In this document: positions 1 through 64,000 of the stretch, in pieces | Position numbering within the stretch: position 1 is the first letter of the stretch | How the letters are laid out: each line of letters starts with the position of its first letter | Program-made: the position numbers and the translations under genes | DNA from: Candidatus Magasanikiibacteriota bacterium | GTDB taxonomy: Bacteria; Patescibacteriota; Patescibacteriia; Magasanikbacterales; UBA922 | Length of the DNA stretch: 64,000 nucleotides | Direction: 5' to 3' | Assembly: GCA_018651085.1 (NCBI GenBank) | Contig: JABIEQ010000014.1 | Location: forward strand, 97,807-161,806 | The notes under the pieces: model-generated | Databases searched by the model: none | What the model was told of the DNA's origin: nothing | Seen by the model: the letters and a program-made list of their open reading frames with translations, nothing else

Positions 1-137
1 CAAAAATCAAGATCCATTGTAGCATCTTTTTTTCCTGGTTTCAAACCAGTAGCTTTTTTAATAATACGCATAAGGCGTTTTGCTCCAGATCGGCTACATG
101 GTCCCCCATTACATACTCGAACAGTATATGTACTCAT
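1..137 (-). CDS. Thioredoxin-like [2Fe-2S] ferredoxin-like protein, N-terminal fragment; the CDS continues past the left edge of the window.
   Basis: The minus-strand ATG at 137 is followed by MSTYTVRVCNGGPCSRSGAKRLMRIIKKATG and no stop before the window edge. The V-C-x-G-x-C pattern and its position directly downstream of sufT in the same operon support the call. Confidence 0.4.
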   Translation of the reverse strand, partial: MSTYTVRVCNGGPCSRSGAKRLMRIIKKATGLKPGKKDATMDLDF

Positions 138-145
138 ACATTTTT

Positions 146-433
146 TTATACACCAAGCATCTCACGAAGCTCAGCAGTTGGTTTCCAAGGTGGTTCAAAC
201 GTAATCTCAAGGTCAACAGCAGAAAAACCAAGGCGTCTCATGGCACTTTCCACTTGATGACGAAGCATGTCCCCAGCCGGGCACATCGGTGTCGTAAACG
301 TCATTAACACATGCACTTCTTCTTTACTTTTAATATTTACTTCATAGATTAATCCCAAGGTGTAAATATCAATAAAAAGCTCAGGATCATTAATCCGTTT
401 TAATTCTTCAATAATTTCTTCTTTTGTTACCAT
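146..433 (-). CDS. sufT: SufT/DUF59 (MIP18-family) Fe-S cluster assembly protein
   Basis: A 95-aa ORF carries the DUF59 hallmark TTPMCPAGDML and is the last gene of the suf operon. Confidence 0.75.
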   Translation of the reverse strand: MVTKEEIIEELKRINDPELFIDIYTLGLIYEVNIKSKEEVHVLMTFTTPMCPAGDMLRHQVESAMRRLGFSAVDLEITFEPPWKPTAELREMLGV

Positions 434-438
434 ATAAT

Positions 439-1170
439 TTATGTAATAAATTGATCGTATCCTTCTTTTTCTACTTTAAGCGCTAGTTCATGCCCACCTG
501 AATGGACAATCTTTCCACCCACCATGATGTGAACCTTGTCAGGAGTAATATACTCTAAAATGCGATTATAATGCGTAATAAGAAGGACTCCAGTATCTTT
601 CCCTTTAAACGTATTAATCCCTTCAGCAACGATTTTAAGGGCATCAACATCAAGCCCAGAATCTGTTTCATCTAATATAGCATAGGTTGGCTGAAGTACA
701 GATAATTGTAATATTTCTGCACGCTTTTTTTCTCCTCCAGAAAATCCTTGATTCACATATCGCTTTGCAAATGCTGGATCAATATTAAGATCTTTCATCT
801 TCGCTTGAAGTGATCGATAAAAATCAATTGGAGGAATTTTTTCTCCAATTAAGGCTTCTTTTGATACACGTAAAAAATTAGATATTGTAACACCTGCAAT
901 TTCAGGAGGATATTGCATAGATAAAAATAACCCAGCTTTTGCCCGTTCATCAGGAGCACTATCTGTAATGGTATTTCCATCAACAACAATCTCACCAGAC
1001 GACACCGTATAGTTAGGATGCCCCATAAGCGTATTTGCAAGAGTTGATTTCCCAGAACCATTTGGTCCCATAATCGCATGCACTTCCCCTTTAGGAACAG
1101 TAAGTGTAAGCCCATGAATAATTTTCTTATCTTCAATTGATACGTGAAGATCTTGAATAGATAAACTCAT
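439..1170 (-). CDS. sufC: Fe-S cluster assembly ATPase SufC
   Basis: Walker A GPNGSGKST and the SufC-type signature FSGGEKKRAEILQL are present, in suf context. Confidence 0.9.
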   Translation of the reverse strand: MSLSIQDLHVSIEDKKIIHGLTLTVPKGEVHAIMGPNGSGKSTLANTLMGHPNYTVSSGEIVVDGNTITDSAPDERAKAGLFLSMQYPPEIAGVTISNFLRVSKEALIGEKIPPIDFYRSLQAKMKDLNIDPAFAKRYVNQGFSGGEKKRAEILQLSVLQPTYAILDETDSGLDVDALKIVAEGINTFKGKDTGVLLITHYNRILEYITPDKVHIMVGGKIVHSGGHELALKVEKEGYDQFIT

Positions 1171-1181
1171 AAAGATATATA

Positions 1182-1589
1182 TTAAATAAAACGCTCAGAA
1201 AATGCCTTCATATGATTAATCATAGACGAAAGACCATTTGCCCGAGATAATGATAAATGAGATCGAAGCTCAATAGTATCAAGAAAATCCATGTTAGCCT
1301 CTTTAATCTCTTTTGGTGTTGCCCCAGAAAAAACAAAAATAAGTAATGCCACAATCCCTTTGGTAATTAACGCATCACTATCTCCTTCAAAAAAGATAGT
1401 TCCATTTTTCTCATATCCTCGAAACCATACTTGTGACTGACACCCTCGAATAAGATAGGCATCCTTTTTATACATGTCGTCAAGCATTGGTAATGATTGC
1501 CCTAAAGAAATCAGGTGTTCATATTTTTCTTCCCAAGAAGGAAAAAGAGCAAAATCACTAATACATTGTGCTATTCTTTTATCTATCAT
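1182..1589 (-). CDS. sufE: Cysteine desulfuration protein SufE
   Basis: A 135-aa ORF with the conserved persulfide-acceptor Cys in RGCQSQVW, overlapping the sufS 3' end by 4 nt. Confidence 0.7.
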   Translation of the reverse strand: MIDKRIAQCISDFALFPSWEEKYEHLISLGQSLPMLDDMYKKDAYLIRGCQSQVWFRGYEKNGTIFFEGDSDALITKGIVALLIFVFSGATPKEIKEANMDFLDTIELRSHLSLSRANGLSSMINHMKAFSERFI

Positions 1590-2791
1590 AGATGTAACAT
1601 CTCTATACTTTTTTCTAAAGCCACAAAAGCCACATCAACATCTTCTTTAGTAGAATATATTCCAAAAGAAAATCGATTCACTCCAGATACATCAAGATAT
1701 CCCATTAATGGTTCGGCACAATGATGTCCTGAACGAAACGCAATCCCTTGTTTATCTAAAAGCGTTGCAAGGTCATAATGATGCACTCCCTCAACAGTAA
1801 ACGACACTACGCCTATCTGTGTATCATTTTTTGTTCCATATATAAAAATACCAGGCAACGCATCAAGCTTTTCACATGCATATCTAGTAATCATAGCAAT
1901 GTGCGCGTGGATAGTATCTTTAGATACGTCGTTAATAAAATCAATTGCAGCACCTAATCCAAGTACACCAGCAATATGCGGCGTTCCAGCTTCATGACGT
2001 GTGGGAGACATCGATGGAGTGAATTCATCATAACTCGCTTTTTCTATCATTCCCCCACCAACATGATACGGAATAAGCATATCTAAAAAGGAAGGACTTG
2101 AAACAATGACACCAACTCCTGTTGGCCCGTACATTTTATGAGAAGAAAAAACCAAAGCATCATAATGAAGCTCCTTTTGAGATACATTCATGCTTGATGC
2201 TGCTTGTGCACCGTCAACAATACTATATGCCCCAACACTGTGAGCTAAATCACTTAACGTTTGAACAGGAAATACCGTTCCAAGCACATTAGAAATATAA
2301 GGAAACGCAACTATTTTTGTAGAGCTATCAATAACAGCTTTTGCACTATCGATATCAAGTGCATATTCATCTGTTAATTCAATAAAACGAATTGTTGCTC
2401 CTGTCTTTTTTGCTACTCGTTGCCACGGAAGAAGATTTGCATGATGCTCTGCTCGTGTAAGAACAATAGTGTCGTTTGATGTAAGAATTGACTCAAAAGA
2501 AGAGGCTATAAGATTAAGACCATGCGTTGTACCAGACGTAAATACCACACCATTCTCGTTATCTATATCACAAAATGAGGCTACTTTTTTTCGCACACCT
2601 TCATATAGTGACGTCACCTCAACACTTGTCTTATGCTCACCTCGATGAATATTTGCATTATGATCAGTATAATAAAGACTCACAGCATCAATCACCGATT
2701 GAGACGTTAAACTTGTGGCAGCACTATCAAGATACACCACTTCAGGGTGCTTTACACAAAACGGAAATTGTTTTTTATAAGAAGTATCCAT
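1586..2791 (-). CDS. sufS: Cysteine desulfurase SufS (class V aminotransferase, group II)
   Basis: A 401-aa ORF with the active-site motif RSGHHCAEPL that is typical of SufS/CsdA, sitting between sufD and sufE. Confidence 0.85.
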   Translation of the reverse strand: MDTSYKKQFPFCVKHPEVVYLDSAATSLTSQSVIDAVSLYYTDHNANIHRGEHKTSVEVTSLYEGVRKKVASFCDIDNENGVVFTSGTTHGLNLIASSFESILTSNDTIVLTRAEHHANLLPWQRVAKKTGATIRFIELTDEYALDIDSAKAVIDSSTKIVAFPYISNVLGTVFPVQTLSDLAHSVGAYSIVDGAQAASSMNVSQKELHYDALVFSSHKMYGPTGVGVIVSSPSFLDMLIPYHVGGGMIEKASYDEFTPSMSPTRHEAGTPHIAGVLGLGAAIDFINDVSKDTIHAHIAMITRYACEKLDALPGIFIYGTKNDTQIGVVSFTVEGVHHYDLATLLDKQGIAFRSGHHCAEPLMGYLDVSGVNRFSFGIYSTKEDVDVAFVALEKSIEMLHL

Positions 2792-2793
2792 AT

Positions 2794-3957
2794 TTATACG
2801 GCTAAGGCTTCATGAATATATTGTTCCCAAGTAACTCGAAGAGCAGAAACAGTAATAGCATCTAACACTGGACCCACATGGGCATAGAGCATAAGCTTTT
2901 CTGCTTGCTTTTCTGATAACCCTCGAGATTGTACATAAAATAAATCTTCCTTTCTAAGGCGGGTCGTTGTCACCCCATGAGAGCAAGACACATCATTATT
3001 TGCAATCTCTAAATCAGGAACAGCATCAATAGCAGCTTTATCTGACAATAAAAGGGTATCTTCTTGCTGATACCCAGCACATCCTTTTGCTGATGTTTCA
3101 ACTCGAATAAGCCCACGATACGTTGCTTTTGATTCGTCCCCTAATACAATCTTTGACACAATGTTAGAGGCTGTCTCTGATCCTTTATGAATAACAGCAC
3201 TATATGTATCAAAAACACTTTTTTTGGTTCCTACAACAAGACCATAAATTTCTCCTTTCGCTGATACATCGTTAAGCGTATGCACCATACTCGAAAGAGT
3301 AAGAGCTCCACCAAGCTGTAGATCAATAAACGTCATACTCCCCTTTTCTTCAATATAACTTTGCCGACAAATAGCAACATGTCCATTCTTTCGATATTGA
3401 TCAGCAATATATGTTAGGCTAGCATCTTTTTTTATAAAAATATCAATAATTACTCCATGATACATCGTAGATCTAATATCTTCTATAATAGTTGTAGACA
3501 CACCAGCATCGACAACTATGCAGATATAACTTTGTGATGTTCCTTCTATGGCATCAAGCACAAAAGAAAGGGAAACATCTTCTTTCATGTTTTCCGTAAT
3601 ATGAATAACTTTCGCGGTCATAAATAATGCCGCCGTCGTTGCATAAAAAGCATTAGCAGAAATACGAGAAGCTGTTGATAAAATTTGATCAGTAATAATA
3701 TCCTTAGACATAGCGTCAAAAAGGGACAAGACCTCTACGCCAGGAAGTGTTTCTTTTAACAAAAATGTTGCAGGGTTCGATTGAACACTAAGATCTATCC
3801 CAGTAGTTTTTGTAACCATTCGAATACCATGCTTAAGCATATCTATTGGAAGCATTGCTGATTGGTGTATAAAATCAAGCCGACGCGCCGTAAGCCACGA
3901 TGGTTCTTGTTGATTCATTGAATACGTTTCAATTGTTTTTATAAACAAATCTGTCAT
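2794..3957 (-). CDS. sufD: Fe-S cluster assembly protein SufD
   Basis: A 387-aa ORF paralogous to the sufB C-terminal domain, in the conserved suf position. Confidence 0.8.
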   Translation of the reverse strand: MTDLFIKTIETYSMNQQEPSWLTARRLDFIHQSAMLPIDMLKHGIRMVTKTTGIDLSVQSNPATFLLKETLPGVEVLSLFDAMSKDIITDQILSTASRISANAFYATTAALFMTAKVIHITENMKEDVSLSFVLDAIEGTSQSYICIVVDAGVSTTIIEDIRSTMYHGVIIDIFIKKDASLTYIADQYRKNGHVAICRQSYIEEKGSMTFIDLQLGGALTLSSMVHTLNDVSAKGEIYGLVVGTKKSVFDTYSAVIHKGSETASNIVSKIVLGDESKATYRGLIRVETSAKGCAGYQQEDTLLLSDKAAIDAVPDLEIANNDVSCSHGVTTTRLRKEDLFYVQSRGLSEKQAEKLMLYAHVGPVLDAITVSALRVTWEQYIHEALAV

Positions 3958-3960
3958 ATA

Positions 3961-4611
3961 TTATAGTGAGCGCGCAACGATTTTTTCATAGATAGAAGAA
4001 ATACGAGAAAGGATGTTCTCATCTTGTTGTAAAAATAATACATCTTTTATAACAGCATCAATCAAATCAGAATGAATATCTGTCTCTGACCAAATCGCTT
4101 CGTAATCATGTACAGATATATCATGCTTTTTCCCTCTATACACTTCCTGCACGCAGGTGTTATACAACTTTACGGCTTCTATGGGTTCACAACTTCTATT
4201 TTCCGCGTGATTAAGATAATCAAGATTTGCTTCCATATCAAAAGAATCAAAATCAATCATATCCTGCACAAGTTTAATAGCAGATATACGAATCCACCAA
4301 TCTTCTCCACGCTCTTTTGGAATAAGATCAGATAATTCTTCCATAAACAAATCATGCTGCACCTTATCGCAAAGCACATGCACAGCCCAGCCCTTTAAAA
4401 AATCATCAGGGGCATTACTCGCATCAAGCAAATCATTTCTATGAGTTAACTGTCTATTAATACCAGAAATGTATCGACTATCTGGATACACGGTACCTGA
4501 AACATAACGCATGAGATTTTTAACCTCATACTTTTTTTGAAGTGCAAGAGCAAATCGAATATGTGTTGCTTGAAATGCCATAAAATTATCCAACACTCCC
4601 TTCCATTTCAA
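3961..4611 (-). CDS. Hypothetical protein inserted between sufB and sufD, possibly a metal-dependent hydrolase; the true start may be at 4581 (MAFQATH).
   Basis: A 216-aa ORF whose 5' end overlaps the sufB 3' end by 26 nt. Its His/Asp-rich motifs (HIRFALAL, YPDSRY, HVLCDKVQHD) are not a recognised Suf component. Confidence 0.5.
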   Translation of the reverse strand: MKWKGVLDNFMAFQATHIRFALALQKKYEVKNLMRYVSGTVYPDSRYISGINRQLTHRNDLLDASNAPDDFLKGWAVHVLCDKVQHDLFMEELSDLIPKERGEDWWIRISAIKLVQDMIDFDSFDMEANLDYLNHAENRSCEPIEAVKLYNTCVQEVYRGKKHDISVHDYEAIWSETDIHSDLIDAVIKDVLFLQQDENILSRISSIYEKIVARSL

Positions 4612-6007
4612 GAGAAATTAATTTATTTAGTTCAAGAGCATATTCAAGTGGAAGTGCCTTTACAATGGGTTCAATAAAACCAGAGACAACCATTTGCATA
4701 GCTCGTTCTTCAGATAAACCTCTACTCATTAAGTAAAATATTTCATCATCCCCTATTTTTCCAACAGTAGCTTCATGCGCAATAGACACATCATCTGTAT
4801 CAATGTTCATATACGGATGCGTATTTGAAACAGATCCTTCATCGAGTAAAAGGGCATCACATTCAACCCCAACCTTAGCATTCGTTGCGGCTTTCGTCAC
4901 TTGGACATACCCACGATACGTTGAAATACCACCATCCTTTGAAATAGATTTAGCACGAATGGTTGAAGTTGTATTAGGAGCAGCATGAATTACTTTAGAT
5001 CCTGTATCTTGTTCTTGTCCTTCTCCAGCAAAAGCAATACCTAAACTATCTGATCTTGCTCCACGACCTCGAAGAATTGATGCTGGGTATAACATCGTCA
5101 CACCACTACCCATATTTCCATTAATCCATTCAATCACTCCTTCTTCGTCAACAAGCGCTCGCTTCGTATTTAGGTTATACGTATTTTTAGACCAGTTTTC
5201 AATAGAAGAATACCGTACACGGGCATGTTTATGAACAAAAATTTCAACACACCCAGCATGAAGAGAATTTACGTTATACCGTGGGGCACTACATCCTTCG
5301 ATATATTGAAGTTCAGCCCCTTCGTCAACAATAATTAATGTATGCTCAAATTGCCCAGAACCTTTGGTGTTCATACGAAAATATGCTTGAAGGGGTAACT
5401 CTACTTTCACGCCCTTTGGCACATAAATAAACGTTCCACCAGACCAGACAGCACCATGAAGCATTACAAACTTATGATCATTGATAGGGACACATTGAGT
5501 CATGAAATATTTCTGCACAAGTTCTGGATATTTTTCTACGGCTACATCCATATTCTCAAAGACCACTCCTTTATCTTTTAATGATTGCTGCAAGTTGTGA
5601 TACACCACATCACTATCATATTGTGCGCCAACACCAGCAAGAGCATGCTTTTCAGCTTCTGGAATACCAAGCCGATCAAACGTCTTTTTAATCTCATCAG
5701 GCACATCATCCCAACTTGTAACTTCAGTTGCATCAGGTCGCACAAAATATGTAAGTTCATTCAAATCAAGATCACTCAGATCTGGTCCCCAGGTTGGCAT
5801 TTTTTCCTTTTCATATAAAGTAAATGCTGCTAATCGTTTTTCAAGCATCCAAGCTGGTTCATTTTTTTGAGAAGAAATCGTTCGTACAACGTCTTCAGTT
5901 AATCCTTTCTCTACCTGAAACTTAATATTGTCTTTATTTGGCGTATCAAAAAGCTCTCGACTTACGTCAGGAACTGTACTTGTTACTTGTATACTTTTTG
6001 TATCCAT
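4586..6007 (-). CDS. sufB: Fe-S cluster assembly scaffold SufB
   Basis: A 473-aa ORF with strong SufB-type conservation across the C-terminal half (GGTFIYVPKGV, RGARSD and related motifs). Confidence 0.9.
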   Translation of the reverse strand: MDTKSIQVTSTVPDVSRELFDTPNKDNIKFQVEKGLTEDVVRTISSQKNEPAWMLEKRLAAFTLYEKEKMPTWGPDLSDLDLNELTYFVRPDATEVTSWDDVPDEIKKTFDRLGIPEAEKHALAGVGAQYDSDVVYHNLQQSLKDKGVVFENMDVAVEKYPELVQKYFMTQCVPINDHKFVMLHGAVWSGGTFIYVPKGVKVELPLQAYFRMNTKGSGQFEHTLIIVDEGAELQYIEGCSAPRYNVNSLHAGCVEIFVHKHARVRYSSIENWSKNTYNLNTKRALVDEEGVIEWINGNMGSGVTMLYPASILRGRGARSDSLGIAFAGEGQEQDTGSKVIHAAPNTTSTIRAKSISKDGGISTYRGYVQVTKAATNAKVGVECDALLLDEGSVSNTHPYMNIDTDDVSIAHEATVGKIGDDEIFYLMSRGLSEERAMQMVVSGFIEPIVKALPLEYALELNKLISLEMEGSVG

Positions 6008-6010
6008 AGA

Positions 6011-7222
6011 TTAATGCGAGAATTTTTGTGTCGAACGAAGTGTTTTTACAACAGAAGGAAGAACTTTCATAACATAATCGATATCCTTTTTTGTTGTATC
6101 TTTTCCAAGTGTAAAACGAATAGATGAAGCCGCATCATTGCTTGATACACCACACGCATGAAGAACATGAGAAACGTCAGTTGACTCACTCGTACACGCT
6201 GAACCCGTACCACAAACAATCCCATACTCGTCAAGATACAACACCAATGTTTCAGCTTCTATTCCGAGAAACTGTACATGTATATTATGTGGTAATCTAT
6301 TTTTTTCTAAAAGAGATGGCCCTGTTAATCTAATATCAGGCACAGCATCAATTAAACATTCCCAAAAATAATCACGAAGTGCTTTTACTTCAATATATGA
6401 TTCTTTACGTAAAGATTGAACAGCATCAAAAGCATAAGAAGCACCAACAATGGCTGGAACATTCTCTGTCCCTGCAAACATCCCCTGTTCTTGCCCTCCA
6501 CCAACAATAAGTGGAGATAAGGTAACTCCACGTCTACAATATAAAATACCGACACCTTTAGGCCCATACATCTTAGATCCATTCAAAGTCAATAGATCAA
6601 CATGAAGAGGCTCAACAGATAAATCATAATAAGGACTTGCCTGACACGCATCACTATGAAAATACGGATATACTGTTTTCTTCTTCTTTCGCCACTGTAA
6701 TAATGCCCGACCAATCTCGGCAATCGGATACACCGTTCCAATTTCATTATTTGCAAACATACAAGAAATCAAAATTGTATCGTCTTGTAACGCATCTACT
6801 ACTTGTTTTACCGTAACATTTCCATATTCATCAACAGGAAGATACGTTACAGAAAAACCACGTGCTTCAAGCACCTTCATCGCTTCAAGGACAGCTTTAT
6901 GCTCAACGCTTGTGGTAATAATATGTTTCCCCTGTTCTTGGTGCTTCTTCGCAATCCCTAAAATAGCCATGTTACAAGAAAGTGTTCCACTTCCCGTAAA
7001 AATAATCGTGTCACTTTGCGTTTTTAAATATGTTGAAATACGTACTCGAGATTCCTGAAGTGCTTTTTTTGCCTCAGTCCCTAATCGATATAAACTTGAA
7101 GGATTCCCAAAATGCTCTGTAAAATATGGCTTCATCTTTTCAAAGACAAAAGACGCAACAGGTGTACCAGCAGCGTGATCGAGATAAATAGATGATTTTT
7201 TAAAAAAATGACGAAAAACCAT
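6011..7222 (-). CDS. Cysteine desulfurase of the NifS/IscS type (group I)
   Basis: A 403-aa ORF with the group-I active-site loop SGSACTS and PLP-fold motifs. It is a second desulfurase in addition to sufS. Confidence 0.85.
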   Translation of the reverse strand: MVFRHFFKKSSIYLDHAAGTPVASFVFEKMKPYFTEHFGNPSSLYRLGTEAKKALQESRVRISTYLKTQSDTIIFTGSGTLSCNMAILGIAKKHQEQGKHIITTSVEHKAVLEAMKVLEARGFSVTYLPVDEYGNVTVKQVVDALQDDTILISCMFANNEIGTVYPIAEIGRALLQWRKKKKTVYPYFHSDACQASPYYDLSVEPLHVDLLTLNGSKMYGPKGVGILYCRRGVTLSPLIVGGGQEQGMFAGTENVPAIVGASYAFDAVQSLRKESYIEVKALRDYFWECLIDAVPDIRLTGPSLLEKNRLPHNIHVQFLGIEAETLVLYLDEYGIVCGTGSACTSESTDVSHVLHACGVSSNDAASSIRFTLGKDTTKKDIDYVMKVLPSVVKTLRSTQKFSH

Positions 7223-7227
7223 ATAAA

Positions 7228-7638
7228 TTACTTAACAGTCAATGCTAAATCTTCAATCGTAATACGATCAAGTTCTTCAACCATTCGTGTCTGTACCAAT
7301 GTAAACGCATTTTTAGATATACACGTTTCTTCCTTTATACAATGAAATCCTTCTTTCATACATGGAAACGCAGCATACGGTCCTTCTACAGCCTCAACCA
7401 CCGCTCGAAGCGTTAGTGTCTTTGGGGAAGCAAGCAAAAAATATCCTCCATGAGGACCTTTATTTGCGCGCACAATCCCTGCTTCTCGAAGGGCCTTTGC
7501 TATTTTTTGAAGAAAAAGAAAAGATATGGTACTCTCAGTAGAGAAACGCCGTAAACTAAGCGGTTTTTCCTTTTCCTGCCGAGTCAGCGCTAAGACAAAT
7601 TGAAGCGCGTAATCGACTTGTTTATTTACTTGAATCAT
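7228..7638 (-). CDS. Rrf2-family transcriptional regulator (IscR/SufR-like), first gene of the suf operon
   Basis: A 136-aa ORF with an N-terminal wHTH and three clustered Cys (PCMKEGFHCIKEETC) for Fe-S sensing. Confidence 0.8.
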   Translation of the reverse strand: MIQVNKQVDYALQFVLALTRQEKEKPLSLRRFSTESTISFLFLQKIAKALREAGIVRANKGPHGGYFLLASPKTLTLRAVVEAVEGPYAAFPCMKEGFHCIKEETCISKNAFTLVQTRMVEELDRITIEDLALTVK

Positions 7639-7701
7639 AGTAATTCATACTCAGCCAGTATGATATACTATTTATAAAATTATGTCAATCTAGCAAATAT
7701 T

Positions 7702-8406
7702 ATGAATAATAAGACTAAATGGGAAAGTAACATTATAGAAAAAACCATGCATACCAAAGACATGGTCGTCATTACTTGTAGTAAACCAGAAGGATTTACC
7801 TATAAAGCCGGTCAATTCGTTCAATGGGACGTTCCAGACAAAGAAAGTAAAAATGGCATAGTAAAACGATCATATTCACTTGCCTCAAGCCCCCACCACG
7901 AAAATCTTTCATTTTGTATTAAAATTAAGGAAGACGGAAAAGCCGGAAAATACGTCACACGCATGGATAAAGGAGATACTCTCGTATTTGAAGGACCTCA
8001 AGGAAGATTCTGCTGCAATGAAGAAACTGATGAATCACTCTTTTTTATAGCTACTGGAGCAGGTATTGCCCCAATCATTGGGATGATCGAAGATCAACTA
8101 GAAAACAAAAAAACAGATAAACGTATTCATCTGTTATTTGGTCTTCGCTTTGAAAACGATATCTTCTGGCAAGAAAAAATTGACCATCTATTAAGTACCT
8201 ACAACAATTTTTCCTATCAGATCACACTATCTCGTCCAGAAGGAACTTGGGACGGTCTAAAAGGACGAGTAACAGAACATTTACACGAACATGATGGTAA
8301 TCATTCCTTTTACCTTTGTGGAAGTCTCCCTATGGTAAAAGACGTGAGAGAAATATTAAAGGAAAAAGGCGTTGACATGAAAAGTATTCACTTTGAAATT
8401 TTCTAA
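7702..8406 (+). CDS. Oxidoreductase with FAD/NAD(P)-binding domains (ferredoxin-NADP reductase-like)
   Basis: A 234-aa ORF with the FAD-binding RSYSLASSP (R-x-Y-S) motif and a glycine-rich NAD(P) region IATGAGIAP. It is divergently transcribed from the suf operon. Confidence 0.7.
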   Translation: MNNKTKWESNIIEKTMHTKDMVVITCSKPEGFTYKAGQFVQWDVPDKESKNGIVKRSYSLASSPHHENLSFCIKIKEDGKAGKYVTRMDKGDTLVFEGPQGRFCCNEETDESLFFIATGAGIAPIIGMIEDQLENKKTDKRIHLLFGLRFENDIFWQEKIDHLLSTYNNFSYQITLSRPEGTWDGLKGRVTEHLHEHDGNHSFYLCGSLPMVKDVREILKEKGVDMKSIHFEIF

Positions 8407-8431
8407 ACAATCCCCTCTTCGTATAGAAAAT

Positions 8432-8454
8432 GACACTCCTAAAAAGGGAGTGTC
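8432..8454. terminator. Perfect 8-bp hairpin (GACACTCC/GGAGTGTC) between convergent genes
   Basis: An inverted repeat sits directly after the stop of the + gene and the stop of the - gene. There is no strong U-run. Confidence 0.4.
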
Positions 8455-9020
8455 ATGTTAATGCCACTAGCAACAGCAGCAGAAGCCTCAGTTATAGCTA
8501 TACGATCAAAATTCACAGCAATAGGAAGAACATCCCCAGTAAGTGTTGGATAATACAACATCTTATTTTTTTGTCCAAAATCATAAATTTCTTTCGTCAC
8601 TTTCACATCTTGCTCACAATATTTTTTAATTTCATCAACTTTCCCTTCTTCCCACCAAGTCATTGCTTGAAGCCCATCGGCACTCTTTTGAATTTGTAAT
8701 GTTGCTTTTGCCACATCGTCAAGCTTATAACGCTTTCCACAAGATTCTCTTATAACCTTAAGCATATCTAAATGAGGAAATACACTTAAATCCCCTGTAT
8801 AATACTTATTTAAAATAGGGATATCAAAGTGCTCACTATTATATCCAATTAACCGTTCTGCCTTTTCTAAAATAGGCCACAAATCTCCAAGTTCATCTTT
8901 TTCAAATGATCGATAAGAATTTGTCTCATATTCATAAATTGAGACAACGGTTACTTCCATACTCATCATTTTTTTGATGTCCCCATACGTTTCGATATCA
9001 AACACTATTTCTCGTGACAT
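8439..9020 (-). CDS. DEDD-family 3'-5' exonuclease (DnaQ-like fold)
   Basis: A 193-aa ORF with Exo I VFDIETYG, Exo II YNSEHFDIPIL and Exo III YCEQDV motifs. Confidence 0.7.
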   Translation of the reverse strand: MSREIVFDIETYGDIKKMMSMEVTVVSIYEYETNSYRSFEKDELGDLWPILEKAERLIGYNSEHFDIPILNKYYTGDLSVFPHLDMLKVIRESCGKRYKLDDVAKATLQIQKSADGLQAMTWWEEGKVDEIKKYCEQDVKVTKEIYDFGQKNKMLYYPTLTGDVLPIAVNFDRIAITEASAAVASGINMTLPF

Positions 9021-9072
9021 AACATATATAATTAAATGATGAGCCTATTGTATCACACAGTAAGATAAGACC

Positions 9073-9103
9073 AAAAAAGACCACATATTGTGGTCTTTTT
9101 ATC
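9073..9103. terminator. Rho-independent terminator, bidirectional
   Basis: AGACCACA-tat-TGTGGTCT hairpin flanked by an A-run and a T-run. Confidence 0.7.
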
Positions 9104-9115
9104 TATAAAAAATAT

Positions 9116-9352
9116 TTATGAAGTACCTTTTAGCGCTTCATCAATTTTCGCTGTATCAAATCCAACAATAATTGTTCCATTAATGTCTAAAACAGGAACG
9201 CCCATTTGACCAGATTTTTCTACCATTTCTTTTGCCTTATCTTGATCAACTGACACATCAACATCAGTAAATTCAATCCCTTTTTCTTTAAGGTAATCCT
9301 TTGCCTTATGACAATACGGACACGTTGGCGTACTATATACCATGATAGACAT
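9116..9352 (-). CDS. Glutaredoxin-like protein (thioredoxin fold, CPYC active site)
   Basis: A 78-aa ORF carrying TPTCPYCHKAK and a Grx/NrdH-like length. Confidence 0.75.
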   Translation of the reverse strand: MSIMVYSTPTCPYCHKAKDYLKEKGIEFTDVDVSVDQDKAKEMVEKSGQMGVPVLDINGTIIVGFDTAKIDEALKGTS

Positions 9353-9377
9353 AGTGATTCAAATTAGAAATTATGTA

Positions 9378-9743
9378 CTATGATACTTTTTTAAACTTTA
9401 CACTAAAAATAGGTTCGTAATCATTATCATATTCGTCAGTCACCTCAATGGCTTCACCTTTCATTACTTGCGTAAGTGCAATATCACTTAATACTTCCTG
9501 ATCAGATGTAATATCAATTTTTAAATCTTCAATTTGGGTAAACTCAGAAACAAATTGTCCACGAACAGCAGTTTCAACTTGTTTTTTCTTTTCTCGAAGA
9601 AGCTTCGCTTCATCCACAATCTCTACATAACTTTGAGAATTTTTTAACGCTTGTGAATATGCATCTTTAAGGTCTTTTAACTTCTTTTTATTCTCCTGAA
9701 TACGAGCGAATACTCCCTGAATATCTTGCATACCTTGTGTCAA
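9378..9743 (-). CDS. Hypothetical coiled-coil protein
   Basis: A 121-aa ORF rich in K/E heptad-like periodicity with no recognisable catalytic motif. Confidence 0.45.
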   Translation of the reverse strand: MTQGMQDIQGVFARIQENKKKLKDLKDAYSQALKNSQSYVEIVDEAKLLREKKKQVETAVRGQFVSEFTQIEDLKIDITSDQEVLSDIALTQVMKGEAIEVTDEYDNDYEPIFSVKFKKVS

Positions 9744-9794
9744 TTTAATAAATTAGTACGACAAAAGTATAACACGACAAAATAAAAAAGAAAA

Positions 9795-9964
9795 CTATTC
9801 CTGACACGCGTAGAAATCTTCAACAGAAAACCCTTCACGATGTGCTAAAAATAAGGTTTCAACGTCTTTTGCACTCATATGAAAGATCTCACCAAGCACA
9901 GAAAAAGGGTACTTTTTCGGACAAACCTTGTGAAGATAGACAATAAGCTCTTGAACTTTGGTAG
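9795..9964 (-). CDS. Small hypothetical protein (56 aa) with a possible HTH; below the ORF-track length cutoff
   Basis: My own translation gives MDTPTKVQELIVYLHKVCPKKYPFSVLGEIFHMSAKDVETLFLAHREGFSVEDFYACQE. The ORF lies between two co-oriented genes and the call is tentative. Confidence 0.3.
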
Positions 9965-10036
9965 GGGTATCCATATTCGTATGATTATATATGACACTGA
10001 TAGTATACGCCCAAAAAAGAACCCTTGTCTAGGGTA

Positions 10037-10621
10037 CTATTTAACTACCATAGAATATGCTCGAAGATCTCTCACGCGTCTTTTATAGTCGGGCATTTGA
10101 TCTTTTACAAGAGCCCAAAACCGAGGTCCATGATTCATTTCTTTAAGATGACATAATTCATGAACCACAATATAATCTGCTAAATGAACTGGCAAAAAAA
10201 GAATTTTATAACAAAAACTCAAATTCCCATCTTGTGAACAACTCCCCCATTGTGTTGATGTATTTCTCGCTTTTATTTGAGAAAAAGAGAAACCATAAAA
10301 CTGATTATAATAATGCACCCGTTCTCGTAAAAATTTCTCTGCTCGTCCCTTACATGCAGTATAACCGGTTTGCTTTAACCCTTGTGGTGGAGATAATGTT
10401 TTCTTAGAGCGATACCGTTTACGCTGCTTAATAATCCAAGCATACTTTTGTTGCAAAAATAGCTCAATACCGATATGAGGGAGCATTTTAGGGGCGACAA
10501 CCATAACAGTAGCATCATCACGCACAACAATCTTTAGCTGACTATACGCCTTTCTTTTAAGGGTATAGGAAATTTTCCCGTATGTATGTTTACTTACCAT
10601 ATAACTCATATCATACACCAA
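10037..10621 (-). CDS. DUF45/YgjP-like zinc metallopeptidase (HExxH; SprT/WLM-like fold)
   Basis: A 194-aa ORF with the motif VVHELCHLKEMNH near the C-terminus, typical of the M48/DUF45 family. Confidence 0.8.
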   Translation of the reverse strand: MVYDMSYMVSKHTYGKISYTLKRKAYSQLKIVVRDDATVMVVAPKMLPHIGIELFLQQKYAWIIKQRKRYRSKKTLSPPQGLKQTGYTACKGRAEKFLRERVHYYNQFYGFSFSQIKARNTSTQWGSCSQDGNLSFCYKILFLPVHLADYIVVHELCHLKEMNHGPRFWALVKDQMPDYKRRVRDLRAYSMVVK

Positions 10622-10678
10622 TAGAAATAAACAAAAAAGTAGCCTATATATAGACTACTTTTAAAGAGAAAGATTCAA

Positions 10679-11371
10679 TTAATACTCAGACACATGTTTT
10701 GACGTAATAAATTCAACACGTTTCACACCCATAATAGCTTTAAGCCCTTCTGAAAGCTTCTCTAAATCAGCATCTTCTTTAAAATTTACAGAAAATGCAT
10801 AATGCCCACCATGCCCTGCCCGATATTTTGCATGCAAGCTATCATATTGAGCAGTGTGCGAATCAATAATTTTTGTTAGAAGATCTCTTGAGACATCTTC
10901 TGCTGTTTCAATAGTAAGAACGTATCCAGTAATAGTAGAGGTGTTCCCTACCCCAAAACCATACCGAGACATAATTAAAATAAATAAAGAAAGCATGAAT
11001 GTTGCAATAAATGCAATCACATAATTACTTGTTCCAACTGCTACTCCAGTTGAAAGAGCAAAAAATACAAAAGCAACATCACGTGTTTCTTTTACAATCG
11101 TACGAAAACGAATAAGAGAAAATGCTCCTAAAAGAGCAAAGGCTCCAATAAGATTATTTTGAACCACCATCATAATAATTGACCCCAAAACTCCAATCAT
11201 CACAAGTGTAAACAAAAATGATTGAGAATAAGAAAGTCCTCTATGGGTTCTTTTGTACACCCAGACAATAAGAAGTTGTAACGCAAAAGAAAGTACAATA
11301 TTAAACAAAATAATAGCTGCACTAAACTCTGTACCAGTAAGATTATAGAAATTAAACAGTTGACTATCCAT
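10679..11371 (-). CDS. DUF4956-domain membrane protein
   Basis: A 230-aa ORF with N-terminal TM helices and a soluble C-terminal domain. It follows the VTC gene, which is the usual pairing. Confidence 0.6.
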   Translation of the reverse strand: MDSQLFNFYNLTGTEFSAAIILFNIVLSFALQLLIVWVYKRTHRGLSYSQSFLFTLVMIGVLGSIIMMVVQNNLIGAFALLGAFSLIRFRTIVKETRDVAFVFFALSTGVAVGTSNYVIAFIATFMLSLFILIMSRYGFGVGNTSTITGYVLTIETAEDVSRDLLTKIIDSHTAQYDSLHAKYRAGHGGHYAFSVNFKEDADLEKLSEGLKAIMGVKRVEFITSKHVSEY

Positions 11372-11392
11372 ACATGTACTCTAAAAAATTAA

Positions 11393-12109
11393 TTAACGGG
11401 ATAACGGGGTATATTGATATACCTTATCGACAGAATTGGCATACTTAGAAAAGGACAAACGCTGAAGATCAAATTTTCTCACCATAACTCCAAACCACCA
11501 CGGTAAAGAATGAGAAAATTTAACCTCCATAACAACTTCTCCATCAAGCACGTCTAAAAAAGGATTATTCCCTTCATGCAAGCTACCTGTTGATTCAATT
11601 TGCTGCACTTCAATATCTCTATCAAACGTTAAACGCACTCCCCCATGAAACGATTCCACAAACGCCTCACGCATGTATCTCACAAGTAAAAAAGGAATAC
11701 GCCCTTCGTCAAAAAGATTATGGGAAAAAGAATCAAAACTTTTAACACAACCATCATTAAGAAAGGCTTTCCACTCTTCAATAGAAATTGAAACACGCTT
11801 TTTATCAACAAACATGTCATGCTTATTTTTAATCTCTAGATACACATGAGAAATATCCGCATCAAAATCCTGAGCATACACACGGGCACGTAACTTTTTT
11901 CGTACCAAGTATCCGCCAGCCTTATCATAATAATCATCAAGTCCAATTGACTCAAAATATAAACTCGTTACAGGGTATGGTGTATCATTAAAGGCATCGT
12001 GTTGCAAGCCTAAAGAAGTCACAAAATCATAGACTTGCATATAAGTAAGCGCATCGAGTCTATACTTAAACTCATACCGATCATATCGTTGCGTAGTATT
12101 CTTTTTCAT
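11393..12109 (-). CDS. VTC-domain (polyphosphate-polymerase-like / CYTH-like) protein
   Basis: A 238-aa ORF starting YDRYEFKYRL, with the family's conserved basic/acidic tunnel residues. Confidence 0.7.
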   Translation of the reverse strand: MKKNTTQRYDRYEFKYRLDALTYMQVYDFVTSLGLQHDAFNDTPYPVTSLYFESIGLDDYYDKAGGYLVRKKLRARVYAQDFDADISHVYLEIKNKHDMFVDKKRVSISIEEWKAFLNDGCVKSFDSFSHNLFDEGRIPFLLVRYMREAFVESFHGGVRLTFDRDIEVQQIESTGSLHEGNNPFLDVLDGEVVMEVKFSHSLPWWFGVMVRKFDLQRLSFSKYANSVDKVYQYTPLSR

Positions 12110-12112
12110 AAC

Positions 12113-14389
12113 CTATTGCAAAATACAAGACCTATTAGATATACACGTCACTTCTGAATAATCATCATGTTCAGTATATACATCATTACCATCAAAAGAA
12201 TTATCACCAAGACGTGCTACTCCCCCACCAAATTCAGGTTTCTTTCTGTACGTTGAAACCCCCGTATGGTTTGACGAAATAACATTATTTGTAATGATAG
12301 CAGTAGATAGATCTTTAACAGCAATAGCAATATCACAATCTACAATGGTATTTCCATCAATAGAGGGAGTAGAATGCTCACCAACACTTATGCCTTTATC
12401 AACACAACCATCTATTGTATTTTCTTCAATACGGACAGTACTAAAAGAAAGATCAATAGCATCTCCCCCACCATTAACAAATTTATTTCCTTTTATAATA
12501 AAGTCACCTTCTGCATAATCAAGATCAAACCCATCAGATGAGTTATTTTCAAAGAAAGAATTAATAACCTCGCCAGATGACATTTTTATATTTAACGCAT
12601 CATCATCCTTAGCTCGTAAAAATTGAACAGTATCAATAGAGACATCACTATTATGAAAGGCAAGCATACCTGTTACGATAACACCATTAACACGGTCTCC
12701 TGATCCCCCGTCAAAGGTAGCATGTGTCACAATGCTTCGTTTAGAAGCATTAATAGACACAAGACTTCCCCAAGGTTTATCTTCACGAAGACGCAATACT
12801 TTAATTGGTTGAAATAAAGTTCCCTCCATATCAAATCCACCATAACTTACAAGAGACACCCCATCGTCAAGACGAAGTGTTGTTCCTGGAAATACCTTTA
12901 GCGTAAAACCAAGCGGTAACACCACCGTTTGAGAGATAACATGATTACCCGAAATACCAAGAGTATTCTTATCAACAAAGAAGAACCTAGGATGCTGTAC
13001 CAAGAACTGATCAACTGAGGAAGATACATCCTCTAAATATGAAAAGCTTCCCGCAGGTTCAAAGACAGTTCCTTCTTCAACATTATAGGTATAATATTCT
13101 TTATCATACGATAAGACATCTCTTGCTGCCGTAAAATTATCTTCAACATACGTACGATGTTTTTTCACAAAAGACAGAAATTGAAAATTATTATAGAGTT
13201 TATTATGATCCTTTAAAAAATCAATCTTCACATGATCATAAAGATTATCATAAAAGGCTAAATCATCTTCAAGATTTTTTTCATCATCAAGGTATGCAAG
13301 AAGACGCATATTTCGTTCTTCTTTAAACGTGTCAAAAGACATTAACCTTCTTGTAAGTGTTGATACATTGTCTTTATACGGAGAGGCTGGAGGAAATAGA
13401 TACATGTCCCATGGAATCATTTCAAATCGCCCAGTCACCCCATTAAAATAGATAACAGCATTACCATGCTCATTTGTATGATTACTCTGAGACAAAATCT
13501 TTAAAATATTCCAATTATAAACACTCTCAAGATTAAATAAAACCGGAGCGAGCTTTTGAAATGTCTCATCATCAGCATAATGAATAAAACGAAAGAATGT
13601 AGAAATTTCTTCATCTGGTTCAGAAAAAACATCAACGTCAGCTAAAACATTCTTATATTGTTTTTCATCATTAATATATTCTACAAATTCATCTCTTCCA
13701 AGATATAAGGCTGATTCCGGTAATCCTTTTTTTGCCAAAAATTCTTTTGACCAATGTTCAAACGTTAAAAACACTCCCCCATCATTTCCATTAAAATCAA
13801 GACGAGAAAAAAACATATCAATAGATATGAGACCTAACTTTTTTGCCCGATACATCGCAAGCGGCTCAGAAAAATACGCCCGATCATACGGAATCACAAA
13901 ATTCACGACTCTTCGCCCTTCCCAAAAATCGCCATCAGGAAACTTCACACGAAAAGATTTTTTTAAACTATTCCAATGGTTTGCATTAAGTCCACGATAC
14001 CGCACTTTTATTTTTTCTACATACCCGTCAAAAAATGAACCAAAATATCCACTAACATACACACGACTATCTTGTTCTAACTTACCACGAAGTGCATTAT
14101 CTTTAGGAAGATTATCATTCAACCTCGCAATATTATTCGGCGTAATAACAAGCTTATACTCTGGGAGAGTATTTGGTATAAAAAAAGTATGTACAAATAA
14201 TACATCAGGAATTTTACGAAGTGAATGATACGAATGTAAAAAATGCTGAACGTATTTATTTTGATCAAGTAACAATCCCCGCCTATTTACATCCTGAGAA
14301 AGGTACACACCATAACCAGCACCCAACAAAACAAAGGATACACCTAAAAATAATAATATGTATTTATACGAAAGAAATTGTCTTAACAT
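12113..14389 (-). CDS. CotH-family (atypical kinase-like) protein with an N-terminal TM anchor and C-terminal parallel beta-helix repeats
   Basis: A 758-aa ORF with an N-terminal hydrophobic segment, a central CotH-like region and a C-terminal repeat block (NNVISSNHTG, GNKFVNGGGDAID) typical of a right-handed beta-helix. Confidence 0.6.
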   Translation of the reverse strand: MLRQFLSYKYILLFLGVSFVLLGAGYGVYLSQDVNRRGLLLDQNKYVQHFLHSYHSLRKIPDVLFVHTFFIPNTLPEYKLVITPNNIARLNDNLPKDNALRGKLEQDSRVYVSGYFGSFFDGYVEKIKVRYRGLNANHWNSLKKSFRVKFPDGDFWEGRRVVNFVIPYDRAYFSEPLAMYRAKKLGLISIDMFFSRLDFNGNDGGVFLTFEHWSKEFLAKKGLPESALYLGRDEFVEYINDEKQYKNVLADVDVFSEPDEEISTFFRFIHYADDETFQKLAPVLFNLESVYNWNILKILSQSNHTNEHGNAVIYFNGVTGRFEMIPWDMYLFPPASPYKDNVSTLTRRLMSFDTFKEERNMRLLAYLDDEKNLEDDLAFYDNLYDHVKIDFLKDHNKLYNNFQFLSFVKKHRTYVEDNFTAARDVLSYDKEYYTYNVEEGTVFEPAGSFSYLEDVSSSVDQFLVQHPRFFFVDKNTLGISGNHVISQTVVLPLGFTLKVFPGTTLRLDDGVSLVSYGGFDMEGTLFQPIKVLRLREDKPWGSLVSINASKRSIVTHATFDGGSGDRVNGVIVTGMLAFHNSDVSIDTVQFLRAKDDDALNIKMSSGEVINSFFENNSSDGFDLDYAEGDFIIKGNKFVNGGGDAIDLSFSTVRIEENTIDGCVDKGISVGEHSTPSIDGNTIVDCDIAIAVKDLSTAIITNNVISSNHTGVSTYRKKPEFGGGVARLGDNSFDGNDVYTEHDDYSEVTCISNRSCILQ

Positions 14390-14467
14390 AGCGAATTATT
14401 GAGATACAAAAAAACAATGCTTATACTAGACAAACAATAACCTAAGCCCCCATAAAAATCAAGGACT

Positions 14468-14491
14468 ATACTAGAAAGCCCTAGTATAGCT
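14468..14491. terminator. Perfect 9-bp hairpin (CTATACTAG/CTAGTATAG) followed by a short T-run on the minus strand
   Basis: Inverted repeat 23 nt downstream of the nuclease stop and upstream of the CotH start. Confidence 0.5.
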
Positions 14492-14513
14492 AAAAATAGA
14501 AAAAAACATGATG

Positions 14514-15386
14514 TTATAAAATAACACTATCAACAGTATTTTCTTCTCGTACAATTTCAGGAAGAATATACATATCGGCCTTATATTCATCTAATCCTAC
14601 AAACTCTCCTTCCCCTTTTAATACTCGTTCATAAGGAGTACAGGCATAACATCCTTCATCTCCATTCGGACAATCAAACTTTTTCAATTGACGAAACAAC
14701 TTTATCTTTCTTGCAATTTCTAAAATTTGAGCTCTTCCTTCTTCTAAATCAGGAAGTGTTTTTTCTGTTAATTCATCTGAATGTGCTAAATACCAATAAC
14801 TTGCTTTTGTTACCTTCCTCTTTTGGCATTCATGCACTAGCAAATGATAAATTGGCAATTGTAATGATTTGTCGTCTTCCTGATTTTTCCCCGTCTTAAA
14901 ATCAATAATATGCACACTGTCAGTGTCTTCTAGATATTCAAGCCAATCTACTTTTCCACATAAAATAATTTGTTCTTCTTCAGAAAGCCAGAAATGTGGT
15001 AAGTCCTGCGTAATCTTTACAGATAAATTAGAAATAGGCCCTGGGTGATTATATACTTTTGTCATCATTTCTTCCCCACGACGCTTATACGTTAATTCAA
15101 CATCTTCATCCACGAACCCACCAAGTTTTCCAGTCACCTTTTTCCAAGCATCAGAAAAACGATTCATGAGAGGAACAGTGAACCGTTCATTCGTTTTTAA
15201 TACAGATAATGATTCTAATGCTTCATGCACTGCTTGCCCTAAAGCAAGTGGCGCACTCATAATCTTTATCTTATGACCTGTCTTTGGATCTTTATACATG
15301 TGTTTCAAATAATAAGACCGTGGACAAGCACGAAAACTTGTAATAGATGTGTGAGAAACCCAGACAGCAGTATATTTATCTGACAT
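14514..15386 (-). CDS. PD-(D/E)XK nuclease with a probable 4Fe-4S cluster (Cas4/AddB-like, stand-alone)
   Basis: A 290-aa ORF with one N-terminal Cys (FRACPRSYY), the IIDFKTGK nuclease motif, and a C-terminal C-x5-C-x2-C triad (CPNGDEGCYAC). The start lies 6 nt after the zupT stop. Confidence 0.7.
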   Translation of the reverse strand: MSDKYTAVWVSHTSITSFRACPRSYYLKHMYKDPKTGHKIKIMSAPLALGQAVHEALESLSVLKTNERFTVPLMNRFSDAWKKVTGKLGGFVDEDVELTYKRRGEEMMTKVYNHPGPISNLSVKITQDLPHFWLSEEEQIILCGKVDWLEYLEDTDSVHIIDFKTGKNQEDDKSLQLPIYHLLVHECQKRKVTKASYWYLAHSDELTEKTLPDLEEGRAQILEIARKIKLFRQLKKFDCPNGDEGCYACTPYERVLKGEGEFVGLDEYKADMYILPEIVREENTVDSVIL

Positions 15387-15392
15387 AACTAA

Positions 15393-16151
15393 TTATTCAA
15401 GAAATAATAATGAAGCCATGACTAAAATCCCAGCAACGAATGCAATAAGTTGCAAAATAGACTTTCCAACACGAGTCTCTCTGTGTAATTCAGGAATAAG
15501 GTCGCTTCCCGCAATATACAAAAATGTTCCAATAGCAAATGGGACTAAAAATGATTCAAGTGAACTAACACGACTTCCCAGAAACAACGCAATGAGTGTT
15601 CCAGCTAGTGCCACAAGGCCACTTAAAAAATTAAATAGTAATGCCTTCTTTTTCGTAAATCCACCATGCAAAAGTATTCCGTAATCTCCAATCTCTTGTG
15701 GAAGCTCATGAAGAAATACAGCAAGCGTTGTTGCAACCCCCACAGGAATACTCACAAGGTACGCAATACCAATAATTAATCCATCAATAAAGTTATGGAT
15801 TCCATCTCCAACAAGATTAATCTTTGCAAAAGCATGTGCGTGTCCATCTTCTCCTGGCGCATGATGACAATGTCGCCATTGGATAACCTTTTCAACAATA
15901 AATAAGAAAATAATACCAAGAAGAATATATACTGATGTCTGCATGCTAAAACCCATTTCTTCAACATGCTCAGGAAATAAATGGAAAAATACATCACCAA
16001 ATAAAGCTCCTGCAGAAAAACTTACTAAATAAATAAGCATCGTTTTAAGACTTTTTGTTTTAAGAGAAAACGTCAAAAGCCCAATAAGAGAAACAAGACT
16101 TACTAAAACGACACTTGAAATTGCATATATATAAAGCATAAAATATATCAT
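15393..16151 (-). CDS. zupT: ZIP-family zinc/metal transporter (ZupT-like)
   Basis: Multi-TM ORF with a His-rich loop HCHHAPGEDGHAHAF and the ZIP signature HELPQEIGD. I place the start at the internal ATG at 16151, overlapping the fur-family stop as TAATG. Confidence 0.8.
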   Translation of the reverse strand: MIYFMLYIYAISSVVLVSLVSLIGLLTFSLKTKSLKTMLIYLVSFSAGALFGDVFFHLFPEHVEEMGFSMQTSVYILLGIIFLFIVEKVIQWRHCHHAPGEDGHAHAFAKINLVGDGIHNFIDGLIIGIAYLVSIPVGVATTLAVFLHELPQEIGDYGILLHGGFTKKKALLFNFLSGLVALAGTLIALFLGSRVSSLESFLVPFAIGTFLYIAGSDLIPELHRETRVGKSILQLIAFVAGILVMASLLFLE

Positions 16152-16546
16152 TATATACTTGAACACTTTGAGCACACTCCTGTTAAGTGTACTGTGTGAT
16201 GAATATTACGAAAACCTGGAATAGTTTTTTCTTCTATGTCACATGGCACACATTTACTTCCACTACACTCAATGCATGTTATATGATGATGGTGAGCCGT
16301 TGGATGGTGTAATTCATAATATTGACTACCATCTCGTTGTGTAACTGTGTGTACAGCATCAACTTGTTCTAATACATCAAGAGTTCTATACACCGCAACC
16401 CGATCAACATCTAAAAGAGCATCAATAAGGTCTTGTGCTGAAAATATCCCTTTTGTTTGAAGAATATACGAAATAATGGTCTTTCTCGAACGAGTAAGAC
16501 GATATCCAACCTTTGTAAGACGCTTCTTAATCCACGATTCAACCAT
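16151..16546 (-). CDS. Fur-family metalloregulator (likely Zur)
   Basis: A C-terminal HHHHITCIECSGSKCVPC and CSKC metal-binding region with an N-terminal DNA-binding helix. The position upstream of the ZIP gene suggests Zur. The start is taken at MVESWIKK. Confidence 0.75.
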   Translation of the reverse strand: MVESWIKKRLTKVGYRLTRSRKTIISYILQTKGIFSAQDLIDALLDVDRVAVYRTLDVLEQVDAVHTVTQRDGSQYYELHHPTAHHHHITCIECSGSKCVPCDIEEKTIPGFRNIHHTVHLTGVCSKCSSI

Positions 16547-16603
16547 AATATGTCCGTTAATGAAACTCAATTTCAATTATAAACACACAAATCAACGCTG
16601 TCA

Positions 16604-16650
16604 AGTAACATAAAAATACATATACCCATAAAAAAACACCTTTACTCTAT
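16604..16650. repeat. Copy 1 of an imperfect direct repeat of about 46 nt (ACATA..ATACCCATAAAAAAACACC..TACTC)
   Basis: About 85% identical to 17209-17258. It lies downstream of the LRR gene and upstream of the Zur start. Confidence 0.55.
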
Positions 16651-17028
16651 GGTTAAATTAGGATATTCATTTTGTAACAATTTTTTTTCCTCATTAGGTA
16701 GACTATCCAAGCAAAGTACTTCCTCTACTTCTCCAAATATGACATCTTTTAGACTAGTGAGACTACTAAGGTAAAGAGTTCCTCCCACATCTGGTAAAGT
16801 TATATCTTTTAAACTCGTTAAACTACGAAGAGCAAGATGCCCTTCTACATTTCCAAAAGTTACACCTTCTAAACTAGTCACACTACGAAGATCAAGATTT
16901 CCTCTTACATCTCCAAAAGTTACACCTTCTAAACTAGTCACACTCATAAAGAGAAGATCTCCTCCTACATTTGATAGCGTTACATCCTCTAAGTTCGTCA
17001 CAGCACGAAGGTCAAGATGCCCTTTCAC
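16642..17028 (-). CDS. Leucine-rich-repeat protein, five 22-aa repeats, GTG start, no signal peptide
   Basis: Tandem units (L/A)LRSVTSLEGVTFG(D/N)V(R/E)G(N/H) are visible at both the protein and DNA level. The GTG start overlaps the stop of the upstream ORF as ATGTGA. Confidence 0.55.
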   Translation of the reverse strand: MKGHLDLRAVTNLEDVTLSNVGGDLLFMSVTSLEGVTFGDVRGNLDLRSVTSLEGVTFGNVEGHLALRSLTSLKDITLPDVGGTLYLSSLTSLKDVIFGEVEEVLCLDSLPNEEKKLLQNEYPNLTIE

Positions 17029-17208
17029 ATCTGTAACCAGTCCTCGATTTTTTTTCTTGGTTGCTCTTCCTTCTCTTCCTTTCGTTCTTCACGTTGCCAT
17101 TGCAGATGTTCCACAATTGGCTCTTTATGAAGTGATGGATCTTGCCTATGAAGAAAATGCTCTGGGTTTCTTGGTCGCATAAAACAAATATTATCTAGTA
17201 GACCCTCT

Positions 17209-17258
17209 TCAAAAAAAATTATAACATAACAAAATAGATATGCCCATAAAAAAATACC
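17209..17258. repeat. Copy 2 of the roughly 46-nt direct repeat
   Basis: See copy 1. This copy overlaps the minus-strand terminator hairpin. Confidence 0.55.
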
Positions 17259-17280
17259 CCTACTCATAGAGTAAGGGTAT
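17247..17280 (-). terminator. Rho-independent terminator, minus strand
   Basis: ATACCCTTACTC-tat-GAGTAGGGGTAT hairpin followed by TTTTTTT on the minus strand. It lies inside the 115-aa ORF 17025-17372 from the ORF track. Confidence 0.65.
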
Positions 17281-17484
17281 TTAATATATTCCTTTTCGTC
17301 CTGCAACAATCTTTCAAATATGGACTCATCAGTACCAAACACATTGGTATAAGGCGAGAGTGGGTAGAACACTCTCTGGGGGGGGGATCTCCTTGCTAGG
17401 AGAAAAAAAGAACACTAGGCTCTTCCATGTCTACCGTCCTTTTACAGGACCATGAAAGAGCGCCTCACGCGCCGGCATTGCCGG

Positions 17485-17703
17485 TCAGATGTTGGGGGCC
17501 TCGCCGCCGACATCACTCAAAGAAAAAATAATGATCATCGCCGTTGCACGCTCCAAATGTCGTTTCACTAATACTCCTTGGTCCATTATTATAACCCACA
17601 GACCGGAGGGAAAGCGCGGAGGCCTAGACCGCTTCGAAAGGCATTTCAGATAGTAATCATTCCTATATAAAATGCTTTTCGAAGGGTTTCTAATACCATC
17701 CAT
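17485..17703 (-). CDS. GC-rich small-protein family, member D (72 aa from the first ATG; N-terminally short relative to A and B)
   Basis: MDGIRNPSKSILYRNDYYLKCLS...GLWVIIMDQGVLVKRHLER aligns with the D-G ... [YW][MV]V[WL] ... ER core of the ORFs at 24306, 26018 and 44600. GC is about 50% against about 35% background. A consensus promoter abuts the ATG, so the mRNA is leaderless. Confidence 0.55.
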   Translation of the reverse strand: MDGIRNPSKSILYRNDYYLKCLSKRSRPPRFPSGLWVIIMDQGVLVKRHLERATAMIIIFSLSDVGGEAPNI

Positions 17704-17712
17704 AGACAAAAA

Positions 17713-17741
17713 AATATATCATATAATGAAAGAATTGTCAA
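17713..17741 (-). promoter_or_regulatory. Sigma70-type promoter TTGACA-17nt-TATATT driving member D
   Basis: Read on the minus strand: TTGACAattctttcattatatgaTATATT, then 9 nt, then ATG. Confidence 0.6.
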
Positions 17742-17801
17742 GAAGCATAGGTAGATTTTGACTGTATATAGCAAAAATATACTTAACACATCTCATTATA
17801 C

Positions 17802-18494
17802 TTGAAGAGCTTCCTACTCTCATGCATACTACTTATACCTTTATATACTATTATGAAAAGAAAAAAACGTATTCGATTTGAAAACCTTAAAACATTTAAA
17901 AACACCACCGAATTACCAATAAAGATACAAGGCACTTGGCATACTATATTTACAAATAACCACCCTATTACTTTAGAACTTGGATGTGGAAAGGGAGAAT
18001 ATACTATTGCACTAGCAAAAAAATATAAAGAAAAAAACTTTATTGGCGTTGACATTCAAGGAGAACGTATCTGGTCTGGAGCAACCGAAGCAAAAAAAGA
18101 TAAACTCACAAATGTTCATTTTCTTCGAGTATATATTGATCACATTGATACGTACTTTATTAAAAATGAGATAGAAGAAATATGGATAACATTCCCAGAC
18201 CCACACCCAAAAGAAAGAAAAAGCAAAAAAAGATTAACTTCTCCCCTATTTTTAGAAAGATATAAACACATTCTAAAAGAAAACGGATCTGTCCATTTAA
18301 AAACAGACAACCACGACTTATTTATATATACACTAGACGTAATCAAAAAAACAAAAGGTACCATTAAAAATATACAAAATCCTATTGATGAACAAAACTT
18401 ACAAGAGGATTCCCTATTACATATTGAAACAACCTACGAAAAAATATACAAAAAACAAGGAAAACCCATCTATTATGTAGAGTGGTCTCTATAA
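17802..18494 (+). CDS. trmB: tRNA (guanine46-N7)-methyltransferase TrmB
   Basis: SAM-binding motif LELGCGKGEYTIALA and TrmB-like length. The true start may be the internal Met at 17853. Confidence 0.85.
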   Translation: MKSFLLSCILLIPLYTIMKRKKRIRFENLKTFKNTTELPIKIQGTWHTIFTNNHPITLELGCGKGEYTIALAKKYKEKNFIGVDIQGERIWSGATEAKKDKLTNVHFLRVYIDHIDTYFIKNEIEEIWITFPDPHPKERKSKKRLTSPLFLERYKHILKENGSVHLKTDNHDLFIYTLDVIKKTKGTIKNIQNPIDEQNLQEDSLLHIETTYEKIYKKQGKPIYYVEWSL

Positions 18495-18556
18495 TCTATT
18501 TGCGAGAAACAAAAAACTCACGTATGATAAAAAAAATTATTCATAACTATATACCT

Positions 18557-19600
18557 ATGAAGAGATTTGCCTATATCACCTGCACCACACTCCTTATTGC
18601 TGGTGGACTCTTTGTCACACAGTATGCTCAAGCTGTCGGTGGTGGCGGTGGTGGAAGTGTACCATCATGTTCTGAAGACGTATGGCAATGTGGAAGTTTT
18701 GGTGCCTGTACTTCTGATAATGGTAAAAAAGAATTTCACCAACATAGGGAGTGCACCAAAACCTTTGAATGTGATAACGTAACAACACCATCACCAAATA
18801 CAGTAGAAAAATGTACTCCCCCAGCTCCAATAGAACCTGAACCAGTTGTAATAAATGAAAAACCACAACCTCTTCCTTCTGTGGTAGACACAGAAAAAAA
18901 GACAAGTGCCCCAGTAGAAGAAACTGCATCATGTACTCAAGATATCTGGAAATGTGACGTTTGGAATTCATGTGATAAAAATGGAGATCAGACAAGAACA
19001 TGTACCAAAATAACAGATTGTCCAGGTGTAGATACTGATGAACCTCCATTTACAAAACGATGTGAGCATCTACAATGTGGAGAAATTGAGAGCATGCGAG
19101 AAAGAGTACTTTGTCGACTCAAACTTACTCCAGCAGGACTTGAAAGAGAATATACCCATGAATATCTCCCAGAAGAATGTCGAGGAGAAGTAAAAGATAA
19201 ACAACAAAAGTGTATTGATAGATACAAATCATACAAACCTTGTTGGAAAGTACCAGTAGGGCAAGGAAGAATAGCGTGTGCAAGAACAGCACTTCAATTG
19301 TCAGGAGACATCCCTCAAGCAAAAAGAACGTGCGCAAACGACGAGACATGTATGAAAGATCTTCGTTGGAGAGTACATGCGCTTATCAAATTTCGTATGT
19401 ATGACCTCGAAGAGCGTGCAGAAGAACTCCAAGAAAAAGGAGCTGACGTAGAGGCTATTGCTGACTTTGTCACCTTAATTGGAGAAAACAAACAAGCATA
19501 CAATACAGCAACAACAAAAGAAGAAAGAAAAAATATCATCCTTAACGTACGAGAAGGATGGAAAACATTTGTTCTTCGTGTGAAAGATCAAATTAACTAA
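18557..19600 (+). CDS. Secreted Cys-rich protein with a duplicated CxxDxWxC..C module
   Basis: Signal peptide MKRFAYITCTTLLIAGGLFVTQYAQA, a Gly6 run, and two copies of about 35 aa (CSEDVWQCGSFGACTSD.. and CTQDIWKCDVWNSCDKNGD..). Start chosen at the internal Met. Confidence 0.55.
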   Translation: MKRFAYITCTTLLIAGGLFVTQYAQAVGGGGGGSVPSCSEDVWQCGSFGACTSDNGKKEFHQHRECTKTFECDNVTTPSPNTVEKCTPPAPIEPEPVVINEKPQPLPSVVDTEKKTSAPVEETASCTQDIWKCDVWNSCDKNGDQTRTCTKITDCPGVDTDEPPFTKRCEHLQCGEIESMRERVLCRLKLTPAGLEREYTHEYLPEECRGEVKDKQQKCIDRYKSYKPCWKVPVGQGRIACARTALQLSGDIPQAKRTCANDETCMKDLRWRVHALIKFRMYDLEERAEELQEKGADVEAIADFVTLIGENKQAYNTATTKEERKNIILNVREGWKTFVLRVKDQIN

Positions 19601-19607
19601 ATTTTTT

Positions 19608-19811
19608 ATGAAATATACATTACTTCTTCCTGCATTTCTCCTTCTATTACTACTCGGTGCAGGATGTGCACCAGAAACGAAAGACAATCTCCTTGAAGAA
19701 GAACAACAAAACGAAGAAAATCAAAAAGAAACTGAAGAACCAATTGAGGCAAACTTCGACACAAATGATTATCTCGACGATGCCTTAACTGACCTAGAAC
19801 TTCTCGAATAA
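19608..19811 (+). CDS. Small acidic putative lipoprotein (67 aa)
   Basis: Signal peptide ending LLLLLLGAGCAPE (lipobox-like), followed by an E/D-rich tail and a terminator. Confidence 0.45.
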   Translation: MKYTLLLPAFLLLLLLGAGCAPETKDNLLEEEQQNEENQKETEEPIEANFDTNDYLDDALTDLELLE

Positions 19812-19812
19812 C

Positions 19813-19846
19813 AAAAAAGCCCACAACATTGTGGGCTTTTTATTTT
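19813..19846. terminator. Rho-independent terminator, bidirectional
   Basis: GCCCACAA-ca-TTGTGGGC hairpin followed by TTTTTATTTT. Confidence 0.8.
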
Positions 19847-20598
19847 GAACGAAGAAATTTGAGCATACGCCTTGATTCTAAAAATTTCATAAGAATACCT
19901 GACGATAGATGTCCACCTGTATTATATGTTTTCAAAGTTGCCCCAATCATATTTGCAAAAGAAGCCACAGGGTCATACGAAACGACGGCATCGTCTTTTG
20001 CATGAATCATATGTATTTTTGATCCATCAAATTCTTCTATATGGTTCACAGGGTTATATATTTCTCCTCGAGATAAACGATCCCAGTTTTTATCACTAAA
20101 TCGATAGGCTTCTCCAAATGAATTTCGTACCATTAATTTCAACTCATCCATAGGCTCTTTTTCACTTGGGGCTGTCCAATCAACAACAGAAGACCTTGCA
20201 ATAACTTTAGTAACTCGAGAATCTAAAGAAGAAAAAAGAGCTGCAGGCCCACCAAAACTACCTCCAACAACGTAGAGTCGTTCGATATCAATAGAAAATA
20301 CATTTCCATGCCGTAAATCAGTCACAGATTTTTTTGTATATAGTTCAGAAATAATATCGAGGATATCAAGGTGCGGAGATTCTTTTAAAAACTCACCACC
20401 ACTCTCCCAGGCTCCTCGATAACGTGGATGAAATACCCACATATTACGTTTACTAATAAACGACATCAAGGCCTTTTTATGTGGCAAAGAAGGCATACCA
20501 TCACACAAAATAAGTACTTCTTTTGAAGACAAATCTTTTGGAGGAAGAAATTCAGACACAATATCACCACAAAAACGAGTACGAAGTGCATGTGCCAT
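19840..20598 (-). CDS. Alpha/beta-hydrolase fold protein
   Basis: Nucleophile elbow VVGGSFGG, a downstream Asp, and HAKDD. Confidence 0.65.
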   Translation of the reverse strand: MAHALRTRFCGDIVSEFLPPKDLSSKEVLILCDGMPSLPHKKALMSFISKRNMWVFHPRYRGAWESGGEFLKESPHLDILDIISELYTKKSVTDLRHGNVFSIDIERLYVVGGSFGGPAALFSSLDSRVTKVIARSSVVDWTAPSEKEPMDELKLMVRNSFGEAYRFSDKNWDRLSRGEIYNPVNHIEEFDGSKIHMIHAKDDAVVSYDPVASFANMIGATLKTYNTGGHLSSGILMKFLESRRMLKFLRSK

Positions 20599-20600
20599 AT

Positions 20601-21272
20601 TTATCGACGTTTCGTAAATAAGCGCGGATTCTTTTCCACAAATTGAGATATTGAATGATCAAACACAAAAAAACGAACACGTTTTTTCATCCATAGATAC
20701 CCTAACAATGAAATAGAAAAGGCTCCAATAGTATCAACAATCAGATCCCACATAGTGTCAGATAGACTCCCCTCTTGCATAGTAAGAGAAAAAAATGAAT
20801 CCATAGAAAACTCAAAAATCTCCCACACAGTTCCACACAATACTGAAAAAGAAAACGCAAACAATGCCACAAAAAAAGGTTTCACTTGTGCTCCACTCAT
20901 TTTTTTACGTGTATTTAAAATATAAACTAACAAAAAGCCAAATACTCCAAACCAGAAACCAGAGATACTATGTAAATAAAGATCCCACCAAGGAAACACC
21001 GTATAATAATTATGTACCTCACCTAAAAATAACGTACAAAAAATAAATACTACTAAAAAAAGATCAAACTCTAACGGAAAAAATAACTGATATCTATTCT
21101 TAACAAGTCGAGGTAAAAAAGTAAGAAATAAAATCAAACTAATAACGACAAGATCAATCCATTGTCCTTGAACTAATGCAAAAAAAGCACCAAAAACAAT
21201 AATGATTTTTAATGCATAATAAATAAACAATTCAATAGATTGTATCAATGTTCGTTGCATCATAAAATACAT
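20601..21272 (-). CDS. Integral membrane protein of unknown function
   Basis: A 223-aa multi-TM ORF, 2 nt downstream of the start of the hydrolase gene. Confidence 0.45.
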   Translation of the reverse strand: MYFMMQRTLIQSIELFIYYALKIIIVFGAFFALVQGQWIDLVVISLILFLTFLPRLVKNRYQLFFPLEFDLFLVVFIFCTLFLGEVHNYYTVFPWWDLYLHSISGFWFGVFGFLLVYILNTRKKMSGAQVKPFFVALFAFSFSVLCGTVWEIFEFSMDSFFSLTMQEGSLSDTMWDLIVDTIGAFSISLLGYLWMKKRVRFFVFDHSISQFVEKNPRLFTKRR

Positions 21273-21354
21273 CTATAGAATACAGGAAAAAGACATTACA
21301 TTCAATAAAAAATCCTGCCCCTTAAAAAAGGCAGGACATTTATCTACAAAAGTA

Positions 21355-22242
21355 TTAGAGAAGTTCAATCGAATCAATAGTAATTGGTTCAGTTGGATTA
21401 TCTCGTCCATCTTTTTCTACTCCTTCAATAGCTAAGACAATATCTAACCCATCAGTCACTTCTCCAAAGTTTGTATGTCTTCCATCTAACCAAGGTGTTT
21501 CTTCAGCAGTTACAATAAAAAATTGTGATCCATTAGTATTTGGCCCAGAGTTAGCCATAGCTAAACTTCCCTTTACCAATTTATGCGCATTAAATTCATC
21601 TGCAAAGGCATATCCAGGTCCACCAGTCCCATGAGTATGTCGAGATGATTGATCTTTACTGTTTGGATCTCCACCTTGAACCATAAAACTTTCAATCACA
21701 CGATGAAATGATGTCCCATTGTAAAACCCAGACTCAGCTAGCGTTAAAAAGTTCTCAACAGTCTTTGGAGAATCATCTCCGTAAAAAGAAACCGTAATGT
21801 TTCCTTTACTCGTTTTTAAAATAGCGCCAGTGTATTTTTCAAGTAAACTCATATCATTATTTATAATAGATGAATCATTAGTAATAACAGTATCAAGTGT
21901 ATCTTCAACTCCACAATCAGCAGCACAACTCGTCGGTGTTTCAGCACAAGGGCATCCTTCACCTTGGCAAACAATTTCAGCACAGATACCATCACCACAG
22001 GTATCTTCACAAATAGCAATATTCTCTTTTATCTCAGCAACAAAGGTATTCTTTCCATCAGAACACTGTTCTGGATAACTTTCCATAATCGCATATCCAG
22101 CATCAGAACATTCTTCAAAGGATGTAACAGTACTTAGACTCCTATCAAGTCCATTAGTAACAATACTCCCCACACACCCAGACCCCATAAAGATAAGACA
22201 AAAGGAAAACGAAAGTATAAAGGATATTTTCATATAATACAA
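21355..22242 (-). CDS. Cyclophilin-type peptidyl-prolyl cis-trans isomerase with an N-terminal Cys-rich lipoprotein-like domain
   Basis: C-terminal FHRVIESFMVQGGD...GSQFFI cyclophilin motifs, and an N-terminal signal with a CxxC-rich stretch. Confidence 0.85.
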   Translation of the reverse strand: MYYMKISFILSFSFCLIFMGSGCVGSIVTNGLDRSLSTVTSFEECSDAGYAIMESYPEQCSDGKNTFVAEIKENIAICEDTCGDGICAEIVCQGEGCPCAETPTSCAADCGVEDTLDTVITNDSSIINNDMSLLEKYTGAILKTSKGNITVSFYGDDSPKTVENFLTLAESGFYNGTSFHRVIESFMVQGGDPNSKDQSSRHTHGTGGPGYAFADEFNAHKLVKGSLAMANSGPNTNGSQFFIVTAEETPWLDGRHTNFGEVTDGLDIVLAIEGVEKDGRDNPTEPITIDSIELL

Positions 22243-22312
22243 TTATTACATATACGGCACCAGTATAACCAAAAAGGGGCTTTTTTTCAAGCCCCTCTTA
22301 ATAACAAAATAT

Positions 22313-24073
22313 TTACCCAATAAACCCACCCGCTTGAAGTTTCCAGAGGCGTTTATAGACCCCTGAACGCTTTTTTAAGAGCTTTTTATGCGATCCATCC
22401 TCAATGATAGCACCATGATCAAGAACGAGGATTCTATCCATTTTCATGATCGTTGACAACCTATGAGCAATGACAATAACTGTTTTATCTTTCATGAGAT
22501 AATCAAGTGCATCTTGAATAAAAGCTTCAGACTCAGAATCAAGACTTGATGTTGCTTCGTCAAGAACAAGAATAGGAGCATTTTTCAATATTGCTCGAGC
22601 GATGGCAACTCGTTGACGCTCTCCACCAGACAATTTCACTCCTCGCTCTCCAACAGACGTTTCATACTTTTCAGGAAGTTCATTTATAAACTCATGACAA
22701 TGTGCCAGCTTTGAAGCTTCAATAACTTCTTCCTTTGTCGCATCTGGTTTTCCATATCGAATATTTTCAAAAAGAGTCCGATGAAATAAAATAGAATCTT
22801 GTGGCACAAATCCAATTTGTGAACGCAAACTTTCTTGAGATACTTCGGTAATCTTTTGCCCATCAACATAAATCTTTCCACGACTAACATCAAATTGTCG
22901 CAAAAGCAATTTTACAATCGTAGATTTTCCGGCACCGGAAGGTCCAACAAGTGCAACCCGTTCTCCAGGGCGAAAAGTGATTGATAAATCTGCCACAATT
23001 TTTCTTGTTTTATGATAAGAAAAATATACTCGATCAAAAGAAATTTCACCACCACTTACAACAAGATCTTTTGCTTTACGACGATCTTTTATCTCGTGAG
23101 GAGTGTCAAAAATTTCTGTCATCTCTTGTGCATCAGCAACAGCCTCATAAAATCGCCTAATTGTTCGTCCAATACTCCAGAGTTTATGAAATATACGAAT
23201 CAGATATGCTTGGATAAGAACAAAATCTCCAATACTAATAGTTCCATCAGCCCATAATCCAATAGCCAGGTATACAACACCAATTTCAAGAAAAATCATG
23301 AGAAGCACTTGAATAGCTTCAAAAATCTCTCCTAAGTTCCAAGCAAATAAACGGATATCTCGTAACTCTGTCGATACATCAAAAAATCTTTTCTTTTCTT
23401 GTTCGTATTGCGCAAACAATTTAACATTTTCTTGATTGGTAATAGTATCAGCTAATACCCCTGTAGTTTTACTATTAAGTTCGCTTCGTTTAAAGTCGTA
23501 TTTAAGCTTAAACTGACTAAACCAATAATTAATAGAAAGTACCACAAAGACCCAAACCAAAATACCAAGGCTCAAACGAATATCACGAAAAGACAAAATA
23601 ATAATAATTGCCGTTACTTCGATGATAATACTTAATACATCAAACTTTAAAATATCATCAATCGTTGAAAAAGAATTAGAAAATCTATTCACCTTCTTTA
23701 CAAGAGATCCAACAAAATCATCATGAAAAAACCGAAAAGAATGTTTATGTAAATATGCAAATGACGTATTTGATAAATTTCGCTTCGTGGTTGTTTGAAA
23801 ATAACTATTTAAAAAACCAGCAGCTCGCCAACAAGCCCAAACACCAAGCCAAGCCAAAAAGATAAACCCTAAAATAGAGAAAAGTTCTGCCGTCACAGTG
23901 TCAGCAGGTTTTCCACTCGCAAGAATGTCAAAAAACTCTTTATATAAAAGAGGTGGAATAAGACCAATACAAGCAGCTGACACTAATGAAAGAATGGTTA
24001 ACAACCAAACCCATTTATGCTTTTTAATATGTTGCCAATATATTTGGTATGTCTTTTTTGTTAATCGATTCAT
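22313..24073 (-). CDS. ABC transporter, fused permease and ATPase (MsbA-like exporter)
   Basis: Six-TM N-terminal region, Walker A GPSGAGKST, the signature LSGGERQR and Walker B ILVLDEATS. Confidence 0.85.
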   Translation of the reverse strand: MNRLTKKTYQIYWQHIKKHKWVWLLTILSLVSAACIGLIPPLLYKEFFDILASGKPADTVTAELFSILGFIFLAWLGVWACWRAAGFLNSYFQTTTKRNLSNTSFAYLHKHSFRFFHDDFVGSLVKKVNRFSNSFSTIDDILKFDVLSIIIEVTAIIIILSFRDIRLSLGILVWVFVVLSINYWFSQFKLKYDFKRSELNSKTTGVLADTITNQENVKLFAQYEQEKKRFFDVSTELRDIRLFAWNLGEIFEAIQVLLMIFLEIGVVYLAIGLWADGTISIGDFVLIQAYLIRIFHKLWSIGRTIRRFYEAVADAQEMTEIFDTPHEIKDRRKAKDLVVSGGEISFDRVYFSYHKTRKIVADLSITFRPGERVALVGPSGAGKSTIVKLLLRQFDVSRGKIYVDGQKITEVSQESLRSQIGFVPQDSILFHRTLFENIRYGKPDATKEEVIEASKLAHCHEFINELPEKYETSVGERGVKLSGGERQRVAIARAILKNAPILVLDEATSSLDSESEAFIQDALDYLMKDKTVIVIAHRLSTIMKMDRILVLDHGAIIEDGSHKKLLKKRSGVYKRLWKLQAGGFIG

Positions 24074-24261
24074 AAAAAAATAAAAAGGCTATATGTAGAC
24101 AGCCTATAGGTATTATCTCACCTTTTAAGAAAGACTATTTCTTATAAAGATACTGTAAAGATAACCCGCCCACTCCAAAAGCCTCTAAGAGAACAAATAA
24201 TAGTGTATACACACTCGTTCATATATATAAGACGATAGAAACGCAAAAACGTTACATTTTG

Positions 24262-24290
24262 TTGACAATTAAGGCAAAAATAACTAATAT
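24262..24290 (+). promoter_or_regulatory. Sigma70-type promoter TTGACA-17nt-TAATAT driving member A
   Basis: TTGACAattaaggcaaaaataacTAATAT, then AAGGAG adjacent to the ATG at 24306. Confidence 0.6.
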
Positions 24291-24305
24291 CAGAATATAA
24301 GGAGT

Positions 24306-24797
24306 ATGCGATCTTCAACCCACAACCGAAGGTGTACCGTGAAGAGGTTCATGGATTACCACAAGTTCCCGGTGAGGCAAATCAGACAAGCTCGTCTGAG
24401 ATTCAACATCAAGAGACAGGGCGGTATCTGGTACCACGTCAGAGGATGGTACCCACGAAGAATGGTAGGAAAGGAAGAACAGCACCTCGAAGTGTTCTGT
24501 TCTCAACCATACATGATGTGGATGATCGAGAACAACTGCACGGACAAAACCTTGGCAAGCCAGTGGAGCGATGGCAAGGACTACTATGGAGAAATCTACC
24601 TGTACCAAGAAGGACAACAACAACTTAGTGTCTACATGGTCTGGGTGAATCCACAGTTTGGGCAAAAAGAGGAAAGACCTCTTCCCCCAAAAAAGGACTT
24701 GCAACTCATCGCAGCAAAGCGAGCAACAAGAGGTCCAGGAAGTGACATGTGGGAATACATCAACAACAACCACCCACGTGAAGAACTCGACGACTGA
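24306..24797 (+). CDS. GC-rich small-protein family, member A (163 aa, basic N-terminus)
   Basis: About 49% GC. It shares WY-x3-R-x-VG-x3-H and SVYMVWVNP...KEER with member B (WYKADRVGRNPH..., HVWMVLDKEDKER). Its own promoter is upstream and a terminator is downstream. The overlapping ORFs on the other frames and strand are GC artefacts. Confidence 0.7.
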   Translation: MRSSTHNRRCTVKRFMDYHKFPVRQIRQARLRFNIKRQGGIWYHVRGWYPRRMVGKEEQHLEVFCSQPYMMWMIENNCTDKTLASQWSDGKDYYGEIYLYQEGQQQLSVYMVWVNPQFGQKEERPLPPKKDLQLIAAKRATRGPGSDMWEYINNNHPREELDD

Positions 24798-24846
24798 GAA
24801 GATCGCGCCCCGAGGGACATTGTCCCCCGGGTTGCGAATAATATTA

Positions 24847-24873
24847 ATAAAACCGGCAAGTAGCCGGTTTTAT
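24847..24873. terminator. Rho-independent terminator
   Basis: AACCGGC-aagta-GCCGGTT hairpin followed by TTTAT, preceded by a GGGACAtTGTCCC palindrome. Confidence 0.75.
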
Positions 24874-24895
24874 CATGTATACAAACAATGTAGAT

Positions 24896-25021
24896 CTATG
24901 AACTCGCTTCACCACCTTCAGACTTATTCGCCTGACAACTTCCACCACAACAAGGTTTACACGCACCACAGTCACACATCATGTCAGCTTCTTTTTCAGT
25001 ATTACAGTTTGAACACATCAT
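24896..25021 (-). CDS. Small Cys-rich peptide, metallothionein-like (41 aa, 9 Cys); not in the ORF track
   Basis: My own translation gives MMCSNCNTEKEADMMCDCGACKPCCGGSCQANKSEGGEASS. It is convergent with member A. Confidence 0.4.
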   Translation of the reverse strand: MMCSNCNTEKEADMMCDCGACKPCCGGSCQANKSEGGEASS

Positions 25022-25098
25022 AAAGATATATGTTACTTAATATATTAAACTCCCTTTGTATGTATTATTATAAAGGGTTTTATCTAACACATCAAGAG

Positions 25099-25566
25099 TT
25101 AAGATAATGCCTTATTTTTAAGCATTTCTACAAAACTATCCACATCCTTTTTTTGATTTACTTGAAATACAAATGAAAATTTCCCTTTTGATGAGTCGAT
25201 CATAAGTGTTGGTTGTTTTCCTTCTTTAAAATCAACCTCAGTAATGTCAGAAAAAGACAATTGAGCATTCTTTTTATGAGCAGACAACATACCTTCTGGT
25301 CCTTTTTCCATTAAAGATTTTTCATTTCGAGCAAGTTCTTCTTGAAACTTTCTAATAATCGGTGTTGCAGCAGCTATTCCAACGGCGGCTCCGGCTCCCC
25401 CAACAACACCACCACCCGTAGTAGCACTATTAATATGACTAAAGGCTTCTGGTAATCCTCCAACATTCCCGGTATATATAATGGATAATCCAGTGTCAGA
25501 AAGCACGAGACTAAACACCTTTTTAAACCCAAACGACAGTTTCCTTACAACTTTATGAAGATACAT
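25099..25566 (-). CDS. Hypothetical protein with a Gly-rich segment and a PH/GRAM-like C-terminal region
   Basis: A 155-aa ORF with native AT-rich composition, embedded between GC-rich cassettes A and B. Confidence 0.5.
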   Translation of the reverse strand: MYLHKVVRKLSFGFKKVFSLVLSDTGLSIIYTGNVGGLPEAFSHINSATTGGGVVGGAGAAVGIAAATPIIRKFQEELARNEKSLMEKGPEGMLSAHKKNAQLSFSDITEVDFKEGKQPTLMIDSSKGKFSFVFQVNQKKDVDSFVEMLKNKALS

Positions 25567-25660
25567 ATATCGTATGCATAAAAATAACCTTTCTATAGTA
25601 ACATAAAAATATGATATGCATAAAAATAGCTTTACTTAGCCAAATAAATGCAATACACTA

Positions 25661-25689
25661 TTGACAAAGTCATTATTTTGTGCTATAGT
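25661..25689 (+). promoter_or_regulatory. Sigma70-type promoter TTGACA-17nt-TATAGT driving member B
   Basis: TTGACAaagtcattattttgtgcTATAGT. Confidence 0.65.
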
Positions 25690-25696
25690 GTGTTGT

Positions 25697-26017
25697 TACA
25701 ATGAATGATTCGACAGGACCAATGGGTGACGTACATTAATACGTACTCTATTGGTTCTGTTGAATCAAAGAAGACCGAGATTTCTACGATGCGAATAAAG
25801 CATACCAATCGTAGACCTTACTCGCTGTATTTCCATACCGTCACTCAAGACAGGAATGGATAAATACACCGGATGCAGGAAAAAATCTCACAACCAATCA
25901 AGAATATCCCCCCTTATGTATCTCGCTCGATACAAAAGGCATCCTAGAAGGCATGACAATCTAGGTATAAGTCGGATGCCCGTCTGGTAAACGGGACTAC
26001 CTCCCTCGGAGGTTATC
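25697..26017 (+). other. Structured 5' leader of about 320 nt (possible cis-regulatory RNA) upstream of member B
   Basis: About 45% GC, with several perfect hairpins (CTACGAT..ATCGTAG; CCCGT-ctggtaaa-ACGGG). GGAGG sits 7 nt before the ATG and no convincing ORF is present. Confidence 0.4.
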
Positions 26018-26374
26018 ATGAGCACGAAGGTTACAGGAGAAGAGCTCAAAGAGATGTTCGAAGGAATGAACCCTCCCGAAGGTTCACCAACATGGACAAA
26101 ATGGGACCTTTTCCTAGGCATCCTCGGAAAAGAGTACCAATGGTACAAAGCAGATCGAGTGGGAAGAAACCCCCACGATTTCTTAGTCTCGTGGATGAGC
26201 GTCGACGGAAATCTCATCGAAATCGAGTCCTCCGCCCCAGACTTCAGTTGGGAGCTCCAGGTCATGAGGAGCAACCAACCTCACGTGTGGATGGTCCTCG
26301 ACAAAGAAGACAAAGAACGTGAAGAAAGCGCGTTCAGCATCCTCGCCGAGATCATCAACGCTCGTCTCACATGA
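26018..26374 (+). CDS. GC-rich small-protein family, member B (118 aa, acidic)
   Basis: About 52% GC, with a GGAGG SD. It shares the core motifs with A, C and D. Confidence 0.7.
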   Translation: MSTKVTGEELKEMFEGMNPPEGSPTWTKWDLFLGILGKEYQWYKADRVGRNPHDFLVSWMSVDGNLIEIESSAPDFSWELQVMRSNQPHVWMVLDKEDKEREESAFSILAEIINARLT

Positions 26375-26560
26375 CCAACTGCTTAGCTCAAAGCATAAAT
26401 TGAGCGGGTAGACGTATAGCTGTATTGCTGACAATCCTTGTCAGTCCGATACAGATACGTTGCCGAGTACCCGTGAACATCCTTCACAAAAACTCGGTCC
26501 TTCCAAAATATCTTTCTCTCTATAAAAAAGAGGAAGCCATTTCAAAAGGCCTAGAAATAA

Positions 26561-26592
26561 AAAAGACATTGCTCACACAATGTCTTTTTTTA
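26561..26592. terminator. Rho-independent terminator, bidirectional (ends cassette B and atpC)
   Basis: AGACATTG-ctcaca-CAATGTCT hairpin flanked by an A-run and a T-run. Confidence 0.75.
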
Positions 26593-26606
26593 ATTTATAA
26601 AATAGA

Positions 26607-27020
26607 TTAAACATTCCGATACTTTCTCCCAACACTTGAACGTACAATTTCTTTTTCTATCTTTGCTTGAAGCCGTGCAAAATCGATATCAAGCATTTTT
26701 TCTTCTTTTGCAAATAATTCTTCTGCTCGTTTTTTCGCAAGTTCAGCGCGATCAACATCAATCTCATTTGATCGTTCAGCAGTATCAGCTAATACATAGA
26801 CAATACTATTTGGTCGAATTTCAACCACTCCGGTAGAAATAGCCAAATTCACCACATCATTACCTTTATGGATATTCAATTCTCCAGCACGAAGAGCAGA
26901 CACAACAGGAATATGCTCTGGGTATACGGTAATCGCACCAGCTTGAGTTGGAATTGTCACTTTATCAATTGAGTCTTTATATAAGACTCCTTGAGGGGTA
27001 ACAATCGTAAAAGTAATCAT
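26607..27020 (-). CDS. atpC: ATP synthase F1 epsilon subunit
   Basis: A 137-aa ORF, last gene of the atp operon, with a beta-sandwich followed by helical hairpin. Confidence 0.8.
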   Translation of the reverse strand: MITFTIVTPQGVLYKDSIDKVTIPTQAGAITVYPEHIPVVSALRAGELNIHKGNDVVNLAISTGVVEIRPNSIVYVLADTAERSNEIDVDRAELAKKRAEELFAKEEKMLDIDFARLQAKIEKEIVRSSVGRKYRNV

Positions 27021-27028
27021 ATAAATCT

Positions 27029-28426
<1,398 letters not shown>

Positions 28427-28484
28427 TTAACAATATAAGTGACAAACGTATGCTCCCACATAAGGAGCATTGGTTTACAACTTA

Positions 28485-29444
28485 TTAAGAAAGTGCCGCA
28501 GCACCTCCAGCAATTTCAGCAATTTCTTGGGTAATTGCAGCTTGACGTGCTTTATTATATTCTCGGGTAAGGTCTTCAATTAAATCTCCGGCATTATCAC
28601 TCGCATTTTTCATGGCAACCATCCGTGAACTATGTTCACTTGCGGTTGATTCAAGGATTGCTTGATACAATTGTACCTCAACAAGTTTTGGTAAAATTGT
28701 TTCAATAATTGTTTCAAGATCTGGTTCAAATAAATACCGTTCAATTTCAGCAGTATCAGCCGTTAATGATTCTCCTTTTCCTGAAGGTAATTCATTTCCC
28801 ATTTTTTCTAAATCATGAGGAGAAACAGGAAGCACTTGACGTACCTTCACTTCTTGAGATAATCCACTAATGTAATGCGTATAAGAAACTAACACTTTGT
28901 CATACGTTTTATCAATATACCCACGAATAGCCATGTCACTTACTGACAAAATATCTTCAATCTGTGGTTTTTCGTGAAGATCATCAAATACAGCTGGCAA
29001 GTTATACCCATGTTTTTTAGCAAACCAGGCACTTTTTTTTCCAACACCGAGAATATCAATCTCAATATCAGTTGTAAATTCTGGGACATCTCTATTTTCA
29101 GCAACACGATGTTCTCCGAGCCGTTTAGTGTTCTCAAGAACAGCTTTTGTATGTTTAAACACATTGGCATTAAATCCACCACAAAGCCCTCTATTAGAGC
29201 TCATCACCACAACCAACACTTTTTTCACTGGTCGAAGTTCAAGTAACGGATAATTCGGTTCATCAAGAAAAGCTAAGCGATGCAAAAGTTCACGCGCAAG
29301 TGTTGCGTACAATCGAGTATTTTCAGCAGCCTCAACTGCTTTACGCATCTTTGCAGCTGACACAAGTTCCATCGCTTTCGTGATTTTCTTTGTGTTCTTT
29401 GCTGATTTGATCCGTTGTTTTACGGCTTTTGCATTAACAGCCAT
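28485..29444 (-). CDS. atpG: ATP synthase F1 gamma subunit
   Basis: A 319-aa ORF with gamma-like N- and C-terminal helices. Confidence 0.85.
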   Translation of the reverse strand: MAVNAKAVKQRIKSAKNTKKITKAMELVSAAKMRKAVEAAENTRLYATLARELLHRLAFLDEPNYPLLELRPVKKVLVVVMSSNRGLCGGFNANVFKHTKAVLENTKRLGEHRVAENRDVPEFTTDIEIDILGVGKKSAWFAKKHGYNLPAVFDDLHEKPQIEDILSVSDMAIRGYIDKTYDKVLVSYTHYISGLSQEVKVRQVLPVSPHDLEKMGNELPSGKGESLTADTAEIERYLFEPDLETIIETILPKLVEVQLYQAILESTASEHSSRMVAMKNASDNAGDLIEDLTREYNKARQAAITQEIAEIAGGAAALS

Positions 29445-29447
29445 ATC

Positions 29448-30944
29448 TTAACTAAGCGTTTTAAATTCTTCACAAAGGGCTTTCAATCCTGTTTGTACTT
29501 CTTCACTCCACTCCCCAGCTTTAATACTTCCTAAAATCGGCGCATAACTTCTATCAGCAAGTTCAAGTAATCTCTTTTCTGCAGCCTTCACATCGTTAAC
29601 AGGTATCTCATTAAAGTGTCCTTGTCCTGCAGCATAGATTGACACTACTTGGTGTTCAACACTAAGCGGTGCATATTGTGCTTGTTTCAAAAGTTCTGTC
29701 ATCCGACGACCAAGATCAATTTGTCTTTTTGTGTCAGCATCAAGATCACTAGAAAATTGCGCAAACGCTTCAAGTTCACGAAATTGAGCAAGTGTTAATT
29801 TCAAACTTCCTGCTACTTTTTTCATTGGTTTAATTTGCGCAGCTCCTCCAACACGAGATACTGAAAGTCCTACATTAAGTGCTGGTCGAATTCCTTTATA
29901 AAACAAGTTTGTTTCAAGAAAAATCTGTCCATCCGTAATAGAAATAACATTTGTTGGAATGTACGCTGATACATCTCCACCTTGTGTTTCAATAATAGGT
30001 AATGCAGTGATTGATCCCCCACCATTTTGATCATTTAAGTTACATGCTCGTTCAAGTAATCGTGAGTGAAGATAAAACACATCCCCTGGATACGCTTCAC
30101 GCCCTGGTGGTCGTCGTAACAATAGTGACATTTCTCTATATGCCCAAGCTTGTTTTGTAAGATCATCATAAATCACAAGGACATCTTTTCCTTTATCAGC
30201 AAAATATTCTGCCATCGAACAACCAGTATATGGTGCAAGGTATGACATAGGAGCGGGTTCACTAGCTCCAGCTGAAACAACAATGGTGTAATCCATTGCA
30301 CCAGCTTGTTGCAATACTCGTACTGTTCTTGCTACTTTTGATTCTTTTTGTCCAATAGCAACATACACACAAATCATGTCTTGCCCTTTTTGGTTTAAAA
30401 TTGTATCAATAGCAATCGCTGTTTTACCAGTTTGTCTATCACCAATAATAAGCTCACGCTGCCCTCGTCCAATTGGAATAAGTGCATCAATGGCTTTAAT
30501 CCCAGTTTGCATTGGCGTATCAACCGGCGTTCTTGTCATCACGCCCGGAGCAATTCTTTCAACAGGATAAAAATCATCTTCTTTTATATCCCCTTTTCCA
30601 TCAATTGGAAGTCCAAGTGCATTGACCACTCGACCAATCATTTTTTCTCCAACAGGGACAGATAAAATCTTTCCTGTTCGCTTAACGGTTGCTCCTTCTC
30701 GAATACTTGTAAAGTCACCTAAAATAACAGCTCCAACAGTCTCTTCTTCTAGGTTAAGAGCAACACCAATAGTACCATCTTCAAATTCAAGCATTTCTTG
30801 TGACTGACATTTGGTAAGCCCACTCATACGAGCAATACCGTCCCCTACTTCAACAACAGTTCCTACTTCTTCTGTTTGTACATCTGTTTGAAACGATGCA
30901 ATGTGCTTTTTGAGTTCTTTTATAATTTTATCCGTGTGTGACAT
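29448..30944 (-). CDS. atpA: ATP synthase F1 alpha subunit
   Basis: GDRQTGKT P-loop. Confidence 0.95.
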
Positions 30945-30953
30945 ACAATATTC

Positions 30954-31340
30954 TTAAGCTAAACTACGTGTTAATTCTTGTAATTGTTTTTTAATACTTG
31001 CGTCAAAGATAATGTTTCCATCCCGAACGACAACACCACCAATAAGACTTTTATCAACAGAAACGGTGGTTTCAACATTCTTTCCAAAGGGTTTAACAAT
31101 CTCAGTAATGCTCTTAGCAGATAACGCTCGTGCACTCGTAATCTCAATCTCTCTAATACCGTCCTCTTTTTTCGCATGTTTTTCAAATGCAGCAATAATG
31201 TAATCAATCTTTAAAAGCATTTGATCTTTATGAAGCAGTGTCACAAACACCTTCAACACATCACTTACTTCTTTATCTTTCGCTTCATGAAGTAAAGTAT
31301 AAAGAATTTTGGCATATTGTACTGGAAGCAATGTTGCCAT
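30954..31340 (-). CDS. atpH: ATP synthase F1 delta subunit (OSCP), unusually short at 128 aa
   Basis: C-terminal LIGGVVVRDGNIIFDASIKKQL matches the delta consensus, in conserved operon position. Confidence 0.7.
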   Translation of the reverse strand: MATLLPVQYAKILYTLLHEAKDKEVSDVLKVFVTLLHKDQMLLKIDYIIAAFEKHAKKEDGIREIEITSARALSAKSITEIVKPFGKNVETTVSVDKSLIGGVVVRDGNIIFDASIKKQLQELTRSLA

Positions 31341-31342
31341 AT

Positions 31343-31849
31343 TTACTTAATTGAAGAAACCATCTTAGAAATAAAGGCTTCATCTTTTTTCTTATCAAAC
31401 TTTTCACCAATAACTTTTTCAACCGCAGCAACAACAAGTTGAGCAGTTTCTTTTCGTAAATCCTCTCGCATTTCTTCTTTATCAATATCAATATTTTTCT
31501 TTGCTTGAGAAATTAACAATTCAATTTCTTCTTTTGCTTTTTCTTTCATAGTACCAGAAAGCTTTTTCGCGTGTTCATGCGCTGCTTCTACTACACCATT
31601 CGCTTCAACTTTTGCTTCATCAATAAGTTGTTGAGATTTTTGTTGAGACATCTGAAGCTCAGTTTTTGCTTTTTGGATATTTTCAACACTGTCACTTACT
31701 TCTTTATGACGCTGCTTTAATACTTTCATCACTGGACCAAAGGCATATCGCTTTAAAATCCAAAACAAAATCAAAAAGTTAATAAGATTAAATAAGGCCA
31801 TTTGCCATTCAAAACCAATTTTTCCGAGTGTATCTAAAATAAATTGCAT
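31343..31849 (-). CDS. atpF: ATP synthase Fo b subunit
   Basis: Single N-terminal TM helix followed by a long charged helix. Confidence 0.8.
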   Translation of the reverse strand: MQFILDTLGKIGFEWQMALFNLINFLILFWILKRYAFGPVMKVLKQRHKEVSDSVENIQKAKTELQMSQQKSQQLIDEAKVEANGVVEAAHEHAKKLSGTMKEKAKEEIELLISQAKKNIDIDKEEMREDLRKETAQLVVAAVEKVIGEKFDKKKDEAFISKMVSSIK

Positions 31850-31938
31850 ACAAAAGTCATAATTAAATCGTTGTAAGGAGGGTGTAGATGAAATTCAGTT
31901 TCATCTATACCCTCCGCGCAAACGCGAAAGAGGATGAT

Positions 31939-32160
31939 TTAGATGATGAAAAACGCCACAAGTGCGTAAATTGCAGTAGATTCTGCAAGTGCCACACCAA
32001 TAATCATGTTGGTGAAGATCTTTCCTTCAAGCTTTGGATTTCGTCCCATAGCTTCAATAGCCTTACCAATAAGGTATCCTTCTCCGATTCCAGATCCTCC
32101 CATAGTAACGGTACAAAGACCTTTGGCAATAAGCCGTGCTGAGTCAATATCAAGTGCCAT
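31939..32160 (-). CDS. atpE: ATP synthase Fo c subunit
   Basis: A 73-aa two-helix hairpin with a conserved carboxylate in helix 2 (GVALAES). Confidence 0.85.
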   Translation of the reverse strand: MALDIDSARLIAKGLCTVTMGGSGIGEGYLIGKAIEAMGRNPKLEGKIFTNMIIGVALAESTAIYALVAFFII

Positions 32161-32192
32161 ACACGTATATATTAAATAACTAAATAATTAAC

Positions 32193-32999
32193 TTAAACTG
32201 GTAATGCTTCCCCGGTCACTTCTTCCATTTGCTTCACGGCTTGAGTGTAGTACGCTGCAGATAACGCTCCAAACACCATAGCTTGGAGCACGCCAACTAA
32301 CACATTCATTGCAAGCCATACGGTTGGGACTGCAAACGCAAACGCTCCAAGAAGCACCGCTGCCAAGACTTCCCCGGCATACATGTTTCCAAACAAACGT
32401 AGCGATAACGATAATACTTTTGCAAGTTCAGAAACCACATCAAGTAAACCAATTGCAAAATCAATAATAGAAATAAGTCCTTTTCCAAATCCTTGACGAA
32501 AACCAGCAACCACTTCTTTAATCTTTACGTATTTTCCTAAGTGAGCAAATAACCCAAATGATTTAATGCTCATCACCTGACTTAAAAGCACAATCCCTAA
32601 CGCAATGGTAAAGGTCATGTTAAAATCATTTGTTGGCGACCGAAAAAGTGGCACCTCATTATAGGTAATAGACGCAAGTCCTGGGATAAGAGTAATAAGG
32701 TTTGAAATACCAAAGAAAAGGAAAATCGTTCCAATCAATGGCAAAAGCTGCTCTGCGGCCTTTCTGTTTCCAGTAATTTGTTCTATAAGGCCCAAGAAAG
32801 CTTCAACCATCATTTCAAGAAACGATTGAGAACTTGTTGGTTTCAATTTTAATCGTCGTGACGCAACAAAGAAAAAAACAAGGACACTTATGGTAATACA
32901 TGCTCCGAGCATCATGGCATTCGTTACCGTCAAACTACCGATTGAGAAAATAGCTTCTGGCTGAACTGTCGGTTGTGCGGCATCTACTTGAAAAAACAT
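32193..32999 (-). CDS. atpB: ATP synthase Fo a subunit
   Basis: Multi-TM ORF with a conserved Arg in the penultimate helix (LSLRLFGNM). Confidence 0.85.
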   Translation of the reverse strand: MFFQVDAAQPTVQPEAIFSIGSLTVTNAMMLGACITISVLVFFFVASRRLKLKPTSSQSFLEMMVEAFLGLIEQITGNRKAAEQLLPLIGTIFLFFGISNLITLIPGLASITYNEVPLFRSPTNDFNMTFTIALGIVLLSQVMSIKSFGLFAHLGKYVKIKEVVAGFRQGFGKGLISIIDFAIGLLDVVSELAKVLSLSLRLFGNMYAGEVLAAVLLGAFAFAVPTVWLAMNVLVGVLQAMVFGALSAAYYTQAVKQMEEVTGEALPV

Positions 33000-33019
33000 G
33001 TCATTTCTTTATTAATTCG

Positions 33020-33316
33020 TTACGCGTCAGGGGCATCCTTCGGATCTTCTTTTTTTGAAGCATCTCGTTCTTCTTTATCAAGTGCTTGAAACTCACGCCT
33101 GAGTCTCATATGCATACGGATAACCAGCGTCCAAGAAAGTAAAAACGCAACAATTAAACAAATAAGTGTCCCATTTGAGCCTACATCATAATTCGTATCC
33201 ACCCAATCCCCTAAAAAATAAGCAATAAAAGCTGGTATACCAAAAATGAATAATACGCGAAGCATCAAACGAAAGGTCTTTTGAGTAAGGGCTTGTCGTC
33301 TTTCTTCTATATCCAT
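33020..33316 (-). CDS. AtpI/AtpZ-like small membrane protein, first gene of the atp operon
   Basis: Two TM helices and a K/D-rich tail, in the position of atpI upstream of atpB. Start taken at MDIEER. Confidence 0.5.
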   Translation of the reverse strand: MDIEERRQALTQKTFRLMLRVLFIFGIPAFIAYFLGDWVDTNYDVGSNGTLICLIVAFLLSWTLVIRMHMRLRREFQALDKEERDASKKEDPKDAPDA

Positions 33317-33429
33317 ATAGTAAAATTTGAACGGCACTATTATACTAAAAAAAACACAATACGTCAACGTATATAAAATATTGGTGTGTGTATAAAAAAA
33401 CGGCTTATCTCAGCCGTTTTTACATATAT

Positions 33430-34275
33430 TCAGATCTGTATGCGAGAAAAGAGGGTTTTTGCATTTTTAGTACTCAATAGAGCCACTTCTTCAACAGACA
33501 ACCCTCGAAGATGAGCAATAAAATCGACCACTTCCTCTACCATCCACGGTTCACATCGCTTTCCTCTATACTTTTGTGGGGCTAAAAATGGTGAATCTGT
33601 CTCTACAAGAAGTTTTTCAAGAGGAATTCTATGTAATACATCTATAAGCGCTAATTGAGCATTAGGATCTGTTTTTTTCGGAGGAAATGTCACAACCCCT
33701 GTAAAACCAAGATATAAGCCAAAACCAATATATGCCTCTGCTTGTTCCCAGTTTCCAGTAAAACAATGAACTACCCCCTTAACAGGTTGAGGAAGTGTTT
33801 GTAATAATGCAATCATTTCATCATGTGCTTCTCGAACATGAATGACTAAAGGAAGATCATGACGAACAGCAAATGCATGGTGCGCTAAAAATACAGCTTG
33901 TTGTGTTTCAAAAATAGATTCAGCTGATACATCTTTAGGAATATGATACTTATCAAGTCCAGTTTCACCAACCGCAATAACTTTAGATGATGTTGCTAGT
34001 TCATCGTAATACGTCACATCAAATGCTTCTCCTCGAGATTGGAACGTCGTATCTTCTTCAACCACCTTTACCACATGCTCTTGAATGGGATGAAGACCAA
34101 TCGTCGCATATATATTATCATGTGCTTCAGCAAGTTCAACAGCTTTTTTACTCGTATCTTTTTGCGTACCAACAACATTCAAAACAATACCTTTTTCAAA
34201 AGACCTTCTAAGCACATCGTTACGATCTTCATCATACGCTTTGAATTGTACATGACAATGAGTATCAATGATCAT
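33430..34275 (-). CDS. TatD-family metal-dependent hydrolase
   Basis: N-terminal IDTHCH, plus conserved His and Asp residues through the TIM-barrel. Confidence 0.85.
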   Translation of the reverse strand: MIIDTHCHVQFKAYDEDRNDVLRRSFEKGIVLNVVGTQKDTSKKAVELAEAHDNIYATIGLHPIQEHVVKVVEEDTTFQSRGEAFDVTYYDELATSSKVIAVGETGLDKYHIPKDVSAESIFETQQAVFLAHHAFAVRHDLPLVIHVREAHDEMIALLQTLPQPVKGVVHCFTGNWEQAEAYIGFGLYLGFTGVVTFPPKKTDPNAQLALIDVLHRIPLEKLLVETDSPFLAPQKYRGKRCEPWMVEEVVDFIAHLRGLSVEEVALLSTKNAKTLFSRIQI

Positions 34276-34276
34276 A

Positions 34277-34801
34277 TTACTTTACAACCTCCGTTGCTTG
34301 CTCAATAAATTGTGCTGCTTGAGGAATAAGAGGAACAACAACGTTAGCAACTGCTTGCGCATATGGGGCAATAACTGAATCAGCAATTTTTTCAGTTATG
34401 GTCTCAGAAAAAGGAAACCGTTCAATAAAATATAACACTAAACCAATAGCAATAAGCCCTTCAACAAGCCCAAGGACAGCACCAAGTAATCGATTAAATG
34501 ATTTTACAAATGGCAACCAAGTAACAATACCGGTAAATTTTTCAATCAAATAAAATAAAAAACCAATCAATCGATTGATAATAAAAAATAATAAAACAAA
34601 CACCACCACCTTCACAAGATTTTCACTCCACCCTGTACTTGAAATAAGCCACGAAGAAATAGGTTCATAATAAATACTCGCAAGTATGGCACCAAGAACC
34701 GTTCCAACAAGAGACCCTAATGTATGAATAAGACCAAACCAAAGACCAAATAATACAAACCCCACTATAATAATGAGTAATAAGACATCAAAAAATGCCA
34801 T
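34277..34801 (-). CDS. CvpA-family membrane protein
   Basis: A 174-aa, 4-TM ORF with a CvpA-like N-terminus. Confidence 0.7.
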   Translation of the reverse strand: MAFFDVLLLIIIVGFVLFGLWFGLIHTLGSLVGTVLGAILASIYYEPISSWLISSTGWSENLVKVVVFVLLFFIINRLIGFLFYLIEKFTGIVTWLPFVKSFNRLLGAVLGLVEGLIAIGLVLYFIERFPFSETITEKIADSVIAPYAQAVANVVVPLIPQAAQFIEQATEVVK

Positions 34802-34819
34802 AAGCCTATATATAACTAT

Positions 34820-36316
34820 CTATAAACGAGGAAAAAGTGGATCTCCTTTTGTAAGTATAGCATGTTCCTTAAGTCTTCCCCATTCTTTTTCTTCAGCAAA
34901 AGAAGAAAGATTATTGTGATCAATGCCAAGAGCTAAGAAAATTTGTTCTGCTGCACCAGGAATAATAGGTAAAACAGATAGAGCAATGTGACGCAAACAT
35001 TCTGCTAATTCATATAACACTGATGAAATGTCTTCTCCAGCATTCGCCTTTTCCCATGGTTTTTGTGCTGAAATATATTTATCGCACTTCGCAACGAATC
35101 CATTAACAAGAGACACTAACTCATCAAACCGGTATGTTTCAAAAGCCCGATCATACGCTTCCCAAAAAGTAGCCGTAGAAAAAACATCCGGGACCAAAGA
35201 AGGTACTTTTCCTTCATTATATTTTTCTACCATGGTAAGAATACGACTTGTAAGATTCCCTATTCCATTTGCAAGGTGAGCAGTATAAAATTCTTTAAAT
35301 CGTTCTTCTGACCAGTCTCCGTCGTCATATGCTGGGAGTGCACCCAAAAGATAAAACCGTACAGCATCTGTTCCATATTTTTCTACCACATCAAATGGGG
35401 CCACAACGTTTCCAACACTTTTGCTCATTTTTTTTCCTTCTGACGTAATAAATCCATGGATAAAAATTTGTTTTGAGGGTGAAAGTTTTGCTGACATAAG
35501 CATGGCTTGCCACATAGCAGATTGCTGACGAAGATTATCTTTTCCAGCAACCTGTACCCCAGGCCAATACGCATTAAAGTCCCCTTCTTCTGGCCAGTTA
35601 AGCGTAGAAATATAATTTACAAGGGCATCAAACCACACGTACATAACGTGATCTTCATCATTTGGAACAGAAACGCCCCACGGCATCTTTGATTTCAATC
35701 GAGACACACTAAAATCCTTTAATCCACCTTCGACAAAATTTTTAATTTCTTGCAATCGATTTTTTGGAACAACAAAATCAGGATTATCTGCATACAACTT
35801 CAAAAGTGGTTCCTGATATTTAGAAAATCGGAAAAAATAATTTTCTTCATCAATCAATTCAATTTCGTACGTTGGATGAATGTCACATTGACCATCAACT
35901 AACTCTGAATCTGTTTTTTCAAGTTCACACCCAACACAATACTTTACTTGATACTGTTCTTTATAAATATCTCCATTATCAAAACATTTCATCCAAAATG
36001 CTTGTGCAGCTTTTTTATGTTTTTCATCCGTCGTCCGAATAAAATTTGTATAACTGACATTCAACGCACCTTTAAGGGCATCAAACTTTGCAGCATACTC
36101 GTTAACATAGTCTTGCGTGTCCATACCGCATTCCTCGGCCTTTCGATGGATCTTAAGCCCATGTTCATCCGTTCCAGTATTAAATACCACTTCCTTTCCA
36201 AGCATTCGTTGATACCGACAAATTGCATCAGCCTGCACAATCTCAAGAGCAAACCCAATGTGTGGATCTGAATTAACGTACGGAAGAGTTGTTGTAAGAT
36301 AAAACGATTGTGGCAT
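34820..36316 (-). CDS. metG: Methionyl-tRNA synthetase
   Basis: HIGH-type motif (PYVNSDPHIGF) and KMSKS. Confidence 0.9.
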   Translation of the reverse strand: MPQSFYLTTTLPYVNSDPHIGFALEIVQADAICRYQRMLGKEVVFNTGTDEHGLKIHRKAEECGMDTQDYVNEYAAKFDALKGALNVSYTNFIRTTDEKHKKAAQAFWMKCFDNGDIYKEQYQVKYCVGCELEKTDSELVDGQCDIHPTYEIELIDEENYFFRFSKYQEPLLKLYADNPDFVVPKNRLQEIKNFVEGGLKDFSVSRLKSKMPWGVSVPNDEDHVMYVWFDALVNYISTLNWPEEGDFNAYWPGVQVAGKDNLRQQSAMWQAMLMSAKLSPSKQIFIHGFITSEGKKMSKSVGNVVAPFDVVEKYGTDAVRFYLLGALPAYDDGDWSEERFKEFYTAHLANGIGNLTSRILTMVEKYNEGKVPSLVPDVFSTATFWEAYDRAFETYRFDELVSLVNGFVAKCDKYISAQKPWEKANAGEDISSVLYELAECLRHIALSVLPIIPGAAEQIFLALGIDHNNLSSFAEEKEWGRLKEHAILTKGDPLFPRL

Positions 36317-36324
36317 ATATATAA

Positions 36325-36738
36325 TTAACCTTTTTCAAAAGCAAACCCTTTTTTAATAATCTGTTTAGCATTAGGCCATAAAAATGTATATTCATCAAGT
36401 TCATGAAGGTCTATCCAAGCAAAAGAAAGATGCTCATCACTAAGGATAACAGGATCATTACTTTCAATAAAAGAAATAATTGCACAAATCGATGTCTTTG
36501 TACGCTCGATATACCAGATATCAGAATCAACAAGACCGAGATTTTTATAAGTAGTACAACCAATTTCTTCTTTCAGTTCACGAGAAAAAGCAACTTTTGC
36601 AGATTCCCCTTTATCTATACGTCCCCCTGGAAGTCCCCAATAACCAGGTGAACTTGCAAATTCAAGAATAAGACATTTTCCTTCATGCATAATAATTGCA
36701 GCTTGTGAAATTTGAAAATATTCAAAATTATTTTCCAT
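36325..36738 (-). CDS. NUDIX hydrolase
   Basis: Nudix box GGRIDKGESAKVAFSRELKEEIG. Confidence 0.85.
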   Translation of the reverse strand: MENNFEYFQISQAAIIMHEGKCLILEFASSPGYWGLPGGRIDKGESAKVAFSRELKEEIGCTTYKNLGLVDSDIWYIERTKTSICAIISFIESNDPVILSDEHLSFAWIDLHELDEYTFLWPNAKQIIKKGFAFEKG

Positions 36739-37002
36739 ATATATTATATATCATGATATACTTTGTATCGAGACAACGTTGGTACACTTAAACGAGTTCC
36801 CATACGAAAGTATGGTCCTAAAAGCTGCCGCCTGTAACAAGGTGTGAAAGCACCACAGGAAAGGTGAACGCTGTATAGGTACGCCAACTGGGGGCTGAGG
36901 GAATTGTTTCGTATGGTCAAAGGCACTATCACGGAAGAACACTTACCAAAGAACCTTTTTGCACCACGAGAGAGCGTCTTCTCCCCCACGTCTCTCTCAT
37001 TT
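36739..37002. ncRNA. Candidate structured ncRNA of unidentified class, in a GC-rich intergenic block
   Basis: A 264-nt gap between two co-oriented genes at about 50% GC. It carries a perfect hairpin with a GAAA loop (CCATAC-GAAA-GTATGG), an alternative pairing partner TTTCGTATGG 90 nt downstream, and a GAGAGAG..CTCTCTC stem. No family-like ORF is present. Confidence 0.35.
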
Positions 37003-37671
37003 TTATGAAACGACAATAACAAATTCTCCTTTCGCGGGAATATTCATTTCAAGAATTTCAGACATTGTTCCACGATATATTGTTTCAAACTTTTTTGTTA
37101 ATTCTCGACACACACAAACTTGTTTTTTTTCATCAAGTCCCTCGGCTAATTGCTTGAGGGCTTTTTCTATCCTATGACACGATTCATAAAACACGACCGT
37201 ATGTGTTGTAGCACAAACCCTATCAAAAAATTGCTGTCGACGTTTCTTATGAGGTGGAAATCCTAAAAACGAAAATGAATCTAACCGAAAGCCACTAATT
37301 GATAGGGCTGTTACAACGGCTGAAGCACCAGGGATAGGCACAATAGACACATCAGGAAGTTCATGCCTAACCGCGAACACTAGTTCACCACCAGGATCAC
37401 TAATTCCGGGAGTCCCAGCATCAGTAACAAGCGCAACATCATCTCCTTGGCGAAGCATATCCATAATCTCATCCGTTTTCTTTTGAGCACTATGCTGATG
37501 GTAGCTTCTTGCATGAGTATCAATATTATATCGAGAGAGTAATCTTGATGTCACTCGTGTATCTTCACAAAAAATCACTTCAACTGCTTGAAGTGTATCA
37601 ATGGCTCTCTCAGAAAAATCCCCAAGATTTCCAATAGGCGTAGCGACGATATATAAAGTAGGATTAGTCAT
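37003..37671 (-). CDS. rsmI: 16S rRNA (cytidine1402-2'-O)-methyltransferase
   Basis: Tetrapyrrole-methylase fold with YIVATPIGNLGD and VTDAGTPGISDPG. Start taken at MTNPTLY. Confidence 0.85.
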   Translation of the reverse strand: MTNPTLYIVATPIGNLGDFSERAIDTLQAVEVIFCEDTRVTSRLLSRYNIDTHARSYHQHSAQKKTDEIMDMLRQGDDVALVTDAGTPGISDPGGELVFAVRHELPDVSIVPIPGASAVVTALSISGFRLDSFSFLGFPPHKKRRQQFFDRVCATTHTVVFYESCHRIEKALKQLAEGLDEKKQVCVCRELTKKFETIYRGTMSEILEMNIPAKGEFVIVVS

Positions 37672-37776
37672 AGTTAGGCTTAGTGTAGCAAAAAAATAAA
37701 AAACAGGCAACCTTCTCCTATAACTAAAATACAGAAAATTTGCTATACTGTAAACATCAATAACACTATAATATTT

Positions 37777-40044
37777 ATGCAAAAATATTCCATTGCGTTT
37801 TTTATTACACTTTTATCTCTTCTTCTCATCCCTCTTTCCACAAATGCGGTGAATTGTAGTTGGTCAGAGTTTAATGAAGCCTGCATTATAGCGGACAATG
37901 AATTTCAAGATTGGGAATCTATGTCGAGAAAAGATATTTCCCTCTTTTTACAAAATAAAGATAGTTTTCTTGCAAAGTATAGAGCAAAAGACCACGAAGG
38001 TATTTCACGCCCAGCGTCAACAATCATTCAGCGTGCAGCAAAAGAATATAAAATCAATCCAAAATATATTCTCACAACACTTCAAAAAGAAAAAAGTCTC
38101 ATAACAGCAAAAAAACCAACGGAAAACCAACTCAACTGGGCCGCTGGATATGCGTGTCCTGACGGAACGTCTTGTAACCCAAAATATCGAGGCTTTGGAA
38201 ACCAAGTTGATGCAAGTGCCGCAGTCATGCGCTGGTATTACGACAATGTAGAAGATAAATCATGGATTAAAAAAGCTGGACAAAAATACAGTATCGATGG
38301 AGACTCAATTCGTATTGCAACCCAAGCAACAGCAAATTTATATACCTATACACCACACAAACACGGAAACAAAAACTTCTGGAAAATATGGCGAAGCTGG
38401 TTTCAAAATACCTACGCTGACGGAACGATTGTAAAAACACAAGGAAGCCCAGAGATTTGGCTTATTCAAAATGGAAAACGAAAAAAGTTTAAAAACCTTG
38501 CCGCGTTTACGACAAGATATAGATTAGACCAAGTCATTACAATTGAAGAAGTTGAACTTGAAAGATATCAAAGAGGAGAGGCAATTGATCTTCCTAACTA
38601 CGCTATTGTAAAACTCAAAGGAACAAACCGTTTTTTCCTTCTTGATTACGAAACATTAAGAGAATTTGAAACAACTAACCCATCAAAAGTATTTGGATAT
38701 CATCCAAGTGAAATTATTGAAGTACAAACAATTAATGGATACACACTTGCACGAGAAAAAATAGCATCATCAGTAGCATCCCCTCTTGGAACACTTCTTC
38801 AAGTCACAGACAAAAACCAAATATATTATGTACAAGGAACCACAGCAAGAATCATTCATCAAACCGTCGCAAAAGTAAATTATCCTTTTCTCACAAAAGA
38901 AAAAATTACAAGAGAAGACTTTGAAGAAAAAAGATATAATATAGAAACCTCTCCTATTAAATTTAAAGATGGAACCGTATTTAGGGTAGAGGGAACAAGT
39001 AGAATCTATGTAGTAGAGCATGGAAAACGAAGACATATCCCACAAGAAATTTTCACCAATCTTGGATATAAGGAAAGTGTCATTATTACTGTTGATAAAC
39101 AATCGTCACGAATCCATAAAGATGGCACATCAATCCGTATTTACACACAAACAAACCCTAAAGTTGAAACTCCGAGTGAAAACACACCAACAAACATAAC
39201 ACCAGAAGAACCCACAGATGAAAAAGATGAGGATGATCCCCTTCTTATTACCCCAGCACATGAAACCACGTACATTGGGACCTCTATTAATAATGACATC
39301 CAAGCGTACGCCATTGTAGATTACGACACAGGAGAAATATTAGCAGGGAAAAATGTTGATGTACAAAGACCTATTGCTTCTCTTACCAAAATCATGACAG
39401 CATATCGATTAGCAAAAGAAGGCATAAAACAAGATGCAACAATCACCTATAATAGAAGGAAACATCAAAGTGCGTATAGCTATTATAGAATTGCAGAAGG
39501 AGAACAAGTCAAAGTCCATGACCTTTTTGATGCCATGCTTGTGTCATCACTAAACATTCCCCCACGCATGCTCGTTTCACACATAGAACCAGATGAACAA
39601 AAGTTCATCAATCGAATGAACGACCAAGCAAATACATGGCGACTACCAAATACCAATTTTACAGAACCAGCAGGTATTGATCCAAACAACGTTTCAACAG
39701 CAAGAGAGTATGCCCAACTATTTAAAGCCGCTACAAAAACAAGAATTGTAAAAACATTTGCTGCTAAAAAATCATATACATATACAGAAGTAAAAGACAT
39801 TGACGACAGACCTGATCATCAAGATGTACATACAAACGATCTAGTAAACAAAGATGGACTTACATTCACTATTATTGCGAGTAAAACAGGATATCTGCAT
39901 AAAGCAGGGGCTTGCCTTACCATGATTATTGAACGAAAAAGTGACAAAAAACGCTTCACTATTGTGACTCTTGGAAACCCTGATAAAACAGATAGATTCA
40001 ACGAACCAGAGCGCATAGCAAATATTGCCGTGAATCAGTTTTGA
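37777..40044 (+). CDS. D-alanyl-D-alanine carboxypeptidase (S11/PBP5-like) with a roughly 470-aa N-terminal extension
   Basis: Signal peptide, and a C-terminal SxxK (ASLTKIMTAY), SxN and KTG triad. Confidence 0.7.
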   Translation: MQKYSIAFFITLLSLLLIPLSTNAVNCSWSEFNEACIIADNEFQDWESMSRKDISLFLQNKDSFLAKYRAKDHEGISRPASTIIQRAAKEYKINPKYILTTLQKEKSLITAKKPTENQLNWAAGYACPDGTSCNPKYRGFGNQVDASAAVMRWYYDNVEDKSWIKKAGQKYSIDGDSIRIATQATANLYTYTPHKHGNKNFWKIWRSWFQNTYADGTIVKTQGSPEIWLIQNGKRKKFKNLAAFTTRYRLDQVITIEEVELERYQRGEAIDLPNYAIVKLKGTNRFFLLDYETLREFETTNPSKVFGYHPSEIIEVQTINGYTLAREKIASSVASPLGTLLQVTDKNQIYYVQGTTARIIHQTVAKVNYPFLTKEKITREDFEEKRYNIETSPIKFKDGTVFRVEGTSRIYVVEHGKRRHIPQEIFTNLGYKESVIITVDKQSSRIHKDGTSIRIYTQTNPKVETPSENTPTNITPEEPTDEKDEDDPLLITPAHETTYIGTSINNDIQAYAIVDYDTGEILAGKNVDVQRPIASLTKIMTAYRLAKEGIKQDATITYNRRKHQSAYSYYRIAEGEQVKVHDLFDAMLVSSLNIPPRMLVSHIEPDEQKFINRMNDQANTWRLPNTNFTEPAGIDPNNVSTAREYAQLFKAATKTRIVKTFAAKKSYTYTEVKDIDDRPDHQDVHTNDLVNKDGLTFTIIASKTGYLHKAGACLTMIIERKSDKKRFTIVTLGNPDKTDRFNEPERIANIAVNQF

Positions 40045-40093
40045 CAAAACCAAAAAACAATGAAATGATACCTCCAATATAATATCTTTACAT

Positions 40094-40861
40094 ATGGCTC
40101 TTGTCTTCGCAGCAATCACTCCTCACCCTCCTATTTTAATTCCTACTATTGGTAAGGATAAACTTGAAGCACTCGAAAAAACAAAAACTGCGTTAGAACA
40201 ACTCGAGCAAGACTTGTATATAACAAAGCCTGATCTCATATTTATTATTTCTCCTCACACAGGAGCATTTAAAAATACCTTTACAATAAATGCCCACACT
40301 GAATTTGAATCATCATTTGATACATTTGGAGACCTTGTAACAAAAAAATCTTGGAAAGGATCCCCTGACACAGGTGCCGTCATTAGTCATGAAAGTCACA
40401 AACATGATATCCCTGTACGCCTCATAAGTGAACCAAAGCTTGATCATGGAAGTGCGGTCCCTCTTTTGTATCTTACAAATCATCTTCCTGATACGAAAGT
40501 TATTCCTATTGGATATTCTGAAGGAAATCCAAAAGATCATGTTTCCTTTGGAGAATTTCTAAGCAACATCATAGCAAACCAAGAGAAGCGTATCGCCGTT
40601 ATTGCTTCCGGAGATTTATCTCATGAAGATAAAGATGGTGGAAAAAAACTTGATGAAAAAATCCTCTCTATTTTAGAAAATAAAAATACTGTTGGAGCAA
40701 TAAATCTAGAAAGTGACAACCCAAACATAGAAAATGTCTGCGCATATAGATCACTTCTTATCCTCCTTGGTATTATAAAAGAGATGGAATATACATTTAA
40801 AGAATATAGCTACGAAGCACCTTTTGGCGTAGGGTATGCCGTAGGTAATTTTATGCTCTAA
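40094..40861 (+). CDS. LigB/MEMO-like (class III extradiol dioxygenase fold) protein
   Basis: N-terminal AAITPHPPILIP and a His-containing motif ISPHTGA. Confidence 0.5.
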   Translation: MALVFAAITPHPPILIPTIGKDKLEALEKTKTALEQLEQDLYITKPDLIFIISPHTGAFKNTFTINAHTEFESSFDTFGDLVTKKSWKGSPDTGAVISHESHKHDIPVRLISEPKLDHGSAVPLLYLTNHLPDTKVIPIGYSEGNPKDHVSFGEFLSNIIANQEKRIAVIASGDLSHEDKDGGKKLDEKILSILENKNTVGAINLESDNPNIENVCAYRSLLILLGIIKEMEYTFKEYSYEAPFGVGYAVGNFML

Positions 40862-40865
40862 GAAA

Positions 40866-42731
40866 ATGATTGCAAAAATTATCCCGCTTAAACGGCTTCC
40901 GAAACACATTGACATTCTTGATTACACTATTCCAAAAACACTCGAAGGAAGCCTCAAAGTCGGACAACTCATTACTATCCCCTTTCGCACGTCCAATATT
41001 TTTGGGCTTGTTTTATCTATAGAAAAAAACAGAATCATCCAAAAAAAACTAAAAGATATTATAGATATTGTTATTCAAGAACCATTACTAGAAAAACCAC
41101 ACATTCATTTTTTACGCACCATTTCGTCATGGTATGGAACCCCACTTGGAGCCACTATCAAAATGGGCCTTCCTCCCTTACAAAAAAGAAAAAGTAAAGA
41201 AATTGTTATACAACAAAAAGAAAAAACGATAGATAAAAATATCACACAAAAACCAACCTATCATTTGTATACAAATGAAGAACATCACAAAAAAATAATA
41301 GAAACCATCACAAAAGGAAGTACACTCTTTATTGTGCCAGAAAAACATGACATAAAAGAAATAAAAAAACTCATTCCAACAGAAAGAAAAAACGATATCA
41401 TTGTTTGGCACAGCACCTTAAGTACAAAGCAGAAATTTGAACGATGGATGACCATTAAAAACACTAAACATCCAATACTTATTGGAACAAGAGGCACGAT
41501 GTTTCTTCCTATAGAAAATCTAGAAAATATCATATTAGACAAAGAACACAGTGAACATCATAAACATTGGGATCAAGCACCACGATTTCATACCAAAGAT
41601 GTTGCTACGTTATTATCATCTATATACCAAAGCAACGTACATCTCATGAGCTTTTCAAAAAGTGCTGAGAGTTATTTTCATATTCATAAAGGTACATACG
41701 AAGAACAACCTCAAAAAAATAATACACAAAAACAACAGCCAACACTACTAAGTATGGCTGACGAAAGACGAGGAAGAAATTTCGGTGTATTTGCCAATGC
41801 CTCTGAAGAACTTATTACAACAGCGAAAGAAGATATATTTGTACTAGTAAATAGACGCGGCTTTGCAACAATTGCAGGATGTAATGCTTGTGGGTTTCAT
41901 GAAACATGTAACACATGCGAACAACCGTATGTATTTCATGAAAAAACAAACAAACTGCACTGCCATTATTGCCAAACAAAAAAAGATCTCCATAAAACAT
42001 GCCCAACGTGCCATGCACCAATAAGCCAACTGAAAGGTGCTGGAACAGAATTTGTCGAAAAAGAAGTACAGAAACTACATACCAATAGAAATACTCATCA
42101 CATTGTCCGTATTGATGGAGATACGCTAAAAATTCATCTAGAAAAAGATAATAAACCCCGTATTATTATTGGGACAAAAAAAGCTATTCCCTATGTACGC
42201 TTTACTCAAACAACGGGAATCATTATTACAGATATAGATAAACAGCTGAGCATGCCAGAATATCTTGCACAAGAACAAGCCTGGCACACGATTCAAACAC
42301 TCAATTACAAAAGACGAGAAGATAGTGCATATTATATTCAAACATGGAATAAAAGACATATTGTCCTTCGAGGGATAAAAGAAAACGATCGCTGGTATAG
42401 AACAGATCTTAGTGCTAGAAAAAAATTATCCTACCCACCGTACACATATCTCGTTCGATATTTTTATGGAGATGAGGTAGAACAATCATCTAAAAAAGAA
42501 GCAGTAAAGGTCTACAATAAGCTAAAAATTGCATTGACAACACACCAAAAAGACAGTACCATAACCGCGCCAATTGCCATGCATCCAAAGTATATGAGAA
42601 AGAAATATTGGTACATGATAACAGTAAAGTTACCAATAACATCATGGCAAAAAGATCTCCCCTGGATTAATACACATATTCCACAACACTGGAAAATTGA
42701 TCCAAACCCTATTTCATTCCTTAGCCCATAG
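40866..42731 (+). CDS. priA: Primosomal protein N' (PriA)-like with degenerate helicase motifs
   Basis: PriA-type N-terminal DNA-binding region, IILDKEH in place of DEEH followed by PRFHTKDVA, and a Cys-rich zinc region CNACGF..CNTC..CHYC..CPTC. The Walker A GxGKT motif is absent. Confidence 0.65.
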   Translation: MIAKIIPLKRLPKHIDILDYTIPKTLEGSLKVGQLITIPFRTSNIFGLVLSIEKNRIIQKKLKDIIDIVIQEPLLEKPHIHFLRTISSWYGTPLGATIKMGLPPLQKRKSKEIVIQQKEKTIDKNITQKPTYHLYTNEEHHKKIIETITKGSTLFIVPEKHDIKEIKKLIPTERKNDIIVWHSTLSTKQKFERWMTIKNTKHPILIGTRGTMFLPIENLENIILDKEHSEHHKHWDQAPRFHTKDVATLLSSIYQSNVHLMSFSKSAESYFHIHKGTYEEQPQKNNTQKQQPTLLSMADERRGRNFGVFANASEELITTAKEDIFVLVNRRGFATIAGCNACGFHETCNTCEQPYVFHEKTNKLHCHYCQTKKDLHKTCPTCHAPISQLKGAGTEFVEKEVQKLHTNRNTHHIVRIDGDTLKIHLEKDNKPRIIIGTKKAIPYVRFTQTTGIIITDIDKQLSMPEYLAQEQAWHTIQTLNYKRREDSAYYIQTWNKRHIVLRGIKENDRWYRTDLSARKKLSYPPYTYLVRYFYGDEVEQSSKKEAVKVYNKLKIALTTHQKDSTITAPIAMHPKYMRKKYWYMITVKLPITSWQKDLPWINTHIPQHWKIDPNPISFLSP

Positions 42732-42735
42732 CATT

Positions 42736-43248
42736 ATGGACTTACCACTTATTTTTCACCCAAACTCAGATATTCTTCAAGTTGAATGTACCCCTCTTTC
42801 TACAGAAGATATTGTAAGTGAAAAAGTGCAAACAATGATCGATAACATGATCCCAACGATGTACCATGGACAAGGTATTGGTCTTGCCGCACCACAAATT
42901 GGAACAACCATACAGGTATGTATTATTGGAAAAGATGCCTTCCCTAAAAAAGTCATGATCAATGGAAAAAAACATGATAGATCAAAAGATCTTATCCTTA
43001 TAAATCCCGTCTGGGAAAAAACGGCAAGACGCACATATTGGGATACAGAAGGATGTTTATCTATCCCAAAAATATATGGAAAAGTAAAACGATATAAACA
43101 TATCCGTATACAGGCACAAAATAGACTAGGTGAACCAATTACTCTTGACGCAAGTAACTTCTTTGGTAGAGTCATTCAACATGAAATAGATCACCTCCAT
43201 GGTATTTTGTTTATTGAAAAAGGAAAAGATATTTATAAAGTAGAATAA
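42736..43248 (+). CDS. def: Peptide deformylase
   Basis: GIGLAAPQIG, EGCLS and HEIDHL motifs. Confidence 0.9.
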   Translation: MDLPLIFHPNSDILQVECTPLSTEDIVSEKVQTMIDNMIPTMYHGQGIGLAAPQIGTTIQVCIIGKDAFPKKVMINGKKHDRSKDLILINPVWEKTARRTYWDTEGCLSIPKIYGKVKRYKHIRIQAQNRLGEPITLDASNFFGRVIQHEIDHLHGILFIEKGKDIYKVE

Positions 43249-43252
43249 TAAT

Positions 43253-44188
43253 ATGTCAGAACCCAAAGAGAAAAACCTATCTGTCATTTTTTTTGGGACC
43301 CATATTTTTGCAACAGTAATATTACAAGCACTTATTGATCATCCACATATTGATGTACAAAAAGTGATCACCCAACCTGATAGACCAGTAGGAAGAAAAA
43401 AGATCATTACCCCTCCTCCAGTAAAACTATTAGCACAAAAACATACCATTCCTGTTGATCAACCAGCATCACTAAAAACATATACGTTAGAAGAAACGTA
43501 CGATATTGGTATTACCGCACAATACGGTGGCCTTATCCCCCCTCATATATTAGATAGTCCAACGCATAATATTTTAAATGTCCATACATCACTCCTTCCT
43601 AAATATCGTGGTGCAACCCCAATTCAGTCAGCATTGATTCACGGAGACGATAAAACAGGTGTGACCATTATGAAAATGGGGGTTGGTCTTGATACAGGAC
43701 CTATTCTTCTTCAAAAAAGTATCGACATAGATAAAGATGATACATACCCAATGCTAGACAAAAAACTTGCACAAATAGGTACGAAGGCACTTATTGAAGC
43801 AATATTTCCATATGCAGAAGGAACATTACTACCACAAAACCAAGATGAACGTTTGGTAAGTCACTGCAAGCAGTTTTCACGAGAAGATGGTCGCATTGAT
43901 TGGAATAAATCAGCAAAAGAAATCTATAATCAATATAGAGGCATGACCCCATGGCCTGGTATTTGGACAACGTGGAACAATAAACGTCTTAAACTTATAG
44001 ATATACAACCAATAAAAGATATTGATATACCTTCAGGGAAAGTACATAGAGAAGAAAACATTTTATATATTGGTTGCACAAATGGAGCCATTAGTGTTCT
44101 TCATATTCAGTTAGAAGGAAAACCACAAATGGATATAAAAGCCTTCATTACCGGATATAAACATATTGAAGGAGAAAAAGTAGTATAA
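43253..44188 (+). CDS. fmt: Methionyl-tRNA formyltransferase
   Basis: Formyltransferase N-terminal domain (HTSLLPKYRG) plus C-terminal domain. Confidence 0.9.
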   Translation: MSEPKEKNLSVIFFGTHIFATVILQALIDHPHIDVQKVITQPDRPVGRKKIITPPPVKLLAQKHTIPVDQPASLKTYTLEETYDIGITAQYGGLIPPHILDSPTHNILNVHTSLLPKYRGATPIQSALIHGDDKTGVTIMKMGVGLDTGPILLQKSIDIDKDDTYPMLDKKLAQIGTKALIEAIFPYAEGTLLPQNQDERLVSHCKQFSREDGRIDWNKSAKEIYNQYRGMTPWPGIWTTWNNKRLKLIDIQPIKDIDIPSGKVHREENILYIGCTNGAISVLHIQLEGKPQMDIKAFITGYKHIEGEKVV

Positions 44189-44208
44189 AAAAACACCCCT
44201 TAAGGGTG
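44184..44208 (-). terminator. Rho-independent terminator of cassette C, minus strand
   Basis: CACCC-ttaag-GGGTG followed by TTTTTTT on the minus strand. It overlaps the fmt stop codon. Confidence 0.7.
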
Positions 44209-44300
44209 AACAAATGTCTGTGCAGGAACCCCCAAGCCGCTACACAGACGGTGTGGGGTTGAGGGTTTCTGCGAATTGCGGGCTGTTCGAGCGGCCGACC

Positions 44301-44600
44301 TTAGTTGGTCGGGTATTCTTTCAGCTGACGCAAAGATCTTTCCGTGAAGTCCCACGGACGCCGGGGATTGCTCATGAAAACAACCCAGTACGTCTCAGTG
44401 ACCTTGCCAGTGTCGTCACCATCGCCAGTGTCGTCACCATCGTCAATGTCGTCACCATCGTCAATGTCGAAAGTCATCGCGCCCTCTGCACGACAAAAAT
44501 CGATGAGATCATCATGATTAAGAGGGAAATCTCTCTCCCTCAACACGATGACTCTGGCAGGGCAAGGACCGGACGAAACCGGCCGGAAATCAGCGAACAT
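44301..44600 (-). CDS. GC-rich small-protein family, member C (99 aa, acidic, with a DDGDD repeat tract)
   Basis: AGGAGG SD 7 nt before the ATG, about 55% GC. TYWVVFMSNPRRPWDFTER aligns with the family core. The opposite-strand 136-aa ORF is rejected. Confidence 0.65.
   Translation of the reverse strand: MFADFRPVSSGPCPARVIVLRERDFPLNHDDLIDFCRAEGAMTFDIDDGDDIDDGDDTGDGDDTGKVTETYWVVFMSNPRRPWDFTERSLRQLKEYPTN
44401..44469. repeat. Tandem 18-bp repeat, about 3.5 copies of GTCGTCACCATCG(C/T)CA(G/A)T
   Basis: Read directly from the sequence. It encodes (D-D-G-D-D-I/T)n within member C. Confidence 0.85.
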
Positions 44601-44641
44601 AACGTGCCTCCTATGGGCTTCTAGAGAAAAGCTGACAAAAA

Positions 44642-44670
44642 AATATACCACAAAAACCCTCTTTTGTCAA
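44642..44670 (-). promoter_or_regulatory. Sigma70-type promoter TTGACA-17nt-TATATT driving member C
   Basis: Read on the minus strand: TTGACAaaagagggtttttgtggTATATT. The -35 lies inside the CCCTCTT..AAGAGGG palindrome. Confidence 0.6.
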
Positions 44671-44688
44671 GAGGGTAAAGCTAAAAAC

Positions 44689-46107
44689 ATGCTACATTTA
44701 GCCAAAAATAAACAAATTTTAATATTTTTAGGTGTCTATACCCTTATACGGGTACTCTCTTTTAATATTATTAATGCGCCACATATTCAAACGCTTATTG
44801 CAGTACTTATTGTAATAACACTTATATACACAACACTTCGCTCCCCTATTCATGGATGGTATATACTCATCGGAGAACTCCTTCTTGGAGGAACAGGACA
44901 CTTTGTAGAATTGAGTATCGGTTCACTAAGCCTCGCCATACGAACAATACTTATCTACAGTTTCATCGGAACATTTTTTATTAAACAATACACACAAAAA
45001 AATATAAGACTCCCTCGCCCACTGCTTATAACAATGCTTATCCCAATAATTATATCTATATATAGCGCACTCGTTGGTCTTCTTCATGGGCATGAAACGA
45101 CAGCCATTATTCAAGATCTCATTCCCTACACTTTTTTCCTTCTTATATTTCCTACGTATCTACTGCTAAAACAATATGCACACTCTAAAACAATAAAAAC
45201 ATTTTTTTATACATTCATTATAGGGACAAGCATATTTGCCATATTTACTTTTATTCTCTTTGCTCTTGGTATAGCTGAACCACAAGACCCAACCTATTAC
45301 CGTTGGTTTAGAGATATTATCGCTGGAAAAGTAACTCCCATTGGGCACAACTTTTTTCGTATTGTAGAACCAATACATTTGTGGCTTACACCAATAATTA
45401 TATATCTTGCAGCAAACATCATAAAAGGAAGCAAAAATAAAACCAACTGGATATTTCTCATCCTTCTTTCTTTTCCTTTCATGATGAATTTTTCACGTGG
45501 GTACATGTTGGGATTAGCGGCTGGACTTCTCTTTTTATTACTGTTAAAACAACCAAAAAAGTGGCTATATACTTCCCTTGCAATTGGTATTATGTTTTTC
45601 AGTTCCTTTACCCTAATGCATCTTACAACAAGTAAAGGAGCATCTCCTGGATGGGACTTATTTGGTATACGAATAAGTAGCATTGTAAGACCAGAAACAG
45701 AAGTAAGTGCATTAACAAGAAAAACACTTCTCCCGCCAATTATAGAAAAAATAAAAGAACATCCATTTATCGGTCACGGATTAGGGGCATCTCTTACATT
45801 TACCGACCCCCTAACAAATACAATAGTAACCACAAGACAATTTGATTGGGGCTATCTAGAACTCCTAGTAGAATTAGGATTCATTGGAACACTTCTTTTC
45901 ATGGGGAGCATTCTATATACCATAAAAATAATGTACAAAAAGATGCCCTACAACAAAGCGACTACTGTAGCGGCAACACTTATAAGCATATTAGTCATAA
46001 CCATAACTGCTCCAGCCCTATTTCATACCATAGGAGTATTATATCTAGTGTATATACATGTCACTCCCTATGTATTCACAAAACAAGACAAAAATGCTAT
46101 ACTCTAG
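44689..46107 (+). CDS. O-antigen ligase/polymerase-like (Wzy_C-like) polytopic membrane protein
   Basis: At least 10 TM helices with a large periplasmic loop. Start taken at MLHLAK to avoid overlapping cassette C. Confidence 0.55.
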   Translation: MLHLAKNKQILIFLGVYTLIRVLSFNIINAPHIQTLIAVLIVITLIYTTLRSPIHGWYILIGELLLGGTGHFVELSIGSLSLAIRTILIYSFIGTFFIKQYTQKNIRLPRPLLITMLIPIIISIYSALVGLLHGHETTAIIQDLIPYTFFLLIFPTYLLLKQYAHSKTIKTFFYTFIIGTSIFAIFTFILFALGIAEPQDPTYYRWFRDIIAGKVTPIGHNFFRIVEPIHLWLTPIIIYLAANIIKGSKNKTNWIFLILLSFPFMMNFSRGYMLGLAAGLLFLLLLKQPKKWLYTSLAIGIMFFSSFTLMHLTTSKGASPGWDLFGIRISSIVRPETEVSALTRKTLLPPIIEKIKEHPFIGHGLGASLTFTDPLTNTIVTTRQFDWGYLELLVELGFIGTLLFMGSILYTIKIMYKKMPYNKATTVAATLISILVITITAPALFHTIGVLYLVYIHVTPYVFTKQDKNAIL

Positions 46108-46151
46108 GCGTATTTAATCATTATTTTATTCATTCTCATTAACATATATCT

Positions 46152-46787
46152 ATGGATCCAAAAGAACTTCCATACGGAGAATCCCTCAAGGCAGGATGGG
46201 CAGCCTTTAAAGAACGCATCGGGTACTTTATCGGTGCTATAATCCTTACAGGGTTAATATGTCTTCCATTGTACATCGTGTATATTGCAACGATAGTACA
46301 AGGATATAATGCTGTAGCAGTAGTAGCATACATATTATTCCTTCTTTTGATCATGTTCTTCTCAATGACATGGACAAAAATGTTCCTCATGATCCTTGAT
46401 AAACAAGCTGTATCAATGAAGACACTCTTTCAAGGAAATGGAATGTATGTAAAATATTTCCTTTCTGAACTTCTCTATGGACTTATCGTTCTTGGAGGAA
46501 CAATCCTCTTCATCATTCCAGGTATTATCTGGTCACTTAAATACATGCTTGCTCCATACCTCGTTATCGACAAAGGAATGAAACCAATGGAAGCAATTAA
46601 GCTAAGTGGACAAATGACAAAAGGATTTAAATGGCAACTATTTCTATTTAATATCTTAGTTGTTATCATTAACGGACTGACTGTCTTTACTTTATATCTT
46701 GGACTATTCATTACTATTCCACTTACAGGAATAGCTTCTGCATATGTCTATCGTCACATTATGAAGGCGTCTGGAGTAAAAGCATAA
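46152..46787 (+). CDS. Integral membrane protein of unknown function
   Basis: A 211-aa, 4-5 TM ORF. Confidence 0.5.
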   Translation: MDPKELPYGESLKAGWAAFKERIGYFIGAIILTGLICLPLYIVYIATIVQGYNAVAVVAYILFLLLIMFFSMTWTKMFLMILDKQAVSMKTLFQGNGMYVKYFLSELLYGLIVLGGTILFIIPGIIWSLKYMLAPYLVIDKGMKPMEAIKLSGQMTKGFKWQLFLFNILVVIINGLTVFTLYLGLFITIPLTGIASAYVYRHIMKASGVKA

Positions 46788-46841
46788 GAACAAAATATAC
46801 ATATTAAAAAAGCCATGAAATTCATGGCTTTTTTGTTATCT

Positions 46842-47558
46842 TTAATGCAAATGATGTTTTTCATAAATAATATCCTTTGCTTTTTCAAAAGCAAGAACTC
46901 GAGAATGAATGCCTGGTATCCATCGAAAAGGTGCCGTGTAACAAAAAGAAGGAAGCCAATGACTAATACCCCCTTTACGAGGAATTGCTTCATATAGATA
47001 CTCATCAAGTCCAAAACCAATGTGCCCTTTTTTTAAAAGAGATAACCACAAATCCCAATCCTGAAATCGCTTCAAATCTTCATCCCAAGGAAGAACAACT
47101 TCTCGCCTAAGAAGGACTGTTGATGGAATATAGTTATATGTGTTAAGACGTTCAGAAGAAAAAAGTAATGCCGGAATCTTTTTATGCCCAAGATGAAAGC
47201 CAGCGTACACGTATGACGCCTCAGGGTGGCTTTGTAGCGTGCTAATCATGTTTTCAAGCATATGTGGCTTAGAAATAATATCAGCGTCTAAAAAGAGCAC
47301 ATATTCACCAGAAGAAAGAGAAAAACCATGATTTCTCGCAGCGGGAGCCCCTTTATTTTCTTGACGAACCACTTGCACAGGGATATCTATTGATACTTGT
47401 TTTTTAGGAACACGAAGAGGTTCATTACTACCGTCATCAATAATAATAATTTCAATTGGGCGATATGTCTGACAAGACAAAGCAAAAAGAGCCTTAAACA
47501 AGGCCTCTTTATGATTATAAACAGGAATAATAATACTAATGAGAGGCTTTTGGTCCAT
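46842..47558 (-). CDS. Family 2 glycosyltransferase
   Basis: IIIPVYN...IIIDDGS and DAD motifs. Confidence 0.85.
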   Translation of the reverse strand: MDQKPLISIIIPVYNHKEALFKALFALSCQTYRPIEIIIIDDGSNEPLRVPKKQVSIDIPVQVVRQENKGAPAARNHGFSLSSGEYVLFLDADIISKPHMLENMISTLQSHPEASYVYAGFHLGHKKIPALLFSSERLNTYNYIPSTVLLRREVVLPWDEDLKRFQDWDLWLSLLKKGHIGFGLDEYLYEAIPRKGGISHWLPSFCYTAPFRWIPGIHSRVLAFEKAKDIIYEKHHLH

Positions 47559-47561
47559 AGG

Positions 47562-48704
47562 TTAATCAATCCAAGAAGAAATAACACCTAATTGATGTTC
47601 CCAACGAAATTGTGCAGACATACGTTCTTTTGCTTGTTCACCAAGTTTTTTGGCATAAGTAGGGTCCTTAAGAATCTTAACAATAGTGTCAGCAATAACA
47701 GCATCCCCATCCTGACGAACATCCACCATAAGACCAGTTTGCGTATGCAACACAGCTTCTTCCACTCCCCCACTTTTTCCAGCAACAACAGGAATACCAG
47801 CAGCGGCAGCTTCTAAAAATACCAAACCAAGCCCTTCTTCTTGTCCTTCATCTGGATGTGTAAGCAAAGTAAATAAATCAGCAAGATAATAATACGGAAC
47901 TAATTGCTCATGTGGGACTTCACCAATAAAACGAACAACATTTTGTAAATGATGTTCACGAATCAATTCAAGGATATAGGCTTGTTTTTCCCCAGAACCA
48001 ATAATACACCACACAAGATCTGGCACTTCTTTTACAACACGTGAAAGGACTCGTACAAGATGAGGAAACCCTTTGCCATCAACAAGTCGAGAAACAGAAA
48101 GCATAACCCGCTTACCAACAAGAGCATATTGAGCTCGTAAATCATTCAACATCTGATCTTCAGGTTTACTAAAAAACATTGCATCAGGGCAAGGGTACAG
48201 CACTTGAGATTTGTTCTCAAATTGTGGGAACACTCGTAAAAATCGTTTCTTCAATGACTCACTATTAAAAATCATTTGCTCACTCTTTTCAACAGCAACA
48301 CGCATCATCCGACGTTTCCATGTATTTTTAGTGCCTAACAGTACATCTGTTCCATGAGAAAAAACAAGGTAAGGGACCTTTAGTGCTCGTTTAAGCATTC
48401 TGGCAACATACCCAACAGGAAGAACATGATGAACAAGAACAAGATTAATCTGATACTCTTTAATTAATTTTCTTGCTGTAAAAAATAATGGAAACCAGCG
48501 TGGCCAAATAAACTTTGGAGATAATTGTTTTTTTCTCACAATAGTATACGGTTGTTTATCGTCCCATGCTTTTGTACCTTCAGCTATAGGCGCATAGACG
48601 ATGATATCTTTGGCAGATAATGCTCCTGCGAATTGATGAATATAGTTAGCCACACCACCAACATCAGGATAATAATCAAGGGTGATAAGTAAAATCCGTT
48701 TCAT
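47562..48704 (-). CDS. Family 4 glycosyltransferase (GT-B)
   Basis: EGLGLVFLEAAAAGIPVVA motif. Confidence 0.85.
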   Translation of the reverse strand: MKRILLITLDYYPDVGGVANYIHQFAGALSAKDIIVYAPIAEGTKAWDDKQPYTIVRKKQLSPKFIWPRWFPLFFTARKLIKEYQINLVLVHHVLPVGYVARMLKRALKVPYLVFSHGTDVLLGTKNTWKRRMMRVAVEKSEQMIFNSESLKKRFLRVFPQFENKSQVLYPCPDAMFFSKPEDQMLNDLRAQYALVGKRVMLSVSRLVDGKGFPHLVRVLSRVVKEVPDLVWCIIGSGEKQAYILELIREHHLQNVVRFIGEVPHEQLVPYYYLADLFTLLTHPDEGQEEGLGLVFLEAAAAGIPVVAGKSGGVEEAVLHTQTGLMVDVRQDGDAVIADTIVKILKDPTYAKKLGEQAKERMSAQFRWEHQLGVISSWID

Positions 48705-48711
48705 ATAATAA

Positions 48712-50142
48712 TTATCGTTTTAAAAGAAGAACAGCTTCACGAAGTTGAGAAATAGTAATTGATCGAGTCATAAATAGCATTATCGGGTAAATCAACACAC
48801 CAAAGGCAATTGCCACTAAAAAATAGACATATTGATTTATATACCACACCAATAATCCCATGACCACGCCAGAAAACCCCACACGAAGGATGACTGAGAT
48901 GATATACCGATATGATACCACAATAACTTGCGGAACAAACCACCACCCTAAGCAAACCAATAACACATCACTTATAAGCGCTGCACTTGCCGCCCCTACC
49001 ACGCCATACCGAGGAAGAAGAAAAATATTACAACAAATATTTACAACCATAACTACCCCGAAGATACTGGTTTGCGTTACTTGTCTATCACAAGCATTTA
49101 AAAACGCTCCAACAAGGAAACTAATAAATGAAAATGTTAAACCGGTAATTAAAATTTGAAGTGGTAACACTGATGGCAAAAACGTCTCAGTGTATACTTC
49201 TAATACAATGTCATTTGCTAAAACAGCAATACCGATAGAAATGGGTATAGCCACAATAAAAAGATATGTAAATGATCGTTCAAATAGATGCTTAAGTTTA
49301 TCTTTTTGATATAAAAAACATTCACTAAACCGTGGGTACAACGCAGCAATAAGAGCAAATGGTAAAAACTGAAATGCAAATGTTATTTTATACGCAATTG
49401 CATACCAACCAGCAGCTTCTGTTGAAATAAATTTGGGAAGAAGTAATGTGTCGATATATGCATACACTCTAGCAAAAATGGCCGCTAACGCAAATGGTGC
49501 AGCAATCTTTATAAGAGATTTAAAAATAACTGGATCATACGAAAATATAACTTTAACGCCATACCGAAGAAAAAGAATGAGACTCACATACAACACATTA
49601 AGTGCACTAGGAATAGTAAACGCAAGAATAAGCCATACCATTGGCCAACCTAAATACAATGCGAGCCCCCCTATAATAAGGGTAATAACTTGGCTTACAA
49701 CAATACCAATTGCTTCAAAAGATAATGTCTTATACACACGAAGGACACCGTATAAAGATAGATGAAAAGAATCAAAAAGCATGGTAATACCAGAAATATA
49801 TACCAACTTTTTAATCAACGGATCATAATCAAATACATTCACGACAACAACAAGAGTAATATAACTTAATAATCCAAATATAATTTTAACAGAAAGAACT
49901 GTCGACAAGTATGATTGAATCTTATCGCGATATTTTGCAGCTTCACGAATTAAAACATTACTAAGCCCAAGATCAACAAACACCACAAATACTACAGTAA
50001 AAGCAAGAGCCGTGGTATATATACCAAGTTGGGTATCCCCTAAAAATCTCGCAATAATGGTAAAATAAATAAACGAGACAATCTTTTGTCCCACAGAGGC
50101 AAGCGTCATGAACGCAGTATTTTTTGCAACAGAAGTCGACAT
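48712..50142 (-). CDS. Polysaccharide flippase (MOP/Wzx-like)
   Basis: About 14 TM helices. Start set to the internal Met so that it clears the upstream terminator. Confidence 0.7.
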   Translation of the reverse strand: MSTSVAKNTAFMTLASVGQKIVSFIYFTIIARFLGDTQLGIYTTALAFTVVFVVFVDLGLSNVLIREAAKYRDKIQSYLSTVLSVKIIFGLLSYITLVVVVNVFDYDPLIKKLVYISGITMLFDSFHLSLYGVLRVYKTLSFEAIGIVVSQVITLIIGGLALYLGWPMVWLILAFTIPSALNVLYVSLILFLRYGVKVIFSYDPVIFKSLIKIAAPFALAAIFARVYAYIDTLLLPKFISTEAAGWYAIAYKITFAFQFLPFALIAALYPRFSECFLYQKDKLKHLFERSFTYLFIVAIPISIGIAVLANDIVLEVYTETFLPSVLPLQILITGLTFSFISFLVGAFLNACDRQVTQTSIFGVVMVVNICCNIFLLPRYGVVGAASAALISDVLLVCLGWWFVPQVIVVSYRYIISVILRVGFSGVVMGLLVWYINQYVYFLVAIAFGVLIYPIMLFMTRSITISQLREAVLLLKR

Positions 50143-50163
50143 ATATACTTTATAGTGTACCAG

Positions 50164-50192
50164 AAAACAAAAAACCCGCAATCGCGGGTTTC
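50164..50192 (-). terminator. Rho-independent terminator downstream of rpsI, minus strand
   Basis: CCCGC-gatt-GCGGG hairpin followed by TTTTTGTTTT on the minus strand. Confidence 0.7.
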
Positions 50193-50205
50193 GATAATAT
50201 ACTGT

Positions 50206-50616
50206 TTAACGCTTTCTCCACTGTGTTCGTTTTCGCGCTTTCTTCAAACCATACTTCTTTCGTTCAGATGATCGTGAATCACGAGACAAAAATCCTTCTG
50301 CCTTAAGTAGTGGTTTTAATGCTTCGTCCCATTTCACAAGTCCACGAGCAATACCATGACGAACAGCTTCTGCTTGTGAGTTTACTCCCCCACCAGCAAC
50401 TTTCACAGATACGTCCATTGAATCAACTCTGTTTGTTACACGAAGTGGATCAAGAACTTTTTGTTGAGAAAGTGGCATTGGAAAATAATCTGTAAGCGCT
50501 TTACCGTTCACAATAATTTCTCCTTTTCCAGGAGTAATACGAACACGTGCTGACGAAGTTTTTCGTCGCCCTACTGATCGTTGCATTGTTTCATCTTTTT
50601 TAGCCATATATATCAA
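50206..50616 (-). CDS. rpsI: 30S ribosomal protein S9
   Basis: C-terminal KKYGLKKARKRTQWRKR. Confidence 0.9.
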   Translation of the reverse strand: MIYMAKKDETMQRSVGRRKTSSARVRITPGKGEIIVNGKALTDYFPMPLSQQKVLDPLRVTNRVDSMDVSVKVAGGGVNSQAEAVRHGIARGLVKWDEALKPLLKAEGFLSRDSRSSERKKYGLKKARKRTQWRKR

Positions 50617-50623
50617 AAGTACG

Positions 50624-50995
50624 TTATACGTTAACGGTAAGCCGCTTCATCATTTCATTACGAAGTCTATTTTTTGGAAGCATACCATACACAGCACGAC
50701 GGATAACTTCACCAGGACTTTCATCAAATACTTTCTTCATTGGTGTTCGTTTCAATCCACCAGGATATTGTGAATGATGAAAATAATCCTTTTGTACAAG
50801 TTTTTTACCAGTAAATTTCAATTGCTCAGCATTAATTACTGTCACAAAATCTCCAGCATCAATATGTGGGGCAAATGTAGGTTTATTTTTTCCACGTAAA
50901 AGCATGGCAATTTGAGTTGCAATTCGTCCAGGAGATTTCCCTGCGGCATCAATAGTATGTATTTCTCGTGTTGCATCCATATTATACAAGTTCAA
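50624..50995 (-). CDS. rplM: 50S ribosomal protein L13
   Basis: IDA.GK..GRIAT.IA.LL.GK motif. Confidence 0.85.
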   Translation of the reverse strand: MNLYNMDATREIHTIDAAGKSPGRIATQIAMLLRGKNKPTFAPHIDAGDFVTVINAEQLKFTGKKLVQKDYFHHSQYPGGLKRTPMKKVFDESPGEVIRRAVYGMLPKNRLRNEMMKRLTVNV

Positions 50996-51332
50996 TTCGT
51001 GCTATTGGTGATCCATCACTTTGACGAAAACCAAGCTTAATAATACGTGTGTATCCGCCAGCACGATCTTTGTACCGTGGCGCAATATCATCCATAAGCA
51101 TATTAAGTACTTTATCTGTATAAAGAACTTTAATAAGCTGACGTCTATTTGCTAGAGTACCAGTTTTTGCTTTTGTAATAAGTGGTTCAACAAATGGACG
51201 AAGTGCCTTCGCTTTTGCAAGAGTCGTTTCAATACCACCGTGCAAAATAAGACTTTCAGCTAAACTTCGCATCAACGCTATTCGTTGTGCTTTAACTCGT
51301 CCTAATGTTTTTCCTTTCTTTTTATGACGCAT
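50982..51332 (-). CDS. rplQ: 50S ribosomal protein L17
   Basis: MRHKKKGKTLGR N-terminus. Confidence 0.9.
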   Translation of the reverse strand: MRHKKKGKTLGRVKAQRIALMRSLAESLILHGGIETTLAKAKALRPFVEPLITKAKTGTLANRRQLIKVLYTDKVLNMLMDDIAPRYKDRAGGYTRIIKLGFRQSDGSPIARIELV

Positions 51333-51345
51333 ACACTATTATTTC

Positions 51346-52086
51346 TTATGCTTCTTCCGGCTCTGTTGCTGGAGCTTCTTTTGAAGAAGGCATTTCACCA
51401 CTTGCTCCCAAAACGAGCGTAAAGTGATCCATTAAAATTGTTGTAGCTTTTGCTACTGCTTCTTGCGCATTAATCGTACCGTTTGTTTCAATAGTAATCG
51501 TAAGTTTCTCGTAATCAGTAACATCACCTACACGAGTATTCTCTACACCATATCCAATATTTCTTACTGGAGTATAAAGTGAGTCAATAGCAATAGTTCC
51601 AAGATCCATTCCTTTTGTTTCTTTTTCAGAAACAGGAACATATCCTCGCCCTTTTTTCACCGTAATATCCATTGATAATGTTTTACTTGCATCAGTAAGT
51701 GTTGCAAGAACAAGCTCTGGATTTACAATTTCTACATCACTATTTTTTTCAAAATCTCCTGCAGTAACAGGTCCTTTTCCTTTTTTATTTAAAGAAAGAG
51801 TAATAGGTTCGTCAGAAAAACAACGAACAGCAACCAATTTAGCATTCAAAATAATTTCAATCACGTCTTCTTTCACACCTTCAATAGCAGAAAATTCATG
51901 CTGAACACCGTCAATCTTAATAGAGTCAATTGCGGCACCAGGAAGAGATGATAAAAGAACTCTTCGAAGCGCATTCCCAATCGTTGTTCCATATCCTTTG
52001 TGACATGGAGTAACAACAAGTTTACCGACATTTGGTTTGTCAGTCTCCTCGAAAGCAACGGTTGTTGGCAATAAAATTTGCTCCAT
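51346..52086 (-). CDS. rpoA: DNA-directed RNA polymerase alpha subunit, N-terminal domain only (246 aa)
   Basis: Alpha-NTD dimerisation and beta/beta'-binding motifs are present. There is no alpha-CTD, and only a 13-nt gap separates it from rplQ. Confidence 0.8.
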   Translation of the reverse strand: MEQILLPTTVAFEETDKPNVGKLVVTPCHKGYGTTIGNALRRVLLSSLPGAAIDSIKIDGVQHEFSAIEGVKEDVIEIILNAKLVAVRCFSDEPITLSLNKKGKGPVTAGDFEKNSDVEIVNPELVLATLTDASKTLSMDITVKKGRGYVPVSEKETKGMDLGTIAIDSLYTPVRNIGYGVENTRVGDVTDYEKLTITIETNGTINAQEAVAKATTILMDHFTLVLGASGEMPSSKEAPATEPEEA

Positions 52087-52145
52087 ACAAGAAAATGATT
52101 ATGCAATAATATCCGTCAGTGTGACAGGCAGATACTACTGATAAA

Positions 52146-52769
52146 TTAGCGTGTTGAGTAGTACTCAATGATGAGTTTTACATCAAATGTTTTTTCAAAA
52201 TTTTCCTCTAACGGGGTGTTCAACACTTTTCCTGTTTGCGCTTTCGCGTCAACAGAAAGCCATCCAGGAACTTCCACATGTGATAATCTTTCGGTTAACT
52301 CATGAAATACCCCTTTTTTCTTTTTATTTTCTTTTAATGCAATGACATCCCCTGTCTTTACTAAGTATGATGGAATATTCATCTTCTTTCCGTTCACCGT
52401 AAACATGTTATGGCTTACAAACTGTCTTGATTGTGCACGAGTAATCGCAAAACCGAGACGATACACAACATTATCAAGACGAGATTCAAGAATTTGGTGA
52501 AGATTCACTCCAGAATCTCCATCACGTCTATTTGCCTCTTTCATGTACCCACGAAGTTGTTTTTCACGCAATCCATAGACAAATTTCGCTTTTTGCTTTT
52601 CAGCAAGTTGACGTCCATATCCAGATAAAGACTTTCGTCGTTTAGTAGGACCATGAACACCCGGCGCTTGTTTAAGACGACGAGAAACCTTAGCTGGATT
52701 TGATTTTAACCAAAGGTTAATACCAAACCGTCTTGCAATTTTATTTTTTGGCCCAATATATCTTCCCAT
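52146..52769 (-). CDS. rpsD: 30S ribosomal protein S4
   Basis: MGRYIGPKNKIARRFG N-terminus. Confidence 0.9.
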   Translation of the reverse strand: MGRYIGPKNKIARRFGINLWLKSNPAKVSRRLKQAPGVHGPTKRRKSLSGYGRQLAEKQKAKFVYGLREKQLRGYMKEANRRDGDSGVNLHQILESRLDNVVYRLGFAITRAQSRQFVSHNMFTVNGKKMNIPSYLVKTGDVIALKENKKKKGVFHELTERLSHVEVPGWLSVDAKAQTGKVLNTPLEENFEKTFDVKLIIEYYSTR

Positions 52770-52778
52770 AAAAAATCA

Positions 52779-53180
52779 TTATACCCGTCTACGTTTTCGC
52801 GGACGACATCCATTATGAGGAATTGGAGTAACATCCTTAATAGATAATACTTGAATTCCATTTGTATTAAATGCACGAATAGCCGCTTCTCGACCACCAC
52901 CGATACCTTTTACAGATACGGTTACTTCTTTAAGCCCATGATCTTTAATAGCTTCAACAACACGTTTCACCACTTGTCCTGCAGCATACGGCGTTGCTTT
53001 TTTAGGTCCTTTAAACCCAACCATACCAGCACTTGCCCATCCAAGAACATCACCATTTTGATCAGCAACACTTACAATAGTGTTGTTAAAGGTTGCTTGA
53101 ACATAAGCACGACCATGTCCAACTTGCTTAATGATCTTTTTCTTGTTTTTATTCTTTTTTCGAACAACTTTCTTTGCCAT
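52779..53180 (-). CDS. rpsK: 30S ribosomal protein S11
   Basis: NGCRPRKRRRV C-terminus. Confidence 0.9.
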   Translation of the reverse strand: MAKKVVRKKNKNKKKIIKQVGHGRAYVQATFNNTIVSVADQNGDVLGWASAGMVGFKGPKKATPYAAGQVVKRVVEAIKDHGLKEVTVSVKGIGGGREAAIRAFNTNGIQVLSIKDVTPIPHNGCRPRKRRRV

Positions 53181-53196
53181 ATATCAAGAAACTAGA

Positions 53197-53589
53197 TTAT
53201 GTTTTTTGTGCAGAAGGTTTTTTCCCACTTGATGCACGGTTACGAACGTTTCCACGAGAAGTACGTGAATTTGTCTTCGTTCGTTGTCCTCTTGAAGGAA
53301 GACGACGAGTATGACGTATACCTCTATAACACTTAATATCACGAAGGCGTTTCACATTCGAAGTAATTTGACGACGAAGGTCACCTTCAGTTGTGTATTG
53401 ACTTTCAACAATGCTTCGAATCTTATCTTCTTGATCACGAGTAAGATCTTTCACTCGTGTAACCGGATCAATCTGAGCAACATTCATAATGTGCTCTGCT
53501 GATGTAGGACCGATACCATATACATAGGTAAGGGCGATAAGTAATCGTTTTTGTTTCGGTATAGTTGTTCCTGAAATACGCATAATCAA
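53197..53589 (-). CDS. rpsM: 30S ribosomal protein S13
   Basis: IALTYVYGIG and a basic C-tail. Confidence 0.9.
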   Translation of the reverse strand: MIMRISGTTIPKQKRLLIALTYVYGIGPTSAEHIMNVAQIDPVTRVKDLTRDQEDKIRSIVESQYTTEGDLRRQITSNVKRLRDIKCYRGIRHTRRLPSRGQRTKTNSRTSRGNVRNRASSGKKPSAQKT

Positions 53590-53594
53590 TAATC

Positions 53595-53735
53595 TTACGC
53601 AGCCTTTACACGCTGCTTTTTCTTTCCTTGACGTTGCTTGTGACGAGGATTTTCACATATAACATGAACAACGCCTCGACGACGAACGATTTTACATTTG
53701 TCGCATCTTTTAGATACACCAGCTTTTACTTTCAT
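53595..53735 (-). CDS. rpmJ: 50S ribosomal protein L36
   Basis: [37 protein letters not shown]. The upstream 27 aa in the ORF track are rejected as an extension. Confidence 0.85.
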
Positions 53736-53848
53736 ATACAAGGAAAAATTATCATCAAAAAAATACCAACCCACTGCCGCGATATCGTTGCGTCGCCTAC
53801 GAGGGTAACGCTCCACCGCAATGGTTGATACTCTTTATTACAATTAAA

Positions 53849-54067
53849 TCAAAATCGATAAGTAATACGTCCATTTTTCAAATCATATGGACTCAACTCT
53901 ACTTTCACTTCATCTCCTACGCTGAGCATGATTCGAAACCGACGTAACTTTCCACCTAAATAGGCAATCATTTCATGATCATTTTCAAGTCGAACACGAA
54001 ACTTTGCTCCGGGAAGCATTTCTTCAATCGTTCCACGAACTTCTAGTACGTTTGACTTTTTAGCCAT
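53849..54067 (-). CDS. infA: Translation initiation factor IF-1
   Basis: 72-aa S1-like OB fold ([21 protein letters not shown]). Confidence 0.9.
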
Positions 54068-54214
54068 GAATCTAAAACTATTAATCTGGCGCTATTTTAC
54101 AAGAAATAATCATCCTTGTCAAGAAAGCCAGGTAAATAAACAAAATAATAAAAATTTAGCTATATACAGGTAAAAAGTATCACAACCTTATCAATCCTGA
54201 ATAGTTATACACAC

Positions 54215-54694
54215 CTACGCCGATATCTCAATCTCAGTATCTTTATACACCCAATACTTATATAAAAAGAAATTCCATGAGACCATAAGAGCAATGGTAC
54301 CAATGCGAACTAAGCGATAATCATATGAAAGAAGATCATGAAAGATGTACATGAGAAGTACGGATATTCCATAATTACAGGCAGCTAATATAAAATATCT
54401 CACCAATTGTGTATGCGGAATAGCCGTATTTCGAAAAGACCAATATTTATTAAGTGTGAAATTATACCCAAGAACAATGGATTGATTAACAATCACAGCA
54501 AAAACAGGAGTCCATCCAAATACTGTCGTAAAAAAAATAAGCGTCGAAAGATCAATAACGAGTCCAGATACTCCAACGACAACATATTTCACAAATTGAT
54601 GCCGAAGTGACCAAAAATAATCACATGTTTTACGAATCATAAAAAAAGTATAACACAGAAATAAAAAGAAAGAAAAAAGCCCTAATATAAACAA
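54215..54694 (-). CDS. GtrA-family membrane protein
   Basis: 4-TM ORF with the GtrA-like motifs VVGVSGLVIDL and NKYWSF. Confidence 0.7.
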   Translation of the reverse strand: MFILGLFSFFLFLCYTFFMIRKTCDYFWSLRHQFVKYVVVGVSGLVIDLSTLIFFTTVFGWTPVFAVIVNQSIVLGYNFTLNKYWSFRNTAIPHTQLVRYFILAACNYGISVLLMYIFHDLLSYDYRLVRIGTIALMVSWNFFLYKYWVYKDTEIEISA

Positions 54695-54805
54695 TTTGTT
54701 TAAATGAATGCACTATTTACAAAAATAATTGCATAATCAACCATACCTTGTATGATACAAATGACACGAATACACACATCCATTATTATTGTCTAAGGAG
54801 GAAGT

Positions 54806-55684
54806 ATGATTACTCATCTAAGTGATTCGCTCAAAGAAAACGTCGTGGTACTCCTTGGAACAAAGGGAGCATTAAAGGCAGAAGACATTTATCAAATATT
54901 TAAACAAAACAACACCCCCACCACAATACAGGGAATATACCGTCTATTACGACAACTCCAACAATCCGGCGTCGTCATAAAAGAACAACATAGATACAGT
55001 CTACGAATATCTTGGGTAACCAATATGAGACTACTTGTAGAAAAAATGGAAAATACATATTCAGACACAAGCTATCTTGAAACATTTATCCCCACACATC
55101 GCGAAGAAAAACGTATTTGGTATTTTAATGATCCAATACGAATGATCGATTTTTGGCACCAAATCCTTATCGTTATTGCTCAATTCACTTATCCATCAAC
55201 AACGCTACACTACTACCCTCATACCTGGCCAGAATTACTTACCCCAAAAAGAACACAACAATTTTATAAAACATATCACCAGCTAGTAAATCATGTGTGC
55301 ACTGTCATTGGTGGAAGAACAACACTTGATAAATTCACACCAAGAGAAATTTCAAAAATATATAGAAAAAACCACTATTACTCCCCACCAGAAGATTACC
55401 CAGAAGAAAGTCGTTCAATGTACATTAGTGTTCTTGACGAATACATTGTAACTATGCGAATAAATAAACGCACAACAGAAATGATTGATACACTCTATCA
55501 GTCAACTGAAAGCCCGGATAAGAGTCCCCTACTTATTAAGGCTATTGCAACACAAAAAACAAAAAATAATATCACATTAAAAAGAGACCCACAAAAAGCG
55601 CGAATATATCAAAAAAAATTCACAAACCTCTTTGGGCCTCTTTATACATCACGAAAAAAATCTCAAGAAGACATTCCTGCTTGA
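54806..55684 (+). CDS. Hypothetical protein with an N-terminal winged-helix-like region
   Basis: A 292-aa ORF preceded by a strong SD (TAAGGAGGAAGT before the ATG). Its 3' end overlaps pyrG convergently by 22 nt. Confidence 0.5.
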   Translation: MITHLSDSLKENVVVLLGTKGALKAEDIYQIFKQNNTPTTIQGIYRLLRQLQQSGVVIKEQHRYSLRISWVTNMRLLVEKMENTYSDTSYLETFIPTHREEKRIWYFNDPIRMIDFWHQILIVIAQFTYPSTTLHYYPHTWPELLTPKRTQQFYKTYHQLVNHVCTVIGGRTTLDKFTPREISKIYRKNHYYSPPEDYPEESRSMYISVLDEYIVTMRINKRTTEMIDTLYQSTESPDKSPLLIKAIATQKTKNNITLKRDPQKARIYQKKFTNLFGPLYTSRKKSQEDIPA

Positions 55685-57300
55685 ACAAAGGCTAAAAACA
55701 ATGGATGTGGAGACAACGGACGAGATTTAAATTCTGGGTGAAATTGTACCCCTACAAAAAATGGGTGATCTTTTAGCTCAACAATTTCAACAAGATCTGA
55801 TTCTGTATTCATACCCACAATTTCTAAACCAGCGGCATGCATTGCATCTTTATAAACATTATTAAACTCATATCGATGTCGATGACGCTCTGAAATATCT
55901 TCTATTCCATAGGCTTCAAAAGATTTCGAACCTGATACAAGAGTACAATCATACGCTCCAAGACGCATAGTTGCTCCATATTTTTCTTCGCGTATATTCT
56001 TTGCTTGATTTGGATTTAAAATAATAATTGGATCAGAAGTATTAGGATCAACTTCAATCGTGTTAGCGGTGCTTTTTCCCATAATATTTCTCGCAAATTC
56101 AACACAAGCAAGTTGCATACCATAACAAAGACCAAAATATGGAACCTTATGTTCACGTGCATATGTAATTGCCATGACAATTCCTTCAATACCACGAGAT
56201 CCAAAACCACCAGGCACTAAAATAGCATCATATGCTGAAAGATTTTCAATGGATGTTGGATCTTTTTCAAAATTTTCTGAATCTACCCACTCAAGTATAG
56301 GTTTAACCCCAAGCTTCCAAGCCGCATGTTTGGCAGCCTCAATAACTGAAATATATGAGTCTGATAAGGTAAATGCACCTGTAGCAAAATATTTTCCTAC
56401 AACAGCAATCTTTATTTCTTTATCAAATGATTTAATCCGTGAAGACAAATCTCGCCATGGTTCCATGTGAGCTTCTCGTAATTCAAGACCAAGAATCTCT
56501 AATAGTTTTACATCAAGTTCTTGTTCGTGAAACAATAATGGCACATCATAAATTGAATCACAATCTGGTGCAGCGATGACAGTTCCTTCCACAAGGTTAC
56601 ACACTTCTGTCAATTTATCACGACGACGTTGATCAAGCCTTTCAGGACCACGGGCAATAATAAAATTCGCTTGAATACCAGCACCATTCAATGTACGCAC
56701 AGCATATTGCGTTGGTTTGGTTTTCATTTCTCCAATATGTGCTGGAAGTGGTAAATAACTTACTAACACAAAAGCAACATCATGAGGATACCGCACTTTC
56801 ATAATACGAGCAGCTTCAAGGAAAAGAAGTACTTGATACTCTCCTACAGTTCCACCAATTTCAATAATAGTAATATCAGCCTCCGCCTTTTCTTGAGCAA
56901 CCATGATCCGTCTAATGATTTCTTCAGGAACATGTGGAACAACCTCAACATCTTCTCCACCATATTCAAGATTTCGTTCTTTTCGGATAACTTCTTGATA
57001 TACCTGCCCGGTCGTCACATAATTCGCACCAGTCATTTTGTTACCGGTAAATCGTTCATAATTACCGAGATCTTGATCAGCCTCAATACCATCTTCTCCA
57101 ATAAATACCTCACCATGCTCAGTTGGACGCATGGTTCCAGCATCAATATTCACATACATGTCACATTTAATATTTGTAACATTGTATCCACGTGTTTTCA
57201 AAATAGCAGTGATCGAAGCAGAGGTAACACCCTTTCCAACACTACTCATCACCCCACCCACAACAAAAATGAACTTCGGCACTTGCTGATCTAAATCCAT
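55663..57300 (-). CDS. pyrG: CTP synthase
   Basis: N-terminal synthetase domain plus a C-terminal class-I glutamine amidotransferase domain (GLCYGMQ, HPEF). Confidence 0.95.
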   Translation of the reverse strand: MDLDQQVPKFIFVVGGVMSSVGKGVTSASITAILKTRGYNVTNIKCDMYVNIDAGTMRPTEHGEVFIGEDGIEADQDLGNYERFTGNKMTGANYVTTGQVYQEVIRKERNLEYGGEDVEVVPHVPEEIIRRIMVAQEKAEADITIIEIGGTVGEYQVLLFLEAARIMKVRYPHDVAFVLVSYLPLPAHIGEMKTKPTQYAVRTLNGAGIQANFIIARGPERLDQRRRDKLTEVCNLVEGTVIAAPDCDSIYDVPLLFHEQELDVKLLEILGLELREAHMEPWRDLSSRIKSFDKEIKIAVVGKYFATGAFTLSDSYISVIEAAKHAAWKLGVKPILEWVDSENFEKDPTSIENLSAYDAILVPGGFGSRGIEGIVMAITYAREHKVPYFGLCYGMQLACVEFARNIMGKSTANTIEVDPNTSDPIIILNPNQAKNIREEKYGATMRLGAYDCTLVSGSKSFEAYGIEDISERHRHRYEFNNVYKDAMHAAGLEIVGMNTESDLVEIVELKDHPFFVGVQFHPEFKSRPLSPHPLFLAFVQAGMSS

Positions 57301-57424
57301 AATAAAAAATTAGATGATAAGTGACGAAAGACAAGAATATCTCCCCTCACACACCATCTAAAATATAAAATACACGCCCAGTATAACATGATTATATCCA
57401 TAAAAAAACTCCCCAAGGGGGAGC

Positions 57425-57868
57425 TTATATTTCAGTAACAAGAACACGAATATCGGCCTCAATACCGGGTCCAAAACGAATCTTTACATGATATTCTCCA
57501 TAATCTTTAATAGCTGAAGAAATCTTGATTTGTTTTGCTAACACCTGTACATCACATTGTTTTTTTATAATTTGAGCAATCTTTTTTGCACCAAGTGCCG
57601 CATATAACCTACCAGAGGCATTCCCCTTCACCGGTATTTTTATTTCTACACCATCAAGAGTACTTATCATATTTTGAGCCTCCGAAAGTTCACGTTCTTG
57701 AAGCTTTTTTTGTTTATTGTCTTGCGCTGCGATGAGAGTAACTGAAGATTTTGTTGCTTTTTTAGCAAGTCCTTTTTTGAACAAAAAGTTACGTGCATAT
57801 CCATCAGCAACCTCTTTTATATCTCCTCTTTTACCTGTTCCTGGAACGTTTTCCAATAGAATAACTTT
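57425..57868 (-). CDS. rplI: 50S ribosomal protein L9
   Basis: [21 protein letters not shown]. Confidence 0.85.
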
Positions 57869-58078
57869 CATAATACTCAATAATTTACTATATATAAGAG
57901 TATACACAATACTTGATAGAGAGACAAGAATATGCTATATTTGGAAAAGATTGATACTAATATTTGCTTAGTTATGGGATTTTTCAAACAATCACACCGA
58001 TTACCACAATCTCCCTCACTGTAAACCAACCCAGATCTGTGCACAACCACCACCAACATGTAAAAATAAATAACATAT

Positions 58079-58960
58079 ATGAAATCAGGCTTTATTGTTC
58101 TTGTAGGAAGATCAAACGTAGGAAAATCCACACTTATTAATACACTTGTTGGAACAAAAATTGCTGCAACAAGTTTTCGTGCACAAATGACAAGGCATGC
58201 AATTCAAGGAGCCATGAACATGCCAGCCTTTACAAATAAGCTAGGAGAAGAAGTTCCAGAAGGACAAGCTGTGTTTATTGATACCCCCGGGATATTTAAA
58301 GACAAAAAAAATCCTCTTTCAGCAAAACTTACACAAAAAGCAAGCCAAGCACTTCAAGGTGTAGACCTTATTATCTACGTTGTTGACCCAACAAGAGAAA
58401 TTGGACAAGAAGAACGAGCTGTCTATGGAATGATTAGACATCTTGATATCCCAAAAATTCTTGTCATGAATAAAAGTGACTTATCTCCAAAAGAACGAGC
58501 TCACGCAAAATCATACGAAATGTGGGGTCCAGATTTTGAATCAGTATTTTCTCTTTCAGCACTTAAAGCAAGTCACATCACCCCATTAAAACAAAAGGTT
58601 ATGGAACTCCTTCCTGAAGGAGAAATCATGTATCCAGAAAAACAACTAACAAATGTCGACAAAAAATTCTGGATTTCAGAAATTATACGAGAAAAAGTAT
58701 TTTCAATTCTAAACAAAGAAGTTCCTTACTCTGTTACTGTAGAAGTGGATGAGGTGGAAGAAAAAAAAGACATTACTGTTATAAAAGCACGAGTACTCAC
58801 CAATGCAGATAGATATAAAAGAATGATTATCGGAAAAGGAGCAAGTACAATCAAAGAAATAGGAAAACTCGCAAGAAAAGAATTAGAACAAGCTACAAAT
58901 CACAAAGTATTTTTAGAACTAGAAGTAGAGGTGGACACACATTGGATAGAAAGAATATAA
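58079..58960 (+). CDS. era: GTPase Era
   Basis: G1 GRSNVGKST, G3 DTPG, G4 NKSD and a C-terminal KH domain. Confidence 0.9.
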   Translation: MKSGFIVLVGRSNVGKSTLINTLVGTKIAATSFRAQMTRHAIQGAMNMPAFTNKLGEEVPEGQAVFIDTPGIFKDKKNPLSAKLTQKASQALQGVDLIIYVVDPTREIGQEERAVYGMIRHLDIPKILVMNKSDLSPKERAHAKSYEMWGPDFESVFSLSALKASHITPLKQKVMELLPEGEIMYPEKQLTNVDKKFWISEIIREKVFSILNKEVPYSVTVEVDEVEEKKDITVIKARVLTNADRYKRMIIGKGASTIKEIGKLARKELEQATNHKVFLELEVEVDTHWIERI

Positions 58961-58970
58961 CAACAGCATA

Positions 58971-59468
58971 ATGCACATATCTATGGAAAACATAAAAAAA
59001 GCAGCATTTGGTGCTGGATGTTTTTGGGGAGTTGAAGAATTATTTAGAACAAAAGAAGGGGTCACAAAAACACTCGTTGGATACATGGGAGGAGAAACTG
59101 ACGCCCCTACATACGAACAAGTGTGTAGCAAAAAAACTGGCCATGCAGAAGTCGTCTATATTGAATATAATGAAAAAATAGTTTCTTACGAAACCTTATT
59201 AAACCTCTTTTGGGAAAATCACAATCCGACGACAATGAACCGACAAGGACCTGATATTGGTAGTCAATATCGATCAGTTATTTTCTACTACGATGAAAAC
59301 CAAAAAAATATAGCAGAAAAAAGTAAAACAGATCTTGAAACATCAGCAAAATGGCAAACACCAATTGTTACTCAAATAGTAGATGAAAAAGGGCTTCCAT
59401 TTTATAAAGCAGAAGAATATCATCAACAATACCTAGCTAAACGAGGAGTAGGTAGTTGTCACATATAA
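58971..59468 (+). CDS. msrA: Peptide-methionine (S)-S-oxide reductase
   Basis: GAGCFWGVEELF active site. Confidence 0.9.
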   Translation: MHISMENIKKAAFGAGCFWGVEELFRTKEGVTKTLVGYMGGETDAPTYEQVCSKKTGHAEVVYIEYNEKIVSYETLLNLFWENHNPTTMNRQGPDIGSQYRSVIFYYDENQKNIAEKSKTDLETSAKWQTPIVTQIVDEKGLPFYKAEEYHQQYLAKRGVGSCHI

Positions 59469-59471
59469 GAT

Positions 59472-59762
59472 ATGATGACTTTAAAGGAGCAGTTCAAATT
59501 TTTTATTATCCCCTACCACTCTGGGATTTTTAATCTATTTATGCACGCTCTTAGTGGATTTACTCATTACATCGCATTTTCTGAAAAAAATGTATCACTC
59601 ATCCTTGCAGCCTTTATACTCGAAGAAATCGGCCACGGGTATGATTACTTTTGTAAATTTGATAAAACAAACAAAAAAAGATGGATAGAAATCATTCCAC
59701 TAAAAATTGTCTTATGTACTATCTTTGTGATTGTTATGATGTGGATTTTTAATTGGTTTTAG
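59472..59762 (+). CDS. Small hypothetical membrane protein
   Basis: A 96-aa ORF with 2-3 hydrophobic segments. Confidence 0.4.
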   Translation: MMTLKEQFKFFIIPYHSGIFNLFMHALSGFTHYIAFSEKNVSLILAAFILEEIGHGYDYFCKFDKTNKKRWIEIIPLKIVLCTIFVIVMMWIFNWF

Positions 59763-59785
59763 GTACTCTCATATAAAAAACATAT

Positions 59786-60127
59786 ATGGACACAATTACA
59801 TGGGAAGAATTTGAAAAAGTAAATATACGTGTTGGAACAATCATAGAGGCAACCGATTTCAAAGAAGCACGGAAACCCGCATACAAATTACAAATTGATC
59901 TAGGAAAAGAAATCGGCATAAAAAAGTCCAGTGCACAAATAACCACAAAATACACAAAAGAAAGTCTTATAGGAAAACAAGTCCTTTGTGTCATTAATTT
60001 TCCCAAAAAACAAATAGGCCCTTTTATGTCAGAGGTATTAACAACCGGATGTATTACTGATAAAGACGGGACCATTATCTTAATAACCCCAGATCAAAAA
60101 GTAGCCAACGGCTTAAGACTTGCTTAA
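59786..60127 (+). CDS. tRNA-binding protein (CsaA/Trbp111-like Myf domain)
   Basis: EF.K.DIRVG.I and the OB-fold tRNA-binding signature. Confidence 0.75.
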
Positions 60128-60210
60128 CTCTCCAATAATGAGTGCACACCATAAGCAATAAAAAACAAAAACATACCCAAATGATGGGTATGCTTTTATT
60201 TGTGTACAAA

Positions 60211-60459
60211 TTATCTTGCGTATTTTTCTTTCAAATAAGAAATAATATCATCACTTTCATACATAGTGACGGGCGCTGCAGGATTATCAGTATCAACCAA
60301 AAAAGGTACTTGTTCTTTTCCACCAAGAGCCACTAAAAATTTTCGCTTTAGACTTCCCTTAGGAACATTTCTAGCAATAAAATCAATATCCATTTCTTCC
60401 ATCGCCATACGCACCTTTGCACAATATGGACAATGTTCCATTTGATAAAGCTCTACCAT
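60211..60459 (-). CDS. Glutaredoxin-family protein (CPYC)
   Basis: MEHCPYCAKV. Confidence 0.7.
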   Translation of the reverse strand: MVELYQMEHCPYCAKVRMAMEEMDIDFIARNVPKGSLKRKFLVALGGKEQVPFLVDTDNPAAPVTMYESDDIISYLKEKYAR

Positions 60460-60477
60460 ATGTATTACATTTAATAA

Positions 60478-60942
60478 TTATTTTGAATGACGTAACAAGG
60501 CCATTTCAACTGCGGTAATTCCCCATTCATATCCATGATTATGATCATCAGTGGAACGAACGATAGCCTGTTCTTCTGTAAACACAGTTAAAACACCAAA
60601 TACAACAGGAATACCAGTATCAAGGTTAAGACGCATAATTCCTTGAGTTATAGCTTCTGCTATATACTCAAAATGCATTGTTTCCCCTTTTATAAGACAA
60701 CCAAGAGGGATCACAGCATCAACCTTCCCTGTATCAATTAAATGTTTTGCAGCTAAAGGTAACTCATATGCACCAGGTACTTCAATAACAACAATATCTT
60801 CTTCACGAATATTAGAATCAATAAGTGCGTCTTTACACCGAGTAAACAAAGAATCCGTTATATGCGCATTCCATCTCGTTTTTATAAGACCAATACGAAG
60901 TCCAGTACCATCAACGGCAGTAAGATCTATTCCTTTTCCCAT
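60478..60942 (-). CDS. ribH: 6,7-dimethyl-8-ribityllumazine synthase
   Basis: RIGLI..RWN, VPGA.ELP and G.TxHFEYI motifs. Confidence 0.85.
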   Translation of the reverse strand: MGKGIDLTAVDGTGLRIGLIKTRWNAHITDSLFTRCKDALIDSNIREEDIVVIEVPGAYELPLAAKHLIDTGKVDAVIPLGCLIKGETMHFEYIAEAITQGIMRLNLDTGIPVVFGVLTVFTEEQAIVRSTDDHNHGYEWGITAVEMALLRHSK

Positions 60943-60947
60943 ATATA

Positions 60948-61298
60948 TTATGCTGTTAATAAAAAATCACGGACAAGTAATACATCAGAAGCGATCTTCT
61001 TTTGCAAATCAGTAACACGATCAAAAGATTCGATCTCGCTCACTTTTTGTATAGGATCCACTTCAAGATAAGTACCATAAAAATTATCACCATCGTACCC
61101 AATAAGATGCACCTCCACTCGTTTTGGTTCACTTTGAATGACAAGAGCCGCTGGATAAGAAATTTTTTCTAACAGTACATGTACTGCATACACACCATCT
61201 TTGAGACGCGTTTTATCAACTGAAATATCAAGATTAGCTGTTGGATATCCAAACTGCCTTCCCTTCTTTTCACCATGGATCACAATACCTCCAAACAT
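60948..61298 (-). CDS. Riboflavin kinase domain protein (stand-alone RFK, no FMN adenylyltransferase domain)
   Basis: G.VIHGEKKGRQFGYPTAN and the VEVHLIGYDGDNFYG motif. Confidence 0.75.
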   Translation of the reverse strand: MFGGIVIHGEKKGRQFGYPTANLDISVDKTRLKDGVYAVHVLLEKISYPAALVIQSEPKRVEVHLIGYDGDNFYGTYLEVDPIQKVSEIESFDRVTDLQKKIASDVLLVRDFLLTA

Positions 61299-61299
61299 A

Positions 61300-62565
61300 T
61301 TAATTAATACGTGCTTCTAATAAAGTAAGTGCTCTTTCTAATCCAATATCACGAAAAGCCTGTTCATCAAGCTCATTCTCTATTTCTTCATTTCTCACAA
61401 ACATATCTCCCTCAATAATATCATCAGGAACAATACCATTTCCATTAATCTTTTGTCCATTTGGGGTAAACCACTCAGCAATAGTAAGTTTTAATGCTGA
61501 ACCATCAGAAAGTGGCTGTACGTCTTGCACAGTTCCCTTTCCAAATGTTTTAACTCCAACAATTGTAGCTTTTTCATGATCTTGAAGAGCCCCAGCAACA
61601 ATCTCAGCACCAGAAGCCGTTCCACCATCAACAAGAACAACAGTAGGGATAGAAGAAAAACGATGAGCCCCATGTGTACTATGTGTATCTGTGTTTCCAT
61701 CACTATATGTCTCATATAAAATATCGCCATCATCTATCCATTCACTAGCAACATCAATAGAAGCATTTAAAAAACCACCTGGATTACTTCGAAGATCAAA
61801 TACAATCCCACGAGGATTTTCGGCGACTATTTCTTTAACAATCTTACTGAAATCACGAGAAGTTTCTTCATTAAAATAACTTAAGCGAAGATAAATAATA
61901 CCATTACCCTTACCCTCCCAATCAACAGTAGGAATATTAATCTTATCTCGCACAATTTCTACATCATATGGAGTCCCACCATCTCGAACAATAGTCAAAA
62001 TAACAGTAGTGCCACGTGTCCCTCTAATATGCTCTACAGCCTGCTCAATAGTAATTCCAAAAGTAGATTCTCCATCAATAGAAATAATACTATCACGTGA
62101 ACGAAGCCCAGCTTGTTCAGCAGGAAACCCCTCAAGTGGAGCAACAACAATAAGTTGTTCTTCATTAAAACCAATTTCTGCACCAATACCAGTAAATTCA
62201 CCAGATAAATCACTAAAAAAATCTTTAAATTCTACTGGGGGGAAATACACTGAATAGGGGTCATCAAGACTATTAACCATACCTTCAATCGCCCCATAAA
62301 ACATCGCAACTTCATCAGCTGGTTGAATAACATGGTTAGACGTAATTTTTTTCCAAACATCCCAAAACTGATCAAAACTAACTTCAGAAGAACGAGTCTT
62401 ACTGTATAAATCTACCACTCGTTCAATACGAACATCATCACCTTCAAGGATAGATGATTTAATACTAGAACCAACTCCTATAAAAAAACCTAGACCAAAC
62501 ACAATAAGTATCCCCAAAATAATAACACCAGGACGTACACGCAAAGAATGTGATGTTTTTTTCAT
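61300..62565 (-). CDS. ctpA: Carboxyl-terminal processing protease (S41) with a PDZ domain
   Basis: N-terminal TM, a PDZ domain, and the Ser/Lys dyad region VLVDGGTASGAEIV. Confidence 0.85.
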   Translation of the reverse strand: MKKTSHSLRVRPGVIILGILIVFGLGFFIGVGSSIKSSILEGDDVRIERVVDLYSKTRSSEVSFDQFWDVWKKITSNHVIQPADEVAMFYGAIEGMVNSLDDPYSVYFPPVEFKDFFSDLSGEFTGIGAEIGFNEEQLIVVAPLEGFPAEQAGLRSRDSIISIDGESTFGITIEQAVEHIRGTRGTTVILTIVRDGGTPYDVEIVRDKINIPTVDWEGKGNGIIYLRLSYFNEETSRDFSKIVKEIVAENPRGIVFDLRSNPGGFLNASIDVASEWIDDGDILYETYSDGNTDTHSTHGAHRFSSIPTVVLVDGGTASGAEIVAGALQDHEKATIVGVKTFGKGTVQDVQPLSDGSALKLTIAEWFTPNGQKINGNGIVPDDIIEGDMFVRNEEIENELDEQAFRDIGLERALTLLEARIN

Positions 62566-62568
62566 AAT

Positions 62569-63873
62569 TTAATTATCAATACGTTCAATATTAACTCCCA
62601 CTCCACGTAACCGTTCAATAATACGGTCATACGCACGTTCAATTGGATAGGCTTCTAATAATACAGAGGTACCTTTAGCAGCAATCATTGCAATAAGAAG
62701 AGACATTGCAGGGCGAATAGCATAAGGGGCAACAATTTCTGCGCCTTTAAGTTTCGTAGGCCCTTCAATAAGCGCTCTATGCGGATCAAGAAGAAGAACA
62801 TTTGCTCCAAGTTTTTTAAATTCAAGATTATACAACGCCCTATTTTCATAAGGCCAATCATGAATAAGCGTTTTTCCTTTTGCTTGAGTAGCAATAGGAG
62901 CAAAAAACGGAAGGTTATCAATATTAAGACCAGGATATGGACGACACGTAATCTTGTCAGAGAGGGCTTTAAGAGCTGATGGAACAATTTTAATGTCAGC
63001 CACGGGAACATGCCCATTGGTGCTCATCCGACGATTAGTCAACTTAAATATCTGTCCCATAACTCGCAATTTTTCAAGTTCAAGTTCTAAAAATGGAAGC
63101 GGACAATTTTTCACAGTAAGCGGTGACTTTGTTGTAATAGCAAGAGAAATCCAAGCCATAGCATCAATCGGGTCAGGAGATATATAGTATTCCTTAACAT
63201 CATGAAGACGTTTCACTCCATGAATAGTTAATGTGGTCGTTCCAATACCAGTAATCTTTGCTCCAGCCGCAACTAAAAAATGACATAAATCTTGCACCAT
63301 GTAATTAGCAGAAGCAAACTTAATTACAGTGACTCCTTTTGCAAGAACAGCGGCCATAATTGTATTTTCCGTTGGAGTATCTCCCGATTCATACATGACA
63401 ATTTCTGTTCCAACAAGTTTTTTATTTTTAACCAAATAATGCCCTTTTTGAGAATCAATTGAAATACCTAATTTCTGAAGAGCATAAAGATGTGGTCCTA
63501 CAGTTCTTTTCCCTAATTTACATCCACCAGTTCTATAAATTTTATATGTTTTTTCACGAGAAGCCAATCCTCCTAAAAGAAGAAGGGAAATACGGGTAGA
63601 CGCAGAAGCTTTTTTATCAAGGGTTGCCATCGTAAGCTTCTTTGAAGTATCAATTAAAAGTGAATTTTCACTCATCCATTCATAACGAACACCAATACTC
63701 TCAAGAATTTCTAAAACACGAAATACTTCAGCAACCTTTGTAACATCCTTAAAGAGAACCTTTCCCTTTAAAAGTAAAGATGCAAAAAATAATGCAATTG
63801 TTGCATTTTTACCTGAAACTACAGAAATAGTTCCACTAAGTTGTTTACCCCCTTGAATTATGTATTTACTCAT
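62569..63873 (-). CDS. murA: UDP-N-acetylglucosamine 1-carboxyvinyltransferase
   Basis: EPSP-synthase fold with an active-site Cys loop (TGGCKLGKRTVGPH). Confidence 0.85.
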   Translation of the reverse strand: MSKYIIQGGKQLSGTISVVSGKNATIALFFASLLLKGKVLFKDVTKVAEVFRVLEILESIGVRYEWMSENSLLIDTSKKLTMATLDKKASASTRISLLLLGGLASREKTYKIYRTGGCKLGKRTVGPHLYALQKLGISIDSQKGHYLVKNKKLVGTEIVMYESGDTPTENTIMAAVLAKGVTVIKFASANYMVQDLCHFLVAAGAKITGIGTTTLTIHGVKRLHDVKEYYISPDPIDAMAWISLAITTKSPLTVKNCPLPFLELELEKLRVMGQIFKLTNRRMSTNGHVPVADIKIVPSALKALSDKITCRPYPGLNIDNLPFFAPIATQAKGKTLIHDWPYENRALYNLEFKKLGANVLLLDPHRALIEGPTKLKGAEIVAPYAIRPAMSLLIAMIAAKGTSVLLEAYPIERAYDRIIERLRGVGVNIERIDN

Positions 63874-64000
63874 GAAATAGTTGCATTGCTAGGGCTATTT
63901 AGCTATAGTATAGCCGGTCTAGATAAATAACGCAATTAACAGATGTTTCACACAAAAACCATCCTTACCTTAGGGGTACGACGATTTATCATGGTGTTTT

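Follow-up and report, generated by a model that had tools for sequence, protein, structure and literature searches.

A predicted type III hammerhead ribozyme between a hairpin and an intrinsic terminator at the 3' end of a GC-rich unit in Candidatus Magasanikbacteria

The window, that is the whole stretch of 64,000 nucleotides analysed here, has a GC content of 36.6% but contains a short block, 17373–17660, in which the GC content is 51.0%, and the question is what such a block encodes, a structured RNA, a small protein or both. The first-pass annotation, which noted the block at about 50% GC, had interpreted it as the fourth member (D) of a family of GC-rich protein-coding cassettes (A, B and C being the others), with a leaderless mRNA and a GC-rich 3' untranslated tail. 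Its limits, 17373–17741, end at 17373 and thereby leave out both a terminator (17282->17246) and the main feature of the locus, a hammerhead ribozyme (17354->17291), which had been overlooked. What holds of that interpretation is that D forms a separate unit on the minus strand, with a strong promoter and a tail resembling a 3' UTR; the proposed protein kinship to A–C was not supported. Our reading, to which we assign a probability of roughly 0.75, is that D is an autonomous minus-strand unit consisting of a strong promoter, a GC-rich structured RNA and a 3' module of hairpin, hammerhead and terminator. The features, all on the minus strand and given in the direction of transcription, are:

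17713..17741, minus strand: sigma-70-type promoter, -35 box TTGACA (17741->17736), 17-nt spacer, extended-10 TG, -10 box TATATT (17718->17713)
17485..17709, minus strand: candidate ORF, 74 aa from TTG 17709 or 72 aa from ATG 17703, coding status doubtful
17350..17707, minus strand: RNA body, GC-rich and strongly structured, ~357 nt, the predicted 5' cleavage product, ending ...CACUCUCGCCUUA
17629..17686, minus strand: long 5'-proximal hairpin, CCCUUCGAAAAGCAUUUU ... GAAAUGCCUUUCGAAGCGG, one mismatch
17579->17574, minus strand: AAGGAG, with GUG 17568 in frame, an internal candidate start giving 27 aa, MKRHLERATAMIIIFSLSDVGGEAPNI
17487->17485, minus strand: stop codon of the ORF
17378..17386, minus strand: run of nine C on the RNA strand (G9 on the plus strand), within the 3' UTR-like part
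17356..17376, minus strand: pre-ribozyme hairpin GAGAGUG-UUCUACC-CACUCUC, 1 nt upstream of stem III, in a conserved position
17291..17354, minus strand: type III hammerhead ribozyme, complete motif
stem III, minus strand: CCUU/AAGG, 4 bp, open
between 17350 and 17349, minus strand: predicted cleavage site, UUA↓U
17349->17333, minus strand: stem I, UACCAA/UUGGUA, 6 bp, 5-nt loop UGUGU
17332->17326 and 17297->17294, minus strand: hammerhead core, CUGAUGA and GAAA
stem II, minus strand: GUCC/GGAC, 4 bp, 20-nt loop
17246..17282, minus strand: intrinsic terminator, 14-bp stem AAAUACCCUUACUC-UAU-GAGUAGGGGUAUUU followed by a U run, starting 8 nt past the hammerhead

The promoter proposed earlier (TTGACA-17-TATATT) was found as described, matching the consensus at 11 of 12 positions and ending 9 nt before the ATG at 17703. 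The usual spacing of 6–8 nt from the -10 box would place the transcription start at 17707–17705, giving a leader of 2–4 nt, and we predict a start at about 17707–17703. A leaderless mRNA is a geometric possibility, allowed by a -10 box that ends at 17713 and an ATG at 17703. The same type of promoter, TTGACA-17-TATATT, precedes cassette C, and similar sites are found in front of cassettes A and B and, by eye, of the related locus L101.

Downstream of the promoter the GC content of the body is 48.7% over 17350–17706 and 54.8% over 17350–17484. The G9 run reported earlier is present at 17378–17386, but five other assemblies from this population, which is abundant in Saanich Inlet (JGI sample 3300000154 being an example), have only eight G there (G8), either through homopolymer length variation or through an assembly error; over the D region these five assemblies are 99.9% identical. 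Also the GAGAGTG/ggtagaa/CACTCTC hairpin was located, at 17356–17376, while the long hairpin lies at about 17629–17686 and is imperfect, with one mismatch.

The minus strand between 17354 and 17291 contains a complete type III hammerhead motif that had not been annotated before. The conserved core, C3-U4-G5-A6-N7-G8-A9 together with G12-A13-A14, is present, G10.1-C11.1 closes stem II, A15.1 and U16.1 form a pair and H17 is an A (CCUUA↓UACC), all catalytically essential residues being intact. Three helices surround the core in the type III topology, in which stem III is open and the other two stems end in loops. Of 300 dinucleotide-shuffled versions of the window one gave an equally complete motif. 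When the 64-kb window was searched with R1, a covariance model derived from 30 further metagenomic hammerheads, D itself being excluded, the D motif was recovered at full length with 57.7 bits (E=1.6e-13) and the runner-up within the window had an E-value of ~1. Among the Rfam models Hammerhead_3 (RF00008) was the top match when only the local region was searched, with 17.4 bits and E=0.14, a score that does not reach the gathering score of 48.5. In that alignment the 5' arm of stem III is deleted and the long loop 2 is penalised, and the low score stems from how the curated model is composed; D has every defining structural feature. Nor did any of the hammerheads at 20 related loci attain the RF00008 gathering score, showing that the current Rfam hammerhead model misses the subfamily to which D belongs.

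A metagenome scan for the core and stem II alone gave 114 distinct matches, and 50 of these also have full stems I and III and a U-H cleavage site, compared to an expectation of 0.85 from shuffled flanks. Over 31 sequences the positions of stems I and III are paired in 89.6% of the cases, against 65% after shuffling and 29–50% with a slid partner, and changes on both sides of the stems were found in 136 cells where 43 were expected; these sequences were pre-filtered for pairing, for which the 50 of 114 against 0.85 serves as the control. From its sequence, D carries a predicted self-cleaving type III hammerhead that is homologous to other hammerheads.

To compare D with these loci a module was defined as a type III hammerhead that has a hairpin at most ~10 nt before its stem III and is followed within ~15 nt by an intrinsic terminator, the three together lying at the 3' border of a GC-rich block. 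D has all of these parts and aligns over the full module with seven other loci (L151, L153, L143, L095, L089, L101 and L185). The hairpin occupies the same position before stem III in every D-like locus examined, and in seven of them (L151, L143, L095, L102, L181, L153 and L122) it consists of a purine-rich 5' arm, a CUUACC-like loop of ~7 nt and a pyrimidine-rich 3' arm, the arms varying in sequence from locus to locus with their complementarity kept. The hairpins are given per sequence, since MAFFT sets them in different registers and a column-wise covariation count was for this reason dropped. The terminator follows equally close behind the D-like hammerheads of eight loci (L089, L143, L151, L153, L095, L185, L079 and L117).

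At the related loci the module closes a GC-rich block inside a low-GC contig, and within the blocks of L151, L153, L122, L143, L095, L089 and L101 there is an ORF on the same strand that is led by a Shine-Dalgarno (SD) site; the cargo of the other members examined is an SD-led ORF of 93–336 aa, and upstream of the hammerheads of L078/L186, L196 and L093 no obvious long SD-led ORF was seen. The distance from the stop codon of the SD-led ORFs to the module is 60–260 nt and the corresponding distance in D, from stop codon to ribozyme, is 135 nt, in line with the earlier suggestion that the GC-rich tail behaves as a 3' UTR. At least three of the module-bearing contigs (L089, L095 and L101) are from Ca. 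Magasanikbacteria, judging by the source names on their proteins, and the window belongs to the same group. The module contains a hammerhead previously unannotated here, and related genomes place it behind unrelated GC-rich genes. A phage origin of the module was considered and rejected, as the narrow search pattern was unmatched in IMG/VR and only six of the 59 viral contigs found with the broad core pattern gave R1 matches, all weak (30.5 bits or less). Literature searches returned no report linking hammerheads with the Candidate Phyla Radiation (CPR) or Magasanikbacteria and none on a hammerhead-terminator 3' module.

Four other explanations of the locus have to be weighed. If the hammerhead-like motif were due to chance, or were an inactive relic, the unit would simply end at its terminator, and some observations agree with this: the score against RF00008 lies under the gathering score, loop 2 is unusually long, stem III has 4 bp only, two of them A-U, and a search by eye for a loop-loop contact or pseudoknot in D, L151, L143 and L095 revealed no consistent pairing. 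Moreover, RNAfold of the isolated 75 nt does not predict the hammerhead fold, and when 17340–17700 is folded the 5' end (UGGUAU) pairs with AUACCA over the cleavage site, in competition with stem I. We nevertheless regard this explanation as improbable, since a comparable motif turned up in just one of 300 shuffles, the D-free model R1 finds D at E=1.6e-13, each catalytically essential residue is intact, and the position, the strand, the flanking hairpin and the terminator all agree with homologous modules. Far less credible still is that D represents a divergent SRP, RNase P, tmRNA or 6S RNA, as could be suspected from its size of ~360 nt, its high GC content in an AT-rich genome, its strong fold and the string CAGACCGGAGGGAAAGC, loosely like SRP helix 8, which was found at 17599–17615 as previously described. 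This string is located on the plus strand, opposite to the strand of the strong promoter, the ribozyme and the terminator. Searches of the whole window against Rfam at gathering score returned nothing, the more permissive search of 17150–17900 (E<=10, permissive filters) gave no SRP, RNase P, tmRNA or 6S match, and ARAGORN detected no tmRNA, in agreement with the first-pass annotation, which had looked for the same families; with these blank searches the universal RNAs are already effectively refuted.

The remaining two explanations concern the nature of the body. D may be an ordinary small protein-coding cassette in which the hammerhead merely processes the 3' UTR, the product being either a protein of 72–74 aa translated from a leaderless or nearly leaderless mRNA or a 27-aa peptide from the internal AAGGAG and GUG. 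This is possible though rather doubtful. It agrees with the SD-led ORFs in front of the closest module relatives (the seven loci listed above), with a gap from stop codon to ribozyme that falls within the family range, with the 9 nt between the -10 element and ATG 17703, and with the AAGGAG positioned 5 nt ahead of GUG 17568, whose 27-aa frame has a GC1/2/3 of 0.50/0.39/0.57 that resembles cassettes A–C. However, 28 codons are too few for this composition argument to weigh, and in the predicted structure the central GGAG of this SD is largely base-paired. For the 74-aa ORF no SD could be found, its GC1/2/3 is flat (0.43/0.41/0.49) where A–C have GC2 below both GC1 and GC3, and an imperfect stem of ~18 bp is situated inside the ORF ~20 nt from the predicted 5' end. 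The ORF has no Pfam match and no similarity to A–C, a tblastn search against 120 hammerhead loci gave nothing, and phmmer against 1.84 billion representative proteins returned as the only match an ORF of 33 aa called in the same population; in four of the five assemblies covering D the gene callers had placed nothing here. The claim that the 74-aa ORF is a real gene is not supported by these results. The cargo of D is at most a peptide of 27–74 aa, and possibly there is none.

The 357-nt body may instead code for no protein and be a structured RNA whose 3' end is matured by the hammerhead, either an sRNA or RNP component of unassigned class or an empty or decayed cassette; this is a serious possibility, although we stop short of favouring it. 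On either strand the sequence folds far more stably than its shuffled versions (z = -5.2, -5.1 and -4.4), the body having an MFE of -126 kcal/mol and z = -4.4 and its long hairpin appearing in both the MFE and the centroid structure. The GC enrichment peaks outside the ORF, in 17350–17484, protein homologs are absent, the unit has its own promoter and terminator, and L078/L186, L196 and L093 likewise show no obvious long SD-led ORF upstream. Against this, the fold is nearly as good in cassettes A and C (z = -2.9 and -4.6, respectively), whose SD-led ORFs are plausible, so that fold stability fails to separate an RNA gene from an mRNA, and the fold z-score was rejected as a test of coding capacity. 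There is no match to an Rfam family, and the nearest module relatives have a protein-coding cargo. A search for paralogs in the window with blastn and nhmmer returned only D and its own inverted repeat, and no close homolog of the 357-nt body turned up from which its covariation or its conservation at the codon level could be judged. When orthologs were sought by synteny the nearest relatives of the neighbouring TrmB were from Bacteroidota, at 53% identity or less and in another gene context, and the relatives of the PD-(D/E)XK neighbour (67–72% identity) do not share the gene order. Contigs with an identical TrmB are 99.9% identical and for this reason offer no variation to exploit.

According to the reading of D as an autonomous unit with a module at its 3' end, the sigma-70-type promoter at 17741->17713 would drive synthesis of a GC-rich, strongly structured minus-strand RNA, in which the hammerhead would fold during transcription and, as predicted from the motif, cleave itself after A17350. 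The cleavage would yield an upstream RNA of ~357 nt, ending six nucleotides past the conserved hairpin with a 2',3'-cyclic phosphate, and a downstream fragment of ~105 nt with a 5'-OH that carries the ribozyme and the terminator. In this way the upstream RNA would gain a precise 3' end without a U tail, capped by hairpin and cyclic phosphate, and any read-through RNA would be severed from it. For the annotation of the window this means that the spurious ORF extension 17025..17372, which spans the ribozyme and the terminator, is removed.

The unit was also compared with cassettes A–C. The protein kinship proposed earlier was not supported, as BLASTP between the ORF of D and those of A–C gave E-values of at least 1.9 even in a ten-sequence database, and nucleotide similarity was absent; cassette B is an ORFan without homologs, which makes a profile comparison of D to B impossible. 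What A–D have in common is the architecture, a perfect -35 box (TTGACA), a 17-nt spacer, a GC-rich body including the UTRs and an intrinsic terminator of their own. With an ORF that lacks similarity to A–C and homologs outside its own population, D shares this cassette architecture and not the claimed protein family. In A, B and C the ATG is preceded by AAGGAG or GGAGG whereas D has only the internal AAGGAG and GUG, and the GC3 of A–C is 0.57–0.61 compared to 0.20–0.24 in host genes. At A–C no ribozyme was detected by a generic hammerhead scan, by Rfam E-value searches or with model R1. D is one of a set of GC-rich single-gene cassettes with a deviant base composition in Ca. Magasanikbacteria, and possibly also in other CPR bacteria; only some of these cassettes bear the 3' module of hairpin, hammerhead and terminator. 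The locus highlights a feature of Magasanikbacteria, namely strongly promoted ORFan genes of 50–66% GC in genomes of 33–40% GC.

A more speculative proposal, which we hold to be unlikely, is that such units are portable cassettes in which a promoter and leader form a fixed 5' frame and the module a fixed 3' frame around a swappable ORFan cargo, exchanged among CPR lineages. L089 and L101 have the 5' leader and the 3' module in common and different ORFs in between, and a cargo protein found in MAGs labelled Magasanikbacteria recurs with at least 90% identity in MAGs labelled Peregrinibacteria; both observations fit the proposal. If it were true, the 3' end made by the ribozyme, with its conserved hairpin and cyclic phosphate, would act as a functional handle beyond mere trimming of the transcript, and could serve in RNA stabilisation, RtcB-type ligation, export of the RNA to a host cell or the priming of an RNA-mediated copy mechanism.

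Several known systems share parts of this arrangement. Prophage moron units consist of a promoter, one gene and a terminator and have a deviant base composition. D is like them in its single cargo, its own strong promoter and terminator and a composition sharply unlike that of the host, but no recognisable prophage surrounds it, it is richer in GC than the host and not in AT, its UTRs are GC-rich too and a ribozyme is part of the unit. In hok-type mRNAs of type I toxin-antitoxin systems, activation follows 3'-end processing by an exonuclease. D resembles these by a small ORF in a highly structured mRNA and by a 5' end that, in the predicted fold, pairs with the 3' region over the processing site, so that removal of the 3' end could refold the RNA. 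The hydrophobic stretch in the candidate peptide of D, on the other hand, is only ~10 residues long, there is no evident antisense RNA gene and the processing would be by a ribozyme and not by an exonuclease; the likeness is an analogy only.

Ribozymes are also used to define RNA 3' ends, as when HDV-like theta ribozymes trim phage tRNAs or when synthetic hammerhead and HDV 3' cassettes are employed. In D, likewise, the ribozyme is predicted to remain nearly entirely in the downstream fragment and to leave an upstream RNA with a precise end and a 2',3'-cyclic phosphate. D differs from the theta ribozymes in its class, a hammerhead, in that its processing is a prediction, and in the upstream RNA, which is mRNA-like or a GC-rich RNA of unassigned type and not a tRNA.

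Bacterial hammerheads are known, mostly near prophage genes, and their cellular roles are largely unknown. The recurring slot described here, behind a conserved hairpin and only a few nucleotides ahead of an intrinsic terminator, where compositionally foreign single-gene units of CPR bacteria end, suggests a testable job for a bacterial hammerhead, which would be to give the RNA a precise 3' end that carries a cyclic phosphate and lacks the terminator. Compared to type III hammerheads as represented by RF00008, D has the same catalytic core, three-helix junction, open stem III and U-H site, but it stays far under the threshold of that model (17.4 vs 48.5 bits) and its subfamily is distinguished by a tiny loop 1 (3–5 nt) and a long loop 2 (~11–36 nt). 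Hammerheads in bacteria have been found at the boundary of a single gene or a short gene block, where they would trim the transcript to gene length (Perreault et al. 2011, PMC3088659). The hammerhead of D is like them in its location at such a boundary, but it is a single copy and not one of a pair or triplet flanking a gene, no integrase or prophage genes are located nearby in the window, and it is wedged between a conserved hairpin upstream and an intrinsic terminator downstream in a CPR host.

The key element of cassette D (minus strand, ~17246-17741) is an unannotated hammerhead ribozyme, which forms part of a conserved 3' module and was missed by the first-pass annotation. The elements of D are as follows:

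17741 to 17713, minus strand: near-consensus promoter, TTGACA, 17 nt, TATATT, with an extended -10 TG
17354 to 17291, minus strand: complete type III hammerhead, between the GC-rich block and the terminator
17282 to 17246, minus strand: intrinsic terminator of textbook form, 14-bp stem and U run

The minus-strand sequence of the hammerhead, CCUUA/UACCAA-UGUGU-UUGGUA-CUGAUGA-GUCC-(20 nt)-GGAC-GAAA-AGG (slash, predicted cleavage site), contains the core CUGAUGA...GAAA, the pairs G10.1-C11.1 and A15.1-U16.1, an A at position 17, stems I and II of 6 and 4 bp and an open stem III of 4 bp. An equally complete motif appeared in one of 300 dinucleotide-shuffled versions of the window. When the local 106 nt were searched alone the best match was Rfam Hammerhead_3, its 17.4 bits falling short of the 48.5 required, which is why the standard Rfam scan is silent on D. 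D agrees with the type III hammerhead in every structural feature that can be tested and falls short only of Rfam's curated score.

A metagenome scan with the pattern CTGATGAGTCC-N(10-40)-GGACGAAA returned 120 loci. Of the 114 distinct matches, 50 show the stem I hairpin in the right position together with a U-H site and stem III, compared to 0.85 predicted from shuffled upstream flanks. When D is aligned with 30 of the loci, pairing in stems I and III reaches 89.6% (65% when shuffled, 29–50% when the partner is slid) and show two-sided changes in 136 cells compared to 43 expected, these sequences having been pre-filtered for pairing, so that the shuffled-flank test serves as the control. A covariance model built from these 30 metagenomic hammerheads with D left out (R1) recovers D in full length, 17373 to 17286, with 57.7 bits (E=1.6e-13), the second-best match in the window having an E of about 1. 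In 20 loci the related hammerheads all escaped Rfam at its gathering score. A second subgroup of hammerheads (L086, L097, L109, L126, L136, L157, L160 and L174) was also seen, with a 7-bp stem I, the loop 1 sequence GUGU and a long GC-rich stem-loop inside loop 2, usually with no terminator nearby.

Approximately 150 nt of D can be aligned with seven of the metagenomic loci (L151, L153, L143, L095, L089, L101 and L185), revealing a module of four parts: a hairpin ending a few nt from stem III; the hammerhead, whose loop 1 is small and whose loop 2 is long and often ends in GCAGGAC; a spacer of ~8–14 nt; and an intrinsic terminator. In D, L151, L143, L095, L102, L181, L153 and L122 the 5' arm of the hairpin is rich in purines and the 3' arm in pyrimidines, around a CUUACC-like loop of ~7 nt, and the arms vary in sequence among loci with their complementarity kept. 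In the related loci the module sits where a GC-rich block (300 to >800 nt) ends on its 3' side, in contigs of 33–44% GC. The block holds an ORF of 93–336 aa on the same strand, which has a good Shine-Dalgarno sequence ahead of it and stops 60–260 nt upstream of the cleavage site. These ORFs show no relationship to one another and mostly lack a Pfam family, one giving a sub-threshold match to the response-regulator receiver domain.

According to the names on their proteins, L089, L095 and L101 originate from Ca. Magasanikbacteria. Two of them, L089 and L101, share a ~70-nt conserved 5' leader and the 3' module around different ORFs (113 aa and 336 aa, respectively):

L089:2588-2606 and L101:5992-6010: shared leaders
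L089:2005-2105 and L101:7182-7281: 3' modules

Clustered at 90% identity, the 113-aa protein groups with one from a MAG that bears the label Peregrinibacteria, and together with the shared frame this points to an exchange of cargo or to lateral transfer, or perhaps to mis-binning. The same core pattern was found in 59 IMG/VR contigs, and since only six weak R1 matches were obtained among them the module is not obviously phage-derived.

With a strong promoter and terminator both on the minus strand, D constitutes a discrete minus-strand unit of ~460 nt, continuing past the low end assigned to it in the first-pass annotation; on the plus strand the scan gave only two weak 9-of-12 promoter-like sites. 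The promoter, the GC-rich block (17373-17660, 51% GC in a window of 36.6%), the G9 run (17378-17386) and the hairpins described earlier (a short one at 17356-17376 and a long imperfect one at ~17629-17686) were all recovered. Judged by the source names of neighbouring proteins, the window belongs to a Candidatus Magasanikbacteria (CPR) genome. GCA_018653445.1 and further marine assemblies, Saanich Inlet among them, carry the locus at 99.9% identity. The homopolymer at 17378-17386 is one base shorter (G8) in five further assemblies of this population, the sole difference in 900 nt, owing either to genuine length variation or to an artefact of sequencing. The earlier description of a cassette-like transcription unit holding no classical housekeeping RNA is borne out by this promoter and terminator and by the searches for known RNAs: SRP, RNase P, tmRNA and 6S gave no Rfam match even at E<=10 with permissive filters, Rfam at gathering score matched nothing in the whole 64 kb, and ARAGORN found no tRNA or tmRNA. 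This stretch of a densely packed genome contains neither a tRNA gene nor a gathering-score Rfam family. SRP RNA was rejected as a candidate, the SRP-like string being located on the plus strand with no comparably strong promoter or terminator.

By architecture D belongs with A, B and C, the three other GC-rich cassettes of the window:

24262-24290, plus strand: promoter of A, followed by its ORF (24306-24797) and terminator (~24845-24875)
25661-25689, plus strand: promoter of B, followed by a 320-nt leader, ORF (26018-26374) and terminator (26559-26590), unit 25661-26598
44670 to 44642, minus strand: promoter of C, followed by its ORF (44600 to 44301) and terminator (44208 to 44194), unit 44670-44190

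These are autonomous units, each with its own terminator, GC-rich UTRs and an ORF of 99–163 aa led by an SD; in all three the -35 box is a perfect TTGACA and the spacer 17 nt. They are single genes at 50–59% GC in a genome of 36.6%, with a GC3 of 0.57–0.61 compared to 0.20–0.24 in host genes. The homology of D to A-C proposed by the first-pass annotation did not hold (BLASTP E of at least 1.9, no DNA similarity), and the hammerhead, Rfam and R1 scans found neither a hammerhead nor any other Rfam ribozyme in A-C. B is an ORFan with no homologue in 5.8 billion proteins. The C protein has a homologue in L143 (39% identity, E=1.8e-12), inside a 66% GC block directly downstream of the hammerhead cassette of that contig, and this adjacency associates both types of unit with one genomic habit:

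L143:472-690 and L143:1186-2000, both minus strand: C homologue and hammerhead cassette

The two adjacent GC-rich units of L143 (a ~39% GC contig) mirror the A/B pair of the window. Between the A terminator and a minus-strand promoter-like site (25095 to 25067) a small cysteine-rich ORF, MMCSNCNTEKEADMMCDCGACKPCCGGSCQANKSEGGEASS, was observed at 24896-25021 on the minus strand.

The cargo of D may be non-coding or decayed, a tentative reading. The 74-aa ORF proposed earlier is unsupported: it lacks an SD sequence, its GC content is flat over the codon positions, an imperfect stem of ~18 bp lies near its 5' end, it belongs to no Pfam family, and among 1.84 billion representatives its sole match is a 33-aa call from the same population; in four of the five covering assemblies no gene was called in the region. 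That D encodes a small peptide or protein is slightly less likely: the nearest relatives of the module carry protein cargo and an in-frame AAGGAG (17579 to 17574), 5 nt ahead of a GUG (17568), would give a 27-aa peptide. Both strands of the block fold far more stably than shuffled sequence (z about -5), which is uninformative on coding because A and C are strongly structured too.

What the sequence shows directly is the motif, the module and the matches to a promoter and a terminator; we infer in addition that transcription would start near 17707-17703 and that the hammerhead, once transcribed, would fold and cleave 3' of A17350. This would free an upstream RNA of ~357 nt, ending in the conserved hairpin, six further nt and a 2',3'-cyclic phosphate, and a ribozyme and terminator fragment of ~105 nt with a 5'-OH. 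RNA ending in a 2',3'-cyclic phosphate is poorly attacked by exonucleases that need a 3'-OH and poorly polyadenylated, and 5'-OH RNA is typically unstable or a substrate of RtcB-type ligases. Given these properties, the module would provide the cargo RNA with a defined, protected end, severed from read-through. In a single-sequence fold of 17340-17700 the 5' end UGGUAU is predicted to pair with AUACCA across the cleavage site, which could delay or regulate cleavage.

As for the neighbouring genes, the listed 115-aa ORF at 17025-17372 (minus strand; 51–105 aa as called in other assemblies) spans the hammerhead and terminator, and its N-terminal part is therefore almost certainly spurious. A promoter-like site, 17246 to 17218, directly follows the D terminator, and an ORF of ~20-aa, leucine-rich-repeat-like repeats (16642-17028, minus strand) overlaps the 115-aa ORF by 4 nt. 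On the other side D adjoins a TrmB gene (17853-18494, plus strand) with its closest relatives, at <=53% identity, in Bacteroidota and none between 53% and 100% in 5.8 billion proteins, unlike the PD-(D/E)XK neighbour, which has many CPR relatives at 60–72%; judging from these identities TrmB may have been acquired laterally.

In prophage-like regions, bacterial hammerheads have been described at the flanks of single genes or of short blocks of genes, with a proposed role in trimming long transcripts down to the length of a gene (Perreault et al. 2011, PMC3088659). In the literature no paper was found on a single-copy hairpin-hammerhead-terminator context on GC-rich ORFan cassettes of CPR bacteria. 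When compared to the hammerheads of that study, the hammerhead of D differs in being present as a single copy with a conserved hairpin upstream and a terminator immediately after, and in its context, the GC-rich ORFan cassettes of CPR bacteria.

Follow-up and report, generated by a model that had tools for sequence, protein, structure and literature searches.

Organization of the GC-rich segments

The window, i.e. the whole stretch of 64,000 nucleotides (64 kb) that was analysed, belongs to a marine member of Candidatus Magasanikbacteria (CPR) and has an overall GC content of 36.6%. The four largest GC islands of the window comprise positions 17315-17667, 24291-24924, 25885-26506 and 44161-44682, with 47-50% GC, and no further GC islands were detected in the 10 kb past its right end. 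The four GC-rich ORFs of the preliminary description, designated A to D, were recovered at their reported positions and all lie within these islands, with GC contents of 48.4% (A), 50.7% (B), 52.0% (C) and 45.2% (D). The features assigned to the four cassettes and to the two native genes between A and B are listed below.

17245..17706, minus strand: predicted D transcript of about 460 nt, with a 5' hairpin at 17632-17684 (z = -5.6)
17252..17282, minus strand: terminator of cassette D (14-bp stem followed by a T-run)
17485-17703, minus strand: 72-aa D ORF of the preliminary description, inside the D transcript
17713..17741, minus strand: putative promoter of cassette D, TTGACA-17 nt-TGaTATATT
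24262..24290, plus strand: putative promoter of cassette A, TTGACA-17 nt-TAATAT (10/12 consensus positions; without extended -10)
24306..24797, plus strand: orphan ORF A, 163 aa (based on length, periodicity and codon bias)
24805..24836, plus strand: GC-rich hairpin directly past the ORF A stop, end of the inserted segment (sequence and MFE fold)
24845..24875, bidirectional: terminator of cassette A as well as of the native Cys-rich peptide gene convergent with it (13-bp stem, A-run and T-run on its two sides)
24896..25021, minus strand: native Cys-rich peptide gene, 41 aa, outside the cassettes (GC3 0.29)
25099..25566, minus strand: native PH-like gene, 155 aa, outside the cassettes (GC3 0.23)
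25661..25689, plus strand: putative promoter of cassette B, TTGACA-17 nt-TGcTATAGT (extended -10)
25698..26017, plus strand: 5' leader of B, about 320 nt, highly structured (z = -6.0; MFE fold)
26018..26374, plus strand: orphan ORF B, 118 aa (periodicity and codon bias; GGAGG 5 nt upstream of the ATG)
26375..26558, plus strand: 3' UTR of B with several long hairpins (z = -6.6; periodicity absent)
26559..26590, bidirectional: terminator of cassette B as well as of the atp operon convergent with it (end of atpC at 26607)
44194..44208, minus strand: terminator of cassette C, preceded by a GC-rich 3' UTR (44209-44300)
44301..44600, minus strand: ORF C, 99 aa (acidic product, deduced pI 4.2); AGGAGG is located 6 nt upstream
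44642..44670, minus strand: putative promoter of cassette C, TTGACA-17 nt-TGgTATATT

Each of the four ORFs is preceded by a predicted promoter that consists of the hexamer TTGACA, a 17-nt spacer and a -10 hexamer. The strict pattern TTGACA-N14-TGn-TATAnT occurs three times in the 64 kb, versus 0.01 expected matches, and all three occurrences are located at B, C and D. A perfect TTGACA-17nt-TATAnT promoter, which had been claimed for all four cassettes, is accordingly found at B, C and D, where TATAnT is combined with an extended TGn element, but not at A, which carries TAATAT. Likewise, hairpin terminators were identified at all four cassettes, and those of C and D are their own, whereas A and B use bidirectional ones. 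Since these terminators are common with convergent native genes, cassettes A and B are not fully self-contained.

Synteny of the region carrying A and B

The statement that A and B flank two native AT-rich genes was borne out by the analysis, and one of these genes specifies the Cys-rich 41-aa peptide. This gene is conserved next to the gene of an ABC exporter in the relatives L014 and L015 (48% identity, E=1.7e-8), and in L014 the homologous gene is also followed by the terminator. Homologues of the PH-like gene are located directly after atpC in L013 and L016, and the terminator shared by B and the atp operon can be aligned with the atpC terminators of L013, L016 and L017. The distance from atpC to the PH-like gene amounts to about 110-130 nt in L013 and L016 versus 1040 nt in the window, and the distance from the Cys-rich peptide gene to the ABC exporter gene to about 170 nt in L014 versus 822 nt in the window. 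By this comparison of gene order, A and B are inserted into an ancestral compact block composed of atpC, the PH-like gene, the Cys-rich peptide gene and the ABC exporter gene. Both are oriented antisense to both of their flanking genes and end at the bidirectional terminator of the neighbour.

The genes flanking the cassettes, namely the atp operon and the genes for the ABC exporter, fmt and a Wzy-like protein, are of the housekeeping type and do not belong to a prophage. A search of the ends of A to D revealed no common insertion ends, no target-site duplications and no terminal or flanking repeats other than a 42-nt tandem duplication at the left edge of B. No integrase or other mobility gene was found, nor a tRNA gene within the 64-kb window.

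Coding capacity of cassettes A and B

The protein deduced from ORF A has a basic N-terminal part of 52 aa and an acidic remainder, with a pI of 9.4 for the whole protein. ORF A is the only one of the four ORFs that shows a clear excess of length over dinucleotide shuffles (p<0.001), its 3-periodicity is significant (p=0.002), its GC1/2/3 values are 0.50/0.37/0.58, and its in-frame ratio of NNC to NNT codons is 41:9, with 11:1 in codons 16-52. The RNA fold of ORF A is ordinary (z = -1.2 versus shuffles). As the sequence AAGGAG is separated by just 1 nt from the ATG, the translational start is uncertain and may be M1 or M16. PGAP shortens A to 111 aa.

ORF B encodes an acidic protein (pI 4.6) with six Trp residues. 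Its 3-periodicity (p=2e-5), a GC3 value of 0.62 and an NNC:NNT ratio of 29:4 are accompanied by a length that is moderately exceptional among dinucleotide shuffles (p ~0.02-0.03). A codon model trained on A returned a positive score for the frame of ORF B only, and the reciprocal model trained on B picked the frame of A. The GC1 and GC2 values of both ORFs equal those of native genes, whereas GC3 reaches 0.58-0.62 versus 0.15-0.35 in every native gene, including those for ribosomal proteins. The codon dialect of A and B is characterized by C-ending in place of T-ending codons, which are preferred in native genes, and A-ending codons are kept; the respective ratios are 13:0 for ATC:ATT, 11:1 for TAC:TAT and 7:0 for CAC:CAT. 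By these codon statistics A and B are real protein-coding orphan genes. Long antisense ORFs are present in both as well.

Cassette B additionally comprises extended structured regions. Its leader contains a stem of about 29 bp at 25706-25767, shows no codon periodicity (p=0.32) and no match to Rfam. In the MFE fold, a hairpin at 25999-26013 (ACCUCC-CUC-GGAGGU) would sequester the Shine-Dalgarno sequence. The translation signals of the two genes are consequently weaker than at first sight, since the AAGGAG of A is only 1 nt from the ATG and the Shine-Dalgarno sequence of B is predicted to be buried in a hairpin. The B mRNA might be stabilised by the 5' stem-loop together with the 3' hairpins, and its translation might be gated by the sequestering hairpin.

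Features of cassettes C and D

ORF C contains in-frame tandem repeats of 9 and 18 nt at 44390-44469 that encode units of the DIDDGDD type, and the periodicity of the ORF is driven by this repeat. Its length is within reach of chance (p = 0.04-0.09 versus dinucleotide shuffles), gene callers predicted it in several assemblies, and the fold of the whole cassette C transcript yielded z = -4.7. The coding status of ORF C is uncertain; it is probably another, unrelated orphan gene.

The D ORF has no Shine-Dalgarno sequence in front of the ATG at 17703, its codons lack periodicity (p=0.61) and have an NNC:NNT ratio of 8:14, resembling that of native genes, and its length is likewise within reach of chance (p = 0.05-0.08 versus dinucleotide shuffles). 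Gene callers proposed at most 33 aa at this locus and PGAP misses D. The four ORFs had been described as expressed genes, which holds for the coding potential of A and B but not for D, with neither Shine-Dalgarno sequence nor periodicity nor codon bias, and C is close to chance level. A GC elevation caused by a structured RNA had been named as one outcome contradicting that description, and such a situation is probable at D (z = -5.6, without coding signal) but not at the coding segments A and B. D probably represents not a gene but a structured non-coding RNA some 460 nt long, with no match in Rfam. A type I toxin-antitoxin system was considered for D, but no strongly hydrophobic transmembrane peptide was found, the 27-aa GTG ORF behind AAGGAG having a hydrophobic run (AMIIIF) far below membrane-helix length.

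Database searches

When A was scanned with HMMER against 1.84 billion representatives, only the protein itself and a junk Arg/Pro-repeat ORF were returned, and the sole match of B was itself, such that no homologue of A or B was found in billions of proteins. No significant hits were obtained for A to D with the Pfam, PADLOC defence and NCBIfam profiles, the best PHROGs hits (E = 0.11-0.14) were not significant, and no relatives were detected in collections of viral contigs, phages and plasmids. The sequence search of the PDB yielded only a non-significant snaclec/C-type-lectin-like match for B (E=0.09). AlphaFold models from single sequences were of low confidence (pLDDT 41 and 50), and a Foldseek search with the low-confidence B model produced no match at TM >0.3.

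At the RNA level, the best hits among the 4227 families of Rfam 15 at permissive thresholds were models of unrelated miRNAs and sRNAs matched at chance level, and no homologue of D or of the B UTRs was present in related CPR loci amounting to about 0.9 Mb. A diversity-generating retroelement (DGR), a retron and an IS605-type RNA were discarded on the grounds that no reverse transcriptase or transposase is located nearby and no template/variable repeat pair is present. The same applies to an integron cassette, a group I/II intron and tmRNA, with no attC-like array and no match by Rfam or ARAGORN.

Evaluation of alternative explanations

The abrupt shift of composition at the island borders might suggest that the islands are misassembled or misbinned reads from a GC-richer organism, forming a chimeric insertion; moreover, two NCBI assemblies break within cassette A and one ENA contig stops just past ORF C. 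Against this, the same junctions are present at 99.99-100% identity in independent JGI, ENA, NCBI and Logan assemblies, on contigs of up to 452 kb. B is carried by 21 contigs, and the nine for which the DNA was fetched are 99.99-100% identical to the window; the variation among strain contigs is confined to one gap and one mismatch. The nearest relative shows an AtpC identity of only 74%, and an AtpC-based search of the genome contigs detected just two distant loci of the Ignavibacteria type. We regard an artefact as having practically no chance of being correct. The proposal of the preliminary description that A to D form a dispersed homologous multigene family with a core of about 60 aa also appears very improbable from the sequence comparisons. 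It would account for the observations that all four are small, GC-rich and located behind consensus promoters, that A and B have a common codon dialect and a high Trp content, and that a loose WY....VG similarity exists between these two. It is not supported by the four pairs compared with BLASTP (E = 0.57-2.4), nor by HHalign, the motifs or the DNA comparison, in which nothing beyond the promoter hexamers is similar among A to D. The motif beginning W-Y-x3-R-x-V-G, reported for A and B, matches neither of them as written, the motif beginning D-G-x(20-30)-[YW], reported for all four, matches B only, and the four are jointly matched only by a regular expression relaxed after the fact. HHalign probabilities below 50% had been specified as refuting the family, and since values of 0.1-0.3% were obtained for all six pairs, far below this limit, the claim fails. 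Furthermore, the codon usage of C and D is unlike that of A and B, and D is without coding signal. A and B thus have a common codon dialect without common sequence, and as far as can be judged from the sequences A to D are four different things and not paralogues.

Long GC-rich intergenic regions in AT-rich genomes are classically structured RNAs. The islands could therefore represent structured ncRNA genes, with the ORFs as by-products of low stop-codon frequency. This explanation is in line with the whole-transcript folds (z = -4.6 to -8.7), the B UTRs (z ~-6 and -6.6) and the paired Shine-Dalgarno sequence of B, the missing periodicity, missing Shine-Dalgarno sequence and native-like NNC:NNT ratio of D, the near-chance ORF lengths of C and D and the antisense ORFs of A and B. 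It is opposed by the absence of an Rfam family even at permissive thresholds, by the fold of ORF A, which is no better than that of shuffles, and by the strong frame-specific codon bias of A and B, which RNA structure does not explain; in addition, most of the regions in surveys of long GC-rich intergenic regions (GC-IGRs) turned out to be ORFs (2948/4714; PMC11109978). For the islands as a whole we consider it unlikely. The ncRNA interpretation is likely for D and for the B UTRs and possibly applies to C, but not to A or ORF B. Little probability is also given to the view that the cassettes are extremely highly expressed small native genes whose GC3 rose in situ through selection on the efficiency of translation or on the stability of the mRNA. 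C-ending pyrimidine codons are reportedly the universal translational optimum (Sharp et al. 2005). The full-consensus promoters and the first two codon positions of A and B, with their native-like GC1 and GC2, would fit such a selection, as would a bona fide csrA gene with matching architecture in L014 (GC3 0.75, promoter TTGACA-17-TATATT) and the link between consensus promoters and GC-rich downstream segments across CPR loci. Nevertheless, codon adaptation of highly expressed native genes was rejected because the ribosomal protein genes of the window, like those for ATP synthase, have GC3 values of only 0.16-0.28. A and B are moreover missing from the syntenic block in three relatives and homologues were found nowhere. 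In C, in csrA and in L024, a locus where an extended consensus promoter precedes an orphan of 55 aa, G-ending codons are enriched besides C-ending ones, and such a usage would not be optimal for translation in an AT-rich genome.

Origin and distribution of the cassettes

Taken together, the data are best explained by lineage-specific GC-rich intergenic segments with near-perfect sigma-70 promoters, which contain four unlike things and represent independent moron-like foreign cassettes, a reading to which we assign a probability of roughly 65%. From composition and synteny we infer a horizontal origin of A and B, for which no donor was found. Both might have been acquired as moron-like accessory units from a donor that has not been sampled and was probably common to the two. 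The foreign third positions, the absence from the block of the relatives and the near-consensus promoters are consistent with the earlier view of dispersed, recently acquired and independently promoted genes as far as A and B are concerned, but not with that of one family. A and B may further be transcribed strongly and constitutively. The products would be small soluble cytoplasmic proteins, a signal peptide or transmembrane segment not being evident by eye, with a putative basic N-terminal arm and an acidic body in the A protein and an acidic character of the B and C proteins. The N-terminus of the A protein is rich in Arg, which is suggestive of binding to nucleic acids.

The proposed search for the same architecture in related loci revealed analogous cassettes that occur sporadically in other CPR genomes; besides csrA of L014 and the orphan of L024, these are present in L049, L050 and L032. 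Consensus promoters upstream of GC-rich segments were 4.4-fold enriched (11/64 versus 3.9%, p=3.5e-5). It is a tentative and rather unlikely extension of these data that AT-rich CPR genomes carry a recurrent new class of units, each with a consensus promoter and a GC-rich orphan placed antisense between housekeeping genes, which would arise by unknown delivery or by birth from structured RNA loci, and that the window itself may contain two large RNAs of a new structured or dual-function type, B with about 900 nt and D with about 460 nt.

If the interpretation as foreign cassettes is correct, a streamlined genome of the episymbiont type harbours a few foreign orphan genes under strong promoters, together with one or more structured RNAs. 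The annotation of such genomes would be affected, as illustrated by the PGAP results for A (cut short) and D (missed), and accessory functions specific to the lineage may be sought among these loci. In several CPR genomes full-consensus promoters are associated with GC-rich orphans, which provides a modest lead on the uptake and expression of new genes; a new multigene family is not revealed by these findings.

Comparison with known systems

Dual-function or stabilised RNAs include RNAIII/hld, SgrS/SgrT and the ompA mRNA, which is stabilised by a 5' stem-loop. Cassette B resembles them in architecture only, in that its ORF is combined with extensive non-coding structure, including a stem-loop close to the 5' end and multiple 3' hairpins, whereas ORF B (118 aa) is far longer than the ORFs of known dual-function sRNAs. 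With ORFans and horizontally acquired islets the cassettes share atypical GC3 and codon usage, the restriction to one lineage and the lack of detectable homologues. They differ from genomic islets in having no integrase, tRNA target or direct repeats and a single gene each, in promoters unusually near consensus, and in the single codon dialect of A and B, although these are 1.2 kb apart with native genes between them.

The structured ncRNAs from GC-IGRs described by the Breaker laboratory (PMC11109978) are similar to D, the B UTRs and possibly C in being long, GC-rich and intergenic, with promoter, terminator and strongly negative z values. Differences concern the lack of a match among 4227 Rfam families, the lack of homologues and hence of covariation, and the clear codon-level coding signals of A and ORF B.

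Morons, as reportedly defined by Hendrix and Juhala, are additional genes that bring a promoter and a terminator of their own, deviate in base composition and lie between two genes adjacent in relatives. Unlike the morons of temperate phages, the cassettes lie outside a prophage and yielded no phage relatives; A and B make use of the bidirectional terminators of their neighbours, and the inserts are GC-richer than the host genome. Nevertheless, the cassettes resemble these morons in a predicted sigma-70-type promoter of their own, a single small ORF and a terminator, in a composition deviating from that of the neighbours without evident functional link to them, and in the position of A and B between genes that are adjacent in relatives.

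Composition and relationship of the four cassettes

The window has a GC content of 36.6%, and its minus strand carries most of the genes. Its four largest GC islands, detected with 120-nt windows and reaching 47-50% GC, each hold one of the GC-rich ORFs A to D that had been named in the preliminary description, and all four ORFs were indeed present. Each ORF is considered here together with its promoter and terminator as a cassette.

Features of the four cassettes (positions in the window)
17485-17703, minus strand: ORF D (45.2% GC), in GC island 17315-17667; transcript 17245-17706
24306-24797, plus strand: ORF A (48.4% GC), in GC island 24291-24924
24845-24875: bidirectional terminator hairpin of cassette A, also ending the convergent gene of a Cys-rich peptide
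26018-26374, plus strand: ORF B (50.7% GC), in GC island 25885-26506
26559-26590: bidirectional terminator hairpin of cassette B, also ending the convergent atpC gene
44301-44600, minus strand: ORF C (52.0% GC), in GC island 44161-44682

Genes for tRNA or tmRNA and Rfam families at gathering score were absent from the window, and the 10 kb beyond its right end contained no further cassette of this type. An additional 250-nt GC island (36744-37022, minus strand, 47% GC), flanked by rsmI-like and NUDIX genes, had no match in Rfam and an entirely even composition across codon positions (chi2 0.6); it may represent a small ncRNA or a leader.

The cassette-bearing sequence is not an artefact, since B is located on 21 contigs from JGI, ENA, NCBI and Logan, and the nine of these whose DNA was fetched are 99.99-100% identical to the window. 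Two independent NCBI assemblies (L002 and L003) start inside cassette A, at positions 24557 and 24606, and an ENA contig (L101) stops just past ORF C, at about 44286; these breaks may hint at strain-level presence/absence variation. The ends of two low-coverage contigs from sample ERZ508555 (L005 1-262 and L103 1-339) do not match the window, which probably reflects chimeric assembly and not strain variation.

The four ORFs had been regarded as a multigene family, with the proviso that a lack of significant alignment among the proteins would refute it. BLASTP yielded E values of 0.57-2.4 (pairs A-B, A-C, B-C and B-D) and HHalign probabilities of 0.1-0.3% in all six pairs, and the family was therefore rejected. 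The motif ascribed to A and B fits neither protein as written, and the one ascribed to all four fits B only, while DNA similarity among the cassettes does not extend beyond the promoter hexamers. The best-supported reading is that A to D are four independent, compositionally foreign units.

The preliminary observations were confirmed in part, and promoters and terminators were recovered with some differences from those proposed. All four promoters combine TTGACA with a 17-nt spacer, and TATAnT follows in B, C and D, which also possess the extended TGn element of the -10 region; that of A reads TAATAT. With 0.01 matches expected in the window, the strict form TTGACA-N14-TGn-TATAnT was matched at three sites, namely the promoters of B, C and D. 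Terminators were found for the cassettes, with the qualification that the hairpins of A and B are shared with convergent native genes. Transcription from these promoters would be strong and constitutive.

Coding capacity of the cassettes

The native genes show GC contents of 0.51, 0.36 and 0.24 at the first, second and third codon position (GC1, GC2 and GC3), with GC3 ranging from 0.15 to 0.35 over every native gene, ribosomal proteins included. In A and B, GC1 and GC2 are near the native values, and GC3 is 0.58 and 0.62, respectively. This shift is specific, as C-ending codons replace T-ending ones (ATC:ATT 13:0, TAC:TAT 11:1, CAC:CAT 7:0; T3 0.10-0.12 versus 0.44 in native genes) and A-ending codons are retained. 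The NNC:NNT ratio is 41:9 in A and 29:4 in B in frame, and about 1:1 out of frame. Three-base periodicity is significant in both ORFs (A, p=0.002; B, p=2e-5) and absent from the UTRs of B; a codon table derived from A scored positively in the annotated frame of B alone, with the reciprocal table giving the same result, and ORF A is longer than in all shuffled sequences (B, p about 0.02-0.03). These data clearly indicate that A and B are genuine coding sequences that share one foreign codon dialect. Since codons 16-52 of A already show an NNC:NNT ratio of 11:1, the 111-aa PGAP call for this gene is too short; its exact start is uncertain, because AAGGAG lies just 1 nt from the ATG at 24306.

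Selection in situ for a raised GC3 in native genes of very high expression is a disfavoured explanation of this dialect, as the ribosomal-protein genes lack such a bias and the relatives lack A and B. That the islands are purely ncRNA agrees with D and with the UTRs of B, but not with A or the ORF of B. The A ORF resembles ordinary mRNA (fold z-score -1.2). Considerably lower fold z-scores were obtained for the 320-nt 5' leader (-6.0), the 186-nt 3' UTR (-6.6) and the whole transcript (-8.7) of B, and for the transcripts of C (-4.7) and D (-5.6), and no folded segment matched Rfam at E values up to 10. The B leader contains a stem of ~29 bp, beginning 8-9 nt past the predicted transcription start, and a hairpin CCUCC-CUC-GGAGG, in which the Shine-Dalgarno sequence is buried in the predicted fold; as far as sequence can suggest, the hairpins of B would stabilise the RNA and the latter one may gate translation.

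ORF D lacks a Shine-Dalgarno sequence and periodicity (p=0.61), its NNC:NNT ratio of 8:14 is native-like, its length is near chance and gene callers predict 33 aa at most; D is probably a structured RNA. ORF C has AGGAGG 6 nt upstream of its ATG and in-frame 9/18-nt repeats, from which its periodicity stems; an ORF this long is close to chance expectation (p = 0.04-0.09), and in codon usage C is unlike A and B. It is probably another orphan gene. Antisense to ORF C, a 136-aa ORF (44214-44624, plus strand) with a weak AAGGG upstream has the same orientation as fmt and a Wzy-like gene, and might conceivably be the real reading frame of this island.

The only matches of A and B were the hypothetical proteins HN726_03540 and HN726_03530 of a marine Candidatus Magasanikbacteria MAG, with no homologues beyond these self-matches among 5.8 billion clustered proteins and, for A, no real match when 1.84 billion representatives were scanned in full with HMMER. 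Relatives were likewise absent from viral contigs, phage and plasmid records, the PDB and ~0.9 Mb of related CPR loci, and the profile check proposed for A to D gave nothing significant in Pfam, PHROGs, PADLOC or NCBIfam. Single-sequence AlphaFold models were unreliable, and a fold search with such a model of B gave no match. Judged from their sequences, the products would be small and soluble; the N-terminus of A is Arg-rich and basic, and B and C are acidic.

Genomic context of cassettes A and B

Syntenic loci in relatives were reached through AtpC homologues and permitted an insertion comparison for A and B, the neighbours of C and D being absent from all retrieved loci. In two relatives (L013 and L016, AtpC identities 69% and 74%), the homologue of a PH-like gene follows only about 110-130 nt past atpC, separated from it by a terminator followed by a TTGnnA-17-TATACT promoter. 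The corresponding gap in the window measures 1040 nt and contains cassette B, the insert being placed by alignment at roughly 25640-26545. Similarly, the Cys-rich peptide gene is kept about 170 nt upstream of an ABC exporter gene in L014 and L015, and the window has cassette A in a gap of 822 nt. Neither terminal repeats nor common ends of the cassettes were found. For A, B and C alike, the cassette is antisense to the genes on either side. Synteny, codon dialect and promoters thus uphold the proposed recent acquisition of independently promoted cassettes for A and B, which would represent moron-like inserted orphan genes and probably derive from one unsampled donor.

The B insertion is bordered on the left by a 42-nt tandem duplication (25551-25634, 74% identity), which includes the start codon of the PH-like gene with its 5' region and might have been left behind when the cassette was inserted. 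The Cys-rich peptide (24896-25021, minus strand; 41 aa, 9 Cys) shares 48% identity with its copy in L014 (11207-11293), and its gene always adjoins the ABC exporter (ABC_membrane and ABC_tran domains); it may serve as the precursor of a RiPP/bacteriocin-like product, with the exporter as its partner, or it may bind metal.

Comparison with other CPR genomes

A survey of 472 kb of AT-rich CPR loci, including the window, revealed that 11 of 64 TTGACA-N16-18-TAnnnT sites precede a GC-rich segment (300 nt, at least 9 points above the GC of the locus), versus a background of 3.9% (p=3.5e-5). Examples are csrA (L014 15598-15892, minus strand; GC3 0.75) behind TTGACA-17-TATATT in a related Magasanikbacteria genome of 38% GC, a 55-aa orphan (L024 1600-1915, minus strand) whose promoter has the full extended consensus, L049 (12013-12637 and 16851-18417), from a genome of 40% GC, in which genes reach a GC3 of 0.85-0.95, and L050 (positions 15448, 19594 and 20040), which includes a STAS-domain gene. 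The csrA promoter, TTGACAATTAAGG...TATATT, is identical to that of cassette A in its first 13 bases. Most GC-rich ORFs behind consensus promoters in other CPR genomes are orphans. This enrichment and these examples indicate that the architecture of a consensus promoter and a GC-rich ORF is sporadic but recurrent in CPR genomes, the window being unusually rich in it with four occurrences in 64 kb.

Follow-up and report, generated by a model that had tools for sequence, protein, structure and literature searches.

Leader hairpins that are cut by RNase III include those of the pnp and rnc leaders in Escherichia coli, the N leader of phage lambda and the early mRNA sites of phage T7, and cleavage of such a hairpin can alter the stability or the translation of the mRNA. 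Hairpins of another kind act as stabilisers, and in the work of Belasco and Bechhofer the classical 5′ stabilisers reportedly tolerate only a few unpaired 5′ nucleotides. Stem-loops of this kind at the 5′ terminus of the mRNA have been described in the ompA and papA leaders of E. coli and the aprE leader of Bacillus subtilis, and stabilisation and RNase III-type processing are both established roles of 5′ hairpins (PMC3997798). Structured 5′ UTRs together with long 3′ UTRs govern stability and translation in the hbs mRNA of B. subtilis (PMC5737220) and the icaR mRNA of Staphylococcus aureus (PMC3868564). The GC-IGR and DIMPL studies take long GC-rich intergenic regions of AT-rich genomes as a source of new structured non-coding RNAs (PMC6429828, PMC8723152, PMC11109978).

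The leader described here lies in a 64,000-nt stretch of a bacterial chromosome (hereafter the window), which has 36.6% GC and carries most of its genes on the minus strand. It precedes a short gene, ORF B, in a unit referred to as cassette B, located directly downstream of the F1Fo ATP synthase operon, of which atpC (26607–27020, minus strand) is followed by atpD, atpG and atpA. The leader is probably a private control region of ORF B and not a known riboswitch or attenuator.

Transcription is predicted to start from a sigma-70-type promoter on the plus strand (25661–25689), composed of a TTGACA −35 hexamer (25661–25666), a 17-nt spacer and a TATAGT −10 hexamer (25684–25689), with a TGn extension of the −10 element and 11 of 12 consensus matches. 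The predicted (unmapped) start site is at approximately 25695–25698. The initial annotation had placed this promoter about 330 nt before the start of ORF B, in agreement with the 328 nt found between the −10 hexamer and the ATG at 26018. Nine sites with at least 11 of 12 matches are present in the window, vs 4.2 ± 2.1 in shuffled sequences, and three of the nine directly precede the GC-rich cassettes B, C and D. No promoter-like site occurs between 25740 and 26017, and nothing comparable lies closer to the ATG of ORF B. Upstream of the −35 hexamer there is a tandem direct repeat of 42-nt units, 74% identical (25551–25634), in which each unit contains TATGCATAAAAATA (25573 and 25615); it overlaps the start of the divergent gene p155 and is possibly an UP-like or regulator site or a piece of the p155 leader.

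The transcript predicted from this promoter ends at a bidirectional intrinsic terminator (26559–26590) with a 13-bp stem and T-runs on both sides, common to cassette B on the plus strand and atpC on the minus strand. It is approximately 900 nt long, of which only 357 nt are ORF B, leaving 60% non-coding, and as a whole it folds with a z-score of −9.3. Downstream of the gene, a 3′ UTR of about 220 nt in total is also structured on the plus strand, with four consecutive hairpins (26375–26556; z = −7.1, no codon periodicity) that include a 21-pair hairpin at 26411–26461. An 11-nt pairing between the two ends of the transcript (25773–25783 with 26489–26499, 91%) is possible and is not favoured in the full-length fold. 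Leader, ORF B and 3′ UTR are alike in being A-rich with approximately 43–50% GC, while the host intergenic DNA has 24% GC; this common composition makes both UTRs part of one foreign unit with ORF B.

ORF B (26018–26374, plus strand) encodes an acidic, Trp-rich protein of 118 amino acids with the NCBI title ‘MAG: hypothetical protein HN726_03530 [Candidatus Magasanikbacteria bacterium]’, which puts the host in the Candidate Phyla Radiation. Judged from its sequence, it looks like a real gene with alien codon usage: 3-nt periodicity is significant (chi-square p = 2e-5; native genes, p <= 1e-7), GC at codon positions 1, 2 and 3 is 0.53, 0.38 and 0.61 in the protein-like order GC1>GC2<GC3, and the start is canonical (GGAGG-5 nt-ATG). 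A GC3 of 0.61 and a C3 of 0.39 set it apart from the window, where the medians are 0.24 and 0.07. When 5.8 billion proteins were searched through a word index and 1.84 billion cluster representatives with full HMMER, only ORF B itself was returned, two sub-threshold weak matches being set aside as repeat artefacts, and zero matches were found in Pfam, PHROGs, PADLOC, NCBIfam and PDB sequences. The single-sequence AlphaFold model is poor (pLDDT 48).

The region in front of ORF B (25697–26017, plus strand) had been described as free of any plausible ORF. Two ORFs in fact tile it, one of 52 codons (25705–25863) and one of 44 codons (25856–25990), and the verdict of a non-coding leader stands all the same, since there is no 3-nt periodicity (p = 0.34) and the small ORFs have no usable Shine–Dalgarno sequence (SD) and have their start codons inside the first hairpin (H1) and a hairpin of domain 2. 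A further ORF, of 12 codons from 25701, stops within the loop of H1; 9 nt separate the end of the 44-codon ORF from the anti-SD. A leader-peptide or translational-coupling model was rejected on the same grounds of missing SD, missing periodicity and buried AUGs. No pseudogene signal was found in the leader either, which has no periodicity and a best Pfam match of E = 0.058, below the gathering score.

The leader, a 5′ UTR of approximately 320 nt, is A-rich and has 43% GC, compared with 36.6% in the window and 24% in the adjacent host intergenic DNA, so that the wording ‘moderately GC-rich’ of the initial annotation was apt. Its minimum free energy (MFE) is −106.5 kcal/mol, against −76.9 ± 4.8 kcal/mol in dinucleotide shuffles (z = −6.2). 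Of 80 windows of 320 nt that were scanned (40 positions on two strands), with a median z of −0.7 and a 5th percentile of −2.8, the leader-covering one at 25601 was the extreme outlier, and by predicted folding the leader is the most structured 320-nt stretch among those sampled in the window. The check by folding thus came out far beyond the shuffles. The excess persists after removal of H1 (z = −3.6), and several helices reach pairing probabilities of 0.9–0.98 in the partition function. Both strands of the region fold better than shuffles; the folding energies support a structure that is better on the transcribed strand. Taken as predictions, these values support the view that a promoter close to consensus is separated from ORF B by a long segment of non-coding RNA with genuine structure.

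Two hairpins at the ends of the leader, the 27-bp H1 and the SD-burying H6, are its main elements, and neither had appeared in the initial annotation. H1 (25706–25767, plus strand) is made up of 23 Watson–Crick and four G·U pairs with two 1-nt bulges and a CAUUAA loop; it begins 8–11 nt after the predicted start site and buries the AUGs at 25701 and 25705. With a z-score of −9, it comes third in stability when 25,572 overlapping 70-nt windows from the two strands are ranked (mean −9.6, sd 4.4 kcal/mol). All four of its non-Watson–Crick pairs are G·U on the plus strand and hence C·A mismatches on the minus strand, which makes the plus-strand hairpin 10 kcal/mol stabler than its complement (−35.8 vs −25.6 kcal/mol). 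This strand bias fits selection on an RNA that would be transcribed from the 25661–25689 promoter.

H1 is followed by domain 2 (25777–25889, plus strand), a branched structure closed by GAGAUU/AAUCUC with pairing probabilities of 0.94–0.98 and a z-score of −4.5, which folds about equally well on either strand. It contains the hairpin CUACGA(U)/(A)UCGUAG at 25784–25814 (CTACGAT 25784–25790, ATCGTAG 25808–25814) as well as a 22-pair hairpin at 25816–25879. On the same strand come H3, a 10-bp hairpin CCUUAUGUAUC/GAUACAAAAGG (25912–25939, P = 0.97); H4, a 6-bp hairpin CCUAGA/UCUAGG (25943–25965, P = 0.90); and H5, a 5-bp stem CCCGU/ACGGG (25979–25995) with arms at 25979–25983 and 25991–25995. The two stems quoted in the initial annotation, CTACGAT/ATCGTAG and CCCGT/ACGGG, both exist, the loop of the latter being 7 nt and not 8 as given there; this stem, H5, occurs in one MFE structure, with a pairing probability below 0.7. 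As a terminator H5 was rejected, for it has no U-tract after the stem.

The last hairpin, H6 (25999–26013, plus strand), is formed by ACCUCC-CUC-GGAGGU and has 6 bp, an energy of −7.9 kcal/mol and P = 0.98. The entire SD, GGAGG (26008–26012), is paired in it, with a predicted unpaired probability of about 0, and sits 5 nt before the AUG of ORF B. By a cruder measure, applied to 70 genes, the SD accessibility of ORF B is in the bottom tenth, which is low but not unique. With the SD predicted to be fully paired, a translational switch is possible; no competing anti-anti-SD pairing was identified for the SD helix. The leader as a whole, with its 320 nt and five or six helices, contains more than a stabiliser and an SD hairpin need, the surplus being domain 2, H3 and H4.

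The initial annotation had suggested a riboswitch-like element, an attenuator or an independent sRNA, and none of the three proposals fared well. The Rfam scan that it called for was run with Rfam 15: no part of the window gave a match at gathering score, and with the cutoff relaxed to E <= 10 the region 24100–26650 gave noise only (miRNA and sRNA models far below their gathering scores), with nothing inside 25715–26017 and no family in cassettes A/B, C and D. With no Rfam match, the leader stands outside the described riboswitch classes, and no homologue of it was found anywhere searched. An attenuator would be expected to contain an intrinsic terminator, and none is present in 25697–26017 on the plus strand, where no U-run comes after either H5 or H6; this strand has only two terminator-like sites, of which one is weak and lies within ORF B and the other is the real terminator at 26559–26590, and the short leader ORFs offer no SD, no periodicity and no exposed AUG. 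Nor is there a 3′ end signal between the leader and ORF B that would release an sRNA. The missing terminator thus argues against an attenuator and a stand-alone sRNA alike.

Among the described systems, the ompA, papA and aprE leaders resemble the leader of cassette B in having a stable hairpin near the 5′ end, a long leader, a strong SD and a single-gene mRNA; H1 differs in being far longer (27 bp) and in its distance of 8–11 nt from the predicted 5′ end, and it has no sequence relationship with them. A stabiliser is expected at the 5′ end or within a few nucleotides of it; H1 is very stable, and its distance is counted from a start site that is predicted. The RNase III-processed leaders are similar in that the dsRNA of H1, too, spans two helical turns or more within a 5′ leader, and its 27 pairs with two 1-nt bulges exceed the approximately 20 bp or more of near-continuous dsRNA that characterise an RNase III substrate; cleavage of H1, drawn from this analogy, is hypothetical. 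Like hbs and icaR, cassette B has a small gene in a mostly-UTR transcript, an SD-blocking pairing and structured elements at both ends, while the anti-SD of icaR lies in the 3′ UTR and that of cassette B 4 nt upstream of the SD.

Translational riboswitch platforms and the RNA thermometers ROSE and fourU share with cassette B a long structured leader whose 3′ end folds into a local hairpin that sequesters the SD, although no Rfam aptamer or thermometer was matched here. Unlike thermometers, H6 consists of six perfect Watson–Crick pairs (−7.9 kcal/mol at 37 °C) with no weak or mismatched pairs. At the temperature of about 10 °C at which its host lives, the helix would remain shut. The GC-IGR/DIMPL criterion would flag the leader, the 3′ UTR and cassette D; the motifs reported there rest on recurrence and covariation across genomes, whereas the cassette B leader is a singleton.

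DNA identical to the cassette B locus is present in NCBI MAGs, three in number, and in many contigs of marine metagenomes, among which several come from Saanich Inlet / Line P samples; of the contigs with this atpC, the longest measures 863 kb. The layout is constant in all contigs read (21 for ORF B and 23 for ORF A), and the fetched copies (L001–L018) are 100% identical over up to 10 kb, except for one SNP in the leader and two elsewhere, from which the population appears effectively clonal. The sole leader polymorphism, G25875C in L016 and L018, is uninformative on pairing. A query of metagenome contigs with an H1 20-mer matched one contig, 100% identical to the window across the cassette, and the same query of viral contigs gave zero matches. 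Because all copies are clonal and no divergent homologue was found, the helices have no covariation support. Contig L004 was rejected as a variant context, being a low-coverage chimera outside 25215–26575.

Relatives were fetched with AtpC (L021–L024, L033 and L034; 58–74% identity), and cassette B was found in none of them. The two closest with readable DNA downstream of atpC are L021 (AtpC 74% identical) and L023 (69%), in both of which a homologue of p155 (25099–25566), the next gene, follows atpC and cassette B is missing; the gap between atpC and p155 measures 110–130 nt there and 1040 nt in the window. The more distant L024, L033 and L034 likewise have no cassette B, and genome contigs scanned with AtpC returned only Ignavibacteria at 33–41% identity. 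As the relatives have no cassette B between atpC and p155, the cassette with its leader is a lineage-specific insertion. Searches of phages and plasmids with the locus (blastn and tblastn) gave zero matches. There are no terminal inverted repeats, target duplication or flanking direct repeats around the cassette, no transposase, recombinase or integrase domains among the ten proteins scanned from 20601 to 30944, and no tRNA or tmRNA genes in the window. H1 has no sequence relationship with the hairpin of the 3′ UTR. Ends of mobile elements (IS200/IS605-type, MITE) and integron attC sites were rejected, as no recombinase or matching ends were found, and so was a retron msr/msd, with no reverse transcriptase and no matching ends.

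Three further GC-rich islands of the window share with cassette B, by sequence, a TTGACA-17-TAnnnT promoter, a GC-rich body and an intrinsic terminator, and in each of them the promoter sits directly at the GC-rich boundary. Cassette A (24262–24875, plus strand) has an ORF of 163 amino acids, a leader of approximately 10 nt and the promoter TTGACA-17-TAATAT (10/12); cassette C (44190–44670, minus strand) has an ORF of 99 amino acids, a leader of approximately 35–40 nt and TTGACA-17-TATAnT (11/12); and cassette D (17255–17741, minus strand), also with TTGACA-17-TATAnT (11/12), shows no coding periodicity and no convincing ORF, being a structured RNA of approximately 440 nt from promoter to terminator with a 26-bp hairpin near its 5′ end. 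The three had been called leaderless or short-leadered, which is right for A and C and does not apply to D for want of a convincing ORF.

Cassettes A, C and D are over-structured as well, with z-scores of −4.4, −4.5 and −5.6. Three ORFs of the window stand out by their GC3, namely A, B and C, and neither A nor B has a homologue among billions of proteins. No paralogue of the leader or of the ORFs was found within the window, nor any similarity between the non-coding parts of the four cassettes. The relative L033 has its own unrelated island of approximately 70% GC adjoining the atp operon, with a TTGACA promoter and a GGAGG-ATG gene. Over-structuring of ORF B itself (z = −3.3), of the 3′ UTR (z = −7.1) and of the sibling cassettes points to a property of the whole unit rather than to a discrete sensor; excess RNA structure is thus a general property of the foreign units and no special mark of a sensor in the B leader.

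Our preferred reading, held with moderate confidence, is that 25697–26017 is a lineage-specific structured 5′ UTR that would control mRNA stability or processing and repress translation. The leader would act in cis, after transcription, through its two ends. H1 would set the fate of the mRNA, either as a 5′ stabiliser against 5′-end-dependent nucleases or as an RNase III-type processing site. H6 would shut the ribosome-binding site of ORF B through the ACCUCC/GGAGGU pairing and keep translation low until a protein, a trans RNA, processing or an unspecified ligand opened it and allowed ORF B to be translated. All of this would belong to a foreign-looking single-gene unit that appears to have been inserted between atpC and the next conserved gene. 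The start site, the involvement of nucleases and the direction of the effect on expression are what we infer from the predicted structures.

It is rather unlikely that the leader is an incidental relic, that is, non-functional foreign DNA that came in together with ORF B, such as a decayed upstream gene or a mobile element's palindromic end, with hairpins that are inverted repeats at the DNA level. The insertion is lineage-specific and of alien composition, both of its strands fold better than shuffles, two residual ORFs tile it and no conservation is demonstrable, all of which a relic would explain. Against this, the four of four H1 mismatches that are G·U on the transcribed strand have an estimated chance of at most approximately 0.06 even if all were transitions, H1 begins just past a promoter close to consensus and it is exactly the SD that is paired in H6; moreover, terminal inverted repeats, target duplication and a transposase are missing, and neither the best Pfam match (E = 0.058) nor the absent periodicity suggests a pseudogene. 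The same H1 strand bias suits transcription from 25661–25689 and so counts against an unrecognised start of ORF B transcription near the ATG, with the leader reduced to a spacer that is not transcribed or to a short transcript of its own. In favour of such a start, the upstream one is predicted and not mapped, and 4.2 sites with at least 11 of 12 matches are expected by chance; nevertheless, no promoter-like site is present at 25740–26017, and cassettes C, D (11/12) and A (10/12) have like promoters at their GC-rich boundaries, which leaves such a start very improbable.

More of the leader would be put to use if it were a new lineage-restricted riboswitch or a protein-binding translational switch, with domain 2, H3 and H4 as the sensor and the SD hairpin as the expression platform. 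A long, GC-enriched leader of several well-defined helices within an AT-rich genome and a wholly sequestered SD agree with this, and stability functions alone leave much of the structure unaccounted for. We nonetheless consider a switch distinctly unlikely, given that no Rfam match appeared even at E <= 10, that no alternative anti-anti-SD pairing was identified, that no homologue and hence no conserved aptamer core was found, that a regulated gene with no known function provides no candidate ligand and that ORF B, the 3′ UTR and the sibling cassettes are over-structured too. The transcript of approximately 900 nt could instead be primarily a functional or dual-function structured RNA, with the leader as one of its domains and ORF B secondary or untranslated. 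The z-score of −9.3 for the whole transcript, its 60% of non-coding sequence despite a compact genome, the approximately 440 structured nucleotides of cassette D with a 26-bp 5′ hairpin and no coding signal, and an ORF B with no homologue and a pLDDT of 48 all point in this direction, while the periodicity of ORF B (p = 2e-5), its GC1>GC2<GC3 order and its GGAGG-5 nt-ATG start, together with the lack of sequence similarity among the non-coding parts of the four cassettes and of any Rfam family, render it unlikely. Broader and quite improbable is the proposal that cassette B and its three neighbours form an undescribed class of lineage-specific RNA modules, strongly promoted, GC-rich and hyper-structured over their whole length, in which the RNA fold is the selected product; each might be an RNA of dual function or the domesticated copy of a structured RNA replicon, and in that case the 320-nt leader might be a new regulatory RNA that senses a ligand or a protein, with the SD hairpin as its expression platform.

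Structured mRNA leaders in which a hairpin sequesters the SD, as in the reading that we prefer, are a known category, and the sequence here is an orphan in it. The leader is statistically robust yet a singleton from an uncultivated clonal population, and it is therefore a candidate and no established new RNA class. To our knowledge, which is not based on a systematic literature search, almost nothing is known on gene regulation in Candidate Phyla Radiation bacteria, and if the leader does gate a gene that is an orphan and was acquired horizontally, these bacteria would provide a case of RNA-based post-transcriptional control. The wider pattern is perhaps more informative than the leader itself, with four promoter-to-terminator units in 64 kb that are alien in composition and over-structured throughout. 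Together with the non-homologous analogue in the relative L033, these four units hint at a recurrent uptake and expression of foreign or new genes in reduced genomes.

The conserved protein p155 is encoded on the minus strand next to cassette B, at 25099-25566 of the window, with relatives in two loci retrieved through AtpC (3270-3731 in L023 and 1200-1433 in L021) that share 54-56% identity. It possesses a hydrophobic Gly-rich segment, and no Pfam match was found for it. In the relatives, p155 directly follows atpC, and in the window cassette B, a GC-rich promoter-to-terminator unit, sits between the two genes. Because cassette B separates p155 from atpC, p155 must have its own promoter within 25567-25700, divergent from that of cassette B. 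A 42-nt tandem repeat (25551-25634, 74% identity), each unit of which contains TATGCATAAAAATA, covers the p155 start codon together with the region upstream of the -35 hexamer of cassette B.

The cassette B region is also carried by a 1634-nt metagenome contig of low coverage (ENA OREN01076623; L004/L035), whose first 262 nt and last 11 nt have no match to the window and whose right-hand break falls inside the loop of the terminator hairpin 26559-26590. This contig is probably an assembly chimera instead of a variant locus.

In cassette A (24262-24875, plus strand), a TTGACA-17-TAATAT promoter precedes a 163-aa ORF at 24306-24797, 111 aa long in the NCBI version, with a GC content at third codon positions (GC3) of 0.57. 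Zero homologues of this ORF were found among 5.8 billion proteins. Its start-codon region (24308-24316) is perfectly complementary over 9 nt to 24798-24806, directly 3' of the stop codon, followed by two strong hairpins at 24806-24875 (-40 kcal/mol, folded on the minus strand).

In cassette C (44190-44670, minus strand; promoter 44670-44642), GGAGG, 6 nt and an ATG open a 99-aa ORF (44600-44301) that is acidic, contains repeats of the DDGDD type and has a GC3 of 0.57. A very stable 3' UTR follows, with -36 kcal/mol for 44216-44285 folded on the plus strand. At the promoter of cassette C, the -35 hexamer covers one arm and the loop of a CCCTCTT/AAGAGGG hairpin, and cassettes C and D have TATATTTTTTTGTC in common where the -10 hexamer and the start site lie.

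Cassette D (17255-17741, minus strand) is a candidate new non-coding RNA. From a TTGACA-17-TATATT promoter at 17741-17713, it comprises a GC-rich transcript of approximately 440 nt with its 3' end at the terminator 17252-17282, a 26-bp hairpin close to the 5' end (17632-17684), and a fold with z = -5.6 relative to shuffled sequence; no codon periodicity (p = 0.87) and no Rfam match were found for it. An AAGGAG followed by a possible 27-codon ORF (MKRHLERATAMIIIFSLSDVGGEAPNI) also occurs in this cassette.

A 41-codon Cys-rich ORF (MMCSNCNTEKEADMMCDCGACKPCCGGSCQANKSEGGEASS; 24896-25021, minus strand) that lies between cassette A and p155 is called as a gene by several pipelines and has no family match. 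Another foreign small gene may be the 92-codon ORF at 36744-37022 (minus strand), with an intermediate GC3 of 0.45 vs a median of 0.24. The ATP synthase operon has a near-perfect 17-bp hairpin between atpE and atpF (31877-31915, 16/17 complementary), and the 70-nt stretch around it folds at -34.7 kcal/mol. This hairpin probably forms in the mRNA of the minus-strand operon as an intercistronic structure. Read on the plus strand, it includes GGAGG and ATG.

In the relative L033, whose AtpC shares 63% identity, the atp operon is adjoined by an unrelated island (~340-1000) of approximately 70% GC in a genome of 45% GC. It has a TTGACA promoter within a terminator hairpin, then GGAGG-ATG and a 179-aa ORF (380-919, plus strand) whose N-terminus is hydrophobic and which has no match in Pfam; the gene caller annotated the opposite strand instead. 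This island suggests that alien single-gene units are recurrent in this clade.

Follow-up and report, generated by a model that had tools for sequence, protein, structure and literature searches.

Ordinary bacterial small RNA genes possess their own promoter and an intrinsic terminator, and they are often species-specific. In transcriptional attenuators and riboswitches, a structured 5′ domain precedes antiterminator and terminator helices that compete with each other. Antisense RNAs, too, can be gated by a riboswitch, for instance AspocR by the B12 riboswitch of Listeria. Knowledge of regulatory RNAs in CPR bacteria is, as far as we are aware, extremely scarce, and a literature search turned up neither a small RNA nor a native riboswitch described in Patescibacteria/CPR.

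The locus described here resembles ordinary bacterial sRNA genes in being a predicted stand-alone unit of about 235 nt, non-coding, structured, lineage-restricted and convergent with its neighbour. It differs from them in that a GC content as high as that of the predicted RNA, and a fold of several domains, are unusual in a base-pairing sRNA, and neither a target nor a chaperone can be named for it. With riboswitches and attenuators it shares the layout of a promoter, a folded domain of about 110 nt, an alternatively pairing segment and a hairpin with a U-run. As in riboswitch-gated antisense RNAs, what lies downstream is only the antisense strand of a gene. Tentatively, and with slightly less than even confidence, we predict that the locus, an insertion in a conserved operon, is an orphan plus-strand gene for a structured RNA of about 235 nt whose 3′ end resembles an attenuator.

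Genomic context and composition

The 264-nt block (positions 36739-37002 of the window, that is, of the whole 64-kb stretch of DNA that was analysed) constitutes the entire gap between rsmI and a NUDIX hydrolase gene, where the preliminary description had located it, and both flanking genes are on the minus strand. The NUDIX gene (36325-36738, minus strand; Pfam PF00293, E 1.2e-14) is followed downstream by metG (34820-36316, minus strand). The rsmI gene (37003-37671, minus strand) is convergent with the plus-strand RNA predicted below. Its product is 100% identical to a 16S rRNA (cytidine1402-2′-O)-methyltransferase of Candidatus Magasanikbacteria (P0001), a CPR lineage, and the next-best relatives of this protein show 63-67% identity. 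The 100%-identical protein occurs on contigs up to 863 kb in length.

Every sequence feature listed in the preliminary description was found again at the same position. It estimated about 50% GC against a background of 35%; the values obtained here were 0.48-0.51 for the structured part (0.50 for 36800-36999, 0.48 for 36770-37004), 0.447 for the whole gap and 0.366 for the window. The first 31 nt of the block (36739-36769) have a GC content of 16%. Other large gaps in a rough map of ORFs have mostly 0.28-0.42 GC, compared with 0.48 for the block. A GC content of about 50% is not exclusive to the block, and several coding islands within the window reach 52-59%. The GC skew is uniformly negative throughout the window, which rules out a replication origin or terminus.

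A candidate sigma-70-like promoter for NUDIX-metG is located on the minus strand at 36743-36771 (TCGATA and TATAAT separated by 17 nt, matching 10 of 12 consensus positions). This promoter-like site ends 4 nt ahead of the NUDIX ATG, and its position suggests that the NUDIX mRNA is leaderless or nearly so.

Coding potential

Judged by codon statistics, none of the six frames of the block is coding. Each frame has a negative codon score, and the scores of 25 real genes of this DNA range from +0.16 to +0.64. A 92-codon open frame on the minus strand (36744-37022) spans the whole block and was judged not to be a gene. The GC content at its codon positions 1, 2 and 3 is 0.43, 0.44 and 0.45, compared with 0.52, 0.36 and 0.22 in local genes, and its codon score is −0.32.

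A concatenated six-frame translation of the block, meant to catch conserved ORFs or spurious ORFs overlying a homologous RNA, was compared with 5.8 billion proteins and returned zero matches at E ≤ 10, the block itself included. The lack of a self-match indicates that no annotation pipeline ever called a gene there, and the gap is left empty in the gene calls shown for two contigs of the same strain. A tblastn comparison of all frames with the genes inserted in relatives found no match, by which a pseudogene was rejected. Neither the protein database nor the codon test revealed a conserved ORF, a finding that would have spoken against the non-coding RNA proposed in the preliminary description.

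Predicted transcription unit

A putative promoter on the plus strand is represented by the extended −10 promoter-like element TGATATACT (36754-36762), with a predicted transcription start at about 36769-36770. The window contains the motif TGNTATACT eight times, a number reached by one of 100 shuffles, with 2.28 occurrences expected. All but one or two of these sites are located approximately 30-90 nt upstream of the start of a co-oriented gene. Since most of the sites precede co-oriented genes at this distance, the motif, as far as its distribution tells, behaves as the extended −10 promoter element of the organism. The copy in the block is directed into GC-rich sequence rather than at a gene.

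On the same strand, the hairpin GAGAGAGCG...CGUCUCUCUC (36968-37004) resembles an intrinsic terminator, with a C/U-rich loop of 10 nt and A-UUUUU-A following the stem. The pairing of GAGAGAG (36968-36974) with CTCTCTC (36992-36998), pointed out earlier, was confirmed. The hairpin GAGAGAGCG...CGTCTCTCTC has a dG of −12.8 kcal/mol and a z-score of −3.24 (z-scores here and below are relative to dinucleotide shuffles). The U-run ATTTTTAT is found 3′ of the hairpin on the plus strand only, and the hairpin with its U-run abuts the rsmI stop codon (37003-37005). A loop of 10 nt is unusually long for a terminator; the terminator scan used allows loops of up to 8 nt and therefore missed this hairpin. 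An anti-Shine-Dalgarno role of the C-rich terminator loop is unlikely, as native genes seldom carry such sites.

From the promoter and the terminator we infer the two ends of a non-coding plus-strand transcript of about 235 nt (36770-37004). Further downstream, the plus strand offers no nearby gene on which a switch could act, only the antisense strand of rsmI, and a peptidase gene follows at a distance of 770 nt. Matches to promoters and terminators can occur by chance in AT-rich DNA.

Predicted fold

The plus strand of 36770-37004 has a minimum free energy (MFE) of −72.5 kcal/mol with a z-score of −2.35, equalled by two of 200 shuffles, and the minus strand of the whole block has a z-score of 0.09. 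The 5′ part of the predicted transcript contains a 111-nt domain (36778-36888, plus strand) modelled as a three-way junction, the MFE structure of which (−36 kcal/mol) makes up 25% of the ensemble. This domain has a z-score of −3.10 on the plus strand (one of 200 shuffles as good) versus −0.52 on the minus strand, and the plus-strand segment 36796-36870 reaches −3.4. For the adjoining stretch 36889-36988 the values are −1.3 (plus) and −0.1 (minus). Compared with the background of the genome itself, the fold signal is moderate. Among 802 background windows of 111 nt the mean z-score is −0.39 (sd 1.35) and 4.7% have z ≤ −3, and the 5′ domain, the limits of which were picked after viewing the fold, ranks 21st of 802 (top 2.6%).

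The predicted closing stem of the 5′ domain is long and interrupted, comprising GUUGGU/GCCAAC, ACUUA/UAGGU, ACG/UGU and GUUC/GAAC. It encloses two GAAA-capped hairpins linked by an 11-nt single strand, UCCUAAAAGCU. Hairpin H1, CCAUAC-GAAA-GUAUGG (36800-36815, plus strand), has a GNRA-type loop and a pair probability of 0.99; it is the perfect hairpin CCATAC-GAAA-GTATGG already recognised in the preliminary description. Hairpin H2 (36831-36859, plus strand) consists of CCUGU, an AACAA bulge, GGUGU-GAAA-GCACC and ACAGG, with pair probabilities of 0.81-0.86. Read on the plus strand, the tetraloops of H1 and H2 are GAAA; on the minus strand they become UUUC, and the U-G closing pair of H2 exists on the plus strand only.

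Neither the window nor the 49 other loci searched contained a second copy of the 5′ domain. A repeat or MITE was rejected, the window containing no further copy of the block, as was an internal duplication, the halves of the block aligning no better than shuffles.

Predicted alternative pairing and the 3′ end

A G-rich segment, UGGGGGCUGAGGGAAUUGUUUCGUAUGG (36889-36916, plus strand), has two alternative predicted partners, the 5′ arm and loop either of H1 or of the terminator. The segment GGGGGCTGAGGG, also among the features described earlier, was located at 36890-36901. The sequence TTTCGTATGG (36907-36916) is perfectly complementary over 10 bp to CCATACGAAA (36800-36809) and starts 91 nt past the end of H1. 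The mutually exclusive helix suggested for this segment in the preliminary description was thereby recovered, and it is also part of the attenuator-like logic discussed here. A perfect helix of 10 bp was found in 2.7% of dinucleotide shuffles (p 0.027). The duplex between 36889-36912 and 36966-36988 of the terminator has an energy of −23.3 kcal/mol, compared with −16.5 ± 3.0 kcal/mol in shuffles (p 0.024). Both of these p-values are modest and come from tests picked after inspection of the sequence; both signals are independent of the rank of the 5′ domain among the background windows.

The global folds differ by about 6 kcal/mol, with −72.5 kcal/mol for the antiterminator-like fold and −66.3 kcal/mol for the fold containing the terminator. 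Both the 5′ domain and the terminator are potential partners of the G-rich segment, so that the modelled pairing is attenuator-like, following the logic of a transcription attenuator or a riboswitch expression platform. Mutually exclusive helices connecting the 5′ structure to a terminator, by which an attenuator is recognised, are present here at the level of sequence potential.

Comparison with related genomes

Three relatives share the gene order rsmI-NUDIX-metG, and in them only 2-10 nt separate rsmI from NUDIX. In other relatives, the spot between rsmI and metG contains nothing, unrelated ORFs (69-696 aa) or an unrelated RNA-like element. The block is absent from all eleven relatives inspected around rsmI or NUDIX, and the nearest of the relatives, with rsmI at most 67% identical, are without it. 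Since the relatives have either 2-10 nt or unrelated content at this spot, the comparison identifies the block as a lineage-specific insertion at a hypervariable spot. The insertion supplies the minus-strand promoter-like site ahead of NUDIX-metG and thus probably uncouples these two genes from rsmI.

The RNA-like element belongs to a relative (L065) with an rsmI 67% identical to the one studied here. It occupies the same spot downstream of rsmI in the same orientation, is about 240 nt long and comprises the promoter-like motif TGCTATAAT, a GC-rich core and terminators that end at the rsmI stop codon. It differs from the block in sequence, the best local match being an 11-mer (p 0.09) and the similarity non-significant, and in its predicted fold, the 5′ part of which is weak (z −1.2).

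The only copies of the block recovered were identical and belonged to the same strain (four contigs), of which assemblies exist from SRR3724508, ERZ4200974 and further runs. One of these, L067, is a chimeric contig, and its first 886 nt represent the same strain rather than a closer relative. A metagenome scan with one mixed 25-mer (exact plus purine/pyrimidine) returned one copy of the block itself and three chance matches, and three viral scans gave chance matches or nothing. A BLAST search of phages and plasmids found no homologue. Neither nhmmer, applied to 70 fetched loci, nor R1, a covariance model of the 5′ domain applied to 49 loci, found a diverged homologue there or in the window.

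Comparison with known RNA families

At gathering thresholds, no match to Rfam 15 was found in the whole 64-kb window. A search at E ≤ 10 with queries of 551 nt and 253 nt gave two chance matches only, STnc240 (18 bits) and CRISPR-DR42 (16 bits). ARAGORN detected no tRNA and no tmRNA in the window. By these searches, the predicted RNA is no detectable member of a known family. Of the two observations that the preliminary description had named as jointly speaking against its proposal, the lack of an Rfam match and the lack of a transcript, the first therefore applies.

Individual families were considered and rejected as follows. For tmRNA, ARAGORN and Rfam found no match. For SRP RNA there was no Rfam match at E ≤ 10, and neither of the two GAAA hairpins has the flanking motif of helix 8 by eye. 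Many 6S RNAs escape Rfam, and besides the absence of an Rfam 6S match it is mostly the shape of the fold that argues against 6S RNA, with two predicted domains side by side and not a rod. A known riboswitch or T-box was rejected since there was no Rfam match on either strand and no plus-strand gene for 770 nt downstream. The defining motifs of 5S RNA, the T-box, the 11-nt tetraloop receptor and integron attC are absent by eye.

The proposal that the block encodes a non-coding RNA was strengthened by the codon test, the plus-strand promoter motif, the terminator and the fold. The further suggestion that this RNA might be one of the essential ones (RNase P, SRP, tmRNA or 6S) found no support. 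None of these was among the Rfam matches at E ≤ 10, the gathering-threshold search and ARAGORN were negative, the RNase P model R2 (see below) gave about 2 bits, and the site is empty of the element in relatives.

Proposed mode of action

The promoter motif on the plus strand, the asymmetry of the fold between the strands and the terminator lead to the prediction of a plus-strand RNA of about 235 nt. According to this prediction, the lineage-specific insertion would carry its own small non-coding RNA gene, opposite in direction to rsmI-NUDIX-metG. Transcription would begin from TGATATACT at about 36769 and end at about 37004, at the hairpin and U-run next to the rsmI stop. The 5′ part of the RNA would form the 111-nt three-way-junction domain, and the 3′ part would contain the G-rich segment with its two alternative partners.

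The likeliest role of such an RNA would be that of a structured regulatory small RNA with a conditional terminator at the 3′ end. An intact 5′ domain would leave the G-rich segment free to bind the 5′ half of the terminator, and read-through would produce antisense RNA extending into rsmI. When the G-rich segment is held by the 5′ arm of H1, the terminator would form and a short stable RNA would be released. The switch, and any regulatory target that this RNA may have, belong to the predicted part of this scheme.

Alternative explanations

The main rival of a functional RNA gene is a non-functional remnant of foreign or rearranged DNA at the variable spot between rsmI and metG, the motifs of which are incidental or derive from a lost cassette. 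We consider this unlikely, while giving it more weight than any of the explanations that follow. The hypervariability of the site in relatives, the lack of homologues of the block, the presence of other GC-rich, foreign-looking islands in the genome and a fold z-score that is unexceptional for this genome are all consistent with a remnant. Several observations are set against it. Long non-coding stretches are rare, ORFs covering approximately 93% of the window in the rough map, and the block retains 48% GC within a genome of 37% GC. Moreover, the promoter motif, the fold asymmetry, the GNRA loops and the terminator agree on one strand, and there are two separate signals of alternative pairing, each with p of about 0.025.

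A more specific version of the preferred reading is that the 5′ domain is the aptamer of a new, single-lineage class of riboswitch or attenuator, which would gate the terminator and control antisense transcription across rsmI. This idea is improbable. The domain fits no known aptamer class, no ligand or sense target can be named, and, in contrast to riboswitches and attenuators described elsewhere, the switch is predicted from energies without conservation.

The block might also act on the other strand, as a 5′ leader or riboswitch of NUDIX-metG or as the 3′ UTR and terminator of rsmI. The operon around it is transcribed from the minus strand, and leaders of aminoacyl-tRNA synthetase genes, for example T-boxes, are common in other phyla, both of which count for a minus-strand element. 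The fold of the minus strand, however, is no more stable than that of shuffles (z 0.09, −0.5 and −0.1), its loops would be UUUC, and it has no hairpin followed by a U-run. The Rfam search at E ≤ 10 gave neither a T-box nor a riboswitch. The promoter-like site immediately ahead of the NUDIX ATG and the 2-10 nt that relatives have at this spot also speak against a minus-strand element, which we regard as highly improbable.

The fourth candidate, a strongly reduced and divergent RNase P RNA lacking the specificity domain, received additional tests since diverged RNase P RNAs of CPR bacteria are reported to be missed by Rfam thresholds. Such RNAs were described in 10 of 35 CPR genomes, and some of them are without P12-P14 and P18 (PMC8172020). 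By eye, AGGAAAG...AUAGG and CACGGAAGAACACUUA of the predicted RNA resemble J3/4-P4-J5/7 and J2/4-P4, respectively. Short purine-rich motifs (AGGAAAG, AUAGG and CACG..AGAA..CUUA) are held in common with class A RNase P RNA (RF00010), and a P2/P3/P4-like pseudoknot is possible. A relaxed descriptor, including GGAAAG, AAG:CUU, a 1-nt bulge, two more pairs and AGAA 2 nt before CUUA, all of which are present, matched this RNA, four of four true rnpB and 0.015% of shuffles (1.5e-4), with two other matches in about 1 Mb, both strands counted. In four proteobacterial loci, rnpB adjoins rsmI.

Other results speak against this reading. Compared with a canonical P4 (GGAAAGUCC, a bulged U and ACAGAA...GGCUUA), the putative P4 of this RNA has a bulged G in place of the universal U, no UCC and 5 bp only. 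There was no match to RF00010 or RF00011 at E ≤ 10, which corresponds to roughly less than 16 bits. The covariance model R2, built from four true rnpB with the RF00010 structure line and covering the catalytic core (P1-P2-P3, J3/4-P4, P5, P15, J18/2 and J2/4), gave this RNA 2.4 and 2.2 bits, compared with 20-43 bits for true rnpB, and the RNA is absent among the 31 matches of R2 in the window that score at least 4.8 bits. The nhmmer profiles of conserved blocks also miss the region. The sequence can be threaded in two incompatible ways that fit equally well by eye, a sign of over-fitting, and the descriptor had been loosened after the sequence was seen. P5, P15 and the S-domain cannot be placed. 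The specificity domain (P7-P11, J11/12 and J12/13) finds no room in 235 nt and is empty in a MAFFT alignment with true rnpB, which are 337-402 nt long. In addition, the element is absent at the same site in relatives. In view of the failed profile and covariance tests the RNA is not assigned to RNase P, and its reading as an RNase P RNA devoid of a specificity domain is nearly ruled out. The case may serve as a caution: in a purine-rich RNA, short motifs like those of RNase P can convince by eye and yet fail every profile test.

The least probable explanation, with hardly any weight, is a small protein gene in the 92-codon minus-strand frame or in a 31-codon plus-strand frame (36913-37008): the former, on the strand of the operon, is open over all 264 nt and stops 5 nt before NUDIX, which is somewhat unexpected, and a GAGGG motif precedes the plus-strand ATG by 11 nt, but every frame is codon-negative with GC flat over the codon positions, nothing similar was found in the protein database at E ≤ 10, the stop codon of the 31-codon frame lies past the terminator U-run, and Shine-Dalgarno sites are scarce in the native genes here (8 of 79).

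Significance

At present, the orphan plus-strand RNA gene has the value of a lead, being a single-lineage candidate predicted from sequence and fold. If verified, together with its built-in conditional terminator, it would be a first concrete example of RNA-based regulation in the reduced genomes of CPR bacteria, situated inside a conserved housekeeping operon, and it would also provide a useful part for genetic tools.

Gene neighbourhood of rsmI

Downstream of rsmI, the 264-nt block at 36739-37002 has a counterpart in position in one of the relatives from the Magasanikbacteria, whose locus (L065) carries an rsmI 67% identical to that of the window. The 351-nt gap downstream of this gene (L065:3679-4029, minus strand of the locus) contains a promoter-like TGCTATAAT motif, a GC-rich element of about 125 nt and two terminator-like hairpins, which end at the rsmI stop codon. 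The L065 element is oriented like the block, but is unrelated to it in sequence, and the Rfam search found no match for it. Among the Magasanikbacteria relatives (L038-L040, L058-L060, L065, L066, L068 and L070), the interval from rsmI to metG is hypervariable: it is empty or contains either NUDIX or unrelated ORFs of 69-696 aa.

The RNase P RNA gene (RF00010, 297-338 bits) directly adjoins rsmI in four genomes of Proteobacteria (L031:3893-4247, L033:3916-4252, L036:3837-4238 and L011:2556-2921). No such linkage was observed among the sampled members of other phyla.

The first 886 nt of another contig, the ENA scaffold HAWL17-1...31823 (L067), are 99.8% identical to the window and comprise the end of rsmI, the block and the first half of NUDIX, inside which the contig shifts abruptly to unrelated sequence. 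The contig is a chimera, and this abrupt switch creates the false 'NUDIX + cNMP-binding' fusion protein P0166.

GC-rich ORFs, repeats and a palindrome

Two plus-strand ORFs, 24306-24797 and 26018-26374, sit within a run of minus-strand genes, and their GC3 is 0.57-0.61 versus 0.22 for the native genes. Both look like recently acquired foreign genes, judging by their canonical AAGGAG/GGAGG sites and the absence of matches in Pfam and PHROG. They are probably the 'GC-rich protein family' mentioned in the preliminary description. The ORF at 26018 is preceded on the plus strand (25662-26017) by a promoter-like site, TTGACA-N17-TGCTATAGT, followed by a leader of about 320 nt that is predicted to be strongly structured, with fold z-scores down to about -5 at 25761-25871; elsewhere in the 24.8-26.5 kb region, z values of -4 to -6 occur.

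GC content reaches its maximum for the window, 0.59, at 44189-44651. This stretch includes the minus-strand ORF 44301-44651, comprising 116 codons, which overlaps the start of a plus-strand ORF for a 519-aa membrane protein and encodes DIDDGDD-type acidic repeats; an 18-nt tandem repeat (3.6 copies, 95% matches) lies within it at 44406-44469. At 16721-17032, minus-strand ORFs likewise contain tandem repeats, here with units of 60 or 120 nt in 3-4 copies (74-83% matches), a pattern suggestive of a repeat protein. An ATP synthase c-subunit-like gene on the minus strand (31939-32160) is directly followed by a near-perfect 37-nt palindrome (31878-31914, fold z of about -7). The plus-strand 84-codon ORF at 31888, overlapping this gene, is spurious.

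Promoter motif and translation starts

The motif TGNTATACT is over-represented in the window, with eight sites (7661, 9766, 34854, 36754, 37741, 46095, 54647 and 57380) versus 2.3 expected, most of them 30-90 nt upstream of the start of a gene on the same strand. The motif probably represents the main extended -10 promoter form of the organism. The minus-strand copy at 54647-54655 is followed by an ATG 7 nt later, which suggests a leaderless mRNA. Throughout the window, a Shine-Dalgarno-like motif was found within 20 nt of only 8 of the 79 predicted gene starts, and some of these 8 belong to GC-rich ORFs or a spurious ORF. Translation of the native genes appears to start without Shine-Dalgarno pairing.
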